Origin: a virus
Lineage: Duplodnaviria; Caudoviricetes
Length of the DNA stretch: 57,017 nucleotides
Strand: one strand, 5' to 3'
IMG/VR virus record: IMGVR_UViG_3300044724_004801
Coordinates: 1-57,017 of that record
Position 1 is the stretch's first letter. Every line of letters starts with the position of its first letter. A program made the translations under genes and the position numbers. Below are positions 1-57,017 of this stretch, piece by piece. A model generated the notes under the pieces. The model had not been told where the DNA came from, searched no databases, and saw nothing but the letters and a program-made list of their open reading frames with translations.

Positions 1-120
1 GGTATAACTCAACTTAATGTATCTGATGGAACTAATGGTCAGGTACTTACCACTAATGGTTCAGGTACTTTGTCTTTTTCTACTATTTCAGGTTATACAG
101 ATTCAGATGTTGAAACTTAT
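1..120 (+). repeat. Exact 120-bp direct repeat, copy 1 (= 55687-55806)
   Basis: Base-by-base identity from ggtataactc to gaaacttat, then divergence. Confidence 0.97.
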
Positions 121-1653
121 TTAGATTCAGGAGTTTCTACGCCTACTTTTGGTGCTATGAATACCAATGGTGCTATAACTTTGGGTAATGCTAGTTATTG
201 GATTGGTAATGCAACTAATGGTTACAGGTTTAATAATTCTGCTGATACTGCAAATTTATTAGTCATTAAAGATAATGGCAATGTTGGTATTGGTACGAGT
301 AGTCCTAACGCATATGCTAATGTAACCACATTAACAATAAATGGTGCTGTTCAAGGTAGATTAGACGTTGAATATGGCGGTACGCATGGTGGTTCATTCT
401 TAGCTGTGTCAGGAGAAACACAAATTAAAGCAGTTGGTGCTTCTAATGTTATGACTTTTGAAGTCAATAATGCAGAAAGAATGCGTATCGACACATCAGG
501 CAATGTTGGTATAAGTCAAAATTCGCCTGACACTATTTTACACATAGGAGATGGTACATCTAATTTTGTAAGAATAGAAAATGCAGCAAGTGGTGATGTT
601 GCTTCAGGCTATCAAATTTATAGAGGTGCTTCTCTTGGAATGAATTTGTATGATAATCCAGCAGACAATACAACAAGTTTACAAGTAGCAGGTTCTTTTA
701 CTGTAAATGCTGGTGGAGCAGGTTCAGATTTGTTTGTTTCTTCATCAGGCAATGTTGGTATAGGTAGAACTTCCCCAAGTGCAAAATTAGATGTAAATGG
801 GTCTATGAAAGTAGATAACATTCAACTTCAAGATAGTTCTGTACTTGGAATTGGAACAGTTGCAGCAACCTCTTCTGTAGGACATACCGCATCAACAAAT
901 GAAGGTATTTTTTGGCACACTAGCACGGCTGGTTATGGAGTTTATAGAACATCAGGTTCTTGGACTGGTCCAGACTATCAACAGTTACAACTTACTTGGG
1001 ACACTGGAATTATTTTAGATGGTGGAACGAGTTATGGTCAATCAGGAATTTCATTTAGAGGCAATAATACACAACGTATGCTAGTATCCCCCGCAGGGAA
1101 TGTTATGGTAGGTACTGGTAGTCCTACCTCTAAACTGCATGTAGATGCAGGAACATTCGCAGGTTACGCTGTTGATTTGGTACAAGGTGGTTCAGGCGGT
1201 GGTAATCATGGATTAAGAGTTGTAAGTGCTTCAGGAAGCTCTTATACCTTAATTGCAAGGGCAAATGCTGTAACAGTATTTTATGTAGATGGTGCTGGTA
1301 ATTATTATTTTTATGGCTCAAATCAATCAGATGTAAACAAAAAAGAAAATATTGCTGATATAACAGATAGTGCTTTAGATTTAATTACACAACTGCAACC
1401 TAAAACTTATAATTTTATTGGAAGTGATATAGATAAAGCAGGTTTTATTGCTCAAGATATGGAGCAAGTTATTCCAAGATTGGTTACTGGTAACGAATTT
1501 GATCCTGAGTTGACTGATGAAGATGGAAACAATCCAACAGGTAAAGGTATAGACTATATGGGTTATACAGCTTATTTAACTAAAGCCATCCAAGAACAAC
1601 AAACCATCATTGATGACCTCAAAGCAAGAATAGAAACACTGGAGAACGCATAA
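1..1653 (+). CDS. Tail fibre / receptor-binding protein, version A (5'-truncated at window edge), C-terminal peptidase S74-type intramolecular chaperone
   Basis: Frame open from base 1; repeated GNVGIGTxSP modules; C-terminal SDxxKKENI...GFIAQDM...IDY...LTKAIQE coiled coil. The missing N-terminus is seen at 55609-55686. Confidence 0.85.
   Translation, partial: GITQLNVSDGTNGQVLTTNGSGTLSFSTISGYTDSDVETYLDSGVSTPTFGAMNTNGAITLGNASYWIGNATNGYRFNNSADTANLLVIKDNGNVGIGTSSPNAYANVTTLTINGAVQGRLDVEYGGTHGGSFLAVSGETQIKAVGASNVMTFEVNNAERMRIDTSGNVGISQNSPDTILHIGDGTSNFVRIENAASGDVASGYQIYRGASLGMNLYDNPADNTTSLQVAGSFTVNAGGAGSDLFVSSSGNVGIGRTSPSAKLDVNGSMKVDNIQLQDSSVLGIGTVAATSSVGHTASTNEGIFWHTSTAGYGVYRTSGSWTGPDYQQLQLTWDTGIILDGGTSYGQSGISFRGNNTQRMLVSPAGNVMVGTGSPTSKLHVDAGTFAGYAVDLVQGGSGGGNHGLRVVSASGSSYTLIARANAVTVFYVDGAGNYYFYGSNQSDVNKKENIADITDSALDLITQLQPKTYNFIGSDIDKAGFIAQDMEQVIPRLVTGNEFDPELTDEDGNNPTGKGIDYMGYTAYLTKAIQEQQTIIDDLKARIETLENA
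1126..1439 (+). repeat. Direct repeat, copy 1 (= 56704-57017): ~87% identical over 1126-1313, exact over 1314-1439
   Basis: Manual codon alignment: 24 nt differences in 188 nt, then 126 identical nt. Confidence 0.95.
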
Positions 1654-1654
1654 C

Positions 1655-4087
1655 ATGGCAAAAACTAAAGTACATGGTGAATATTTACAAGACTCCGTAG
1701 TACGCTTCACGGCGAAGGCGGGGGAAAATATAACCAAGGGACAACCAGTTTATATCTCAGGAATATCTGGAGAACTACCCGTTGTATCTTTAGCAGACGC
1801 AGACGATACTGCAAAAATGCCAGCCTTTGGTTTAGCAGAGGCTACTGTATCTACCAACGCTCAAGTAGAAGTAACCAGCTTTGGTACACTTGCAGGTTTA
1901 GATACCTCAACTCCCGGATATTCGCTAGGGGACATTTTATATGTCGACACCACAGCTGGTGCCTTAACGAATGACCCGGCAGGTCTTGAAGCAACCAAGC
2001 TTCAGAACATAGGTATAGTACAAAGGGTTCATGCTTCTAACGGATCTATCAAGGTAGGCGGTGCGGGGAGAACGAATGCTGTACCCAACCTTGATGACGG
2101 AGATATCTTTATAGGTGATTCTAACAATAAAGCCATAAGCTCTTCTTTAGCTACAGAAATAGAATCATATTTGGATGGTGGTACATCATCACCAACCTTT
2201 GCTTCTATCGTAGTTGATGGAACTATCAAACTTGATGGCGATTATCCGACTGGCACTCAAAATAATGCTTTAGGTAATACAGCTCTTGATAGTTTAACAA
2301 GTGGACAAGAAAATGTTGCTATAGGCTCTGCTTCTTTGACAGCAGTAACTTCAGGACAAAGAAATGTTGGAGTTGGCGTTAGTACACTGCAAACAATTAG
2401 TACATCAAACTTTAATACTGCATTAGGACATGCTGCTGCTAGAGATATAACAGGTTCAGGGAACACTGCACTTGGTGATACTGCAATGGTTACCGCAACA
2501 ACAGGCGATAACAATACTGCTGTAGGTCATCAGTCTTTAAAGGTTAATACAGCATCAAATAACACAGCAGTCGGTAAAGATGCACTAACAGCAAACACTA
2601 CAGGTTACAGTAATGTATCAGTTGGTTCTCAAACACTGATTGCAAACACAACAGGACTTGGTAATACTGCTCTTGGAGCATTTTCACTTTATGCAAATAC
2701 CACAGCAGCAAATAATACAGGTTTAGGTTATGCAACGCTTTTAGATAACACCACAGGTGCTAGTAATACAGCTGTTGGTGTTGACGCTTTAAGAGCAAAC
2801 ACTACAGGTGGTGCTAATGTGGCAATTGGACATTCAGCAGGAGATGCATTAACCACAGGAAGTTCTAATGTAGCAATAGGCACAAATGCTTTATCTACAC
2901 AACACGCTCAAACAGGAAATGTAGCAATAGGCTATGAAGCACTTTTAAATAATTATTCAACTAATGTTTCAGTTGCAAATAACAATGTTGCAGTCGGATA
3001 TAGAGCCATGAGAGCAAACACCACTGGAGCAGCTAATACTGCTATTGGAAATAATGCTTTAGATGCCAACACCACTACATCAAATAATACCGCAGTTGGT
3101 TATAACTCACTTGGAGCAAACACTGCAGACAATAACTCTGCTTTTGGCTATAACGCTTTAGCTTCAAATACAGGTGGAACTCAAAATACAGCGATTGGTG
3201 TCAATTGCATGTCAGGTAGTACTACAGCCGATTTAAATACTGCTGTGGGTTATTTAGCCATGAATGGGCTTACTACAGGCGGTTATAATACTGCTGTTGG
3301 TAGAAGTGCATTACAGGCAAACACTACAGGTTCTCATAGTACCTCTTTAGGTTATGGAGCTTTACAAAGAGTAACCACAGGAAACTTTAATGTCGGCTTG
3401 GGTTCAGGTGCAGGTGAATATGTTACAACAGGACAACAAAATACTTTTTTAGGTACTTTTGCAGGAAGCTCAGGTAGTAACAATGGTAGTTATAACACTT
3501 GTGTAGGTTGGGCAGCAGGTGATGCTCTCACAGGGTCATATAATACAATTATAGGAGTTTCTTCAGACCCATATACCGCAGGAAATAATGGTGGAATTGT
3601 TATTGGCTATGCAGTATCAGGAGCAGCTTCAGGTACTTATGCAACTCTTGGATATGGTGCTAATGTAACTTATGTAAGTTTAGGCTCAAATAGTTGGACT
3701 GGAAGTTCTGATGAAAGATTAAAAAAAGATGTTGTTTCAATTAATACAGGCTTAGATTTTGTAAACGATTTAAGACCAGTAATTTTTAAATGGAAAACAA
3801 AAGGAGAACTTGATACAGATTTACCACAATACGAAGAAAACTCTGATGAAGTGGTTATAGGCAATGAAAGTAAAACTCAAGTAGGTTTTATTGCCCAAGA
3901 AGTAAAAACAGTTATTGATAATCACCCTGAACTAGAAGGCGGTACTGATATTTGGAGTACAAACAAAGATGGTATTCAAGGTTTAGCAGAATCAGAAATG
4001 ATACCTATTCTTGTAAAATCTATACAAGAACTATCCGCTAAGTGCGATAGCTTACAAAGTGAAATTAATATTCTAAAAGGAGAATAA
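1655..4087 (+). CDS. Long tail fibre/adhesin with NTAVGxxAL beta-roll repeats (YadA-head-like) and C-terminal S74-type chaperone
   Basis: Many ~14-aa NxAxGxxAL repeats; SDERLKKD...GFIAQEV...LVKSIQEL. Confidence 0.85.
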   Translation: MAKTKVHGEYLQDSVVRFTAKAGENITKGQPVYISGISGELPVVSLADADDTAKMPAFGLAEATVSTNAQVEVTSFGTLAGLDTSTPGYSLGDILYVDTTAGALTNDPAGLEATKLQNIGIVQRVHASNGSIKVGGAGRTNAVPNLDDGDIFIGDSNNKAISSSLATEIESYLDGGTSSPTFASIVVDGTIKLDGDYPTGTQNNALGNTALDSLTSGQENVAIGSASLTAVTSGQRNVGVGVSTLQTISTSNFNTALGHAAARDITGSGNTALGDTAMVTATTGDNNTAVGHQSLKVNTASNNTAVGKDALTANTTGYSNVSVGSQTLIANTTGLGNTALGAFSLYANTTAANNTGLGYATLLDNTTGASNTAVGVDALRANTTGGANVAIGHSAGDALTTGSSNVAIGTNALSTQHAQTGNVAIGYEALLNNYSTNVSVANNNVAVGYRAMRANTTGAANTAIGNNALDANTTTSNNTAVGYNSLGANTADNNSAFGYNALASNTGGTQNTAIGVNCMSGSTTADLNTAVGYLAMNGLTTGGYNTAVGRSALQANTTGSHSTSLGYGALQRVTTGNFNVGLGSGAGEYVTTGQQNTFLGTFAGSSGSNNGSYNTCVGWAAGDALTGSYNTIIGVSSDPYTAGNNGGIVIGYAVSGAASGTYATLGYGANVTYVSLGSNSWTGSSDERLKKDVVSINTGLDFVNDLRPVIFKWKTKGELDTDLPQYEENSDEVVIGNESKTQVGFIAQEVKTVIDNHPELEGGTDIWSTNKDGIQGLAESEMIPILVKSIQELSAKCDSLQSEINILKGE

Positions 4088-4090
4088 AAC

Positions 4091-4342
4091 ATGGAAGAAA
4101 GAGATGTAACACAAATTCTATCAGCAGCAGACGATTCTGTTGATTTGATAAATGGTGTAAACGATGGCTCTTGGAATGTAGAAGGTTTTGAGCAAAGTGA
4201 AATCAACGATATGGTTCAGCGTAATGTTGAGCATCTTGAAATCATTTTGGCTTATGAAGAAGTGGTAGCTGATGATAGCGACAAGTCTTCATATACTGAT
4301 GCCGTTTCTACAGGTAACGCTTACATAGAAGCGAATAGTTAA
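4091..4342 (+). CDS. Small acidic protein, putative tail-fibre assembly protein
   Basis: Directly follows the fibre gene; AGGAG SD; function inferred from position. Confidence 0.5.
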   Translation: MEERDVTQILSAADDSVDLINGVNDGSWNVEGFEQSEINDMVQRNVEHLEIILAYEEVVADDSDKSSYTDAVSTGNAYIEANS

Positions 4343-4695
4343 TGATTAAACAAGTAGCAAAAGACTTTTTTATTAAATGGCAACAAGCATGTTATATGTG
4401 TATTCCAATGATGGTGCAAGGCAATTTATTTGCTCTTACATTCGATCACTGGATCAAAGCAAATAAAACAGGAATCATTGCAGGTCTTGGTGCAGTATTA
4501 TTGGGATATACTTTCCTAAAGAACTACAAAGACAAGAAGTGGTTTCATGGCGTAACTATTGCATCTGCTTGTTTTGTTGGTGATCTATTAGTACACCCAT
4601 CACACTTTGGTGGTGTATTGGGTGAAGCAGCCTTAACCGCATTAGCATCAGGATTGCTTGCTACTTACTTTGTTTATAAACCAATTAAATTATGA
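4342..4695 (+). CDS. Multi-pass membrane protein, unknown function
   Basis: Several hydrophobic segments; TAATG coupling. Confidence 0.65.
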   Translation: MIKQVAKDFFIKWQQACYMCIPMMVQGNLFALTFDHWIKANKTGIIAGLGAVLLGYTFLKNYKDKKWFHGVTIASACFVGDLLVHPSHFGGVLGEAALTALASGLLATYFVYKPIKL

Positions 4696-5168
4696 AAAAA
4701 CTAAAAGCAATACTAGGAACCTTAGCCCCGACTCTAGGTGCGGCTATCGGCGGACCAATCGGCGGACAAGCTGGGGAAATACTAAGTAAAATACTTGGCG
4801 TTCCCAACAACCCAAAATCAATCGAAGATGCTATGAGCAGCATTACAGCAGAACAAATGATTGAGCTTAAAAAAGCAGAAAAAGATTTTGAGCTGCAAAT
4901 GAAAGAGCTTGAGGTAGATATATACAAGCTTGAAACCAAAGATATTCAAGACGCCAGGAAAAAGTTCAGCAGAGATTGGACACCAAGAATATTAGGAACT
5001 GTTACTTTAACGGGTTTTTTTGGTTATATCTTTTTAGTTACCATTCAACCGCCCGATAGTACTTCTGATACTATTGTTTCCCTTGTATTAGGCTATCTTG
5101 GTGGCCTAGCTTCTGCCGTCATATCTTTTTATTTTGGCGCTTCAAATACTCCTGACAAAGAGGAATAG
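4692..5168 (+). CDS. Putative holin (GTA/3TM-holin-like)
   Basis: APTLGAAIGGPIGG N-terminus, coiled coil, DIQDAR, two C-terminal TMs ending ISFYFGAS; near lysozyme. Confidence 0.65.
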   Translation: MKKLKAILGTLAPTLGAAIGGPIGGQAGEILSKILGVPNNPKSIEDAMSSITAEQMIELKKAEKDFELQMKELEVDIYKLETKDIQDARKKFSRDWTPRILGTVTLTGFFGYIFLVTIQPPDSTSDTIVSLVLGYLGGLASAVISFYFGASNTPDKEE

Positions 5169-5449
5169 TGGAAGGTTGGATAGGTGCAGTAGAAACTATA
5201 GGAATCCCAGCAGCGGTAGCTGTAGGCATGGGGTACTTGGTTTGGACCTTATTTAAAAACCTTATAGCAGACATTCACAAAAAACTCGATACCCAACACG
5301 GTATGATTGTTGCCCTCATAGATAGAATTAGACAAATGGACAACGACATGATTCGTATTGATACTTTGGTCAGAACAGCATTGAAAATACCACCAGATGT
5401 AGATAGAATATCAAGATCGGACGGTAAAAAAGACCAAAGAAAAGACTAA
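5168..5449 (+). CDS. Single-TM protein in lysis cluster
   Basis: GTG start overlapping previous stop; N-terminal TM. Confidence 0.6.
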   Translation: MEGWIGAVETIGIPAAVAVGMGYLVWTLFKNLIADIHKKLDTQHGMIVALIDRIRQMDNDMIRIDTLVRTALKIPPDVDRISRSDGKKDQRKD

Positions 5450-5460
5450 GGAGAATCAAT

Positions 5461-5703
5461 ATGTCTGAACAACAACAAATTAAAACTATTAACTTCGATA
5501 ACCAAAACTACAATATCGAAGATCTAACTCCAAGAGCTGTTGAAGGATTTAATATGCTTATTAAACTTAATCAAGAGCTAGCGGATATCACTTACCAACT
5601 TAAGAAATGCCAAGCTGCGCAAGTACATACTTCAGAAGAATTAAAGGGTATTATCGAAGAAGACAAGATAAAACCTGTGGTGGAAGACAAACCCGAAGAA
5701 TAA
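5461..5703 (+). CDS. Hypothetical coiled-coil protein
   Basis: AAGGAG SD; ORF. Confidence 0.65.
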   Translation: MSEQQQIKTINFDNQNYNIEDLTPRAVEGFNMLIKLNQELADITYQLKKCQAAQVHTSEELKGIIEEDKIKPVVEDKPEE

Positions 5704-6146
5704 TGAAAATATCTAATGAGGGTAAAAACCTCATAAAATATTTTGAAGGGTGTAAATTAGAAGCGTATTTAGATGCAGTTTCTGTTCCAACTATTGCCTA
5801 CGGCAGAACAAAAGGTGTTACAATGGGTGACACTTGTACTCAAGAACAAGCGGAAGCTTGGTTAAACGAAGAACTGGTTGAGTACGAAAATTACGTAAAC
5901 GAGGCGGTAGAAGTACCGTTAACACAAAACCAGTTTGATGCTCTCGTGTCGTGGACATACAACCTTGGGCCATCAAACTTGAACAACAGCACGATGCTGA
6001 AAGTACTTAATTCGTCGTCCTATGACGACGTTCCAACACAGATTAAGCGTTGGAATAAAGCCGGGGGTAAAGTACTAGATGGGCTAGTAAGGAGACGAGA
6101 AGCCGAAGCCTTACTGTTCAAAGGCGAAGATTGGAGTGTAATATAA
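5703..6146 (+). CDS. Endolysin, GH24 phage lysozyme
   Basis: LIKYFEG...AYLD...PTIAYG (E-D-T triad), QFDALVS, RWNKAGGKVLDGLVRRREAE; start revised to ATG 5703 (TAATG coupling). Confidence 0.95.
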   Translation: MKISNEGKNLIKYFEGCKLEAYLDAVSVPTIAYGRTKGVTMGDTCTQEQAEAWLNEELVEYENYVNEAVEVPLTQNQFDALVSWTYNLGPSNLNNSTMLKVLNSSSYDDVPTQIKRWNKAGGKVLDGLVRRREAEALLFKGEDWSVI

Positions 6147-6153
6147 ATACCAA

Positions 6154-6423
6154 ATGGAAGTTTCAAAACGGCTTGAAAAACTAGAAGATAAAATTGATAA
6201 GCTTTCCGAAGCTATTATTGCTATTGCTCGTATAGAGGAGAGAGTAACCACTGTATTGAAACAAAACGACCGTTTTATTGCCCGTTTAGACCGTTTAGAG
6301 AATAGGGTTGAAACTGTTGAACAAAAAGCTATTGTTAACGCCAAGGGTGTAAGTATGTTTGAACGAATCTTTTGGATTTTTATATCCGCTGTAGCTAGCA
6401 TTATTGTGTATAATTTAAGATGA
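6154..6423 (+). CDS. Coiled-coil protein with C-terminal TM (XhlA/holin-like)
   Basis: Heptad repeats plus C-terminal hydrophobic helix; follows lysozyme. Confidence 0.55.
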   Translation: MEVSKRLEKLEDKIDKLSEAIIAIARIEERVTTVLKQNDRFIARLDRLENRVETVEQKAIVNAKGVSMFERIFWIFISAVASIIVYNLR

Positions 6424-6424
6424 T

Positions 6425-8419
6425 ATGGCGTATTTTAAACTCATCACGTTTGGTGGATTGGCTCCGCAGCTCTCACCTCGATTACTAAAAGACAACCTCG
6501 CACAAACCGCAGAAGACGTAAACCTAGAAAGTGGTAGGCTTGTGCCTATTACCGACAACTCCCAAACTCTTGTACTTGATGATGCTAATAGAACTAGCAT
6601 ATACAAATACACCGATTCACCAGAGCGTTGGTTAGAGTTTGATGAAGACGTAGACGTCGTCCCTGGTCCGATTGCCGGTGATACTAATGATACTGTATAT
6701 TGGACGGGACAAAGCTACCCTCGCATGGGTAAAAGTTCTGTTATTCTTGGGGTAGCCCCTTTCCCAAGTAATTTTTATCGTTTAGGCATACCTGCTCCAA
6801 GTGCAGCACCGACCGTCGCCCTTGTATCGCCAACCAGTTATGACGCTACGATAACCACGACCAACGGTTCATCAACAGTTACCGTTACAACCACAAGCGA
6901 CCACGGTGCATCGGTAGGGGATTATGTAAAACTTTCTAGTTTTGGGGGTGTGACAGAACTTCCTGTAAATGGCATTCCTGCTGCAGATCTAAATGGAGAT
7001 CATAAAATTGTAACAGTACCAAGTACAACTACACTTACGATTGAAGTAAACAGCCCAGCAACTTCTTCAGGTACTTCAAGCTCGGTTACAGATGGAGCTA
7101 CATTTAATGATGCTTCTGATGCTTTGATTGATTACAGTACTGCCTATGTATACACTTTTGTAAGTGCATACGGAGAAGAAGGACCTCCTTCTGCTGCTTC
7201 TACTGTTATAACTACGGATGATAATAGAACAACAACAATCTCGGGTCTTGAAACAAGTACCTCGGGCACCGGTCGAACAAACACTAATTTAAGTAAAAAA
7301 CGTATTTATAGGTCTAACACTGGCTCTAATACAACTGCTTTTCAATTTGTTGCAGAGGTTACACTTGCAACTACTTCCTATACAGATACTTCTCAAAATG
7401 ATGATTTAGCTGAGATTATTCCATCAACTTACTGGATTGGACCACCAAATGAAGATACAAGTGTATATCCAGATGGCCCAATGAAGGGTCTAGTGGCTAT
7501 GCCTTATGGTGTATTTGCTGGGTTTACTGGTAAAAGGGTTTGTTTTTCTGAGCCTTTCTTACCCCATGCCTGGCCTGCAGCTTATCGTATAACTCTTGAA
7601 GAAGAAGTTGTTGGTATTGCGGTTGCAAGTAATGGTTTGGTTGTAGGCACAAAAGGCACTCCTTACTTAATTGCAGGTACAGATCCTCAATCTATGAGCG
7701 CAATCCGTATTGAAGCAGCACAAGCTTGTTTAAGTAAAAATTCAATGGTTGATATGGGTGCGTACGTTATGTACGCGGGCCCTGATGGGTTAGTCGCAGT
7801 GCAAGGCGCAGACGTACGTATTCTTACAGAGGGGCTTATTTCACCTACGCAATGGCAAGCTGATTACTACCCTTCTACTCTTAAAGGCTTTTTATGGAAA
7901 GGTAGATACGTTGGTTATTACTATACTGGCTCTGAGTACAAAGGGTTTATTTTTGACCCAAGGGGTGGAGAAGCCACTCTTACTAGCTTAAGTTTCTCTA
8001 CAGAAGTACCGGGCGGTTTTACTGATCCAGACGACAATGAGTTGTACATTATTGTTGATGATGATATTAAAAAGTTTCAAGGCGGTAGTACAAACGAAAC
8101 ATTTACTTGGAAGAGTAAAGAATTTGTAACTGCTAAACCCACTAGTATGGGGTTTGCAAAAGTAGATGCCGAAGGTTTTCCCGTTACTTTAAAAGTATAT
8201 GGAGATGGCTCTGTTATTTATAATGCAACCATTAGTACTTCTGGTAGTGTATATTCTGTAACAGGAACTACTCCTAGCTTTAGTGCAACAACCATTTATG
8301 AACCTATTGTTCGTTTACCAGCAAGCATGCATCGTACATTTGCCATAGAAATAGAATCTGCCAATATAGTCAACGAAGTGTGTATAGGCGAATCTATAGA
8401 TGAATTAAGGAGTATTTAA
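6425..8419 (+). CDS. Putative tail nozzle/stabilisation protein
   Basis: FGGLAPQLSPRLL..AQTA N-terminus, YVYTFVSAYGEEGPPS, FSEPFLPHAWP, FTWKSK; Thr-rich insertion; virion-gene context. Confidence 0.65.
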   Translation: MAYFKLITFGGLAPQLSPRLLKDNLAQTAEDVNLESGRLVPITDNSQTLVLDDANRTSIYKYTDSPERWLEFDEDVDVVPGPIAGDTNDTVYWTGQSYPRMGKSSVILGVAPFPSNFYRLGIPAPSAAPTVALVSPTSYDATITTTNGSSTVTVTTTSDHGASVGDYVKLSSFGGVTELPVNGIPAADLNGDHKIVTVPSTTTLTIEVNSPATSSGTSSSVTDGATFNDASDALIDYSTAYVYTFVSAYGEEGPPSAASTVITTDDNRTTTISGLETSTSGTGRTNTNLSKKRIYRSNTGSNTTAFQFVAEVTLATTSYTDTSQNDDLAEIIPSTYWIGPPNEDTSVYPDGPMKGLVAMPYGVFAGFTGKRVCFSEPFLPHAWPAAYRITLEEEVVGIAVASNGLVVGTKGTPYLIAGTDPQSMSAIRIEAAQACLSKNSMVDMGAYVMYAGPDGLVAVQGADVRILTEGLISPTQWQADYYPSTLKGFLWKGRYVGYYYTGSEYKGFIFDPRGGEATLTSLSFSTEVPGGFTDPDDNELYIIVDDDIKKFQGGSTNETFTWKSKEFVTAKPTSMGFAKVDAEGFPVTLKVYGDGSVIYNATISTSGSVYSVTGTTPSFSATTIYEPIVRLPASMHRTFAIEIESANIVNEVCIGESIDELRSI

Positions 8420-10500
8420 TGGCTACTACAGGCACTAAAGTTCCTGCTTTAAAAAATATTCCTGCTGGCACAGACCGAGAATTAAAATCAACACTTGAAG
8501 CTATGAAGGAGGCTCAAGAGATTCGTCTTGGGCGTAGAGGAGACCCAAGAGATAGAGCAATTACCCTAAGAGAACTTATTGATAGTGGTCTTGCAAAACA
8601 ACTTAAAGAAAACCCATTTGATCCGAACGCTGGCGCCGGCGCTATAGATTTTACTGCGAACACCCCCCTCGAAAATCTAGCCGTGCCGCCAGCCCCTGTT
8701 GGTTTAGAAGCTTCAGGGGCATTTACAGCCATCATATTAAATTGGAACGGCATGAGTGCAAGTGCACCTTACGGTAATCACGCCTATACAGAAATTTGGC
8801 GCTCAAGGGCAAACAACCTTGGGGGTGCTACTTTACGTGCTACTACCACGGCTTTTATCTATACCGACGAAGTGGGGTATGGTGAAACTTATTACTATTG
8901 GGTGCGCTACGTAAGTACGTCCAATGTCCCCGGTCCATACAACAATACTAACGGAGTTGAAGCTTCAACATTGGAAGATGTTGCAACAGTAATGGCGCAG
9001 TTATCAGAGACTTTACAAGACTTACCAGGATACACAACTTTAGAAGCACTCATATCTGGGTCCGCTGGTACAGCCGCTACGGTTATAAGATCTACGAGTG
9101 CACCAACAACTAGAGACAATGGAGACGCTTTAGTAGGCAATGACATTTGGATTGATACAGATGATAACAACCAAGCTTATTTTAGAAATGCGGCAAACAG
9201 CGCTTGGATTGCAGCAAGGGATTCTACTTTAATTAGTCTATATAATTCATTAAGCTCAACCGTATCAACAAATACTTCTAACATATCTACAGCACAGTCA
9301 GATATTGTTACGCTTACAAGTGATACAACAGCAAATGCAAGTGCAATAAGCAGCTTAACTTCTACTGTTAATTCAAACACATCTGCAATTTCTAGTGAGG
9401 CAACAACTAGAGCAAATGCAGACAGTGCTTTATCTACAAGTATTACTAATTTGACTTCTACTGTTAATGGTAATACATCCAGCATTACTTCCCTTAATAC
9501 CACTACAGCAAATATAAATGGTGATTTAAATGCCATGTACGTTTTACAAGTAGCTACTGAGTCTAATGGGAGTATTTCTTCTGCAGGCATGGTACTAGGC
9601 TCTAATGCAAACAGCGGGTCTGGTGCCCAATCCTATGTGCAATTTAGAGCAGATAAGTTTGCAATATGGAGTGGTTCAACAAATGTAGCGCCTTTTATTA
9701 TTGATGCGGGAGTTGTTTATTTAGACACCGCTAGGATTAAAGACGGAGCTATTCAAAACGCTAAGATTCAAGATGCTACAATTCAAACCGCTAAAATAGG
9801 GGACCTTCAAGTTACAAACGCAAAGATTGGTAATTTAGCTGTTACTGAAGGAAAAATTCAAGATCTAGCTGTAACAAATGCAAAAATTGCTAACGCTGCT
9901 ATTACAAATGCAAAAATAAATGATTTAGACGCCGCTAAAATAACAGCAGGCACAATAAGTGCAGACAGAATAGGCGCGAATACTATTACTGCTGACAAAA
10001 TTAATGTAACAGACCTAACACTTGAATTCAGCGCATCTACAGTAAGTGGAACAACAATTGGCTATTGGAATAATAATACTATGCGTCTTAAGAAAGTTGC
10101 AGACATTGGAACGGCTCCTGGTATTTATCATATTATGTGTAGAATATTTGGGGGAAGTGGGCAGGTCAAAACTTTATCCGTAGTTGCAGGAGATGGTACA
10201 TTTGGTACAGGGACGGGCTACGAACTTAGAGATGATTATGCTTATAGTAATGCTGCTTTTGCTACTGATTTACCTATATTGGATCAGGGGTATGCTCAGT
10301 TTAATTCAGGTCAATCACAATATTGGTCGGGCATAGATAGGTTTGATTCTACTTATAAGATGGTTCAAAAAGATATTATAGTTAGAAAAGTAAGCAGTTC
10401 TAGTCGAACGCTAGCTTTATATATCCTTGCCCAAGGGGATGGCAGCTTTAGATATTTATCAAATGTACAATACGGAGTTTATAAGTTCTCAGAAATATAA
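8419..10500 (+). CDS. Tail tip/fibre protein (FnIII-like segment, coiled coil, DUF1983-like ADKFAI..PFII..VYLD segment, NAKI decapeptide repeats)
   Basis: Motifs visible in translation. Confidence 0.75.
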   Translation: MATTGTKVPALKNIPAGTDRELKSTLEAMKEAQEIRLGRRGDPRDRAITLRELIDSGLAKQLKENPFDPNAGAGAIDFTANTPLENLAVPPAPVGLEASGAFTAIILNWNGMSASAPYGNHAYTEIWRSRANNLGGATLRATTTAFIYTDEVGYGETYYYWVRYVSTSNVPGPYNNTNGVEASTLEDVATVMAQLSETLQDLPGYTTLEALISGSAGTAATVIRSTSAPTTRDNGDALVGNDIWIDTDDNNQAYFRNAANSAWIAARDSTLISLYNSLSSTVSTNTSNISTAQSDIVTLTSDTTANASAISSLTSTVNSNTSAISSEATTRANADSALSTSITNLTSTVNGNTSSITSLNTTTANINGDLNAMYVLQVATESNGSISSAGMVLGSNANSGSGAQSYVQFRADKFAIWSGSTNVAPFIIDAGVVYLDTARIKDGAIQNAKIQDATIQTAKIGDLQVTNAKIGNLAVTEGKIQDLAVTNAKIANAAITNAKINDLDAAKITAGTISADRIGANTITADKINVTDLTLEFSASTVSGTTIGYWNNNTMRLKKVADIGTAPGIYHIMCRIFGGSGQVKTLSVVAGDGTFGTGTGYELRDDYAYSNAAFATDLPILDQGYAQFNSGQSQYWSGIDRFDSTYKMVQKDIIVRKVSSSSRTLALYILAQGDGSFRYLSNVQYGVYKFSEI

Positions 10501-10850
10501 TGGCTATTCATAATTTTAATTACACTTATACTTATCAAAGCTGCAAGGCTGTTCCTAAAAGTAGTGATGATGATACTTTAATTGTTAGAGAAGTAACTAT
10601 AGAAATAGTAGCTGTTGATCAAGCAGACCCTTCTCAATCAATAACTTTGGTAGAAACAACTCCTTTAAATTATTTACCTTTACAAGATGCAGAAACTCTG
10701 CCCGACTCTTTTATTCCCATTGATGAGATTACTAATCAACAAATGATTGATTGGTTTTTAGGTAAAGTTACAGACACCGTTTTAGATGGGTTTTTTACTT
10801 GGCAGCTTTATGGGGCGGATGAAGTTGACCCAGTCGTAGACGAAGGGTAA
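10500..10850 (+). CDS. Acidic hypothetical protein, possible tail assembly factor
   Basis: Coupled to the previous gene. Confidence 0.55.
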   Translation: MAIHNFNYTYTYQSCKAVPKSSDDDTLIVREVTIEIVAVDQADPSQSITLVETTPLNYLPLQDAETLPDSFIPIDEITNQQMIDWFLGKVTDTVLDGFFTWQLYGADEVDPVVDEG

Positions 10851-10859
10851 GATAGGCTT

Positions 10860-11021
10860 ATGGAAAATTCAATAAACAAACCTCTTGGGCATTCAGATCC
10901 AACTAGTTATAAGAACATTGATAAGACTATTAAATCAACTGTTCCAAATCATGACGGAGAGGTACCAGGCGTTAAAGAAGACGACAAACCTTTCTACGAC
11001 CCTTGGGTAAATAAGGAGTGA
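10860..11021 (+). CDS. 53-aa hypothetical protein (not in ORF track)
   Basis: MENSINKPLG...PWVNKE*; fills the gap. Confidence 0.6.
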   Translation: MENSINKPLGHSDPTSYKNIDKTIKSTVPNHDGEVPGVKEDDKPFYDPWVNKE

Positions 11022-11026
11022 GTTGT

Positions 11027-11101
11027 ATGTATCACAGTGGTAAAAAGAAACCCGTCAAAAAGAAAAAAGTAGCTAAGAAAGGCAAGAAAAAACTTTATTA
11101 G
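11027..11101 (+). CDS. 24-aa Lys-rich micro-protein (not in ORF track)
   Basis: MYHSGKKKPVKKKKVAKKGKKKLY*; AAGGAG SD at 11013-11018. Confidence 0.6.
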   Translation: MYHSGKKKPVKKKKVAKKGKKKLY

Positions 11102-11106
11102 TTATT

Positions 11107-11328
11107 ATGTCTAAAGTAGACCTGTTTAAAGCACAGAAAACTGTGTTGTTTGGGGAAAGGGCTAAACTTTCTATTGACCTAGAAGTACTTACTTCTAACC
11201 CCCAAAGCATTCCAGAACATACAAAATTTCAAGAAGAATTAGACACATTGATTGGAAAATTAGCCGAAGTTAATGATAAAATTGATATTGTTGATTTTTT
11301 AATTCAACAGGAAGAAAAAAATGCCTAG
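11107..11328 (+). CDS. Hypothetical coiled-coil protein
   Basis: ORF in operon. Confidence 0.65.
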   Translation: MSKVDLFKAQKTVLFGERAKLSIDLEVLTSNPQSIPEHTKFQEELDTLIGKLAEVNDKIDIVDFLIQQEEKNA

Positions 11329-11509
11329 AACAAAAAAACCTTTATCAATGAAAGTCCAAAAGAAAGGACTAACTAAACGACAAGAAACTGCTTTAAAGAA
11401 GCACACCAAAGGTACTAGTCAAGAACATAAAAGTTTTATGAAACGTAGACTTCTTATGGGCGATACAATTAGACAAGCTCATAAGATGTACAAAAAGAAA
11501 AATGGCTAG
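11321..11509 (+). CDS. Small basic protein
   Basis: K/R-rich; overlapping starts and stops. Confidence 0.65.
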   Translation: MPRTKKPLSMKVQKKGLTKRQETALKKHTKGTSQEHKSFMKRRLLMGDTIRQAHKMYKKKNG

Positions 11510-11753
11510 AAACTATCGTAACGAATACGATAAGTACCATTCCTCCCCTAAACAGAAAAAACGTAGAGCTGGGCGTAACAAAGCTCGACGTATTATGGAG
11601 CGTTTAGGTAAAGCTAAAAAAGGTGATGGTAAAGACGTAGCACACAAAGACAACAACCCTCTAAACGCCAAACTTAAAAATATACGCATGGAATCGCGTA
11701 AATCCAACCGTTCTTTCCCTAGAACTAAAACATCGAGACGAAAACGTGGCTAA
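11502..11753 (+). CDS. Small basic HNH-like protein
   Basis: RNYRNEY...RAGRNKARR...GDGKDVAHKDNNPLN...NRS. Confidence 0.65.
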   Translation: MARNYRNEYDKYHSSPKQKKRRAGRNKARRIMERLGKAKKGDGKDVAHKDNNPLNAKLKNIRMESRKSNRSFPRTKTSRRKRG

Positions 11754-11826
11754 TTTAATCGTGACTATAATAGTGGCTTTGGCATTATTAGCAGCTGTTT
11801 TTATGGTAGACTTACCTGATGATTAA
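11746..11826 (+). CDS. 26-aa single-TM peptide (not in ORF track)
   Basis: GTG start; (M)ANLIVTIIVALALLAAVFMVDLPDD*; overlaps both neighbours by 8 nt. Confidence 0.45.
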   Translation: MANLIVTIIVALALLAAVFMVDLPDD

Positions 11827-11935
11827 GAAATTTTTTAAAAAAATAGATAGCATTATGAAAAAAAGCTACACCAAGCTTTTTAAAAAGGTTTACAAACCTG
11901 CGCCTAAAAAACGTGGGAGACCAAAGAAAAAATAA
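11819..11935 (+). CDS. 38-aa basic micro-protein with AT-hook motif (not in ORF track)
   Basis: MIKKFFKK...PAPKKRGRPKKK*. Confidence 0.6.
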   Translation: MIKKFFKKIDSIMKKSYTKLFKKVYKPAPKKRGRPKKK

Positions 11936-12108
11936 TGGCTAGAACCACAAAGAAAAAAACTACTAAAAAAGGACCTACTCCTACAAAACCTGCTTTATAT
12001 GCGCGTGTAAAAGCAGAAGCCAAACGTAAGTTTAAAGTCTGGCCTTCAGCATATGCTTCAGGTTGGTTAACTAAAACCTACAAACAAAGGGGTGGGGGCT
12101 ACAGATAG
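11935..12108 (+). CDS. 57-aa basic protein, DUF5872-like N-terminal half (not in ORF track)
   Basis: ALYARVKAEAKRKFKVWPSAYASGWLTKTYKQRGGGY; TAATG coupling. Confidence 0.7.
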   Translation: MARTTKKKTTKKGPTPTKPALYARVKAEAKRKFKVWPSAYASGWLTKTYKQRGGGYR

Positions 12109-12380
12109 TGGCTAAACCAAAAGGTGGACTCACCAAATGGTTTAACGAAGAGTGGGTTGATATAGGTAGAAAAAAGAAAGGTGGTGGATATGCACCTTGT
12201 GGAAGAAAAAAAGCTTCTACTAAACGTAAAGGATATCCAAAGTGTGTGCCTAAAGCAAAAGCTGCGAGTATGACAGCAGCACAAAAAAGAAGTGCTGTAA
12301 AACGTAAACGAGCTAAAGCTCAGGGTGTAGGTGGTAAACCAACAAGAGTAAGAACTTATGTCAGAAAAAAGAAAAAGTAA
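12108..12380 (+). CDS. Basic protein, DUF5872-like C-terminal half
   Basis: GLTKWFNEEWVDI...CGR...YPKCVP; GTG overlaps the upstream TAG. Confidence 0.7.
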   Translation: MAKPKGGLTKWFNEEWVDIGRKKKGGGYAPCGRKKASTKRKGYPKCVPKAKAASMTAAQKRSAVKRKRAKAQGVGGKPTRVRTYVRKKKK

Positions 12381-12660
12381 AAAAGACCCTAGATTAGCAA
12401 GAGCAGGTGTGAGTGGTTTTAATAAACCAAAGCGTACACCTAGTCACCCAAAAAAATCACATATTGTGGTAGCTAAAGAAGGTAGCAAAATTAAAACTAT
12501 TCGATTTGGTGAGCAAGGCGCTAAGACTGCTGGTAAGCCTAAAGCTGGTGAATCAGATAGAATGAAAAAGAAGAGAGCTTCTTTTAAAGCTAGGCATAGA
12601 AAAAACATCTCTAAAGGTAAAATGTCTGCTGCTTATTGGGCTGATAAGGTTAAATGGTAG
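12358..12660 (+). CDS. Basic protein, DUF6321/DUF5754-like
   Basis: KIKTIRFG...RASFKARH...SAAYWADKVKW. Confidence 0.65.
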   Translation: MSEKRKSKKDPRLARAGVSGFNKPKRTPSHPKKSHIVVAKEGSKIKTIRFGEQGAKTAGKPKAGESDRMKKKRASFKARHRKNISKGKMSAAYWADKVKW

Positions 12661-12863
12661 CCAAAAAGAAAAAAGATAAGAAGTGGATTCAAAAAGCCAT
12701 CAAAAAACCTGGGGCTTTTACTGCTCAAGCTAAAAGAAAAAAGATGTCAGTATCTCAATTTGCTGATGAAGTTTTAAAAAAAGGTAGTAAATACTCAGAA
12801 ACTACTAAAAAACGTGCCAGATTAGCAAAAACCCTCAAAAAAATCAGATCTAAGAAAAAATGA
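12654..12863 (+). CDS. Small basic protein (WIQKAIKKPGA family)
   Basis: KKWIQKAIKKPGAF...RARLAKTLKK. Confidence 0.65.
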   Translation: MVAKKKKDKKWIQKAIKKPGAFTAQAKRKKMSVSQFADEVLKKGSKYSETTKKRARLAKTLKKIRSKKK

Positions 12864-12868
12864 CCCTC

Positions 12869-12895
12869 TCAGAACGCGCTGGTTGCGTTTTCTGA
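12869..12895. terminator. Probable terminator hairpin at the convergence of the two transcription arms
   Basis: tcagaacgcg-ctggt-tgcgttttctga imperfect inverted repeat between convergent genes. Confidence 0.45.
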
Positions 12896-12925
12896 AGGTG
12901 GGTAAGGTGTTAGGTATCGGAACTA

Positions 12926-13213
12926 CTAAAATGCAGCCACGGGCTTCTGTGTGCGTCTGACGCGATTTTGCCTTTTTAACTGCCTAATAGGGTAATTTTC
13001 ACCCGCATTTCGTAAATTTATGAGTTTTTTCTCAACTTTTGAGTAAGTTCCCCAATCTTTTACTTCAGTTGCAGTTCTTCCACACCCTTTACATCTGTCA
13101 TCCCCCCATTGAGTTGTTGAACAAACGCCAGTGCAGGGACAATCTGCAAGGCTTGAACAACACCCTAGGGTTTTTGTTAGATGTGTAAAAAAAGTTTCTT
13201 CACTTTTCATCAT
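12926..13213 (-). CDS. DUF1289-like Cys-rich (putative Fe-S/Zn) protein
   Basis: PCTGVCS...CKGCGRT..E..W. Confidence 0.75.
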   Translation of the reverse strand: MMKSEETFFTHLTKTLGCCSSLADCPCTGVCSTTQWGDDRCKGCGRTATEVKDWGTYSKVEKKLINLRNAGENYPIRQLKRQNRVRRTQKPVAAF

Positions 13214-13430
13214 TATCTCCTACAGCATTTATTAGACGCCGTAAGTACCACTCTGCTTTAAGCAAGTCCTGTTTTTTATTTTTGTTTTCATAGCGCCAAA
13301 GGTACTTCATAATGTTTCCCTTACAGTACGCTGCAAATTGTTCGTCAGTCATACTTGCTTGTATTGCGTCGATGCATTCTATACCCCCTTGGTTGTAATG
13401 CATTGGTTTGTTTACTGGGTCAAAGTCCAT
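13200..13430 (-). CDS. DUF3310 / T7 gp1.7-like putative nucleotide kinase
   Basis: DPVNKPMHY..GGIECIDAI...GNIMKYLWRY..K...DLLKAEWYL. Confidence 0.85.
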   Translation of the reverse strand: MDFDPVNKPMHYNQGGIECIDAIQASMTDEQFAAYCKGNIMKYLWRYENKNKKQDLLKAEWYLRRLINAVGDNDEK

Positions 13431-13440
13431 ATTTACTCCT

Positions 13441-13830
13441 TTATTCTAAACATATGTCTATTAATTTGTCTATAAATTGATCAAAACTGCAGGCACACTT
13501 GAGAAACTCATCTAAAGTAAAAAACTCTTTTTGGAAGTCTTGACTTACAACAATATGGCCCGGGGACCCTAGTACGTAATACACGGGCAGATTATAATCA
13601 TACTGTTGCTGAAGCCAGGCACGTTGTTGTAAAGAAAGATCGACGGTTATTTTTGACGAACCACGGGCGGGTAGTTTTTGTTTATATTTGTATTCAATAA
13701 AAGCAAAACCTTTGGGTCCAGAATAGAAAGTGTCAGGCACACCCCCGTGATACGGGTCATTGATTTTCCACTTATAAATTTCTTTAGGAAGCTTTTTGTG
13801 GATTTTGTTGATGAAGTCCTTTTCTTTCAC
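13441..13830 (-). CDS. VRR-NUC-like PD-(D/E)XK nuclease / resolvase
   Basis: GVPD...FIEYK...LSLQQRAW. Confidence 0.75.
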   Translation of the reverse strand: MKEKDFINKIHKKLPKEIYKWKINDPYHGGVPDTFYSGPKGFAFIEYKYKQKLPARGSSKITVDLSLQQRAWLQQQYDYNLPVYYVLGSPGHIVVSQDFQKEFFTLDEFLKCACSFDQFIDKLIDICLE

Positions 13831-13984
13831 GCTCTTTATGTAGCAGCATTAAATCATACCACCTATAGAATGTTTTGTTTACGTGATCCCAATACCATCC
13901 AGGGTTGTTATCACACTTACATCTATACTTGGGTTTCTCGCAAATTTCGCAAGGTTGTTCAAGATACATATAAAGAGTATACAC
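13784..13984 (-). CDS. Small Cys-containing hypothetical protein (start uncertain)
   Basis: CxxC..CxC; fills the gap. Confidence 0.45.
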   Translation of the reverse strand: MYTLYMYLEQPCEICEKPKYRCKCDNNPGWYWDHVNKTFYRWYDLMLLHKERERKGLHQQNPQKAS

Positions 13985-14011
13985 GATGCGACAGTATATG
14001 TCGCACCGTGT
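13981..14011 (-). terminator. 13-bp stem-loop after the putative SSB gene (terminator or processing site)
   Basis: acacggtgcgaca-tatac-tgtcgcatcgtgt on the - strand, one G-U pair. Confidence 0.5.
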
Positions 14012-14022
14012 AAGTAAGATAA

Positions 14023-14685
14023 TTACTTAGAAACGCTATCAAAAACTTTTTTAGCGTTTTCGTAATCTTCTTCGGTAGTCCAGCCTACGTTCTCAACTGC
14101 AATGTTGTAGAACTTTTGACCAGCTCTGTTTTGAGTTTGTGAAGAAGACATTTTCCATAGAGATGAAAAACGGTCTCCACCAAGACGAGCAATTTGAGTA
14201 TTCCATTCTCTTGACACTCTCAACTTAGAAGATGAGCAATCAAAGATAAATGGAGTATCCAATTTACCAGTTTCTGCGTCTTTTTTAATTAAAAGATGCG
14301 ATTGGGTTTGAGTGATGTCATAGTCATCAGGATTCAAACCTTGTGCTGTGAGGGTATCAATAGCATCTTTTTCAGTAGCAAAACTACCTGCTAAGCCGCC
14401 ACCTTTCTCACGTTTTTTCCAGGCTACGAATTCTTCGGTAAACTTAACGTTGATAACGTAAATATCTTTACCGTAGTTTTCTCTGGTTATAGTGTTAATA
14501 AAATCACCTGGCTTAGATCCGTTAATGTATTCACTGTGGTTTTCATCAACTTCATTGCTAAGCTGTTGAAGTTGTTTAACCCTTGGTGTTTGCAGATGCT
14601 CTGCAGATACATTTTCGTTACCTAACCCTGCACCCGCTTGTACGTGTGCTGGGACTTTATCACTTACTAGTGCAATATCACTCAT
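14023..14685 (-). CDS. Putative single-stranded DNA-binding/annealing protein
   Basis: Position in replication module, strong SD; function inferred. Confidence 0.45.
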   Translation of the reverse strand: MSDIALVSDKVPAHVQAGAGLGNENVSAEHLQTPRVKQLQQLSNEVDENHSEYINGSKPGDFINTITRENYGKDIYVINVKFTEEFVAWKKREKGGGLAGSFATEKDAIDTLTAQGLNPDDYDITQTQSHLLIKKDAETGKLDTPFIFDCSSSKLRVSREWNTQIARLGGDRFSSLWKMSSSQTQNRAGQKFYNIAVENVGWTTEEDYENAKKVFDSVSK

Positions 14686-14720
14686 AGAACGTTCTCCTTT
14701 TTTCGTCGATATTGTTAATA

Positions 14721-15086
14721 TTACTTTGACCTGAAATTAATTCTGGTCAACTCCGTTGATGTTACGCCTGGAACGGCCTGTCCCATTTGTAACAACTCCC
14801 TATAAGCAGTAGCTGACATACGTTTTTGCAGCAGCTCAAATTGTTGTGTATCCAATATGTGCCGATGCAATGCATCCCAGTCTTCTACAGTAGGAACTAT
14901 TTCCTGTTTAATGGAAACAGTACACTGGTCGTTACCAACTCGATCAATTCCTTGTTCTTTAAGGCTGGTAGCGATTTGTGTTTCTAGCATATCTTTAGTA
15001 CGCTTTAATTCTTTTTCTTGATCTAACAATGTCACCAGCTGCTGGCGAACGTTTGTTAACTCATTTAACATATCATCAATAGTCAA
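14721..15086 (-). CDS. Hypothetical coiled-coil protein of the replication module
   Basis: ORF; VEDWDAL..LLQKR segment. Confidence 0.65.
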   Translation of the reverse strand: MTIDDMLNELTNVRQQLVTLLDQEKELKRTKDMLETQIATSLKEQGIDRVGNDQCTVSIKQEIVPTVEDWDALHRHILDTQQFELLQKRMSATAYRELLQMGQAVPGVTSTELTRINFRSK

Positions 15087-15337
15087 TGTATGGTCTCCTT
15101 ATCATTTGATGGAATTTCAAGGTAGATTCCATCTGTTATACCTAATGCTTCCTTGCAAGCATCGTTTAATAAAGCTTTTAAATCTTTGTCTTGATATTTT
15201 TCTGGGTTAGTACCTAGTTGATGTTCAACACACATCATAACTAAAGCTAGTGCTACAATTTTAGGAGGGCGTCTTAACAACCCATCAAGTGTGTCATCCA
15301 TAGTTTCATCAAGTAATTCAAATAAGCGACTATCCAT
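15083..15337 (-). CDS. Hypothetical protein
   Basis: Coupled ORF. Confidence 0.6.
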   Translation of the reverse strand: MDSRLFELLDETMDDTLDGLLRRPPKIVALALVMMCVEHQLGTNPEKYQDKDLKALLNDACKEALGITDGIYLEIPSNDKETIH

Positions 15338-16679
15338 TATTTAGCTCCGTGAGAATGTGAAGTAGGTTTTCCATCTTGCCTAACTTTCCATCTAGTTTTT
15401 TGTATACTTCTTCTTCCCACGTATTTCTAGCAGCAATAAGAATTGTTTCAGTTTTTTGTGTTTGACTGGCGCGATGTATACGCCGATTAAATTGTTGAAA
15501 GTGCTCAGCATTGTAAGTGGGTGAACACCATATAGCTGTGGTAGCTTTTGTTAACGTAAGACCGTGGCCCGCAGATTGTGGATGACAAAATAGTACACGT
15601 ATTTGCCCAGCCTGGAATCTTTGTACAATGTCTTTACGTTTTTCGGCAGGTACGCTGCCGTCAATAACTTCGTAAGATATTTTTTGTTTAGTTGCTAACT
15701 CAATTAATGCATCTCGTTCATGCCTCCAATTGAATGCAACAATAGAATGTTTACGTTCGGATACAAGATCTATAACGATATCGTAGCGTTCTTGATGGAG
15801 ATACTGAACTAATCCATCTTCGTCATACACTCCGCCTGAGATGATTTGTAGTAACTTTTTAACTCGGGCTCCTGCGTGTACAGCATTGATGGTACCCATT
15901 TTAGTATACAAAACTGAATCTTTACTGAAGTCGTTGTACATACGTTGGACTTCAGGACTTAGATTAGTTCGTACAGTTCTTACAATGTTTTCAGGAAGAT
16001 CAATACAGTCTTCTAGTTTGTAGCGAATAGTTATATCACTAAGTCGGGCCGCAACAGCTTGTTCAATACCTGGCTTGTCAACCCACTCGTTAGCAAAGCC
16101 ATTGAACTTAGGAGTGCAAACTTGGTTGCGATAAGAGTAAAAGCGTTGCCCGAGATGATCACCGTCATCTACGAGCAACACTGGGTGCCAAAGGTCTAGA
16201 ATAGAATTACTATTAGGAGTACCAGACATGGCAATCCTATAAGTAAACAATGAGATAAAATTTCTGAGATTTTTAGATCGTTGCGAATCTTTGTTTTTAA
16301 AAGCGGTGAATTCGTCAATAACGATTGTAGTGAATCCCTTAAGTAGGTGTGAATTTTTATGTAAGAAATTGACAGCTTCGAAGTTAGTAATAACCATTTC
16401 GTGCGAAGTGTCGGTAAATATCTTTTTACGGTTTTTAGCATATGCTACTCCAAATTTTATATTAGGTTGAAACTTTTTAATGTCATCAACCCACGCTGCT
16501 TCAAGTATAGATAAGGGCGCAAGTACAAGAGTTTTACCTGGAAGGTTTGTAATAGCGTCAAGTACTGCTCTGGTTTTACCAGTGCCAGGATCTGATGTAA
16601 TAAGACAGCGGGGGTGAGATAGAATAAAGTCAGTGGTTTTTGATTGGTGCGCATAAGGCGCAAGTGTATTGTTCATCAT
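15330..16679 (-). CDS. SNF2-like SF2 helicase
   Basis: DPGTGKT, IVIDE, MSGTP, SAGHGLTL, Q..RRIHR. Confidence 0.92.
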   Translation of the reverse strand: MMNNTLAPYAHQSKTTDFILSHPRCLITSDPGTGKTRAVLDAITNLPGKTLVLAPLSILEAAWVDDIKKFQPNIKFGVAYAKNRKKIFTDTSHEMVITNFEAVNFLHKNSHLLKGFTTIVIDEFTAFKNKDSQRSKNLRNFISLFTYRIAMSGTPNSNSILDLWHPVLLVDDGDHLGQRFYSYRNQVCTPKFNGFANEWVDKPGIEQAVAARLSDITIRYKLEDCIDLPENIVRTVRTNLSPEVQRMYNDFSKDSVLYTKMGTINAVHAGARVKKLLQIISGGVYDEDGLVQYLHQERYDIVIDLVSERKHSIVAFNWRHERDALIELATKQKISYEVIDGSVPAEKRKDIVQRFQAGQIRVLFCHPQSAGHGLTLTKATTAIWCSPTYNAEHFQQFNRRIHRASQTQKTETILIAARNTWEEEVYKKLDGKLGKMENLLHILTELNNG

Positions 16680-16721
16680 TCGTTTTCCGTTGTTAATGTT
16701 TCGTCGTAAATAGTTATTATA

Positions 16722-17477
16722 CTATTTAAGACCCCATTCGCAAATAGGATATTCACCGTTTTTAAATGAACACCATCTGCAATTGTCTTTGGAAGGATTA
16801 GGTGGAAACTTTGTAGCAGTTGTCATATCAAAAGCTCGCTGCTGTAGGTTTGGCATAAACGCTAAAGCTTGATCTCTTGTATATACTTGCTCGCTAGTTT
16901 CACCGTGGTCTAAATACCAAAGTTCTGTTTTTGCAATTTCTAAATCTGGATATCTCATAAAACTTCCAATTGCATAAGTTAGAGCTTGCTGTGAATGGCT
17001 TATCTCATTACCAAAGCGTTTGCCTGTTTTATAGTCAATAACTCGCGCTGAGGTTTCTGATTCATGTACCATTGCATCTAGTTTTACTCTGCCCCAAACA
17101 TTAGGAGCCATCCAACCGCAGGGTTCCCACTCAATAGTGAAACCCCATTCGCCTTCTAGTTCTACTTTTGCATCTATGAAAAGTTCACGAAGTTCTTCAA
17201 ATTGTGATTGGAATTTTTTTAGTGTGTCTGGCATTTCACCAAGTTCGCCGTTTACATAAAGCTCGGCTTGTTCGTGTATGTCAGTACCACGTTGCGCGGC
17301 TGGTCCAAAATCTTCTTGTACTTTTTTAACTTTAGAGATGTAAGAACGGTATGCGCAGGTTTCGTAAGTTTTTAAAGCGGAATGCGACCAGGTAGGTATT
17401 AAACCCAACTCCTTTGGTGTGTCCATCTCTATTACATTGATTAGATCTGGACGCTTGTTTTGTACAAGCTTAGTCAT
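16722..17477 (-). CDS. PD-(D/E)XK Cas4/RecB-like exonuclease
   Basis: WSHS...C, GTDIH, KLDA, VIDYKTG, Q..TY, CRWC..C. Confidence 0.85.
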   Translation of the reverse strand: MTKLVQNKRPDLINVIEMDTPKELGLIPTWSHSALKTYETCAYRSYISKVKKVQEDFGPAAQRGTDIHEQAELYVNGELGEMPDTLKKFQSQFEELRELFIDAKVELEGEWGFTIEWEPCGWMAPNVWGRVKLDAMVHESETSARVIDYKTGKRFGNEISHSQQALTYAIGSFMRYPDLEIAKTELWYLDHGETSEQVYTRDQALAFMPNLQQRAFDMTTATKFPPNPSKDNCRWCSFKNGEYPICEWGLK

Positions 17478-17494
17478 TTTTTAGTTATGCTTTC

Positions 17495-19966
17495 CTAGCT
17501 TTTTTGTTTTAAAAGTATGTTGTCTTTACCTTCAAAATGTTCTTTTATTAAAGATTCTCGAATATTATTATCTAATTTCCACACTAATACAACCCCTCTT
17601 GGAATTGTAGCGTGTTTATCAGCAGTAACTCTTTTTCGTTCTGTTTTAACATTTAATCGTGACATAGCTTTAGTAAAGTCACGAGTAGATAACTTATTTC
17701 TGCTGTCGGTAAGTACATCGTAAATTAATTTAAGTTGACTCATAGGTATTACAACAGTTTGTTTTTTACCTGAACTTGCAACCCATTGCTTTATGTAACG
17801 TTGTGCTGTACTTATACCACCAGCATCAAATGTATTTGTTAGTGGTATATCTAATATTTCAGTAAAATATTCAAGATTGCGTTGACGTACTGCTGCTGCA
17901 AATTCTTCAAGTACAGACATAGATATATTTTTCATTTCTAATTTAGCTTCATTTTCTAAAGCAGTGTGTGCCATACGTTCATCAACTTTAAATTTATTTA
18001 ACACACCAGCAAATATAAAAAGTTCTTTGTGTATAGCATTTATATTTTCAATAAATTTTGGGTGGGCTATTTCAAGTTTTGCATCTTGTCTAGGCCCAAC
18101 ATTGTAACGTCGATCACCTTCTTCTATTTTTACCGCATCTGCTCGGTTGGTTAAAAATAAAAAGTTAGTAAAAGAAGGTAGTTCTATTTGATTAGTACGC
18201 ATTGCACGTATAGTTAAATTAGGTTCTGTAATTTGATGTTTAAGTTTGTCAGCCATTTTACCAATGCTACCTGCATCACCCATACGAAATTCATCAACTA
18301 CTAAAAATAAAGCTGTACGCATGTATAAATTAAATTGTTCTTCTATATTTTCTAAAGAACGCATAGGGACTTGTGCTTCTCCAAAAAGAGGTTTAAGAAC
18401 TTTATGGATTAATAAACCTTTACCAGTGCCTGGAACGCCTGTAAATATCCATGCTGTCATTGTTTTGCGTTTGTTTTGATAAATGTATGCAAGCCAATTA
18501 ACAAAATGTTCTAACTCAGTTTTACCATTACCAAGAACATGGGACAACAAAGTGTATATAAGAGGAGTTAGAGTTTTTGTTTTCTCTGCTGTCCCATATT
18601 CTAGTTCAGGTACATGTTCTTCTTGTTGTAACATGTATGGAGTTTTTCTAAAAAGGTTTACGTAGTAGGGGGTTTCATCCAACTGAATACCTTTATCAGA
18701 GCTTGGATCAAAAATAACCCTAGCATCTGGAATAAAATCCAAGGCAGGGCGATTGTGAGACCTAAGAAAGTCATCAATAGATTGTTTATTGGTTGGCGTA
18801 AGCGGATAGTCTTCTGTAAATTGTTGGATTGTTTCATCAAATACTCCGTTATAGTAAGTGTCAGTATAAAAATCTCTAAGAGCTAAAGGTTTTAATTTTT
18901 GGTCTTTATCAATTTTATCTGCAAAAGTTTCAAATATAACTTTATAAAAATCTGGATCGGCTTTTTGTATTTCCCAAATAGGTTCGCCTTTAAAGTTATA
19001 CATATAATGGGGGTTAGTTAATACAAAATAATAACCTCCACTGTCGCCTCCATTAATATTACAGTTGACATAAGGTTCAGCTACTCGGCTTATCTCAATG
19101 GTCATTTTGTCTGGGTTTTGTAATACTTCGTGAGGTTCACCAGCTACATTTACTGTTGTAGTTTTAGTTGGTTTTTTAGGAAGATTTAATTTTTTTCTTA
19201 AATTATCTTTTATTTGAATTCCTAAATTATGTACGCGTTCAGGATTTACTGTAATAAGTAAAGTAGAAAGATCTAAGGTTTCTGAATTACGTTTAGCGTG
19301 TACAAATCTAGGCCCAGGAATTGGGTTGTGTACATCTTTAGTAAAAGTAGGTGGAGCAAGGTAAATAATTTTAGAGTTGTCAGCGACTCCTGGATCAAGT
19401 CTGTAAGATAAACTTTGACCGTTTGCAGACAGAGTTAATTCGGCTGCAAGTTTGTCTGTTTCATAATTTAATAATTTAAGTAATTCTTTTAATACTTTTG
19501 GATGATTAGCGTGCTCAAGTATAAAAAAGATATGCATAGATATTTTGTCTTTTTTAAAACCTAATGAAGCACTGGCTTGTGCAATATAACTTACATTATG
19601 AAACTCATCAGGTAGTTGTTGAATAAGTTGCTCAGCTAATAGTTCTAAGTCTTGGTTAGTAAGTTCAGATTTTTTTGGAATGGTTGCTTGAACATCATCA
19701 AAATCTAATACTAACAATTCAGTGGTTGCAACACGATCTGTCATTAAAGCTCTTGGTTCATGTTTAAGTGGACGTTTTAATAGCCCTTTATGTAAACACA
19801 TACCAGCGTCGGCTGCTTTTGTAAGTTCAGTAAATAATTTAGTTGTGTCCTTAGATATGTCTTTGTGGACGGAAGTAAAGTTTTTTATTAGGGGGTAAGG
19901 TGTGACACCTTCTTCAGTAAAATGTTTTGCTAGGCGCTGCTTAGCTTTTAAAAATACTAGTTCCAT
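17495..19966 (-). CDS. Primase-helicase (AEP-like N-terminus + SF3/DUF5906 helicase)
   Basis: LVLDFD, SMHIFF, LD; GVPGTGKG Walker A, VVDE, LTN, DRRY. Confidence 0.85.
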   Translation of the reverse strand: MELVFLKAKQRLAKHFTEEGVTPYPLIKNFTSVHKDISKDTTKLFTELTKAADAGMCLHKGLLKRPLKHEPRALMTDRVATTELLVLDFDDVQATIPKKSELTNQDLELLAEQLIQQLPDEFHNVSYIAQASASLGFKKDKISMHIFFILEHANHPKVLKELLKLLNYETDKLAAELTLSANGQSLSYRLDPGVADNSKIIYLAPPTFTKDVHNPIPGPRFVHAKRNSETLDLSTLLITVNPERVHNLGIQIKDNLRKKLNLPKKPTKTTTVNVAGEPHEVLQNPDKMTIEISRVAEPYVNCNINGGDSGGYYFVLTNPHYMYNFKGEPIWEIQKADPDFYKVIFETFADKIDKDQKLKPLALRDFYTDTYYNGVFDETIQQFTEDYPLTPTNKQSIDDFLRSHNRPALDFIPDARVIFDPSSDKGIQLDETPYYVNLFRKTPYMLQQEEHVPELEYGTAEKTKTLTPLIYTLLSHVLGNGKTELEHFVNWLAYIYQNKRKTMTAWIFTGVPGTGKGLLIHKVLKPLFGEAQVPMRSLENIEEQFNLYMRTALFLVVDEFRMGDAGSIGKMADKLKHQITEPNLTIRAMRTNQIELPSFTNFLFLTNRADAVKIEEGDRRYNVGPRQDAKLEIAHPKFIENINAIHKELFIFAGVLNKFKVDERMAHTALENEAKLEMKNISMSVLEEFAAAVRQRNLEYFTEILDIPLTNTFDAGGISTAQRYIKQWVASSGKKQTVVIPMSQLKLIYDVLTDSRNKLSTRDFTKAMSRLNVKTERKRVTADKHATIPRGVVLVWKLDNNIRESLIKEHFEGKDNILLKQKS

Positions 19967-19980
19967 ATCTAACTCCTATG

Positions 19981-20166
19981 TTATGGATTTTCTTTTTTTG
20001 AATTATATATTTCCTCTCTGTCAATATGTATATCTGGGTTTGCTTCAAAAGCTAGTTTACTTTGTTTAGGTCCTAATGCAGTAACGGTAACTTTACAAAG
20101 AAATTCATTATCTTTGTAAATTACAACTGCGTCCCCTTTTCTTCTTGTTAAAACTAGATTGCTCAT
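19981..20166 (-). CDS. csrA: Carbon storage regulator CsrA/RsmA homolog
   Basis: LVLTRRKGDAVVI...VTVT...KLAFEANPDIHIDREEIY aligns with the CsrA consensus LILTRRVGE...VRIGVNAPKEVSVHREEIY. Confidence 0.88.
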   Translation of the reverse strand: MSNLVLTRRKGDAVVIYKDNEFLCKVTVTALGPKQSKLAFEANPDIHIDREEIYNSKKENP

Positions 20167-21962
20167 TTGTCATACTGTTGACTGTATCCTCCTTCAGCAT
20201 CCAGCGGTAAATCAGAACACCAAAGAGGCGGTGTTTTCATTATACCTATAATTTTAGAAAGTGTCTCGTCAGCATTATTTTCTGAGCCGATACAAACAAT
20301 CTCATCGTGTACCTGTAATACTACAGATACTTCAGGGAGTGCGTGTACTGCTAACATTTGTTCAATAATTACAATACGTGCAAGTGCTTGAACTACGTTT
20401 TCCGTTACACGAGCCCCGTACGTTTTGATAAATCCTTTACCAGAGTCATAGCTGTGTTGACCCCCCGTAAAATTTAGCTTGGGGTAATTTAAATGCATAC
20501 CGTTTGGCAGCTCAATGGCTTGGTGTTTAATAACTAATGGGCCATATGGATAGCAAGTTGACTTTGAAGGAACACACATAGTGTATAAAAAATCTCTAAA
20601 CGTATGCCAAAGTCTAGCTACATTAAAGTATGTAGCTCGGTATTGGCTTACAATTGCGAGCGCTGTGGCGTCAGTAATTTCAACTGAGGGTGTTCCTGTT
20701 TTAAGAGTGTACTTAAATTTTTCATGGCCCATGCCGTAACCAAGACCTAAGATAGCAGTCTTACCAACATATCTTTCTAGTTTGTTTTCTTTAGTAATTG
20801 GGCGGCCATATATTTGTGATGCAAAGTTACTGTATACGTCTTCACCAGCTGCAAAAGAATCAAGTAATGAACCTTCTTTTGCGAGCCAAGCTAACATACG
20901 AGCTTCGATATTTGATAAGTCAGCGACATACAAAAGTTGACCTGGAGGCGCTTGTATTGCAGTACGTAACACTGATCCCCGGGGAAGGTTTTGTAAGTTA
21001 ACACTTTCTGTGCCACCAAAACGGCCTGTGTGAGCTGCGTAATAACGAAGTGGAACTGAGAATGTTTCATCTGGGTTGATGTTTTCTAACATTCTTTGTG
21101 CTCTGGTTTCTTCGATACGTGACTTTACAGCTTCCCTGGCATCCCAAAGATGTTGGTATTCAGGATAGAGGTTCTGCATTTGTATATACGCAGAATCTGT
21201 TTTACTAAATGCAGGAATCTTTTTACCTGTATTTGGGCTGGTTTTAGTTGGTACAACAATGTCCAACGATTCTAAATGCTCAGCAAATTTCTTTTGCGAT
21301 GCTAAAACTTCTCGGCTTACGCCAGACTTTTCTATTAGTTCTTCGGTGTTCGTTTTTATTTTTTCTCGGTGCGTTATCAATAGTTCACGGTTCAGGGTTA
21401 GTTTTGGTTCTACATACATGCGACAAGTAAGATCTATTACATCTAGCTCTTCCTGTGGATAACTTTGTACAAACCTATTAAAGATTGCATAAGTTAAATC
21501 TACGTCTTGTATACAATAGCCAGCGATTTGTTCTTCAATGTCAGGGGGTAAGTCTCGAATGCCTTTAGCATTAACAAGTTCATCTCCTTTACGCATTGTG
21601 TTGTCGTCTGGAAATACACGTTCCGCGGTCGCTTTCAAAGATGCTGATTGATTTGGATACATACCTCGGGCCATCGCAGCTGTATCGTAATAATAAGCAG
21701 GATAAAGTCCTAAGTATTGAGTGAGAATATAAGCATCAAACAAAGTATTGTGGCAAACAATTGCACAATCTTCCCAGGGGATATTTTGTAATGCATCTAA
21801 ATATTCATCTTCACCAAACCATTCAGTTGGTTCATCATTGAATTTCAATCCTACACCCCAGATTTTAAAGTCTGGGTGATGTATATATTGAACTGTAGTA
21901 ATTTTTTTAAGCGACAGAGTGCTGTCGTAATAAGTTTCAAAGTCTAAATAAACTTTATTCAT
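20163..21962 (-). CDS. Family A DNA polymerase with 3'-5' exonuclease
   Basis: LDFET, HNTLFD, YCIQDV; motif A DLSNIEAR, motif B RYVGKTAILGLGYG, motif C VHDE; start set at the ATGA overlap 21962. Confidence 0.95.
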   Translation of the reverse strand: MNKVYLDFETYYDSTLSLKKITTVQYIHHPDFKIWGVGLKFNDEPTEWFGEDEYLDALQNIPWEDCAIVCHNTLFDAYILTQYLGLYPAYYYDTAAMARGMYPNQSASLKATAERVFPDDNTMRKGDELVNAKGIRDLPPDIEEQIAGYCIQDVDLTYAIFNRFVQSYPQEELDVIDLTCRMYVEPKLTLNRELLITHREKIKTNTEELIEKSGVSREVLASQKKFAEHLESLDIVVPTKTSPNTGKKIPAFSKTDSAYIQMQNLYPEYQHLWDAREAVKSRIEETRAQRMLENINPDETFSVPLRYYAAHTGRFGGTESVNLQNLPRGSVLRTAIQAPPGQLLYVADLSNIEARMLAWLAKEGSLLDSFAAGEDVYSNFASQIYGRPITKENKLERYVGKTAILGLGYGMGHEKFKYTLKTGTPSVEITDATALAIVSQYRATYFNVARLWHTFRDFLYTMCVPSKSTCYPYGPLVIKHQAIELPNGMHLNYPKLNFTGGQHSYDSGKGFIKTYGARVTENVVQALARIVIIEQMLAVHALPEVSVVLQVHDEIVCIGSENNADETLSKIIGIMKTPPLWCSDLPLDAEGGYSQQYDK

Positions 21963-22444
21963 GTTGTCCACCAATTGGGTTTAGGTCTGTTCTTGTTCCA
22001 TTGAGCGTATGTTTTTTCTGCAATGCAGTAATTACGATAAGATTCCACAGGATCTTTTGTTTTGTATTGATCAGGCATTGCTAAAGCTGGAGGTGTTAGA
22101 TCACCTTCAGGTATATTTTTAGGAGGAGTTCCTAATGGGTAACCAAGTTTTACAAGGCTGGCGTGTCTTTTTTGATATCTATAATAATATTCATTACCAA
22201 GAGCAATAAAATGTTTATATAACCAAAGATAGTTTTCTTTTGTTTGTCTTGCCCAAATAGTACATGGATGATTCCAATATGCTCTTTTGTATAGATTGTT
22301 GGCATCTGCATACTCATCTCCATCTAATTCTCTGTGTGCAGTTGATAACATTTGAGCTGTTTCCAACGGCATCTTGACCAGCATTTTGTCTGGTTGTGCT
22401 TGAGCAGATAAAGTAGGGCAGGGGTAAAAATAAAATATGTTCAT
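21959..22444 (-). CDS. Pyrimidine-dimer DNA glycosylase / endonuclease V-like protein
   Basis: MNIFY...DK.LVKMPLETAQMLSTAH...NHPCTIWAR...AMPD.YK...YRNY. Confidence 0.8.
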   Translation of the reverse strand: MNIFYFYPCPTLSAQAQPDKMLVKMPLETAQMLSTAHRELDGDEYADANNLYKRAYWNHPCTIWARQTKENYLWLYKHFIALGNEYYYRYQKRHASLVKLGYPLGTPPKNIPEGDLTPPALAMPDQYKTKDPVESYRNYCIAEKTYAQWNKNRPKPNWWTT

Positions 22445-22469
22445 TTGAATTATCCTTAATTAAATGAGT

Positions 22470-22478
22470 TTTTATTAT
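22470..22478 (-). promoter_or_regulatory. Putative extended -10 promoter (TGcCATAAT) for replication genes
   Basis: Lies just after a terminator and before the AAGGA SD of 22444. Confidence 0.45.
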
Positions 22479-22499
22479 GGCACAACTTTTTTAAATTTT

Positions 22500-22522
22500 A
22501 AAATAGCCCCCAATGAGGGGGC
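22500..22522 (-). terminator. Rho-independent terminator
   Basis: gccccc-tcatt-gggggc followed by tatttt on the - strand. Confidence 0.7.
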
Positions 22523-22527
22523 ATAGA

Positions 22528-22857
22528 TTAATTAGTTTTACGCCACTTGGGCTCTATGGTTTCCCACTTAAGGGTTGGTGTATTAATTGTAAATTTGTTA
22601 AGAACTTTCTTAGGTTCTTTCTTTACAGATAATACTTCGTGTCGCATTGTTTTCTTTAGGATAAACAAAACAATAGACGCACACAGACCACCAACCATAG
22701 CGGCAGTCATACCGCTGAAAGTGCCGTAGAAGCAAACCATAAGTGTTACTGTAATAAGGACGTCAACAAACACATCGTTACCGATAGTTTTACGTCCACC
22801 AATTTTAAGCGCTAGCAGCAACAGACCAAGCGCGCTGACGATACCGATCAACAACAT
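22528..22857 (-). CDS. Membrane protein (about 3 TM)
   Basis: Hydrophobic segments. Confidence 0.7.
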   Translation of the reverse strand: MLLIGIVSALGLLLLALKIGGRKTIGNDVFVDVLITVTLMVCFYGTFSGMTAAMVGGLCASIVLFILKKTMRHEVLSVKKEPKKVLNKFTINTPTLKWETIEPKWRKTN

Positions 22858-22957
22858 TGCCTCTATCCCTCCACATTAGATACGCCATATAGGCAAATTG
22901 AATTAGCTCGATGAGAATCCATAGAGCGGTTGTAGCAGATGTAATAATACTAGACAT
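22805..22957 (-). CDS. 50-aa single-TM protein (not in ORF track)
   Basis: MSSIITSATTALWILIELIQFAYMAYLMWRDRG...; GGAG SD. Confidence 0.55.
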   Translation of the reverse strand: MSSIITSATTALWILIELIQFAYMAYLMWRDRGNVVDRYRQRAWSVAASA

Positions 22958-23135
22958 CTAAAAGTCTCCAGAGTAAAAATATAACTGCACCCAGTGATAC
23001 TGAGATTGCAATTAACATTAGAAAATGATGCAACGATGTTGCAATGGCAAGTAAGCCAAGCAACACTGCACCGCCAGTAAGAACAGATACACCAAAGTCT
23101 TTGATGTTCTGTTTAAATTTTGATGATTTCACCAT
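22950..23135 (-). CDS. Small 2-TM membrane protein
   Basis: Two hydrophobic helices; GGAGG SD. Confidence 0.65.
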   Translation of the reverse strand: MVKSSKFKQNIKDFGVSVLTGGAVLLGLLAIATSLHHFLMLIAISVSLGAVIFLLWRLLDV

Positions 23136-24213
23136 AAGGCGCCTCCTCTGCGTTTGTTGTTATCCATAGAACTGGATATGGTGGTTGATCTCCGAAGTCG
23201 TTTGACTCAAGGTCAGTAAGATAAACTAGAGCTTCGACATTGGGATGTTTTTCATTGATATAAGATATAACAGGCTCAAACGCTGTGCCGCCTCTGCCCC
23301 GGTAAGTTACCTTTAATGGCAGCGACTCTCGAGTATATGTTTCATCTGATTGTACTTCTGAGTCACACTGTATAAAGTGTACAGCGTTTGGAGCTAGGTC
23401 TTGTAAAATAGTAGATGCTTCAGTGGTAAATTGTTGTAGCTCTTCATCAGACACAGAGCCAGAGGTATCTACTGCAACTGCTATTTCACCTAGGCAAGGA
23501 TTATGTGCCGATGGCAAATACATTCCTTGCGCAATAAACCTACGATTAGGACGAATCCAAGAGTAATCTGACTGGTTATTGGAACGTAGAAATCTAGCCA
23601 ATACCATACGCCAGTCAACCTTGGGCTTCGTTGCAAGGCCGACGATCGATTCCATTTTACTTGACAGTTTGCCAGATGCTTTTGCAACTTCGGCAGCTTG
23701 ATTGATTGCAACAGTAAGTTGGGCTTCAATCGCGCTGCTAGTCTGCTGTGAAGTTGCATCTGGATGATCAATAACACTGCCACAACCACCGAAGTCTGCA
23801 GCAAGCGAGTCCCATCCCTCGGGAGGTTCGGGGAGGATGCTGTAAACATGCTCGGTGGTCATATCGGCATACTGAGAATCTAGCAGTCCGCCAGATGGTA
23901 ATATAAATCCTTCTTGTTCAAGTAGTAGGTTGATGACATAGTCAGCAGCAACGTTCCACTTTTGTGGTTGACGTTCTTGTCTACGTAGATGATGCATGAA
24001 TACAACATGCATAACTTCGTGTGCAAGAAAACCTATACGTTCCTCTGGTCTTAGCTTTTCAAACCATGTAGGATTGTAGATAAGAGATTTACCATCTGTG
24101 GCACCCGTATCAATATCTTCACGCTCTACGGGCTTGAGTCGAAGACATAGGGTGCCAAAGAATGGATTGTCAAGAATAAGTCTTGAACGGGCTTTTATAA
24201 ATGATTCGTTCAT
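23113..24213 (-). CDS. DUF2201-type metallopeptidase + vWA domain protein
   Basis: TGATDG, LAHEVMH, WNVAADYVIN; vWA MIDAS DTSGS, GGT, YLTD. Confidence 0.9.
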   Translation of the reverse strand: MNESFIKARSRLILDNPFFGTLCLRLKPVEREDIDTGATDGKSLIYNPTWFEKLRPEERIGFLAHEVMHVVFMHHLRRQERQPQKWNVAADYVINLLLEQEGFILPSGGLLDSQYADMTTEHVYSILPEPPEGWDSLAADFGGCGSVIDHPDATSQQTSSAIEAQLTVAINQAAEVAKASGKLSSKMESIVGLATKPKVDWRMVLARFLRSNNQSDYSWIRPNRRFIAQGMYLPSAHNPCLGEIAVAVDTSGSVSDEELQQFTTEASTILQDLAPNAVHFIQCDSEVQSDETYTRESLPLKVTYRGRGGTAFEPVISYINEKHPNVEALVYLTDLESNDFGDQPPYPVLWITTNAEEAPYGEIIKI

Positions 24214-24812
24214 TGTTCGAGTTTCCTTAATAATACTTCCGCTTTTCGTGTATTAAATTTTTCACAGCGTTCTTGTTGGAAAGCTTTTTGCCAAGCTGGG
24301 CCACTAATTGCAACAGATGCTTCGGCTTCTAATCTTTCTTGATTGAGATAATAGAACTTATTGTGTTGCTGAGTTTCATACTGGTCGTATTTTTGAGTAT
24401 CGTGGTTCCAATAAGAACGCATTTCTGTAAATGTTTTATTATCAAAAGAAACTTTGCCAAAGATATCTGAAGTATAGACCTTCATAAATCTAGAAGTCAG
24501 ATAGGTATAATCTGGTTGTTTACCTTCAGGCCAGTTTTTTCTTCGACACTCAGGATGTTTTATATAAAAATCCTCTTGGTCTTTCCAACCTGTTTGATGA
24601 GCATAGTTACGAAAATACATGCCATATGAAGAATTAACACCAAACAATTTGGCACATAAATACACAACTTGTGGGCTTCTGTTTGTGTTTCTAGGCACAT
24701 ACCATTCATAAGCGTTGATGTAGGCATAACCTACACCCCCGCAGAATCTGTATGAAACCCAGTCACCTATATCAAAGTGACGAATAGTAGGATCTAGTCG
24801 TTTCCTAGGCAT
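24210..24812 (-). CDS. Hypothetical protein
   Basis: Coupled ORF. Confidence 0.7.
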   Translation of the reverse strand: MPRKRLDPTIRHFDIGDWVSYRFCGGVGYAYINAYEWYVPRNTNRSPQVVYLCAKLFGVNSSYGMYFRNYAHQTGWKDQEDFYIKHPECRRKNWPEGKQPDYTYLTSRFMKVYTSDIFGKVSFDNKTFTEMRSYWNHDTQKYDQYETQQHNKFYYLNQERLEAEASVAISGPAWQKAFQQERCEKFNTRKAEVLLRKLEQ

Positions 24813-25462
24813 TAGATTTCCTCCAAGAGTTTAGACTCTAGTAATACTTCGTTAAGCTCTTGTTCTTGCTCAACGATAAAGTCACGCTGTTGCTGTTGTT
24901 TAGCTTTACGATTGACTTTTTCATAGAGCTTTTGAACTTTGTCAGTAGGAACTAAGTCTTTAAGAGCAGGCCAAGCTTTCATTGCTTGATTCAAAGTGCT
25001 GAACTCTTGGCAAACACTTTCAATCTTGTTGACGTAAGTTTGCTCTTGTTCTTTACGCTTTTTGTTGTATTCAGAAATACTGTAAAGTTGTTGAGCAAAT
25101 TCATGTTCAAACGGTAAATTGATTTCACCTGAATACCAACTGCTACTCATGAAACTTGGAATTTGTCTTTCGGTAAGAAACTTACAACTATAGGTTTCAG
25201 TTTTTATTGGTCTGTCAGGATCGTCGCTTGGGACATCTACATTAACATTAAGATTCTCTACACTTTTCATAGTGTAATTAACCATGTTGTCTAGCGTTTC
25301 GCTGAACTGTTGCAAAAGCTTATCCAATTTAGGTACGATGTTTTCATTGTAAAACGTATCCGGAGCTGGAAAGTCTTTTTCAGGATTTACAATCCGATAT
25401 TTTTCTTTAGCGTTGTGACGTATTTCACGTAACAAACGATCAGACATTCTTACTGTAGCCAT
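24812..25462 (-). CDS. Hypothetical protein, Nmad5-like C-terminus
   Basis: TLNQAMKAWPALKDLVP resembles the Nmad5 signature. Confidence 0.5.
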   Translation of the reverse strand: MATVRMSDRLLREIRHNAKEKYRIVNPEKDFPAPDTFYNENIVPKLDKLLQQFSETLDNMVNYTMKSVENLNVNVDVPSDDPDRPIKTETYSCKFLTERQIPSFMSSSWYSGEINLPFEHEFAQQLYSISEYNKKRKEQEQTYVNKIESVCQEFSTLNQAMKAWPALKDLVPTDKVQKLYEKVNRKAKQQQQRDFIVEQEQELNEVLLESKLLEEI

Positions 25463-25473
25463 ATGTATACCTC

Positions 25474-26496
25474 CTATAAAATGACATTGGCGTTATCAAC
25501 AATCCACTGACGACAGTGTTTGTTGGATTTAAGATTTCTGTCAACGGCTAAACAACCTTTGACAAGTATGACTTGAAACTCGACCGGAATCTTTTTGGCT
25601 AGCTTCATAATGTTTTCCATCTTGTTGTCGACAGCTCGCGCTGCAACAGAACTCGATAGAGCATACAAGACAGCTGGGTTCTCATCCTTCTTGTATGTTG
25701 ATGGATCTTCGAGAAGTTTGTCGATGTCAGGCAGCTTGTCGGATATTTCTTTGTATGCAAGAAACTCACCGGCTGGACCATCACCGACAATAGAAGAGAT
25801 GCCAAAGAACAACGAATCATGGTCGACGTTCTCCGGTTGAACTCTTAGCTTTTTGTTAACAAAGGCCCATGCACGCGGAGTTGGAAACGCATACTCATCA
25901 GCACTGAAGCTGTAGAGTAAATTGGGTCGATATTGCAAGAAGCCAATAACCTCGGGAGAGACATTGTTGGCATATGCCCACGATACCCAATCGTCGATGT
26001 TGGCTTCCAACTCGTAGTGCGCGAGTCTGTTCCTCACAGGAGAAGGCATTTGATAGACGGCTGCAGCATCGGTTAGACGGTTACCTGCAGCAAGCATAGA
26101 CCAGCCGCTCGGTAGTTCATAGTCACCGATACGTCTGGTAAGTAAAAGTTGCAGGAAAGCATTCTGTGTCGCAGGCGGAGCAGTCGGTAGCTCGTCAATG
26201 AACATCATACCTGTGTCACCATCCCGACTTTTAATGGGAAACACGTCAGGTACCGCCCAACGAGTAAAACGCTTTCCTGTCTCTTTTTCCTGCATGATGT
26301 GTGGGACTCCACGCACATCGACAGGGTCAAACAGGTTTGCACGAAAGTCGATAAGATTCATACCGAGACTGTCCGCGACTTGTTGGGGTATTTCTGATTT
26401 ACCGATGCCTGGCCCACCCCATATCATTGTATTGATGCCGGCACGCATATTTTGCTTGATCTCTGATATCAGAGCTGATGGTTTTATAGAATGCAT
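25474..26496 (-). CDS. MoxR-like AAA+ ATPase
   Basis: GGPGIGKS, DVRGVP, FIDE, AAGN, NR, TPRAW. Confidence 0.92.
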   Translation of the reverse strand: MHSIKPSALISEIKQNMRAGINTMIWGGPGIGKSEIPQQVADSLGMNLIDFRANLFDPVDVRGVPHIMQEKETGKRFTRWAVPDVFPIKSRDGDTGMMFIDELPTAPPATQNAFLQLLLTRRIGDYELPSGWSMLAAGNRLTDAAAVYQMPSPVRNRLAHYELEANIDDWVSWAYANNVSPEVIGFLQYRPNLLYSFSADEYAFPTPRAWAFVNKKLRVQPENVDHDSLFFGISSIVGDGPAGEFLAYKEISDKLPDIDKLLEDPSTYKKDENPAVLYALSSSVAARAVDNKMENIMKLAKKIPVEFQVILVKGCLAVDRNLKSNKHCRQWIVDNANVIL

Positions 26497-26506
26497 AGTT
26501 ACCTCC

Positions 26507-26692
26507 TTATGTTTCTATGGGTTCTACATTAATTACTTCTATTTGCTCGCCAGTAGCGATTGACTTAATAAAAGCGAGTTTGGCTAGCAGCTTATAATTA
26601 AAGTTGCTATTAAATTCTGGAGCAGAAAACGTAATTGTTATCTGCATATCTGGTGTGTCTTTATCGACAAATGTGGCTCTCCATTTAATCAT
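26507..26692 (-). CDS. Hypothetical protein
   Basis: Coupled ORF. Confidence 0.6.
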   Translation of the reverse strand: MIKWRATFVDKDTPDMQITITFSAPEFNSNFNYKLLAKLAFIKSIATGEQIEVINVEPIET

Positions 26693-27012
26693 TTCTTACC
26701 CCCTTTGATAATTTTAAATGGTCTTACTTTAGTGGCTGGTTCAAATAGTATGTCTGGCTCAAACCGTGGTGTAGTGAACCAAACGGCAACGCTCAACGGT
26801 TCACGTTCGTCAAGATGTGATGACTCACGATATGAGGCACACAACTTAGCTATTTCACCGAAAAGGTAATCAAATGATTGGTTATCAGAACGATAACCTA
26901 AGCAATAGCTAGTTTGGTTTGGCAGTTCCTCAAAGTCTAAACGCTGAGCAGTTTCTTCTTCTAGAACTGAGATTTGAATGTGTATTTCGTAGGCAGTATC
27001 GTCTTGATACAT
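26689..27012 (-). CDS. Hypothetical protein
   Basis: Start revised to ATG 27012 after the AGGAGG SD. Confidence 0.65.
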   Translation of the reverse strand: MYQDDTAYEIHIQISVLEEETAQRLDFEELPNQTSYCLGYRSDNQSFDYLFGEIAKLCASYRESSHLDEREPLSVAVWFTTPRFEPDILFEPATKVRPFKIIKGGKK

Positions 27013-27034
27013 AAGCACACCTCCTGTGCATAAA

Positions 27035-27182
27035 TTGCTGGAAAGTAGACGGAAGGGAAGAAATTAACTTAATAATAAGTAAAAATGCCTACCTTCCAGC
27101 AAACTTGTTAAATTGTCGGGAAACAAACGGTTGGTTATAAATATTTACGTATACAATTTAAAAAGTGTTTGCTTCCCAACAA
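27035..27182 (-). ncRNA. Candidate structured RNA: two tandem 16-bp stems with 36/38-nt AU-rich loops
   Basis: Arms 27035-50/27087-102 and 27113-28/27167-82; all four non-Watson-Crick pairs are G-U on the - strand. Confidence 0.6.
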
Positions 27183-27184
27183 AC

Positions 27185-27340
27185 TTAATAATAGTTTTTC
27201 CAAAAGTCACGCCAAATAGATTCGGCATACTCTTGAGACATATGATCGTTTGGGTACTCTTCTTCAACTGCTTTCATATACTGAGAAAAGTCAAAGCCTT
27301 CATTCATAATAGAGTCGCAAAACTCTTCAATGTCCATCAT
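27185..27340 (-). CDS. 51-aa acidic protein (not in ORF track)
   Basis: MMDIEEFCDSIMNEGFDF...WRDFWKNYY*; co-oriented with neighbours. Confidence 0.6.
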   Translation of the reverse strand: MMDIEEFCDSIMNEGFDFSQYMKAVEEEYPNDHMSQEYAESIWRDFWKNYY

Positions 27341-27348
27341 GTGATCTT

Positions 27349-27540
27349 TTAAACGTCCCATGTTTGTCTCTCCTTAACTACTCTACCTGAAAGGTATTCA
27401 GTCTGAGATAGCGTTTCGCGTTTACCTTGATTGTTGATGGTTGACTGAAAATAGATAAACTTAATTTTTTTATCTAGCGCTTCTATGGCTAGCTCTTCTT
27501 TACGTTTCTCTACTTTCTTTCTAGTGTGATAATCGGCCAT
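27349..27540 (-). CDS. Hypothetical protein
   Basis: ORF in operon. Confidence 0.6.
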   Translation of the reverse strand: MADYHTRKKVEKRKEELAIEALDKKIKFIYFQSTINNQGKRETLSQTEYLSGRVVKERQTWDV

Positions 27541-27549
27541 AATATCTAC

Positions 27550-27930
27550 CTACCACCAACAACTATACCAAACTTTCTTACCTTGATCTAACCAGGCAAG
27601 AGCCTTGTCACAGAAGTCAAGGTCATACGAAGCAGATGCACGCATCTCTTCGTCTTGATACTGTTGACCCCAAAAGAAGCCATCTTTGGCTTCAGGTAAA
27701 GAGTAGGTTGTGATTTTGTTTTTAAGATCAACAATGTCGGCTTTATCAAGATAAAGATCGACGCAATTAAATTCACAACCCATTACACCAAATGGTGCTT
27801 CTTTGCCTTGCTTTTGATACCAAAGCTGACGCATAAACTCTTGCAATCTTGCATGCTTGCGCCATTCAAATTCTATTTTAGGCTCGTCGTTTTCTGACTC
27901 GAGCCAGCCTGCTGACATATCTAGTCCCAT
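27550..27930 (-). CDS. Conserved phage protein (MGLD...WRK...GFFWG...YxxWW family)
   Basis: Motif pattern; start revised to ATG 27930. Confidence 0.7.
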   Translation of the reverse strand: MGLDMSAGWLESENDEPKIEFEWRKHARLQEFMRQLWYQKQGKEAPFGVMGCEFNCVDLYLDKADIVDLKNKITTYSLPEAKDGFFWGQQYQDEEMRASASYDLDFCDKALAWLDQGKKVWYSCWW

Positions 27931-27958
27931 GTGCACACCTCCTGTGTGTAAAAAAAGA

Positions 27959-28227
27959 TAGGTAGAAGTAGCGTGGCCTATCTTACTCTTCTATAAAGAA
28001 GTCGTCCTACTCTCTACTTCTACCTAAACTGGTAAAAAATTAAATGGCTCGTTTGCGACCACAAGTGAGCCAGACTTGCCTTATGGGTATATGAAAACCC
28101 TGGTCTTATATCGGTTGGCGAGCCTTTTTCATTTCTCGCCTGAGTCTTACGATGAACTAATCCCTACCGCTTGACAAAATTTACATCTCTCCACTGTCCT
28201 ATCGGTAGGTCAATACAGTGGAGAGAT
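27959..28227 (-). ncRNA. Candidate structured intergenic RNA/leader with a series of hairpins
   Basis: Perfect 13-bp inverted repeats 27959-71/28014-26 and 28185-97/28215-27, plus 6-bp stems tggctc/gagcca and ggcgag/ctcgcc. Confidence 0.45.
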
Positions 28228-28233
28228 AGAAGA

Positions 28234-29010
28234 CTAAGCTACGTCGGACAGATCCATTGCCTCGTTGGCTTGCTTAGTCATTGTCATTGCAGACTTGATG
28301 GAGGTGTCAACTACATTGTTGTAATTCCACTCTGCAAGTCTTTGCAATCTTAACTCGACTTGAGTTTTTACCCTAAACTCATCGATTGAGACATTTTTTA
28401 AACCAAAGTCGCTATCGATAGCAGCTAGAGCAGTCTTGAGTAAGCGAGCTTTTCTACCAAGCTGAAGCATTTTATCTTCACGCTCGATGAGCCACTCAGG
28501 AATCTCTTTGGTCGGATCTTGTTCCGCCATAGATTCTTTATACTCATAGACAATCGAGACGAACTCAGCCCATGTTCTAGTAGCCAACTGTAGAAAGTTG
28601 ATACCAGTAGTCTGAGGGTCAACCTCGAGCAACGGCTTTTGCCCAAGAACGATTTGTTCAACTTGTAAGTTGAAGTACTCACGTTCTTTGTCAGCAAGAG
28701 CGTCGTCATCCTTGTTGAATGTTTGCTCAGTATCAATCTTTTCATTGAAGATCTTCATGATGCCAAATATTCTACTTGGATTGAAGGTTGGTTTGCCTTC
28801 ATTATCAAGCATGTATTTCTTGTAGAAATAATCAGGCAAGATAATGTCGTCTTGGGTGGCTCTTCTTTCAGAGCCTTCAGGATCACCATTGGTGTCTGGA
28901 GACCAGGCACTTTCTGGGGTGTGTTTTGGTGGCAATAGCTCACCGGTTTCACCGTTTTTTGTATCGATCTCGATCTCGAGATCAGTTGGATCAAAGAAAT
29001 TATCACTCAT
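28234..29010 (-). CDS. Acidic hypothetical early protein
   Basis: 258-aa ORF, AAGGAGG SD. Confidence 0.75.
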   Translation of the reverse strand: MSDNFFDPTDLEIEIDTKNGETGELLPPKHTPESAWSPDTNGDPEGSERRATQDDIILPDYFYKKYMLDNEGKPTFNPSRIFGIMKIFNEKIDTEQTFNKDDDALADKEREYFNLQVEQIVLGQKPLLEVDPQTTGINFLQLATRTWAEFVSIVYEYKESMAEQDPTKEIPEWLIEREDKMLQLGRKARLLKTALAAIDSDFGLKNVSIDEFRVKTQVELRLQRLAEWNYNNVVDTSIKSAMTMTKQANEAMDLSDVA

Positions 29011-29147
29011 TTGGCACCTCCTTGTGGTTGAGAGTGTTGGTTTCGATTTGCAATTACTTGCTTTATATCCTGATAATTAACTTCAGGTATGTACAAGTAA
29101 TCACTCGCATTCTGACGAATTGACTCGTCAATGTGTTTTTCTTCCAT
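29007..29147 (-). CDS. 46-aa early protein
   Basis: Start revised to ATG 29147 after the GGAGG SD (MEEKHIDES...). Confidence 0.6.
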   Translation of the reverse strand: MEEKHIDESIRQNASDYLYIPEVNYQDIKQVIANRNQHSQPQGGAK

Positions 29148-29176
29148 ATATACCTCCAATATGGTTATAAATACAC

Positions 29177-29216
29177 AAACTATAAACACCCGTTGCAGAC
29201 GCGGAGCGGCGCAACG
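29177..29216 (-). promoter_or_regulatory. Box+hairpin element 1
   Basis: + strand aaactataaaca-cc-cgttgc(a)gacgc-GGA-gcggc-gcaacg. Confidence 0.65.
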
Positions 29217-29246
29217 CACGCACACGCACATATGGTGTTCCCCCAT

Positions 29247-29268
29247 AAAAAAGGGGGCCGAAGCCCCC
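29247..29268 (-). terminator. Rho-independent terminator (cUUCGg loop)
   Basis: gggggc-ttcg-gccccc-tttttt. Confidence 0.85.
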
Positions 29269-29274
29269 AATTGG

Positions 29275-29631
29275 TTACGCTACATCTACTGCAGGTAGAT
29301 CTAACTCAGACTGTGTTGTCTGAGCTTGGATCTTTCTTTCAGCTGGGTAGAAAGTGAATTCTTCCTGACCAAGCTGTTTGATTACCACAGCGCCATTTGG
29401 CTTGAGGTAAGCATACTCAAACAGCTGATCCATGGGCAAAGTCACATTCTGACCTTGCTCATCAGCTTTAGGATTTCTCCTAGTAGCGTTAAGAATAAGG
29501 TTATCCTTTTGAGTGATAACCAATGAATTGCCCTCACGTGGGCTAACGTTTGCGGTAAATGACATAATGTCCTCCTTGGCTTTCGCCTGTTTATTACCAA
29601 TTATTAAACTTAAAAACTCTCTTCTATTCAT
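29275..29631 (-). CDS. Hypothetical early protein with two in-frame SD-led starts (29631, 29565)
   Basis: GGAG before MNRREFL; AAGGAGG before MSFTANV. Confidence 0.7.
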   Translation of the reverse strand: MNRREFLSLIIGNKQAKAKEDIMSFTANVSPREGNSLVITQKDNLILNATRRNPKADEQGQNVTLPMDQLFEYAYLKPNGAVVIKQLGQEEFTFYPAERKIQAQTTQSELDLPAVDVA

Positions 29632-29651
29632 AAGAACTCCAAAAATTTTAT

Positions 29652-29692
29652 AAACTATAAACATCCAACCAACCTCCGGTAGGAGGTGGTTG
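29652..29692 (-). promoter_or_regulatory. Box+hairpin element 2
   Basis: aaactataaaca-tc-caacc(a)acctcc-GGTA-ggaggtggttg. Confidence 0.65.
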
Positions 29693-29814
29693 AATCGGTC
29701 CCTGGGTTAACTTCGGTGCTGTTATGCTCGGAACACTTTTCTTGCTAGCAGAACGTGAACATAACTACCCGGATTCTTCTTACTTGGTAAGCATACTTTT
29801 CTCCAATTATTTAA

Positions 29815-29858
29815 AAACTATGAACATATAGCTAACTAGTGGTAACTAGTTAGCTATA
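29815..29858 (-). promoter_or_regulatory. Box+hairpin element 3
   Basis: aaactatgaaca-tatagctaactagt-GGTA-actagttagctata. Confidence 0.65.
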
Positions 29859-30007
29859 GATTTGGGGGGCTCAGGCTGGAGCCAAAGTTCTTCCCCGCAA
29901 GTGCAAGGGATAATACCAATGAGATCTATACCCATTGTTTCCCAAATCTCATCAATCTCAACTTGAGTTGTATTACAAGCTGGACACTCTTCTCTTTTGA
30001 TACTCAT
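29846..30007 (-). CDS. 53-aa Zn-ribbon-like protein
   Basis: CPAC...CTC; start revised to ATG 30007 after GGAGG. Confidence 0.65.
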   Translation of the reverse strand: MSIKREECPACNTTQVEIDEIWETMGIDLIGIIPCTCGEELWLQPEPPKSIAN

Positions 30008-30028
30008 AAGTACCTCCAATAAATTTGT

Positions 30029-30068
30029 AAATCGTGAACACCCAGCCAAGTAACGGAGTTACTGGCTG
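30029..30068 (-). promoter_or_regulatory. Box+hairpin element 4
   Basis: aaatcgtgaaca-cc-cagcc(a)agtaac-GGA-gttactggctg. Confidence 0.65.
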
Positions 30069-30448
30069 AGATATTCTTCCCTTAACTCCATAAGTAGTCT
30101 CGGGAACTCGGTAGACCAAATACCTTTATCTTGCGTATGCGTAAGGGTTTTACCCTTAGTAGCAAGAAGGGCGCCTTTAGCGACCGGGTTTTGGTCAAAA
30201 CTAGCTCTTAACAGCTTTTGCATAAGAGCTATATTCCAATTATCTAAGGTTTTAGCCTTACCACGGCCAATAAACTTAGAGCCTTCTTTCCACGGCCGAG
30301 TGTATGTAAAAGAGTCGAACGCACCAGCTTTCCAAGTTTGGTAAGCATGCTCGACGCTTTTATACACGAGGCCATTTTTATCGGAGAAAGGCCGCTCAGC
30401 TAAATTACTTAGCCAAGCATTCTCATTCGATCCATACCATATATTCAT
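30059..30448 (-). CDS. NADAR (YbiA/DUF1768-like) family protein
   Basis: LSN...YKSVEHAYQ..K...M..LLRA.F.QN....LLAT...D.GIW...LM.LRE. Confidence 0.8.
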   Translation of the reverse strand: MNIWYGSNENAWLSNLAERPFSDKNGLVYKSVEHAYQTWKAGAFDSFTYTRPWKEGSKFIGRGKAKTLDNWNIALMQKLLRASFDQNPVAKGALLATKGKTLTHTQDKGIWSTEFPRLLMELREEYLSQ

Positions 30449-30450
30449 AT

Positions 30451-30612
30451 CTACCCCTCTAATAATTCCTTAATAATAACTTTATCTTCTCTACACTCTT
30501 TACACACCAAACCTAACTCATACTCTCTACAACTACCATACATCTCACTCTCCACTACCAACTCTTCTACTTCTTTCACTTCACCACATGCATTACATTC
30601 ATTTATATTCAT
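30451..30612 (-). CDS. 53-aa Zn-finger-like protein encoded almost without cytosine (not in ORF track)
   Basis: MNINECNACGEVKEVEELVVESEMYGSCREYELGLVCKECREDKVIIKELLEG*; AAGGAG SD. Confidence 0.65.
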   Translation of the reverse strand: MNINECNACGEVKEVEELVVESEMYGSCREYELGLVCKECREDKVIIKELLEG

Positions 30613-30633
30613 AATTAACTCCTTAAATTACAT

Positions 30634-30672
30634 AAATCGTGAACATACGCCACCGGAGGAACGGAGGTGGCG
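30634..30672 (-). promoter_or_regulatory. Box+hairpin element 5
   Basis: aaatcgtgaaca-ta-cgccacc-GGAGGAACGGA-ggtggcg. Confidence 0.65.
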
Positions 30673-30750
30673 AAGAAAAACTACGAATAATGGTACATGG
30701 TCCACGGTCGGTGTTTAATAATTCGTAGAAATTAGGTGTGTTTTCTACGA

Positions 30751-31039
30751 TGTTCCACATGTTCCACAATGTTCCACGTAAAATAGGGGGTAGTGGAACA
30801 CGTTTAAGCCGCTCTGGGCTTGCGTTTCAGAGAAATGTTCCAAATGTTCCATTAAAATTAGGGTAATTCAAATATAAAACACTTTTTGATTTTAGATGTT
30901 CCCTTATAACAAAATGCATTTTTGGTGGAACACTGGAACATTGGACAGCAAATTCTGCCCAAACCCGCAGTTTTATTGAATAAACTGTGTTCCATGAAAA
31001 TGTTCCATAAGGTGATTTTGACGTGGAACACGTGGAACA
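30751..31039. repeat. Heptamer iteron field (TGTTCCA x7, TGGAACA x5), putative replication origin
   Basis: Exact copies at 30751, 30760, 30770, 30836, 30845, 30988, 31001 and inverted copies at 30794, 30926, 30934, 31024, 31033. Confidence 0.75.
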
Positions 31040-31136
31040 TTTTTCCATGGAGCACACGCACGCGTGCACGCACCCTTAACCACCGCACATCACTACGTGA
31101 TGATAGTAGTGCACACGATGATAGTAGTTAAAGGGT

Positions 31137-31152
31137 GGGGGCCGAAGCCCCC
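31137..31152 (-). terminator. Terminator-like hairpin identical to 29253-29268
   Basis: gggggc-ttcg-gccccc followed by acccttt. Confidence 0.55.
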
Positions 31153-31175
31153 TGGGAGAATCCCTTTGATATCTA

Positions 31176-31277
31176 TTAACGTTTGTTAATCTCCGTACAG
31201 AATAAATAAGTCATGGCGATTATCAGTGGTATAGATAGAATGTTAGCGATGATTTGAACAATATATAGTAGATCCAT
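31176..31277 (-). CDS. 33-aa single-TM peptide (not in ORF track)
   Basis: MDLLYIVQIIANILSIPLIIAMTYLFCTEINKR*; GGAGG SD. Confidence 0.6.
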   Translation of the reverse strand: MDLLYIVQIIANILSIPLIIAMTYLFCTEINKR

Positions 31278-31279
31278 AA

Positions 31280-31543
31280 TTACCTCCAACACTTGTATGT
31301 CTGACACTGGCCGTCGATGTATGGTCCTTCACATATGTTGCAGGACAATACGTCGCCGGTTGTGTCCGGCTTTGCCTTGGGCATAACGATGCTAGTGTAT
31401 CGTGCGTCCTTAGCTTTCCATCCTTTCTTGAACTCACGCGATGCGCGGGCAATAGTAGGAATAGATTTAACTGCTACTTTAGTGGATAGATCTACGACAG
31501 ATCTTGTAGCTGAACCAGTTAGTTGTATAAGTTTATTTAACAT
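31280..31543 (-). CDS. Hypothetical protein, first gene of the leftward arm; C-terminal CxxC..CxxxxC
   Basis: GGGAG SD; ORF. Confidence 0.65.
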   Translation of the reverse strand: MLNKLIQLTGSATRSVVDLSTKVAVKSIPTIARASREFKKGWKAKDARYTSIVMPKAKPDTTGDVLSCNICEGPYIDGQCQTYKCWR

Positions 31544-31581
31544 TGTTTATTACTCCCGACCAATCAAGGTCATATATACAC

Positions 31582-31623
31582 AAACAAAGAACACACCGAC
31601 GAGCGACGTTTAGGAGCCGGCGG
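31582..31623 (-). promoter_or_regulatory. Box+hairpin element 6 (degenerate)
   Basis: aaacaaagaaca-ca-ccgacg(a)gc-GACGTTTAGGA-gccggcgg. Confidence 0.45.
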
Positions 31624-31783
31624 AAATTGAAACAAGGTTCCAGAAGATGAAAACAAGGTTCCAAAATAAAAAACGGAATCGGGGGAAGGGGTCACCGCGC
31701 GAAGCGGGGGGGAGAATATGGATACGTGATGTGTTATAGTATTTTCGAAAAAAAATTTCTGAAAAAAATTTTCAGGAAAAATT

Positions 31784-32260
31784 ATGGCAAAAAAAGTTTG
31801 CGATCGCTGTAAGAAGGAACTTGACCTTTCCAAATTTAGCACAGAGAAATTACGCTCTGGGAACCCGTACCCTCGAAATGTTTGCAAAGCCTGTGTCGTG
31901 GAACATCGACAACGAAGGTGTAGCAGCGACCCCAAAACTTTTTTATTGCACATTTACAATAGTTTGAAAAACAAACGTAAAGATACTTGTGATTGGGAGT
32001 TAGTGCCCGAGGATTTGTACGACGCGTGGGATGAACAACTCGGCCGTTGTGCGTTGTCCGGGAACTTTATGACATGGCAAAAGGGCGAAGGACAAACGGA
32101 ACTCAATGCGAGTGTCGATAGAATATCACCCTCTGGCAGTTATACACGGACCAATATTCAGCTTGTTTGTTATCGAGTTAATATAATGAAACACGTACTT
32201 ACCGACCATGAGCTATACTGGTGGTGTAAGAATATAGTGACAACTAAAGAAGATTTTTAA
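31784..32260 (+). CDS. Zn-binding HNH-like endonuclease
   Basis: CxxC..CKAC; GRCALSG; SVDRI...YTRTNIQLVC..VN.MK. Confidence 0.75.
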   Translation: MAKKVCDRCKKELDLSKFSTEKLRSGNPYPRNVCKACVVEHRQRRCSSDPKTFLLHIYNSLKNKRKDTCDWELVPEDLYDAWDEQLGRCALSGNFMTWQKGEGQTELNASVDRISPSGSYTRTNIQLVCYRVNIMKHVLTDHELYWWCKNIVTTKEDF

Positions 32261-32274
32261 TATAATTTAACAGC

Positions 32275-32796
32275 ATGCGTTTATTAGACGAAGACAGACC
32301 TACAGATATGACTGAATTGGATAGATCCGAGCTTCAGTCTCATTTACCTTATGCCGGGTTACACGCAAACGAACTTTCTGTTCAGGAAGAGCGTTTAGTA
32401 TTGTTCCATCTTCGCGGTATGAGTAAAGCGGCCGCCGGTCGAGCAGCGGGGTACAAGGATGTCGATCGTGTATACGATATCTTTAAGAAAGACAAAATAC
32501 AAAAAGCCCTGGCCTACTTTCGTAATGAAATGCGCGAAGAAGTTAAGTTTGATAAAACTACAGCAACAAGCATGTACCTCGAAGCTCATAGAAAATCTGC
32601 GAATGCGACGGAAGAAAAGAATGTCGTCGATTCGTTATGCAAGCTCCACGGTCTATTCATGCCAGAGAATGCTACGCAGATAAACATTAATGTTGAAAAG
32701 GTAGAGCAGTTGGAAAGACTATCCGACGCGGAACTACTTAAACTTGCGGGGGCAGATATGAATTACTTAGAGCCGAATGGAAACACCGAAGACTGA
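32275..32796 (+). CDS. terS: Terminase small subunit
   Basis: HTH-like AAAGRAAGY, KLHGL, LSDAEL; directly upstream of TerL. Confidence 0.75.
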   Translation: MRLLDEDRPTDMTELDRSELQSHLPYAGLHANELSVQEERLVLFHLRGMSKAAAGRAAGYKDVDRVYDIFKKDKIQKALAYFRNEMREEVKFDKTTATSMYLEAHRKSANATEEKNVVDSLCKLHGLFMPENATQININVEKVEQLERLSDAELLKLAGADMNYLEPNGNTED

Positions 32797-34426
32797 ATGT
32801 CGTAGATGTAAGGGGCTCTATCACGAGAACCTTATTTTGGTCGATGATATATGTGTCTATTGTAGGGCGGACGAGGCGGAAAAGGTTCCCGAGCCCCCGT
32901 CGATGTCTGAACAGGATCAAAAGAAACAAGAAGACTTAACCGCACAAATAAAAGCGGAACAAGAACTAGCCAAAAGAATCTTATCACGTAAACATTTACT
33001 CCCGTTTGTAGAACGTTTCAATCCAGATTATTTGCCCGGTTGGGTACACAAAGACATCTGCCAAAGGCTAGAAAAATTTAGTGAACAAGTAGCAAATCAA
33101 GAGTCACCAAGACTGATGCTCTTTATGCCTCCTCGACATGGTAAATCTACTTTGGCCAGTGTGGCTTTCCCTGCCTGGCACTTAGGTCGACACCCTGATC
33201 ACGAGTTCATAAGTTGTTCGTACTCAGGTTCTCTTGCGATGAATTTCTCAAGAAAAGTGCGTCAATTATTAAGAGAACCAGTATATAAAAATGTGTTTGA
33301 AAAATCTAGGCTCGATAAAGATTCTCAGTCAGTAGAATCGTGGCAAACGACTCAAGGTGGTGGTTACGTAGCTGCCGGTGTTGGGGGAGGTATTACAGGT
33401 AAAGGTGCAAACATTTTGGTTATCGATGATCCTGTAAAAAACCGCGAAGATGCAGAGTCGGAAAACAACCGCGAAGCGACCTGGGATTGGTATACATCAA
33501 CCGCGTATACTCGTCTATCTCCGGGTGGGGGGATCTTGGTTATTCTTACGAGATGGCACGATGATGACTTGGCGGGTAAGTTGTTAAGACATGCAGAAGA
33601 GGGTGCGGACCAATGGGAAGTAATTAAGTACCCAGCAATCGCAGAAGAAGACGAAAAATATAGAAAAGTTGGTGAAAGTTTACATCCGGAAAGATATAAT
33701 GTAGATGCTCTCGAGCAGATAAGGAAAGCCATTGGTCCCCGAGATTGGTCTGCTCTGTATCAACAGAACCCCGTATCCGATGAAGGCGATTATTTCAGTC
33801 GAGAGATGATTAGATATTTTGACTACGATGAAATTGATACTTCACACCTTAACTTTTATTGCGCATGGGATCTTGCGATCGGACAGCGTGACCGGAACGA
33901 TTACTCAGTTGGTATTGTTGTCGGTGTCGATGAATACGATACTTTATATGTGGTTGACGTGGTTCGTGGAAAGTACGACGGTTTTGAGTTAGTTGAACAA
34001 ATTTTAGACTTGTATGAAACCTGGCGCCCGAGTATAGTAGGCATAGAGAGAGGTCATATTGAAATGGCCCTAGGTCCGTTCTTGCAGAAAAGAACTCGAG
34101 AGCGGGGATTGAATGAAGCTTACTTTAAAGACTTAAAAGTGGGCAAAAGGGATAAAGAAGCAAGAGCTCGTGCAATACAGGGTAGAATGCAACAAGGTAT
34201 GGTATACTTTCCAAAGGATGCTATTTGGACTGGACCTATGGTTGCAGAACTTTTGCGTTTTCCGAATGGTACCCATGACGACCAAGTCGATGCATTAGCG
34301 TGGATAGGCTTGATGATGACTGAATTTGCTACGTTCTATGAAAGACCGGAGCAAGTTTCATCATGGAGAGATAAATTAAAGTATTTGACCAAAGGTGTTA
34401 AACATAAATCTTCAATGAGTGCTTAA
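32777..34426 (+). CDS. terL: Terminase large subunit
   Basis: MPPRHGKS, VIDDP, TRWHDDDL, WDLA, HDDQVDA. Confidence 0.97.
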   Translation: METPKTECRRCKGLYHENLILVDDICVYCRADEAEKVPEPPSMSEQDQKKQEDLTAQIKAEQELAKRILSRKHLLPFVERFNPDYLPGWVHKDICQRLEKFSEQVANQESPRLMLFMPPRHGKSTLASVAFPAWHLGRHPDHEFISCSYSGSLAMNFSRKVRQLLREPVYKNVFEKSRLDKDSQSVESWQTTQGGGYVAAGVGGGITGKGANILVIDDPVKNREDAESENNREATWDWYTSTAYTRLSPGGGILVILTRWHDDDLAGKLLRHAEEGADQWEVIKYPAIAEEDEKYRKVGESLHPERYNVDALEQIRKAIGPRDWSALYQQNPVSDEGDYFSREMIRYFDYDEIDTSHLNFYCAWDLAIGQRDRNDYSVGIVVGVDEYDTLYVVDVVRGKYDGFELVEQILDLYETWRPSIVGIERGHIEMALGPFLQKRTRERGLNEAYFKDLKVGKRDKEARARAIQGRMQQGMVYFPKDAIWTGPMVAELLRFPNGTHDDQVDALAWIGLMMTEFATFYERPEQVSSWRDKLKYLTKGVKHKSSMSA

Positions 34427-36534
34427 TGGCAAAGTATAAAAAACCTAAAGAAAAATTAGACGCGGCAGAAGAAGCAAACCTTGCACGTAGACAATGGGAA
34501 GCTTATACAAGAGCGAGGGACCACGGTCACACAGATTATATTGAAATCGCAAAACAATGCGATGCCTTTTACCGGGGCGAGCAGTGGGACGAAGCTGATA
34601 TAGCCGCATTGGATGATCAGGGTCGTCCCGCGCTTACTATTAATACTATTTTACCAACCGTTAATACTGTACTTGGTGAACAAAGTACACGAAGAGCAGA
34701 TGTGGTATTTAAACCACGCGGATCTGGTATGCAAGAAACTGCAGATGTACTTACTAAACTGTACATGCAAATTTCCGATAACAACAAACTAGATTGGGTA
34801 GAGTCCCAAGTATTTGCAGATGGCCTTATTCAAGATCGAGGTTGGTTTGATGTCAGAATAGATTTTGATGATCATATCAACGGTGAAGTTAGAATTACAC
34901 AAAAAGACCCTTTAGATATTCTTATTGATCCTGATGCAAAAGAATATGATCCAAGAACTTGGAAAGAAATTTTTGAAACCAAGTGGATGAGCATAGATGA
35001 TATTGAAGAAATTTATGGGCAAAATAAAGCAGATAAATTACGAACTATTGCAGAAGTTGGGTCAACATTAGGATCTGATTCTATTGAATATGAAGAAGAA
35101 AGGTATGGGGATACTTATAGTGGAGAGTATGCAAGTGACTACCCACATAATCCAGAAGAAGCTAGAGCTTTAAGATCTATTAGAGTCGTTGAAAGACAAC
35201 ACTATAAACTAAAAGAATGTATGTTCTATGTTGATCCAGTTACAGGGGATAAAAGAGAAATACCTTACGAGTGGAGTCAAAAGAAAAGAGAAAAGTTTGC
35301 TGATGACTATGGTTTATACATTGTCACTAAGCAGGCAAAAAAAGTCCGTTGGACGGTGACCGCGGACACTGTAGTATTGTTCGACGATTGGTCGCCTTAT
35401 AATTCTTTTACGTTGGTTCCTTACTTCCCATATTGGAGAAGAGGTAAACCTTTTGGAATGGTTAGAAATTTAATCTCTCCACAAGAACAATTAAATAAAA
35501 TTTCATCACAAGAGTTACACATCGTTAACACTACAGCCAACAGTGGTTGGATTGTAGAATCGGGTTCGCTGACTGGGATGACAGCGGATGATCTAGAGGA
35601 ACACGGTGCGGAAACTGGGCTGGTACTCGAATATAATCGAGGTTCTACTCCTCCAGGGAAGATACCACCAAATCAGATTCCCACCGGTCTAGACAGAATC
35701 AGTCAAAAAGCAGCCGCTAATATTAAAACCATAAGTGGTATATCCGACGCCATGTTGGGTACAGATAGCCCTGAAGTTTCTGGTATTGCAATTCAAGCAA
35801 AACAGAATCGTGGCGTATTAATGATTCAAGTGCCGCTTGATAATTTAAAGAAAACAAGACATTACTTAGCAGAAAAAGTTCTAAATTTAATACAAAGCTA
35901 TTACACAGAAGAAAGGGTTATTCAGATTACAGACGAAGAAGACCCATATCAACCAAAGATACCTCTTCCTATAAATCAAATGACACCAGAAGGTAGAATC
36001 ATAAATGATTTAACTCTAGGGGAATACGAAGTAGTTGTAAATGATTCCCCTGCAAGAGATAACTTCGACGAAGTACAATTCGCAGAAGCTATAGAACTTA
36101 GAAAAGTTGGAGTGCCTATTCCAAATGATTTAATTGTAAGGTACTCACACTTAGCGAAGAAAGCAGAGATTGCAGATAGGATTAGGCAGATAGAAGGTAC
36201 AGCTCCTCCGACTGAGGAACAAATGCAATTACAACAATTCCAGGCTGAAGCTCAAATACGTAGTACTCAATTAGAAATTGCTAGATTGGAAGCTGAAGTT
36301 ACTAAACTACAATCTGAAACAGCTCTTAATGTGGCTAAAACACAAAGCGCTGAGGCTGATCCACAGATTAAAGTGGCTGAACTTCAGTCTAAACTTCAAA
36401 CAAAACGAGAAGAACTCGAGCTAAGAGAGCGCCTTTCTGCTATGACAAACGACATACGGAAAGGTCAAACTGAAACCCAAGCTGCTGCAAAACTTGCAAC
36501 GGCTGCCATGAAACCAACTCAAGGAGGAAGATAA
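34426..36534 (+). CDS. Portal protein (P22-like, with C-terminal barrel)
   Basis: GEQW, GRPALTIN, FGMVRNL.SPQ..LNK, SGIAI; long C-terminal coiled coil. Confidence 0.92.
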   Translation: MAKYKKPKEKLDAAEEANLARRQWEAYTRARDHGHTDYIEIAKQCDAFYRGEQWDEADIAALDDQGRPALTINTILPTVNTVLGEQSTRRADVVFKPRGSGMQETADVLTKLYMQISDNNKLDWVESQVFADGLIQDRGWFDVRIDFDDHINGEVRITQKDPLDILIDPDAKEYDPRTWKEIFETKWMSIDDIEEIYGQNKADKLRTIAEVGSTLGSDSIEYEEERYGDTYSGEYASDYPHNPEEARALRSIRVVERQHYKLKECMFYVDPVTGDKREIPYEWSQKKREKFADDYGLYIVTKQAKKVRWTVTADTVVLFDDWSPYNSFTLVPYFPYWRRGKPFGMVRNLISPQEQLNKISSQELHIVNTTANSGWIVESGSLTGMTADDLEEHGAETGLVLEYNRGSTPPGKIPPNQIPTGLDRISQKAAANIKTISGISDAMLGTDSPEVSGIAIQAKQNRGVLMIQVPLDNLKKTRHYLAEKVLNLIQSYYTEERVIQITDEEDPYQPKIPLPINQMTPEGRIINDLTLGEYEVVVNDSPARDNFDEVQFAEAIELRKVGVPIPNDLIVRYSHLAKKAEIADRIRQIEGTAPPTEEQMQLQQFQAEAQIRSTQLEIARLEAEVTKLQSETALNVAKTQSAEADPQIKVAELQSKLQTKREELELRERLSAMTNDIRKGQTETQAAAKLATAAMKPTQGGR

Positions 36535-36535
36535 A

Positions 36536-37588
36536 ATGGCTAATAAAAAAGATGATATTGATAATATAATTATGGAGGCAATGCCGGGTGGCGAGCCTTT
36601 AAAAGAAGAAGATACTAAGTTTGACGTAGATCTAAATTTTGGAGATGTACCCCAGGAGGAGGAAACAGATGAAGAAGTCTCAGAAGAAGTTAACGTTGCT
36701 CCAGAGGAAGAAGTTGTTGAAGAAGAAGTTGAACAGCAAGAAGAAGAGGAAGAATCTTCAGAACCAGAAGCTGTTAGCGAAGAAAGCGTGGATGGAGAGA
36801 GCGAAGGAACTCCACAACCAGATCTTCAATCAATTGAGGGAAGCAATGAAGACACTACCCAAGAAGTAAACGAACAAAAAGCACCTATGGTGCCTAAATC
36901 AAGGCTAGATGAAGTGTTAGCGAAACAAAAAGCCCTACAAAAACAGTTAGATGAGCTAAATCAAGCTAAAGAACAGGCTTCAAAAGATGCTCCTGAGTAC
37001 GACTTTGCAGCAAAAGAGTCTGAATATCAGGAATTAGTGCTTAATGGTGAAGCAGAAAAGGCCGTAGAACTAAGAAATGAGATAAGAAATGCTGAAAAAG
37101 AGCAGTTTATGTTTGAAGTACAGCAAAAGATGGGCCAAACCGTGCAACAAAGCCAAGAAATGACCGCTTTACAGCAAAAAGCCACTGAAATACAAGCAAA
37201 ATACCCGATTTTAGACGAAAATAGCGCCACTTTTGACGCAGATTTGACTCAAGAGGTATTAGATTTACGTGATGCTTTTATGGTACAGGGTTTTTCTGGC
37301 TCAGATGCATTACAAAAAGCCACAGATTATACTTTAGCAGCTAAAAAACCAGAGTTACTAAGTCCAACACCTGCTCCTCAACCAAAAGTTGATAATACTG
37401 TTGCAGAAAAGAAGAAAGTAGCAAATATAAATAAAAAATTACAAGCTGCCGACTCTCAACCACCCCAAATGAAAGGTGAAGGTGCTAGAGGAGAAAAGAA
37501 AGTAGATTTAAACATGTTATCTGATGATGAGTTCAGCGCACTTCCCGAGGAAACTTTGAGAAGACTGCGTGGTGACTTTGGAACATAG
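36536..37588 (+). CDS. Capsid scaffolding protein
   Basis: Acidic, coiled coil, VPKSRLDEV; between portal and MCP. Confidence 0.8.
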   Translation: MANKKDDIDNIIMEAMPGGEPLKEEDTKFDVDLNFGDVPQEEETDEEVSEEVNVAPEEEVVEEEVEQQEEEEESSEPEAVSEESVDGESEGTPQPDLQSIEGSNEDTTQEVNEQKAPMVPKSRLDEVLAKQKALQKQLDELNQAKEQASKDAPEYDFAAKESEYQELVLNGEAEKAVELRNEIRNAEKEQFMFEVQQKMGQTVQQSQEMTALQQKATEIQAKYPILDENSATFDADLTQEVLDLRDAFMVQGFSGSDALQKATDYTLAAKKPELLSPTPAPQPKVDNTVAEKKKVANINKKLQAADSQPPQMKGEGARGEKKVDLNMLSDDEFSALPEETLRRLRGDFGT

Positions 37589-37809
37589 TTGGTATAACAT
37601 ATAAGTTCGCAAGCTAAAGCGATATTTAGCACGGGTCGTTCCGGTAACAAACGCTTTCGCCTGTCATGGCGTAAATCTGGCTGATGTCGTGATCGTTAAA
37701 ACACGAAAACGTCTCCCAACGATAAAGGGTATACGGGTAAATTAGTCGGCCCACAATAGAAAAGCGACTGGTTAGTTTAACTTTTAACTTAATTTGGAGG
37801 ACGCCACAA
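37589..37809 (+). promoter_or_regulatory. Long structured 5' leader of the major capsid gene with -10-like element
   Basis: TGGTATAAC at 37590; several short stems; GGAGG SD. Confidence 0.5.
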
Positions 37810-38955
37810 ATGGCTAATACAAACTTTTCATCACTGACCAGTGAACAGCTTACTATCTGGTCTCGTGATTTTTGGCGTGTTGCTAGGAATATGTCCTTCA
37901 TTAACCAATTCGCGGGTAGCGGACCTAACGCTATGGTTCAGAGAATTTCTGAACTTACTCAATCAGAAAAGGGAGCAAGAGCTGTATTAACACTTCTTGC
38001 TGACATGACTGGTGACGGTATTGTTGGGGATAACACTCTCGAAGGTAATGAAGAAGCATTAAGAGCCTACGACATCGTTGTTCAACTTGATCAATTGAGA
38101 TTTGCTAATAGACTAGCTGGTAGATTAGCTGATCAAAAATCAGTTGTAAATTTCCGTGAGCACTCAAGAGACGCTCTTGCGTATGCAATGGCTGATCGTA
38201 TTGACCAATTAGCGTTTTTAACGCTTTCTGGTATTGACTACACACTTAAAAATAGTGGTGCATTAAGATCTGTTCTATCTTCAGGACAAAATCTTGGTGA
38301 CCTTACTTTTGCAGGTGATGTAACAGCACCAACCTCTAACAGACATAAGAGATGGGACGCAACTTCAGGTCTAGTAGCTGGAGATGTTACTGCAGTTGAT
38401 TCTGCAGATACTATTTCTTATGAATGTATCGTGTCTTTAAAAGCTTTTGCTAAAGACAACTACATGAGAGGTATCAGAGGCGCTGGTGGCGAAGAGGTAT
38501 ACCACATGTTTGTATCACCTCAAGTAATGGCTGACCTTAAACTTGACACAGATTTTCTTGCTAACGTAAGAAACGCTGGTGTAAGAGGACCTAGCAACTC
38601 ATTGTTCTCAGGTACTTCAAGCTTAATGGTTGATGGTGTTATGATCCACGAGTTCAGACACGTATTCAATACAGCTAACGCTACTACAGGTACTTCAGCT
38701 GAAGCCGGTGATCCTGGCTACAAATGGGGTGCTGATGCTGATATTAATGGTTCAGCAGCTCTATTCTGTGGAGCGCAAGCCCTTGCTATGGCTGATATTG
38801 GTCTTCCTGAAATTGTCGAAGATACTTTCGACTATGGAAACCAAAATGGTATCTCCATTGGTAAGATTTTCGGTCTTAAAAAGCCTAAGTATCAATCTGA
38901 CTATAATGGCAGTGTTGAAGACTTCGGTGTTATCAGACTGGATGTTGCATACTAA
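37810..38955 (+). CDS. Major capsid protein (N4-gp56/DUF4043-like)
   Basis: GDNTLEGNEEAL, DQLR, DGVMIHE, CGAQALA, DYGN, DFGVI; size and position. Confidence 0.92.
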   Translation: MANTNFSSLTSEQLTIWSRDFWRVARNMSFINQFAGSGPNAMVQRISELTQSEKGARAVLTLLADMTGDGIVGDNTLEGNEEALRAYDIVVQLDQLRFANRLAGRLADQKSVVNFREHSRDALAYAMADRIDQLAFLTLSGIDYTLKNSGALRSVLSSGQNLGDLTFAGDVTAPTSNRHKRWDATSGLVAGDVTAVDSADTISYECIVSLKAFAKDNYMRGIRGAGGEEVYHMFVSPQVMADLKLDTDFLANVRNAGVRGPSNSLFSGTSSLMVDGVMIHEFRHVFNTANATTGTSAEAGDPGYKWGADADINGSAALFCGAQALAMADIGLPEIVEDTFDYGNQNGISIGKIFGLKKPKYQSDYNGSVEDFGVIRLDVAY

Positions 38956-38965
38956 GTATGTGTTC

Positions 38966-39000
38966 TTGGGTGGTTCAATTACGAACCACCCAACTTTTAT
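38966..39000 (+). terminator. Rho-independent terminator after MCP
   Basis: ttgggtggttc-aattac-gaaccacccaa-cttttat. Confidence 0.8.
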
Positions 39001-39012
39001 TAGGAGAAAAAA

Positions 39013-39273
39013 GTGAAAATAATTTCAGATAAGGATAGGTATATTGCAACAACTTGGGGAGCTGCTGTAAGATTAGAAGCAGGCGTACCAAAAGTAGTTG
39101 GAGATAAAATTGGTTTACTCTGTTTACAAGAAGGTTGTAAAAGAGTTGAAGAAATAAAAGATAAAAAACCAAGCGAACCAATTAATGAAATAGAGGTTGA
39201 AATTAAGGAAGAAGTAAAACCAACAGTTAAAAAAACAGTTAAGAAAAAGACAACTAAAAAGAAAAGTAGCTAA
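39013..39273 (+). CDS. Hypothetical protein with Lys-rich tail
   Basis: GTG start, AGGAG SD. Confidence 0.65.
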   Translation: MKIISDKDRYIATTWGAAVRLEAGVPKVVGDKIGLLCLQEGCKRVEEIKDKKPSEPINEIEVEIKEEVKPTVKKTVKKKTTKKKSS

Positions 39274-39989
39274 TGGGAACACTAACGGGCACTAATATTA
39301 TTGATAGAGCTAGATATGTATTACAAGATAGTTCTGGTGTTCGTTGGACTGATGCAGAACTCTTAGATTATATTAATGATGGTCAAAGAGAAATTACTAA
39401 TCTTAAACCCGAAGCAAAAGCTACTCATTCGAATGTACAATTAAGCACAGGAACGGAACAATCGTTGCCTTCCGGCGGACTTCGTCTTATTAAAGTCAAC
39501 CGCAATGTATCAAGTACAGCTTCAGATGCAACTGGTGGCAAAGCTATAAGAATAATAGAAGAAGATCTTTTAAATTCAATTGAACCTGATTGGCATGATC
39601 CAACAGTAACAGGATCTTCTGCCCATGGGGCTATCATTAAAAACTATGTTTTTGATTCTGATGACCCTAAAAAATTCTATGTATATCCGGGCGTTAAATC
39701 TGGGTCTAATGCTTATGTAGAACTAATTTATTCTTCTTTGCCTGCAGATTTATCTGTGGTTTCTGATACTATTGATGTAGAAGATACTTATGGTAATGCT
39801 TTGTTAAATTTCGTTTTATATAGGTCTTATTTAAAAGACGCAGAATATGCAGGTAACCAACAAAGAGCAGGTACTCACTACCAAATATTTTTAAGTAGTA
39901 TTGGTGCAAGTGGTTCCGCTGATTTAATGATCGACCCAAATAATGATAGAAATGCGGGCCCGACAATGATACCCCAGGTAGGAGCATAA
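39273..39989 (+). CDS. Head-tail adaptor-like protein
   Basis: LQD....RWTDAELLDYINDGQ, FYVYP, LYRSYLKD. Confidence 0.75.
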   Translation: MGTLTGTNIIDRARYVLQDSSGVRWTDAELLDYINDGQREITNLKPEAKATHSNVQLSTGTEQSLPSGGLRLIKVNRNVSSTASDATGGKAIRIIEEDLLNSIEPDWHDPTVTGSSAHGAIIKNYVFDSDDPKKFYVYPGVKSGSNAYVELIYSSLPADLSVVSDTIDVEDTYGNALLNFVLYRSYLKDAEYAGNQQRAGTHYQIFLSSIGASGSADLMIDPNNDRNAGPTMIPQVGA

Positions 39990-39990
39990 T

Positions 39991-40674
39991 ATGGCAAATT
40001 TTAGTTCGTTAGTAAAAGAAGTTTTGCCTTACGTACCAAATTGTCCGGACACTCTCGTAGAGTCTAATCTTAGATCGGCAACCATCGAACTTTGTGAAAG
40101 ATCAAAAGCATATGTGTATGATCTTGACCCAATTACTACTATAAGTGGCGTTTATGAGTATGAGTTCGATCAACCTACAGGTACGGATGTCCATCAAATC
40201 CTTTGGATGACATATGATGGTGATGATTTAGACCCCATAAGCCCAAGAAGTTTAGAATTAAATTATCCTGATTGGAGAAACAAAACAGCTTTACCCCAAG
40301 TTTACTTACAAAAAAGCCCGGACCTTTTTTGGGTTGTACCTGTTCCAAACAGCGCAATCACAAACGGCTTACAACTAAGCGTTGCTCTTAAACCCACAAG
40401 AACATCAAATAATATTGATACTGACTTTTCTAATGATTATAGAGATGGAATTATCTATGGAGCTCTTTACAGACTATTAAGAATACCAAGACGAGATTGG
40501 TCTGACCCACAAGCGGCTGCAGATTACCTTAATTTATTTAATCAAGAAGTATCACAAGCAGAACAAAGAGCCAGATCGGGAGATCTTGGTGTTAGAAGAT
40601 TAGTTAAATACCGAGGAGTAGGATTGTCTCCGCGTAAGAGGTATAAGAGATATGGTTCAGAGATCGACTATTAA
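39991..40674 (+). CDS. Head-tail adaptor / tail tubular-like protein
   Basis: VPNCPD...LCE.S, ALKP, GAL.RL...WSDP; position. Confidence 0.65.
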   Translation: MANFSSLVKEVLPYVPNCPDTLVESNLRSATIELCERSKAYVYDLDPITTISGVYEYEFDQPTGTDVHQILWMTYDGDDLDPISPRSLELNYPDWRNKTALPQVYLQKSPDLFWVVPVPNSAITNGLQLSVALKPTRTSNNIDTDFSNDYRDGIIYGALYRLLRIPRRDWSDPQAAADYLNLFNQEVSQAEQRARSGDLGVRRLVKYRGVGLSPRKRYKRYGSEIDY

Positions 40675-41095
40675 TGGAATCTCAATTGAAGCTATACCTG
40701 TAAACGAACTTCGTTATGCTTTTGCACAAATTGAAAACGATTTACAGTATATAAGAACTAAAAGCTTTTCTGATTGGATTGTATCTGATATTTACTTAGC
40801 TTTAAGGAATGAGCAATCAACTTTGTATATGTTTTACAAAGATGATGAGTACATTGGGTTTATAATTACTTCATTAATATCAGACCCAGGTGGAGAGCTT
40901 ACTTTATTTGTGTGGGCAACTTACCAAAAACCGGAGTATAATTATAGACAGGTGGGCTTTGATTTTTTAGACAAGCTTGCCTTAGACAAAAAAGTGAAAA
41001 CTATTGAGTTTCACACAAGTCGCCAAGGATGGGAACGGGTTGCAGGGAAGCACGGATTTGAATTAACAAGTTACGTTTATAGAAAAGAAGTATGA
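40652..41095 (+). CDS. GNAT-fold morphogenesis protein (positional analogue of P22 gp14/T7 gp13)
   Basis: IGFII...SRQGWERV...GF; position before ejection proteins. Confidence 0.55.
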   Translation: MVQRSTINGISIEAIPVNELRYAFAQIENDLQYIRTKSFSDWIVSDIYLALRNEQSTLYMFYKDDEYIGFIITSLISDPGGELTLFVWATYQKPEYNYRQVGFDFLDKLALDKKVKTIEFHTSRQGWERVAGKHGFELTSYVYRKEV

Positions 41096-41733
41096 GCTCA
41101 AAACCAAAACAAAGCCAGTACCAAGCTTCTGAACAAGAAAAAACTCTTGCTGCAGTAAGTCAGGCAGAAAAAGAATATTTTAATCAAAAGTACGGCCCGT
41201 TATTGCGCGAAATGCGGGATTTATCTGAGAAAGAAGATTTAGGCGCTTTATCTCGTGGCAGAGCACAAGCAGATACCATGCAGACCTTAACTACTAGACC
41301 AACTTTACAAGCTGCTCGTTCTGTTGATACTGCTGCAGATTTAGCTTCGGCCGCTTCTGCCCAACAAATCGCTGGAAGTGCTCAAGGGCTAAGTGCACAA
41401 AGACAAAAACAAATTGGTGTATTAGGCACAGCTAGGGGACAAGCCGCAGAGGCACAAGCCGGTCTAGCAAAAGCAGCTCGAATTCAATCCACAAAACAGT
41501 TAGAAGAAGCAAGAGCAAAACAAACAATTAGAAATGCTCGTTTAGCTGCGGGAATACAATTAGGGACAACTCTTGGACTCCAAGGCATGAAAAATAAGGC
41601 TGAGGGAGGAAGCTTTTTCACTCCTAAATCTGTAGCCGGGGGCCAATCTAGGTTTGATTTTGCAAAAGGGCAAATACAAGATTATTTTGGTTTTGGCAAA
41701 CCCCTGTCTCAGGTTCCAGAGGGAGGAGGATAG
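41092..41733 (+). CDS. Putative DNA ejection/internal virion protein
   Basis: Ala/Gln-rich helical; position. Confidence 0.6.
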   Translation: MSSKPKQSQYQASEQEKTLAAVSQAEKEYFNQKYGPLLREMRDLSEKEDLGALSRGRAQADTMQTLTTRPTLQAARSVDTAADLASAASAQQIAGSAQGLSAQRQKQIGVLGTARGQAAEAQAGLAKAARIQSTKQLEEARAKQTIRNARLAAGIQLGTTLGLQGMKNKAEGGSFFTPKSVAGGQSRFDFAKGQIQDYFGFGKPLSQVPEGGG

Positions 41734-41736
41734 GTT

Positions 41737-42312
41737 ATGGCACTTTTTAATTTAGCAGATATGCCCCAAAAAAGAACTACTTCTGTAAGCAATCTCCCTG
41801 AAGTAAAAGACCCTGAAAAGGTTTATGCAAATATTACAAGACAAGATTTTGAAAACTATCTTAGAGATTTTCGCCCTTTTGAAGAAAGGCTAATTGCAGC
41901 AAAAGACGACACGTCTTTAATTGAAAAGGCAAGAGAAGATGTTGCTAAACAAAATAGAATTGCCCAACAGATTCAACAAAGAAATCTTGAGCGATATGGC
42001 GGCGCAGGTCTAAGTATGGCACAAAGGCAAGAGCAACAGAGAGCTTTGCAAAGAACCGGCCAACTAAGTCTTGCAGGGGGCTTAAATAATGCTCTTATTC
42101 AACAACGAGAAATTAACCAACAAACTTTGGCAGATTTAATAAATATTGGTCAAGGTGTAAATAGGAGCTCTTTACAAGGGTTGGGCGACGCTTCAGCGAT
42201 GGCTGCAAACCGTCAAGCTGCATATAAAAATGCAAAAGCTCAACATTCAGCACAAATGATGTCTATGGGAGCGGGCCTTGGCTCACTAGCCTTAATGGCA
42301 TTTGGGATATAA
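41737..42312 (+). CDS. Putative DNA ejection/internal virion protein
   Basis: Gln-rich, C-terminal Gly/hydrophobic helix. Confidence 0.6.
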   Translation: MALFNLADMPQKRTTSVSNLPEVKDPEKVYANITRQDFENYLRDFRPFEERLIAAKDDTSLIEKAREDVAKQNRIAQQIQQRNLERYGGAGLSMAQRQEQQRALQRTGQLSLAGGLNNALIQQREINQQTLADLINIGQGVNRSSLQGLGDASAMAANRQAAYKNAKAQHSAQMMSMGAGLGSLALMAFGI

Positions 42313-42315
42313 ATT

Positions 42316-44529
42316 ATGGCAGATCCATTTACTTCAGCAGTACAAAGTTTCGCTCAGTTTGGAAGACAAGGTTTATTAAACCAACAGACCCGACAGGGTA
42401 TGGAAATGAATCAACTTGCTTTGGATTCAGAAAATGCTAATAGGGCGTTAAATGAATTTGAAGGAGCCGGAATAGTTCAATTCAATCCAGATAACAATAC
42501 CTATATGGTCGCGCCAGATTGGTATCAAAAACTTCAACAAGTTCCTGAAACTGAAAGACAATCTTTATTAGCGGGGGTGCAATCTTATTTAGGCGCATAT
42601 GAAGACAAAGGAAAAGTTGAAGTTGGACAGATATCTGGTTTAGTTCCAGTTAAAGGGAAGCTTCCAACCTCGTTACAAGATTCGTCAGAAGAAGAAAAAC
42701 AAGCGTGGCTTAGTGACCCCAATAACGTGGCTTTTGCTGTTCCAATTAAACGAAAAGATGGGATTCTTAGTTTTATAACTAGAAACCGTTCTTCTTCTCC
42801 GGACGATGATGAAGCTGTTATTTTAAGTGGTTCACAAGTTGCTTCTTGGATAGGAGCAAGAGCCAACAAATTAAACAGGTTACGTAATCCAGAAGCTTAT
42901 AGAGCGGGCGCTATTTTAAATCAACAAAGAGGCACTTTAGCTCCCACAGGCACGGGGCAAGCAGGAGTTACTTTTGATACTCTTATGGATGAGTTAACTA
43001 ATGAATTAGATAGAGTAGAAACCAACCCAGAGTTAGCAGGAACTGGAGCCCAGACGGATTCTCTTGGACAAGTTCTTTCGCTATGGGAAACAAGCTATGA
43101 TGAAAATCTAAAAAAACAATACAACCAACAGAATGTTGGAGGCACTTCTGACGCATCAGACCCAAGAGTGGGTCAACGTGGAATTGAATTTAAAGAAGCA
43201 AAAAACCAAGCTTTTAAAGATATGGATAAAGAAGCGGGTAAAACTAAATCTAAAGTTCCTTTACTAAAAGGCGGCGGAGGTCTTGCTAATATTTCTACCC
43301 AAATCCCTGGGATTATTGATGGATCTGTTAGTGGGAAAGATATTAAATATTCAACTAACACGGTTCTATATAACTTTTGGAAAACTAAAGAGGGCAATGA
43401 GGGACTTACTAGGAACTCTGATGAGTGGAAAGCTGTTACAAGTGATGCAGAAGCTATGAAACAGTTGGCTGGAGAATATTTTCCTGCAGCAAAACAACAA
43501 ATGAGTGATGCGGGTTTTGACTTACGTTATTTAGAAGATTATACAGATGTGGGTGATGTCAAAGAGATTACTGCACCAATGGTTCAAAGCGATTTTCCTG
43601 ATATGCCAGATTTAACTGGTATTACTACAAAAGAGCAAGCTTTAGAGTTACTAGACAGTGGGAAGTTATCTCAAATACTAAGCCAAGAAGTTATTGATAG
43701 GTCAAGAACCCTTTTACAAGAACAGGGTATAACAGATAGTACTTCCTTTAACAAAGCTGTACAGGAAGGCAAAATTAAAGATCCATATATCCATAGCTTA
43801 ATTATTGCTAACGCAATTGCTGGCCCAGGTGCTACTCAAACTAATATAAGAGCACAAGCGCTTGAGTTGTTTAACAATATAAAAACTGGAGATCCACAGG
43901 CTGGACCCAGACAATTAGTTGCAGATCAGATAAATCTAATGAACACAAAAGCAGATTACCTAAAATGGTTGGCTACCCAAAGTTCTACCTATAGAGATGC
44001 TATAAAGGAACAAATGAGTAAATTAGATGATGCGTGGGATGAAACTAGTTTAGCTTATTTTAGTAAAGAGGACGATGCTAACTATGAAGGAAACTATGTG
44101 AATGCTTTAACTTCTACTGAAGGCTTCCTAAATGAACTTAAACTTGCGGGAGTAAATGACCCTTTAGGGTACATAAAAAAAGTTTTATCCCCCACAACCT
44201 ATGAGAAAATAAGCAACGGTCTTTCTAGAAATATCTATGATTCTTTAGGCTCAAATTGGAATATATTTACTGCTGATTTTTGGAGCGATATCCCAAGAGA
44301 AAATAACCCAAATGCTTTATCAAATGCTATTGATACAATGGGCACGCTAGTAGACAGCCAAGGAAGAGTTACAAAGTTTGTTAGAATTAAAAGAGTTGGC
44401 GGCAGAATTATTGAAGTAGAAGGGAGTGATACCCCGGCTAATATTTTAAATCAAACTGACCCAAGGACTTATAATATTCTAATTAGGATGCTACCTGTAG
44501 TAAACAGGCAAGATAATGGCCAACAGTAA
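42316..44529 (+). CDS. Putative internal virion/ejection protein
   Basis: 737-aa ORF between small ejection proteins and the largest gene. Confidence 0.6.
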   Translation: MADPFTSAVQSFAQFGRQGLLNQQTRQGMEMNQLALDSENANRALNEFEGAGIVQFNPDNNTYMVAPDWYQKLQQVPETERQSLLAGVQSYLGAYEDKGKVEVGQISGLVPVKGKLPTSLQDSSEEEKQAWLSDPNNVAFAVPIKRKDGILSFITRNRSSSPDDDEAVILSGSQVASWIGARANKLNRLRNPEAYRAGAILNQQRGTLAPTGTGQAGVTFDTLMDELTNELDRVETNPELAGTGAQTDSLGQVLSLWETSYDENLKKQYNQQNVGGTSDASDPRVGQRGIEFKEAKNQAFKDMDKEAGKTKSKVPLLKGGGGLANISTQIPGIIDGSVSGKDIKYSTNTVLYNFWKTKEGNEGLTRNSDEWKAVTSDAEAMKQLAGEYFPAAKQQMSDAGFDLRYLEDYTDVGDVKEITAPMVQSDFPDMPDLTGITTKEQALELLDSGKLSQILSQEVIDRSRTLLQEQGITDSTSFNKAVQEGKIKDPYIHSLIIANAIAGPGATQTNIRAQALELFNNIKTGDPQAGPRQLVADQINLMNTKADYLKWLATQSSTYRDAIKEQMSKLDDAWDETSLAYFSKEDDANYEGNYVNALTSTEGFLNELKLAGVNDPLGYIKKVLSPTTYEKISNGLSRNIYDSLGSNWNIFTADFWSDIPRENNPNALSNAIDTMGTLVDSQGRVTKFVRIKRVGGRIIEVEGSDTPANILNQTDPRTYNILIRMLPVVNRQDNGQQ

Positions 44530-47500
44530 TGACCCAATTAATAAATTCCTTGTTGGTGATTTAGCAGACACTACAAAACCCACTTTTTCTGGCGCCGGAA
44601 CTTTATCTGACACTACTCGTGCCCCCGCTTTTGGTCGGGTAGAAGGGTTTGATCCTGCAGCAGCTTTTGAAGCAGGTCGGCAAGCAGGCTCTCAATCCTT
44701 ATTATCAACTACAAATTATTTTAGAGCTTTAGGAAATTCATTGCTTGGAGATGAAGAAGCAATGCAGAATGCTATTCTTGATGCACAACGCGCAGAAGGA
44801 GATTCGGCTGCTTATTTAAGCGAGTTTCAATCTTTTGAAGAATTTTTAGACCAACCAACTTTTTCTGGATTTTTAAATCAAGCTTTTCTTGCGACAGGCC
44901 AATTTACTCCGACCGCTTTAGCCAGTGTTCTGGCTGCTTTTACTGGAGCCGGTATTGGTGCAGTCGTAGGGGGAAGTGCTTTAAAAATGGGGGGAAGTGC
45001 CGCTCTTACAAATTTAGCAGCCAAAAAAGTAGCAGAAAAAGAATTTAGAGAGTTAGCTTTAAAACGTCTTAAAAATGAAGCTATGGATGTTGATGATGAG
45101 CTTTTAGAAGATGCTATCTACCAACAACTAAGACGCGATTACATGAAAAAAGCTAGCACGAGAGGGGCGCTTACTGGTGCTTTTGCTTCTGAATACCCGC
45201 AATTAGCTGGGGTTTCTTTTGGAACTTTTGCTGAACAAGATATGACGGACCCTGTATCTGCTTTTACTGCGGCCGGAATCGGTGTCCCCGCAGCAGCAAT
45301 TGGTGTGGGTGGAGAAGCTCTTGTCGCTAAATACTTTTTAAACAAATTAAAAAAGGGGGATGGTCCTGTTCACAAAAGCATCATTCGAGCTATGGGGAAA
45401 GGAGCGGTAACAACCGGGGGTATTGAAGGGTTAACCGAACTTGCTCAAGAAGAAATAAATATTCAACAAAAATTTGCAATTGATCCAGACTATACAGCAG
45501 CTCACGCTAATTTAGATAGAGCACACTCTGCTTTTGCGGGCTTCTTTGGTGGAGCTGGTTTAGGTAGTCTTGGTGGAACTGTAACAGGAGTTGTTGAAAA
45601 AGCCCGTTCTTATGTGGATGAAAAATATGCTAACGAACAATATAGACAATTTAATGTTGAAAGATATGGAGACAATGAAGCTGGAGATGTATACAAAGAG
45701 CCAGCAGACTGGTTAGAAGCTCAATTTAATGCTTTGTTTGACCCCAATAACTCAAAAGACTCTGTTTATTTAGATACAAACAGTTTTAATCAAATGAACG
45801 CTTTAGTACAGCGTAATCCTGAACTTGCAAAAAGAATAGATGAGGAGCTTTTACAGAGTGAAGTTAACCCAGAAAATTATAGGCATGGGGCTTTATTTAC
45901 CACAAACCAAAATAAGCTAGATCAGTTTGTAAAAACCACAGTTGAAAATCCTTTAAACAGTATAGCTCTAGATAATACTTTAGTTGATATTTTAGGATAT
46001 GAGCATAGCAGAAAACCAGAAGACGATATGGTGGTTGAGGTTTTAGATGAAAACGGAAACCCTGTTTGGTATCAATCCACTAACGTAAAGGATGCTTCAG
46101 CTGTAGAAGCTAAAGCTAGAGAGCTGTTCCCTAAAGGAAAGATAGTTAAAAAGAATGTTAAGCAACATTTAGAAGAGCGTAACGCTAAGTTAGATGAGAC
46201 CGTTGAGACTAGAGACATTACAATTGAGGAAGAAACTATTACTGAAGCTGCAGGGGCCGATTACAATGCTTTAGTACAGAGATACAGAGCCCTTAGTCAA
46301 AAAGCCAATGAAGTGGGAGGGATTAATAATTTACCTCCACAAGAAAGAGAAGCTTTATTGAAGGACTATGGAAGAATATTACAAATACAAACTATAAGAA
46401 AACAAGGCACTACACAGCCAACTACTACAGGGCCAGTATCTCAAAAAGCTAGAATTTCCCCTGCGACTACTGAGGACCCTACTCTCGATAGATATTTAAA
46501 TCTAGTTGAAAAAGCTAGAAAATTGGGGGGCATAGATAAATTAAGTGCAGAAGAACAACAAACCCTACGACAAGATTTTATTGCTTTACAGCCAAATAAG
46601 GAGGGGGCATTTTCTCCAGATGAAGAAGTCCAAGCTAATTATTTATTTAGTGAAGGGGTTGTAGTTGAAGAGGGAGAAGGTTCAGAAGCTACACCTATTC
46701 GCCCTAAAAAGAATAAAGCCGAAATTAAACAAGCAAAAGAAGAAGCAAAAAAAGCTAGCCAACAATCTACTCCTAGAGATCCTCTTGCACCAAATGTACC
46801 GCCGGTTACGGTTTCTCCAGAGATTTTTAAAGAAGGCTGGAAAGCTGGACAAGCTCGAGAACAAGCTAATATTGATAGGGCAAGAGAACTAGTCGAACCT
46901 GAGTTTTTAGAAGAATTTAATAGGAACATTAGTGAAGGAAACTATAGTGATTCTTTATTAAAAGCCTTTATTAAACAGGCGGAGGACAACCCTAGTTTTG
47001 CGTTTAGGATTGATGAAGTGGTTGACAGTGAGGGAAATTCTAAAGGTTTATTTAATATTAAAAAACTCAGATTGCCCTTAGACGCACAAAACATGGAGCT
47101 AGAAACAGCTAAATGGGTTAGTGAAGCAAAAAGAATTGAAAGCAAAAGAGTACGAAAAGATAAAAAGCGCCCCACTTTTTGGACAATCACTAATTTAGAA
47201 AAAGGGGAAGCCGGCCAACAACAAATTTACATGCCATTAATTACTAGGTTTGGTACGCGTAATTTAGATAGACAGGGAGAGATGTCCCCAACCGCTGAAA
47301 CTGCTCAAGAAAGAGCTTTGTTAGGTTTTACTAATGCCGTAACCGAGCTTCTATTAAACGGGTATCAGCTTTACTACCGGGGGGTACCTTTTACTTTTGA
47401 TAGTTTAAACCAACAATTTTTTTATGAAGCCCCAGTTTTAAGTTTGCCAAGCCAAGCAACAGAAACAAATCCAGATGGGCTTATATCCCTTTTCGATTTA

Positions 47501-50500
47501 ATTACTTCTAGGGGTGAGTTTGATACTAGAATTGGAGAGTTAGAACAACAAATTGCTGAGCTTGATACTCGTATAGAAGATACTCTATCTAAAACCCCAA
47601 AAGATCCGGGGGTCCGTCAGTTAAAATTTGAGCAAAAGCGCGCCCTACGTGATAATTTAATTCAACAAAAACAAGAACTCCAGTCCGAGTTAAAAGAAAT
47701 TAGAGATCGTTCTAGAGATGTTGTAGGGGCGGAAACTGACACTGACTTTGTTCCTACTGGGCCAGGAATTGTAGAGGGACAGCGTTTAGTATCAGGGACT
47801 CTTGAATCTCCCGTCGTAGAACAGGTGGCAGATCGAGGTGTTGTAAGAGATCCAGACACCGGTGAAATTATTGGTAGAAAACCGGCGTTTGCTTTTGATG
47901 ACTCCCCAACTGATACAACAGACGTACCAGATGTTCGAGCAAAGACTGAATTTGATTTAAGAGACAGGTTTAGTTTTTTAGAAATACCTAAGCAAAAAGG
48001 GACAACTAAAACAACCATCAATATTTCTCCTGAGCTAAAAAGCAGACTTAAAGAAGGGCGAGCCGTTGATGAATTGATTCGAATAATCAAAGAGGAATTT
48101 AAATTTAACAGAAATTTACAGGTTATTCTTGCAGATGATTCTTACGACAACGCTTTTGTGCAAAACCAACAACAGATTGTTTTAGGTGCGGTAGAAGATA
48201 GCAATGGAATTAAAAAACCTTTGCTTGGTAGAATCTTAAGCAATGCTGAGACAGACGTTATTATTATAAACCTCCCACAAGACGCAACGTTGCAACAGCA
48301 AAGTGAGGCTATGTTAGCCTTGCTTCATGAAGTTGGACACGCAGTTTTTAAACAAGAATTTATAAATTCCTTAAGTAATAAAACCCTTTTAAACAACCTT
48401 TTAAAAGAGTTTGAAAACGCTAGACAAACGGTTGGGTCAAAAAGCTATGATGGGCAAAATGGTTTTGAAGAATGGTATGCAGATCAAATAGGAGCATATC
48501 TTTTAAACAGATCCAAAAAAGCAACAAATCAAACACAGTCTTTTTTCAAAAGGATTGCCAATAAAGTTGAACGAGCATTTAAAAAGTTTGGACAATTGAT
48601 GAGACAGCGGTTTGAGCTTAATCCTTCTTTTGAGTCTTATGTAGATAATTTATTACAAAGCTATAAAGATGGGGCAAAAGATCCAATACGAAACCCAATT
48701 ACGGCGGAAGATCGTATATTTATTAGAAATATGGCAGATGAAATGGTTCCAAAAGCTCTAAAAGGTTTTGTAACCCCCGCACAAATGCAACAGTTGAAAA
48801 AAATGGCTGAAAACATTTTGTCTTCAGATAATAAAATTCCAAGAGCTATTAAATATTGGATATATGATGCAGATAATTTTGTGCGTTCCTTAGGTAAAAA
48901 TGTTCGTCAAAAAGACAGAGAGGGTAAAGAGATGTTCCCAAATGGGGTGGGCGCTGAGATTGCTAAAATCTTTTATTCCAGATCACAGTCTGGAGAAAAG
49001 ACTGGTTTTTTAACAGCAAAAATTTCAGCTATAAATGGCTACCTAAGTGAACTGTTTACTATTTTAGATATAACTGACGCTAGTGGGATAACACAGGAGG
49101 CCCTTGATATTCTTTTAGAGGCAGAAGATAACCAAGTTGATACAGAAAATTTAAGCCCTAAAGCCAGAGAAGTTAGAGAGTGGTTATCTGAGTTTTATGA
49201 CAGAAGGGAGTTAAAAAGTTTAAAAATAGGTAAATTATCAAATTATTTCCCCAGAGTAATAAGTGATTTCTTGGTTTCAAGTTCTACTTTACAAAGTAAA
49301 CTAGTAGACCTATTAGTTCAGTACAATGAAGGTAAAACTTTTAAAAGACCAAAAGCCCTTCGCGATAAAAATGGTCAGCCTAGAATGAAAGATGGCAAGA
49401 TTATGTACGAGGTTGATAAAGAGGGCAGCCCTGTTTTTGAAGACTTTACCGTTACTCCAGAGTATGCAAGATTAGTTGTAGATGGGATTGTAAAAAATAT
49501 GGGGGATCAAAAAGTAGTTGATTCGGGGCAAGATGCTGCAGATATTGAGTTGCAAGAATTAGGAGTTGGGCTCGTAAAACATAGGGCTGAAATTTTTGCT
49601 AGCATTCCAAACAAAGCTTTAAGAGATGCTAAAGACGAAAACGGAGATAGCTTGGCAGAAACGCCATTAATCTCTCTACAAAAATACATAACAAATGTAG
49701 TTAAAAAAACAGAATATAGAAAACGTGGAGGGGCCGCTAAAGTACAGCGATTAATAAATTCATTACCTAAAGAGCAACGAGAGCAAGCTAGAGCAGCTGT
49801 AGATGCTATGTTAGGGAAAGTTAACCCTGAAATGAGTCAGGCCTTTAAACAAGCAAATAGCTGGTTATTAACTTTTAATATCGTAACTCTTTTACCTTTT
49901 GCTGTTTTAGCTTCTTTGCCTGATTTTGCTGGGCCTATTTTAAGATCTAAAGAATTAAAGTCTGTCCCAAGAGTTACGGATATTCTTTTGCCCTATTTAG
50001 ATGGGTTAGTTGGGGATATTTTTGGGGGAGAACTTTCTGCTAAAAAACGACAAGAGCTTGCTCAATTCGCAAAAGATATCGGGGTAGTTAGCACTGATGC
50101 AATTAATACCATGTATATAAACGCAGCGGAATTAGATTTTATGGTGCCAGCAGCTAAAAAGTTTGCTGATGCATTTTTTTATGGTATAGGACTAGAGTGG
50201 TTTACTAAATTTACAAGGATTTTTGCCGGCGGTATGGGTAAAGCGTTTTTAATTGACCATGGAAAAAGAGCAAGGTTAGGAGAAGAACGTTCTATTCGTT
50301 ATTTAAAAGAACTAAACCTTACTTGGGAACAAGTTGATGTATGGAACAAAGGGGGACAAAAAGTTACGGGGGCAGAAAATGAGGAAGTACGACTAGCACT
50401 AGCTAGGTTTGTAGATGAATCTATTGTTAGACCTAATGCAGCTGAAAGGCCTGTGTGGGCTTCTGACCCAAGATTTGCATTAGTTTGGCAACTTAAATCT

Positions 50501-50971
50501 TTCTTTTATGCCTACGGGAAAAACATTGTAGGTGGTTTAATGAGAGAATCTAAAAATAGGTTTAACGAAAGTGGTTTTACTTCTGCTTCGATTCCACTTT
50601 TATTAGCGGCAGCAACTCTTTTACCATTAACTATGTTAGGATTAGATATTCGAGAAAGGTTTAAAATTGGCTTAGATTGGTTGTTGCCTTTTACTGGACC
50701 AAACGCAGATTCTGGGTTTTTTGAATCCTCAGGAAAAAACTATAGAAGGTCTGTAGGAATGGACTGGGGCGAGTATTCTTTTGAAATATTGGACCGAAGT
50801 GGAGTATTTGGTCCATTTGCTTTAGCTATGCCTTTATTTATGGAAAGCAAAAGATATGGGGACCCTTTTTGGGTTGGACCGTTGGGGCCAACAGTAGAGC
50901 GAGGGTATGATTTTATAGAAGGGGATTTACGCTTTAAAGATATTCTCCCCGGTTATAGTATTGGGTTATAA
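44516..50971 (+). CDS. Large internal virion / polyvalent injected protein with zincin HExxH motif
   Basis: N-terminal Gly/Ala hydrophobic helices (EGLTELAQE), LLHEVGH...FEEWYAD, NYFPR, WQLKSF. Confidence 0.7.
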   Translation: MANSNDPINKFLVGDLADTTKPTFSGAGTLSDTTRAPAFGRVEGFDPAAAFEAGRQAGSQSLLSTTNYFRALGNSLLGDEEAMQNAILDAQRAEGDSAAYLSEFQSFEEFLDQPTFSGFLNQAFLATGQFTPTALASVLAAFTGAGIGAVVGGSALKMGGSAALTNLAAKKVAEKEFRELALKRLKNEAMDVDDELLEDAIYQQLRRDYMKKASTRGALTGAFASEYPQLAGVSFGTFAEQDMTDPVSAFTAAGIGVPAAAIGVGGEALVAKYFLNKLKKGDGPVHKSIIRAMGKGAVTTGGIEGLTELAQEEINIQQKFAIDPDYTAAHANLDRAHSAFAGFFGGAGLGSLGGTVTGVVEKARSYVDEKYANEQYRQFNVERYGDNEAGDVYKEPADWLEAQFNALFDPNNSKDSVYLDTNSFNQMNALVQRNPELAKRIDEELLQSEVNPENYRHGALFTTNQNKLDQFVKTTVENPLNSIALDNTLVDILGYEHSRKPEDDMVVEVLDENGNPVWYQSTNVKDASAVEAKARELFPKGKIVKKNVKQHLEERNAKLDETVETRDITIEEETITEAAGADYNALVQRYRALSQKANEVGGINNLPPQEREALLKDYGRILQIQTIRKQGTTQPTTTGPVSQKARISPATTEDPTLDRYLNLVEKARKLGGIDKLSAEEQQTLRQDFIALQPNKEGAFSPDEEVQANYLFSEGVVVEEGEGSEATPIRPKKNKAEIKQAKEEAKKASQQSTPRDPLAPNVPPVTVSPEIFKEGWKAGQAREQANIDRARELVEPEFLEEFNRNISEGNYSDSLLKAFIKQAEDNPSFAFRIDEVVDSEGNSKGLFNIKKLRLPLDAQNMELETAKWVSEAKRIESKRVRKDKKRPTFWTITNLEKGEAGQQQIYMPLITRFGTRNLDRQGEMSPTAETAQERALLGFTNAVTELLLNGYQLYYRGVPFTFDSLNQQFFYEAPVLSLPSQATETNPDGLISLFDLITSRGEFDTRIGELEQQIAELDTRIEDTLSKTPKDPGVRQLKFEQKRALRDNLIQQKQELQSELKEIRDRSRDVVGAETDTDFVPTGPGIVEGQRLVSGTLESPVVEQVADRGVVRDPDTGEIIGRKPAFAFDDSPTDTTDVPDVRAKTEFDLRDRFSFLEIPKQKGTTKTTINISPELKSRLKEGRAVDELIRIIKEEFKFNRNLQVILADDSYDNAFVQNQQQIVLGAVEDSNGIKKPLLGRILSNAETDVIIINLPQDATLQQQSEAMLALLHEVGHAVFKQEFINSLSNKTLLNNLLKEFENARQTVGSKSYDGQNGFEEWYADQIGAYLLNRSKKATNQTQSFFKRIANKVERAFKKFGQLMRQRFELNPSFESYVDNLLQSYKDGAKDPIRNPITAEDRIFIRNMADEMVPKALKGFVTPAQMQQLKKMAENILSSDNKIPRAIKYWIYDADNFVRSLGKNVRQKDREGKEMFPNGVGAEIAKIFYSRSQSGEKTGFLTAKISAINGYLSELFTILDITDASGITQEALDILLEAEDNQVDTENLSPKAREVREWLSEFYDRRELKSLKIGKLSNYFPRVISDFLVSSSTLQSKLVDLLVQYNEGKTFKRPKALRDKNGQPRMKDGKIMYEVDKEGSPVFEDFTVTPEYARLVVDGIVKNMGDQKVVDSGQDAADIELQELGVGLVKHRAEIFASIPNKALRDAKDENGDSLAETPLISLQKYITNVVKKTEYRKRGGAAKVQRLINSLPKEQREQARAAVDAMLGKVNPEMSQAFKQANSWLLTFNIVTLLPFAVLASLPDFAGPILRSKELKSVPRVTDILLPYLDGLVGDIFGGELSAKKRQELAQFAKDIGVVSTDAINTMYINAAELDFMVPAAKKFADAFFYGIGLEWFTKFTRIFAGGMGKAFLIDHGKRARLGEERSIRYLKELNLTWEQVDVWNKGGQKVTGAENEEVRLALARFVDESIVRPNAAERPVWASDPRFALVWQLKSFFYAYGKNIVGGLMRESKNRFNESGFTSASIPLLLAAATLLPLTMLGLDIRERFKIGLDWLLPFTGPNADSGFFESSGKNYRRSVGMDWGEYSFEILDRSGVFGPFALAMPLFMESKRYGDPFWVGPLGPTVERGYDFIEGDLRFKDILPGYSIGL

Positions 50972-50981
50972 TTAAAACACT

Positions 50982-51356
50982 ATGGCATATTCATCAACAA
51001 TAAAATTAGTAGTAGGAGATACACTTCCAGAGTTAACTTTTACTTTAAAAGACAGTAATACTGCTGCTTCAGGTCAAACATTAGATGTTGAAGACAGCAC
51101 GACTTGGGCACCTATTGATCTAACCAGCGGTACTGTAAGACTAAGAATTCGTGAAGTAGGTAAAACTACGGTTCTTTCTACTATTTCTGCTACATTATCA
51201 GATCCAAGTAATGGCGTTTGTACACTGTTATTCCCATCAGGAACGTGGACAGCGGCAGGTACATTTGAAGGCGAAATTGAATTTACAAAATCGGACGGTA
51301 ATATTCAAACAGTCCAAGACTTTATAAAATTTAAAGTACGTGATGATTTTGATTAA
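50982..51356 (+). CDS. BppU-N-like Ig-fold virion protein
   Basis: GDTLP.L.FTL.D...PIDLT..TV...GTFEGEIE...QTV. Confidence 0.65.
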   Translation: MAYSSTIKLVVGDTLPELTFTLKDSNTAASGQTLDVEDSTTWAPIDLTSGTVRLRIREVGKTTVLSTISATLSDPSNGVCTLLFPSGTWTAAGTFEGEIEFTKSDGNIQTVQDFIKFKVRDDFD

Positions 51357-52684
51357 TGGCTTTCAAAGTAATAGTTGATTATGAGAAGTTAAGTGTCATA
51401 ATTGATACGGACTCACTTGAGCCCGTTTCTACATTTCAGAACTTACAGTCCCTCGTTACATTTACAAACATTGAAAACGTTGTACAGTACGTAAATTTAT
51501 CTGCTGTAAATGTATTACTTGATGCAGATACTAAGAATCTTTACTTTAGCACACAATACGATTCTCCCCAGGTACAGGTTGTAACGCTTTCTGAAGTTGC
51601 AACATTTGAAGTAGATCTTGTTAAAACAGACACCGCAACACTTACAGAGGCTGCTGTAAAAGCTATTGGTAAAGGAGTTTCTGATACCACAACACTTACC
51701 GAAGTCCTTGAAAAATCTGTTTTATTTGTAAGATCCTTTAGCGACAGTTATACCTTTACCGACGCTGTAGATAGCGTAGATACAGGCTTAGGCAAATCCG
51801 ACACCACGACGATTACAGAAGATATCGCAAAAGCATTTAGCACAGCGTTTGATGATAGTAGTACGTTGCTAGAAGACGCAGTACTACAGCCTAGTTTAGT
51901 TAAAACAGACAGTATTTCTTTTACTGACAGCGATAGCTATAGTTTTGAAACAAGTAAATCTGACAGTATGACACTGTCAGAAAGCTCTGTTTTAGATAAT
52001 TCCTTAGTAAAAACAGAAAGTATGACACTTTCTGAATCTGCTGTACTTTTATCTGCGTTAAATAAAACTGACAGCGTAAGTATTTCTGAGAGTTTTAGCC
52101 GTGTAGTTACATTTATTCGTACCTTTACCGATGCGTTTACTCTTGATGATTTAGCTAGTGTAGCTGATCCGTTGCAAACAGACGTGGGTCTTAATAAAGA
52201 AAACATTGCAACACTTACAGAAGTATCTTCCTTTTCTTTTGAAAAGCCCGCTCTTACAGCGTCTGTAGGTATGACAGATGATCCTGCATTATCAGTATCT
52301 ACACCTTTTTCTGAGTCACTTACTCTTTCAGAAAGCGCAGCATTAGGATCAAACTTAGGTAAATCAGACTCTTTGTCTATGTCTGAAACGTCTAGTTTTA
52401 GTTTTTCTACAAGTGCCACAGATAGTATGACACTTTCTGAATCTGCCGCGATTACTGCATCTTTACCTTTTGCAGACACTGCGACACTATCTGACGCACC
52501 CGTTGTAAGCACAGGCTTGACAAAAGCTGATACTGCTTTATTGTCTGAAATATTAGTACACAGTTTTAGCAAATCCCTAGCGGATAGTGCTACAATAAGT
52601 GAGTCGATCAGTATTCTATTTATTCCAGGAGGAACTGGAGTTTTAAATACTGCGGCGCTAAATACAAGTACTTTAAATGCTTAA
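51356..52684 (+). CDS. Ser/Thr-rich ~19-aa repeat virion protein
   Basis: Recurring K(T/S)DSxTLSES units. Confidence 0.65.
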   Translation: MAFKVIVDYEKLSVIIDTDSLEPVSTFQNLQSLVTFTNIENVVQYVNLSAVNVLLDADTKNLYFSTQYDSPQVQVVTLSEVATFEVDLVKTDTATLTEAAVKAIGKGVSDTTTLTEVLEKSVLFVRSFSDSYTFTDAVDSVDTGLGKSDTTTITEDIAKAFSTAFDDSSTLLEDAVLQPSLVKTDSISFTDSDSYSFETSKSDSMTLSESSVLDNSLVKTESMTLSESAVLLSALNKTDSVSISESFSRVVTFIRTFTDAFTLDDLASVADPLQTDVGLNKENIATLTEVSSFSFEKPALTASVGMTDDPALSVSTPFSESLTLSESAALGSNLGKSDSLSMSETSSFSFSTSATDSMTLSESAAITASLPFADTATLSDAPVVSTGLTKADTALLSEILVHSFSKSLADSATISESISILFIPGGTGVLNTAALNTSTLNA

Positions 52685-52696
52685 TTGGAGAAATAA

Positions 52697-53122
52697 ATGT
52701 TAAATGATGGCTTAAAACTTACGGGTAACCTAAAGATAGCTCTTAACGGAGAAACAGTTCAAGAAGTAAAGAACTTAGTCGTAACCGACGGAAAAGAATA
52801 CGTTGCTTCTAGAATGAAAGACGCCACTGCAACAGCTATGTCCCACATGGCAATCGGTACTGATTCAACTGCTGCATCTGCTTCAGATTCAGCTCTTTTA
52901 TCAGAAGCCGGCCGTGTATCGTTGACCTCCACTACCGTAACTAGTAACGAAGTTGAATATGTTGCAACTTTTGGTGCTGGTACTGGTACAGGTGCGATTA
53001 CCGAAGCAGGTATTTTAAATGCCGCTTCTTCAGGTACATTACTTTGCAGAACTGTATTTTCAGTTGTTAATAAGGGCTCATCTGACTCAATGACCATTAC
53101 TTGGACTGTAACAGTCAGTTAA
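52697..53122 (+). CDS. Tail structural protein (fibre-anchor type)
   Basis: NLVVTDG, MAIGT, ITEAGILN..GTLLCR..F.VVNK..D...ITW. Confidence 0.7.
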   Translation: MLNDGLKLTGNLKIALNGETVQEVKNLVVTDGKEYVASRMKDATATAMSHMAIGTDSTAASASDSALLSEAGRVSLTSTTVTSNEVEYVATFGAGTGTGAITEAGILNAASSGTLLCRTVFSVVNKGSSDSMTITWTVTVS

Positions 53123-53141
53123 TTCTCAAGGAGTTAACTGA

Positions 53142-55607
53142 ATGGCTGTTAAGTTCACTAACAACGCCAAGACAACTCTTGCATCTTCTTTAACGAATGT
53201 CGCTACAAGCGCGTCCGTTGTAGATGGTTCAGTTTTTCCAACGCTAGGTGCAGGTGAATATTTCTACTGCACCTTTGACGATGGAAGTAACAACGAGATT
53301 GTTAAGGTCACCGCAAGGAGTGGAAACACTCTTACGATTGTTCGTGGCGTTGATAATACTACCGCAAGGGCTTTTAGCTCTGGCGACGCGGCTGAATTAA
53401 GAGCAACCGCAGGTCTTCTCACAGATATTCAAGAAAACATTGCGGCTAAGTCTGCAAACCAAACAGTCTACAATACTACGACTGCATCCAGTGCTACCGA
53501 CTACGACATAGGCATAGATCCTAGCGTAGAGGCAAACGCCATGGTGTTCTTAAACGGTGTGATGCAGCATCACGACACCTTTTCATTTAGTGGTAGCACC
53601 TTAACCTTTGATACAGCACCATCCGATGGGATGGCACTAGAGGTTATTGTTGACAACCTTATTAACCTACAAAGCTCTAATCTTACGGTTGATACTTTTA
53701 CAGCAGCCGATGTCGGAGGAAGCCCACAAACAGACTTTACCCTATCCGACTCTCCAGCAGCCGAGACCAACCTAATTGTCTTTGTTGATGGTGTATTCCA
53801 AGATCAAGATGCTTATACGATTTCAAGTAATGTATTGACCATGACTGACGGCGTGGTAGCCGACAGAGTTGTAACCGTTTATGTTATTAACCCGGTCAAC
53901 ATTGGAACCCCAAGCGATGGCACCGTAACCAGTGCAAAGCTTTCTGGCAACATTACTATGCCAGCGAACCTTACCGTTACAGGAGATGTAGCGTTTGATT
54001 CACCTACCTTCGTAGTAGACAACGCCAACTCAAGAGTTGGTATTGGTACCGCAGCACCAAGTACGCTCTTAGATATCGTTGGTGATGTGAAGATGTCTGC
54101 TGATTTAACAGTAGACACTGATACTTTGGTTGTAGATTCTACGAATAATAGGGTTGGTATAGGTACAGCAACAAATGACGGTGGAATAAAACTAGATGTT
54201 CGTGGAAATGTAAGAATAGGTGATGGCTCTGCTATAGAGCAAGATATTCGTTTTGTGTCAGCAAATGGAGATTGGCAAGTTGGTTCTAACGATAGTGGAA
54301 ATGGAACAGATAGTAACCAATTTTATATGTATGACACAGCGTATAGATTTAGTGTTCAAAAGGGAACAGGTAGAGTTGGCATAAATACAAATTTACCAAC
54401 AACTGCTTTGGATATTCGCAGCAGCTCACCAATTATAAACTTAAGAGACACAAATGGTGCGGGGACTGCTGCTACAGGTTATATACAGTGGGAAGATAGT
54501 GCAAGCACTGGTTTAGGGTATATAGGATATGGCTCAGGTTCTACATCTGACATGTTGCTTATGCAATATGGTGCAAATGATATTGTATTCGGTACAAATT
54601 CTTCAACACAATTCATGATAACAGAAGCAAATAATGCGGATAGTGAAGCTTGTGCTGTTCTTCAAGCCAAAGGAACAGACGATACAGATGTAGACATGCT
54701 TATATCTAATAAAATGGGATATGGAGCTTCTTATCAAGTTGTACAGCTTGGAACAGCATCTAGAAATATATCTTTAGGATATGACCCATCTACAAATGCA
54801 AGTGGAGCATTTAATGGGGCAGGAGAAATATTAATATCAAACAATAAACCCATTATTGCTCCAAATTCGGCAAACACAACATTTCTTGGTGTGTTAATGG
54901 TTGATTCTAATGATTTCCTAAGAATTGGTGGAAATAACTATACTACATCAGGGCATATAAGTGTAAAACTAACATCATCAGATAAAACAGAATTAGTCGG
55001 AATCGGAACAACCAGTCCACAAGCTCAATTACATATTGATGCAAGTGGAACACAAGATAATAATGCAGACGCTCATGTGTATATAAGTAAAAACGCATCA
55101 AATGATTGGAGTTTATCTTTAGTAGCAGGAGCGGATAATTATGGGTTCTATACTTTAGGTAACGGTGGTCATGCAATTCTTGTAAAAAATCAACCTTCTA
55201 ATGCTGATAGGGCAAGAATAAATTATGATGGGCAAATATATTTGAATGGTGGTTCATCTGCTGTATTTAATATAAATTCAGATGTAAGGCTTAAAGAAGA
55301 AATATCTAATGCTCCTTCTCAATGGCAATTAATAAAAGATTTACCTCTGAAAAGATTTAAGTGGATTGACAGAAGAGATGGTGATGAATGGAGTTATGGG
55401 TTTATAGCTCAAGAAGTAGAAATTAATTATCCTGAGTTTGTAGAGTTAGTACCTCAGTCAAAAGAAGACATAGATGCAGGAGTTGAAGATCCTGAGTATA
55501 AAACAGTTGCAGAGGGACAAATTCATGAAAGAGCTTTAGCAGCATTACAAGAAGCAATGGAAAGAATAGAACAATTAGAAGCAAGATTAGAAGAGGCAGG
55601 ATTATAA
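53142..55607 (+). CDS. Tail fibre with C-terminal S74-type chaperone
   Basis: EIVKVTARSGNTLTIVRG, VFxxGVxQ domains, RVGIGT modules, SDVRLKEEI..GFIAQEV. Confidence 0.85.
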   Translation: MAVKFTNNAKTTLASSLTNVATSASVVDGSVFPTLGAGEYFYCTFDDGSNNEIVKVTARSGNTLTIVRGVDNTTARAFSSGDAAELRATAGLLTDIQENIAAKSANQTVYNTTTASSATDYDIGIDPSVEANAMVFLNGVMQHHDTFSFSGSTLTFDTAPSDGMALEVIVDNLINLQSSNLTVDTFTAADVGGSPQTDFTLSDSPAAETNLIVFVDGVFQDQDAYTISSNVLTMTDGVVADRVVTVYVINPVNIGTPSDGTVTSAKLSGNITMPANLTVTGDVAFDSPTFVVDNANSRVGIGTAAPSTLLDIVGDVKMSADLTVDTDTLVVDSTNNRVGIGTATNDGGIKLDVRGNVRIGDGSAIEQDIRFVSANGDWQVGSNDSGNGTDSNQFYMYDTAYRFSVQKGTGRVGINTNLPTTALDIRSSSPIINLRDTNGAGTAATGYIQWEDSASTGLGYIGYGSGSTSDMLLMQYGANDIVFGTNSSTQFMITEANNADSEACAVLQAKGTDDTDVDMLISNKMGYGASYQVVQLGTASRNISLGYDPSTNASGAFNGAGEILISNNKPIIAPNSANTTFLGVLMVDSNDFLRIGGNNYTTSGHISVKLTSSDKTELVGIGTTSPQAQLHIDASGTQDNNADAHVYISKNASNDWSLSLVAGADNYGFYTLGNGGHAILVKNQPSNADRARINYDGQIYLNGGSSAVFNINSDVRLKEEISNAPSQWQLIKDLPLKRFKWIDRRDGDEWSYGFIAQEVEINYPEFVELVPQSKEDIDAGVEDPEYKTVAEGQIHERALAALQEAMERIEQLEARLEEAGL

Positions 55608-55608
55608 A

Positions 55609-57017
55609 ATGGCAAATACCAAGATCACAGCAGATAACTTAGCGGCAAACGCCGTTACCGCTTCGAGCATCGCTGACAACAGCATTGGTATAACTCAACT
55701 TAATGTATCTGATGGAACTAATGGTCAGGTACTTACCACTAATGGTTCAGGTACTTTGTCTTTTTCTACTATTTCAGGTTATACAGATTCAGATGTTGAA
55801 ACTTATCTAAATACTTCTGCTATTTATACTGATGCTACGAATGATAGGTTAGGGGTAGGTACAAGCTCACCGATGGTTACGCTTAATGTACATAATGCAA
55901 CAAACCCAAGAATTGCACTTACTAACTCTACAACAGGGCAAACCTTTCCTTCAGGTCTTGAATTTTTACTTGCAGATAGTGATGCTTATATTGCACAAAG
56001 AGAAAACGCTAATTTAATATTCAGTACAAATAATACAGAACGCTTAAGAATAACCAGTGGTGGTGATTCTGAATTTAAAGGAAATATAGCTTTTACAAAA
56101 CAAGACGGAATGAGCATAAGTGGATATGAATCTCTTGTAATGCAGATTAATTCACAAAACAATCAATCAGGCAGAGTTTTTCAAGTTAACAACTACACAA
56201 CACCTTTATTTGTTGTTGAGCAAGCAGGCAATGTTGGTATTGGTACGACTAGTCCTGCAAGTGGCGTTGGTTCTCCATTAACACTGACATCAACTTCCAC
56301 AGGTTATGTTGGTATTAGATTTAATGCAACAGGCTCATACGCTAATGATTGGGATTTATATGCTTCAGGAGATGGAGCAGGATTAGATATCTTTGGTATA
56401 TTTGATAGAACAAATACAACTTATAGATTAGTTGCAACAAACACAGGTAATGTTGGAATTGGTACGACTAGTCCTTCTCAATCACTAGATGTTGTTGACT
56501 CAGATAATTATCAAGGTGTACTTATTCATGGAAGCAATGCCCCATGTTTAACTTTTGCACAAGGTGCAAACACTACTCCAACATGGAGAACAGGTATATC
56601 AGGATATGATGGCACAGCATTTGCTATTTCTACTGGTGCTTCAGTTGGAGATGTTGTTCAAATAAAAAGTAACGGAGACTTTGGAATTGGCACAACATCA
56701 GCAACCTCTAAACTACATGTAAATGCAGGAACATATGCAGGTTACGCTGTTGATTTAGTGCAAGAAGGTTCAGGCGGTGGTAATCATGGACTAAGAGTTG
56801 TAAGTGGTTCAGGAAGTTCTTATACAGCAATCTTTAGAGCAAATGCTTCAACAGTATTTTATGTAGATGGTGCTGGTAATTATTATTTCAGTGGCTCAAA
56901 TCAATCAGATGTAAACAAAAAAGAAAATATTGCTGATATAACAGATAGTGCTTTAGATTTAATTACACAACTGCAACCTAAAACTTATAATTTTATTGGA
57001 AGTGATATAGATAAAGC
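55609..57017 (+). CDS. Tail fibre / receptor-binding protein, version B (3'-truncated; not in ORF track)
   Basis: MANTKITADNLAANAVT... reads open to the window end; GNVGIGTTSP modules; enters the same SDVNKKENI chaperone domain as version A. Confidence 0.85.
   Translation, partial: MANTKITADNLAANAVTASSIADNSIGITQLNVSDGTNGQVLTTNGSGTLSFSTISGYTDSDVETYLNTSAIYTDATNDRLGVGTSSPMVTLNVHNATNPRIALTNSTTGQTFPSGLEFLLADSDAYIAQRENANLIFSTNNTERLRITSGGDSEFKGNIAFTKQDGMSISGYESLVMQINSQNNQSGRVFQVNNYTTPLFVVEQAGNVGIGTTSPASGVGSPLTLTSTSTGYVGIRFNATGSYANDWDLYASGDGAGLDIFGIFDRTNTTYRLVATNTGNVGIGTTSPSQSLDVVDSDNYQGVLIHGSNAPCLTFAQGANTTPTWRTGISGYDGTAFAISTGASVGDVVQIKSNGDFGIGTTSATSKLHVNAGTYAGYAVDLVQEGSGGGNHGLRVVSGSGSSYTAIFRANASTVFYVDGAGNYYFSGSNQSDVNKKENIADITDSALDLITQLQPKTYNFIGSDIDK
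55687..55806 (+). repeat. Exact 120-bp direct repeat, copy 2 (= 1-120)
   Basis: Direct comparison. Confidence 0.97.
56704..57017 (+). repeat. Direct repeat, copy 2 (= 1126-1439)
   Basis: Direct comparison, offset 55578. Confidence 0.95.

Follow-up and report, generated by a model that had tools for sequence, protein, structure and literature searches.

An uncultured marine phage carries two large-looped hairpins, one behind the other, in the space between two small genes. What do they do for the phage? On the minus strand, a gap of 166 nt leads from a gene for a 58-aa protein to a gene for a 107-aa protein, and both hairpins together fill it. The window, meaning the whole stretch of DNA analyzed here, is the entire virus record IMGVR_UViG_3300044724_004801, with 57,017 bases and a rating of 97% complete, and represents a near-complete 57-kb podophage. 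Its plus strand codes for terminase, portal, major capsid protein, tail fibres, and endolysin. The minus strand carries a replication block with DNA polymerase, a primase-like protein, a helicase, an exonuclease, and a MoxR-like ATPase. Among cultured phages, the Pseudomonas phages KPP25 and phiR18 come nearest, with 55% identity for the major capsid protein and about 33% for the DNA polymerase, and the ATPase is about 31-36% identical to those of N4-like phages and others. No match to cultured phages was obtained at the DNA level by megablast or blastn, and the listed titles and abstract openings of papers on KPP25-like phages do not mention such hairpins. As no RNA polymerase family was detected in the 39 ORFs scanned, the phage is presumed to be transcribed by the host RNA polymerase. 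A phage RNA polymerase using hairpin promoters, an idea taken from the N4-like ATPase, was set aside on the same result. The scan of the window for tRNA and tmRNA genes was empty.

For comparison, 59 related viral loci were fetched via the neighbouring ATPase, and alignment of the 58-aa protein led to a further 6 viral and 17 metagenome loci; loci and contigs are cited below by L numbers. Near-identical DNA occurs in estuary, salt-marsh, and seawater runs. Four public runs (X7, X11, X15, and X17) were compared with the window over positions 26000-28600 in the form of assembled contigs, which give no RNA ends, strand, or level. The features discussed are collected in Table 1.

Table 1. Features at and near the twin-hairpin junction, in window coordinates.
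Feature	Position	Strand	Description
58-aa gene	27185..27361	-	TAA stop codon 27187-27185, 2 nt ahead of the unit 1 stem
Unit 1 hairpin	27113..27182	-	16 bp, arms 27182-27167 / 27128-27113, 38-nt AU-rich loop ending CCAACC
Unit 2 hairpin	27035..27102	-	16 bp, arms 27102-27087 / 27050-27035, 36-nt loop ending CCTTCC
Present/absent 80-nt segment	27100-27179	-	Bounded by AAGTTTG direct repeats 27186-27180 and 27106-27100
Shine-Dalgarno hairpin	27015..27029	-	5 bp, GGAGG in the loop, directly before the 107-aa start codon
107-aa gene	26689..27012	-	Start codon ATG at 27012
H3 element	27948..28031	-	84-nt insertion with 8-nt repeat bounds, upstream of the 126-aa gene (27930-27550)

The sequence-only reading had described tandem 16-bp stems with loops of 36 and 38 nt, characteristic loop starts and ends, and four non-Watson-Crick pairs that are all G-U on the minus strand. 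Each of these points was seen again in the sequence, and the tandem arrangement stood, but the stated period of 78 nt is in fact 80 nt (27182 to 27102). AAGT stands before each unit and TTTA behind it. The hairpin finder recorded two transition mismatches in every 16-pair stem, which read A-C on the plus strand and G-U on the minus strand. When the region 27010-27200 was folded with RNAfold, the minus strand, on which the RNA stems had been proposed, gave the more stable structure, with -55.7 kcal/mol (z = -5.8, equalled by 0 of 200 shuffles) compared with -42.5 kcal/mol (z = -3.0) for the plus strand. The large loops of the minus-strand structure are predicted to be mostly unpaired. A strict scan of the whole 57 kb for hairpins with at least 16 pairs, at most 2 transition mismatches, and a loop of 20-55 nt returned exactly two hairpins, namely units 1 and 2. 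The same scan of 20 mononucleotide shuffles returned none in 18, one in one, and two in one, with a mean of 0.15. The twin hairpins were thus confirmed as real and beyond chance.

The stems were compared among six distinct alleles, taken from the window units and related contigs, which align without gaps. On the sense strand, every one of the 96 stem cells forms a standard pair, and the alignment contains 12 G-U cells and no A-C cell. Ten of the 16 pairs are variable, four of them changed on both sides and six via G-U. Neither the paired fraction nor the covariation score was matched in any of 500 shuffles, a control that ignores the relatedness of the six alleles to one another. When the partner was slid by 1-3 columns, pairing dropped to 30-58%. 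One-sided G-U changes occur at about seven separate stem positions, and one position can be followed in steps from C-G (unit 2 of the window) through U-G (L072) to U-A (L075). One-sided G-U pairs and a stepwise path are what selection on RNA pairing is expected to leave, and the alignment therefore gives good support for selection acting on the pairing of the sense-strand RNA. The claim of RNA-level selection on the minus strand, made originally from four G-U pairs, is strengthened in this way by a G-U bias across six alleles, by compensatory changes, and by pairing that is kept in relatives while the pairs themselves vary.

A more distant lineage (L001/L002/L076/L077) has a single hairpin at this junction, and most of its stem sequence is different. 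The stem length is again 16 bp; the loop measures 39 nt, one pair is G-U on the sense strand, and, compared with the homologous flanks, the stem sits one pair further up. The L002 group (three sequences) was omitted from the pair count, because MAFFT set it one column out of helix register. As for the loops, four alleles have a core and a C/U-rich 3' end in common, which may leave room for a sequence-specific role; the loop of unit 1 and that of the L002 group are unlike the others.

Wherever the 58-aa and 107-aa genes are adjacent, a hairpin of this kind lies between them. Two units are present in the window, L069, L070, and L071, and a single unit is present in L072/L073, L075, L063/L074, and L001/L002/L076/L077. 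One unit is the commoner state, found in most relatives and in a ~98%-identical strain, so the twin layout described for the window is correct there and is a strain polymorphism rather than a fixed feature. The joint 27099->27180, which skips 80 nt and has seven ambiguous letters corresponding to the 7-nt AAGTTTG repeat, was found in a 3,618-nt contig assembled from X7 DNA and also in a contig from the RNA library X15. Outside the joint, the X7 contig and the window disagree at 19 of 1,100 letters on one side and at 17 of 768 on the other. In X11, the junction of the one-unit form lies a few bases further in (27091->27172). Since the joined form stands in DNA, the one-unit joint is a strain difference and not RNA processing.

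Unit 2 is the copy that one-unit strains retain. In the 5' arm, 3 of 16 positions separate unit 1 from the L063 allele and 6 of 16 separate it from unit 2; between unit 2 and the L072 allele, the number is 2 of 16. The simplest account of these alleles would be that units 1 and 2 are two alleles of one hairpin joined by unequal recombination, and the two-unit form can collapse to one unit via the same recombination. The bounding 7-nt repeat belongs to the unit homology, and unequal crossing-over explains the present/absent segment as well as the insertion of a mobile repeat would. One-unit, two-unit, and chimeric junctions were all observed, and no gene gain or loss was traced to the two hairpins. 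The X15 RNA-library contig (depth 2.3) links the 58-aa gene to the one-unit hairpin, which is compatible with co-transcription but may also reflect DNA carry-over. X15 has little or no cover over about 26870-27043, and a contig ends near the 3' end of the hairpin; coming from contig data of a single study at this depth, that end was not counted as an RNA end.

Signals that could make the hairpins independent transcripts were sought around them. A consensus scan of 26000-32000 revealed no sigma-70-like site in or between the hairpins. The single upstream site (27215-27188, 9/12) lies within the end of the 58-aa gene and reads TATTAC in L063, where the last, invariant T of the -10 element is lost. 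A Bacteroidetes-type -7 motif in TAAGTTTG was also considered and set aside, as unit 2 and L002 are without the TA and the genes have strong Shine-Dalgarno sequences. The terminator scan was silent at both units and detected a canonical terminator at 29268-29253. Three U follow each stem, but L069-L071 and L063 have TTC, so the U-run is not conserved. The hairpins differ from intrinsic terminators in their 36-40-nt loops and in having only three, non-conserved U, and from independent small-RNA genes in having neither a conserved promoter nor a 3' end signal of their own. The proposal that they are small RNAs encoded as separate genes did not hold, with the promoter site lost in L063 and the 3' U-run not conserved, and a small-RNA gene finds no support in these scans.

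Known families were likewise absent. The Rfam search suggested by the sequence-only reading gave no family, with 0 matches to Rfam 15 at the gathering threshold in the whole window. At E <= 10, only generic microRNA precursor models appeared, the best scoring 26.7 bits where the gathering score is 60.5. When the window and the 59 loci were searched by BLAST with the units, only self matches and chance matches of 12-18 nt appeared. A covariance model, R1, was built from the six alleles and run over 698,862 nt (the window and 80 loci); it matched at this junction only and missed the diverged L002-group hairpin. A relationship to a MITE or REP family, named at the outset as the finding that would speak against functional RNAs, appeared neither with BLAST nor with R1, and no transposase-like gene was present among the ORFs scanned.

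Two further observations concern the minus strand beyond this junction. The stretch 30700-31100 is gene-poor, lies near the divergent early region, and is dense in direct and inverted copies of GGAACA/TGTTCC, which are probably protein-binding sites in a regulatory region or origin; relatives of the window have analogous arrays built from a different word. At 29690-30660, several early genes are preceded by a hairpin, then a TGTTCACGATTTA-like motif, and then a ribosome-binding site, and this motif is a candidate phage-specific promoter or processing signal.

The flanking proteins offer little to define the role of the spacer. Homologues of the 58-aa protein could be aligned from four lineages, the 107-aa protein has only three homologous clusters, and neither protein belongs to a Pfam or PHROG family. 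The AlphaFold model of the 107-aa protein (pLDDT 65) had no Foldseek match in the PDB at E <= 0.001. Families, homologues, and model give no hint of an RNA-binding or nuclease role. Pfam, PHROG, and fold comparison found no ToxN/AbiQ-like protein, a test weakened by the low confidence of the 107-aa model.

The position of the hairpins is precisely held on both sides. AAGT, whose first two letters end the TAA stop codon, stands directly before the stem in all six aligned alleles. In the five alleles that lie directly before the 107-aa gene, the Shine-Dalgarno hairpin is reached within about 5 nt. The 13-nt start motif, with GGAGG in the loop of a 4-5-bp hairpin, is repeated at 27946-27934 before the 126-aa gene and also occurs at equivalent gene starts in L001-L007 and L063-L084. 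Within the window it marks only two genes, and both stand behind big-loop hairpins. Gene content between the 126-aa gene and the ATPase is variable among the 59 related loci, and in many relatives the two are adjacent. Sister phages have other structured RNAs in this slot behind the 58-aa gene, again followed by the Shine-Dalgarno hairpin. This replacement of unrelated folds by one another before the same ribosome-binding hairpin suggests that a stable self-contained fold is needed, and not a loop sequence. The loops had been read as possible sequence-specific guides or antisense segments, a view that is disfavoured by the drift of the loops and by the unrelated structures that hold the slot in related phages.

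Two kinds of structure were seen in and around this slot in other phages. One consists of two interleaved 10-bp helices with a pseudoknot-like topology, in which 80 of 80 cells are paired; it occupies the slot in sister phages at L083:622-716, L082:878-972, L007:4592-4686, L081:959-1068, and L084:1064-1160. In L081, one of its helices is wholly re-coded, with five two-sided changes. The other is an element of ~100 nt that has a 10-13-bp closing stem of varying sequence and shared interior blocks. It was located at about 4300-4400 of L003, about 5360-5460 of L005, and about 878-985 of L084, and lies either immediately ahead of the start motif or immediately behind the 58-aa gene.

The window itself contains a third big-loop hairpin, H3, before the 126-aa gene. 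The hairpin (28026-27959) has a perfect 13-bp stem (28026-28014 / 27971-27959) and a 42-nt interior, and a T-run follows. The joint 27947->28032, which skips 84 nt and has 7-8 ambiguous letters, was found in one contig each of X15, X17, X7, and X11. In L003/L005/L007, the uninterrupted site consists of a small hairpin, a T-run, and the start motif. A minor contig of X7 (depth 2.7) has H3 beside a different upstream sequence. Copies 98.7% identical over 79 nt lie right after the 58-aa gene at L081:882-960 and L084:987-1065, and the only other alignable flank of the copy there is 72-74% identical. H3 is absent from the position after the 58-aa gene in L082, L083, and L007. Diverged copies exist at L024:5764-5853 and in an unrelated phage contig at L061:14738-14827. 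Both retain 30 invariant interior positions around a compensating inner hairpin, and the outer stem is specific to the copy; the L061 copy begins right after a good TTGACA-16-TATGAT promoter. No Rfam family fits H3. Judged from these comparisons, H3 is a small structured element that was transferred recently and whose core is conserved, and it is a candidate new mobile structured RNA. It is the most striking member of a wider pattern of exchangeable structured RNA modules.

On the minus strand, the opening of the unit 2 loop (27086-27079) resembles a T-run-plus-AC word at the H3 insertion site and flanking repeat (28040-28032), and the hairpins may have been built around former linker sequences. 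At the start of another contig (L075:1-100), the H3 interior is present in one and a half tandem copies upstream of the 126-aa gene; this tandem is either real or an assembly effect at the contig end.

The hairpins at the junction combine structure, RNA-strand asymmetry, compensatory evolution, a fixed position, and polymorphism, and they do so without promoter, terminator, or repeat-family features. They are probably transcribed within the operon. We favour, tentatively and with somewhat less than even confidence, the reading that they form a cis-acting intercistronic mRNA element for processing, stability, or insulation at a module border, a role that we infer from the comparisons above. The two units would be tandem alleles of one cis-acting structured spacer inside a leftward polycistronic mRNA. 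The spacer would start at the stop codon of the 58-aa gene and reach as far as the hairpin in which the Shine-Dalgarno sequence for the 107-aa gene is presented. Selection would retain a 16-bp RNA helix around an AU-rich loop of 36-40 nt that stays mostly unpaired. The helix would fold by itself and serve as an intercistronic processing and stability element, either as a double-stranded target of a host RNase III-type enzyme, as a barrier to exonucleases, or as both. RNase III substrates usually span roughly two turns, and the shorter 16-bp helix counts against RNase III. The helix might also shield the ribosome-binding hairpin against interference by the upstream coding sequence, and the downstream hairpin would thereby always lie in the same structural context. 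The slot would be a module border at which related phages recombined to produce the two-unit form, and one-unit forms would arise again.

Other roles have to be weighed against this. Processed trans-acting small RNAs would require that the hairpin is excised and that its loop pairs with host or phage RNA or titrates a protein. The loops are indeed largely single-stranded in the predicted fold, a loop core and a C/U-rich 3' end recur in four alleles, and a long closing stem is typical of stable excised RNAs. We nevertheless regard such RNAs as unlikely: conserved promoters and terminators are missing, the loops of unit 1 and the L002 group differ from the rest, unrelated structures occupy the slot of sister phages, and BLAST of the window and the 59 loci detected no antisense match of at least 12 nt to the units within the phage. 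A broader version takes the slot behind the 58-aa gene as a landing pad for interchangeable, horizontally moving structured-RNA modules that would be cut from the early transcript and act in trans. Its modules would include the 16-bp/large-loop hairpins, H3, the interleaved-helix element, and the ~100-nt element, which might serve, for instance, as decoys for host defence or RNA-decay proteins or as inhibitors of them; we consider this quite unlikely. Translational control of the 107-aa gene, in which the loop end or 3' arm pairs with the Shine-Dalgarno sequence or the stem aids re-initiation by coupling or in a shunt-like manner, would suit the stop codon 2 nt before the stem, the Shine-Dalgarno hairpin about 5 nt after it, and the pyrimidine-rich loop ends. 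However, unit 1, which lies away from the ribosome-binding site in the two-unit form, is equally well paired, and relatives have unrelated structures in the slot, leaving this role unlikely too.

The remaining two alternatives place the function in transcription or in the DNA itself. At the neighbouring junction before the 126-aa gene, relatives have canonical GC-rich terminators where the window has H3 and its T-run, and the stem-loops of promoter-early stem-loops (PeSLs) terminate transcription according to the accessible part of their description (PMC2839356). An attenuator or terminator between gene modules, similar to the stem-loop part of a PeSL, is still very unlikely for the twin hairpins in view of their 36-40-nt loops, the three non-conserved U, and the silent terminator scan. 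A DNA-level palindrome or foldback (serving recombination or replication, or forming a cruciform) or a miniature mobile element, with stems produced by template switching, would agree with the presence/absence polymorphism between short direct repeats and with the neighbouring H3, which has clearly moved between phages. Template switching can create and repair hairpins, as stated in the available part of one report (10.1101/2021.04.15.439925), but it would yield perfect complements and not one-sided G-U pairs. The 12 G-U cells against 0 A-C cells and the stepwise C-G/U-G/U-A series instead correspond to point mutation under pairing selection. Dispersed copies were not found by R1 or BLAST, nor transposase-like genes in the scanned ORFs, and we consider an element of this kind highly improbable.

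Variable regions of phages are usually read as lists of orphan proteins, and here the spacers between the genes are conserved, structured, and exchangeable. If the hairpins are processing or insulation modules, as in the reading we favour, that function would account for the exchange of orphan genes among phages with expression preserved, and the hairpins would be nature's equivalent of the synthetic insulators that designers of genetic circuits use. Should they prove to be released RNAs, phage take-over of the host would gain RNA players, and landing-pad modules, if real, would make up a new class of accessory 'RNA genes' in phages, spreading in the manner of gene cassettes. Either way, the stepwise series of compensatory alleles is a clean natural case of RNA helix evolution.

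Several known systems resemble the locus in part. In the early mRNA of T7, RNase III hairpins lie between cistrons, and the cut leaves protective structures on the flanking mRNAs; these sites are irregular helices, about two turns long, interrupted by an internal loop and capped by a small apical one. The twin hairpins are similar in being intercistronic within a polycistronic mRNA, with cleavage here being putative. REP/BIME and ERIC sequences likewise include hairpins right after stop codons that are present or absent among strains and keep their pairing. Unlike these dispersed multi-copy families, the twin hairpins occur at one gene junction only, and the neighbouring H3 fits that kind better. 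With type III toxin-antitoxin systems, they share tandem structured units directly before a small protein gene and an association with phages; in contrast to ToxI-like repeats, one unit is common here, no ToxN/AbiQ-like protein was found, and the units are simple hairpins.

Closer parallels come from other phages. As far as the available parts of Arbiol et al. 2010 (PMC2839356) describe them, the PeSLs of T4-type phages are intergenic, have G-T pairs in their stems, and carry a Shine-Dalgarno sequence at the 3' end. They cluster near orphan genes in hyperplastic regions, where recombination inserts, deletes, or swaps modules, and are defined by a strong sigma-70-like promoter together with a short terminating stem that often has a G/C run. 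The junction studied here likewise has a stable stem-loop with a 3' Shine-Dalgarno sequence near orphan genes in a variable region, but it differs in that no promoter was found, the stem has 16 bp, the loop has 36-40 nt, no U-tract is conserved, and the stem evolves by compensation. In Cluster K mycobacteriophages, according to the portions available of Pope et al. 2011 (PMC3203893), about half of the start-associated sequences (SAS) have an imperfect 17-bp inverted repeat (ESAS) right upstream; its arms follow a genome-wide consensus with a 4-13-bp spacer at many genes, and a role in translation is suspected. The conserved start motif behind a long inverted repeat is the feature in common, whereas the arms of the twin hairpins are allele-specific, their spacer is 36-40 nt, and the start motif is found at two genes of the window only. 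Among the systems compared, we place the twin hairpins with the intercistronic structural elements at phage module borders.
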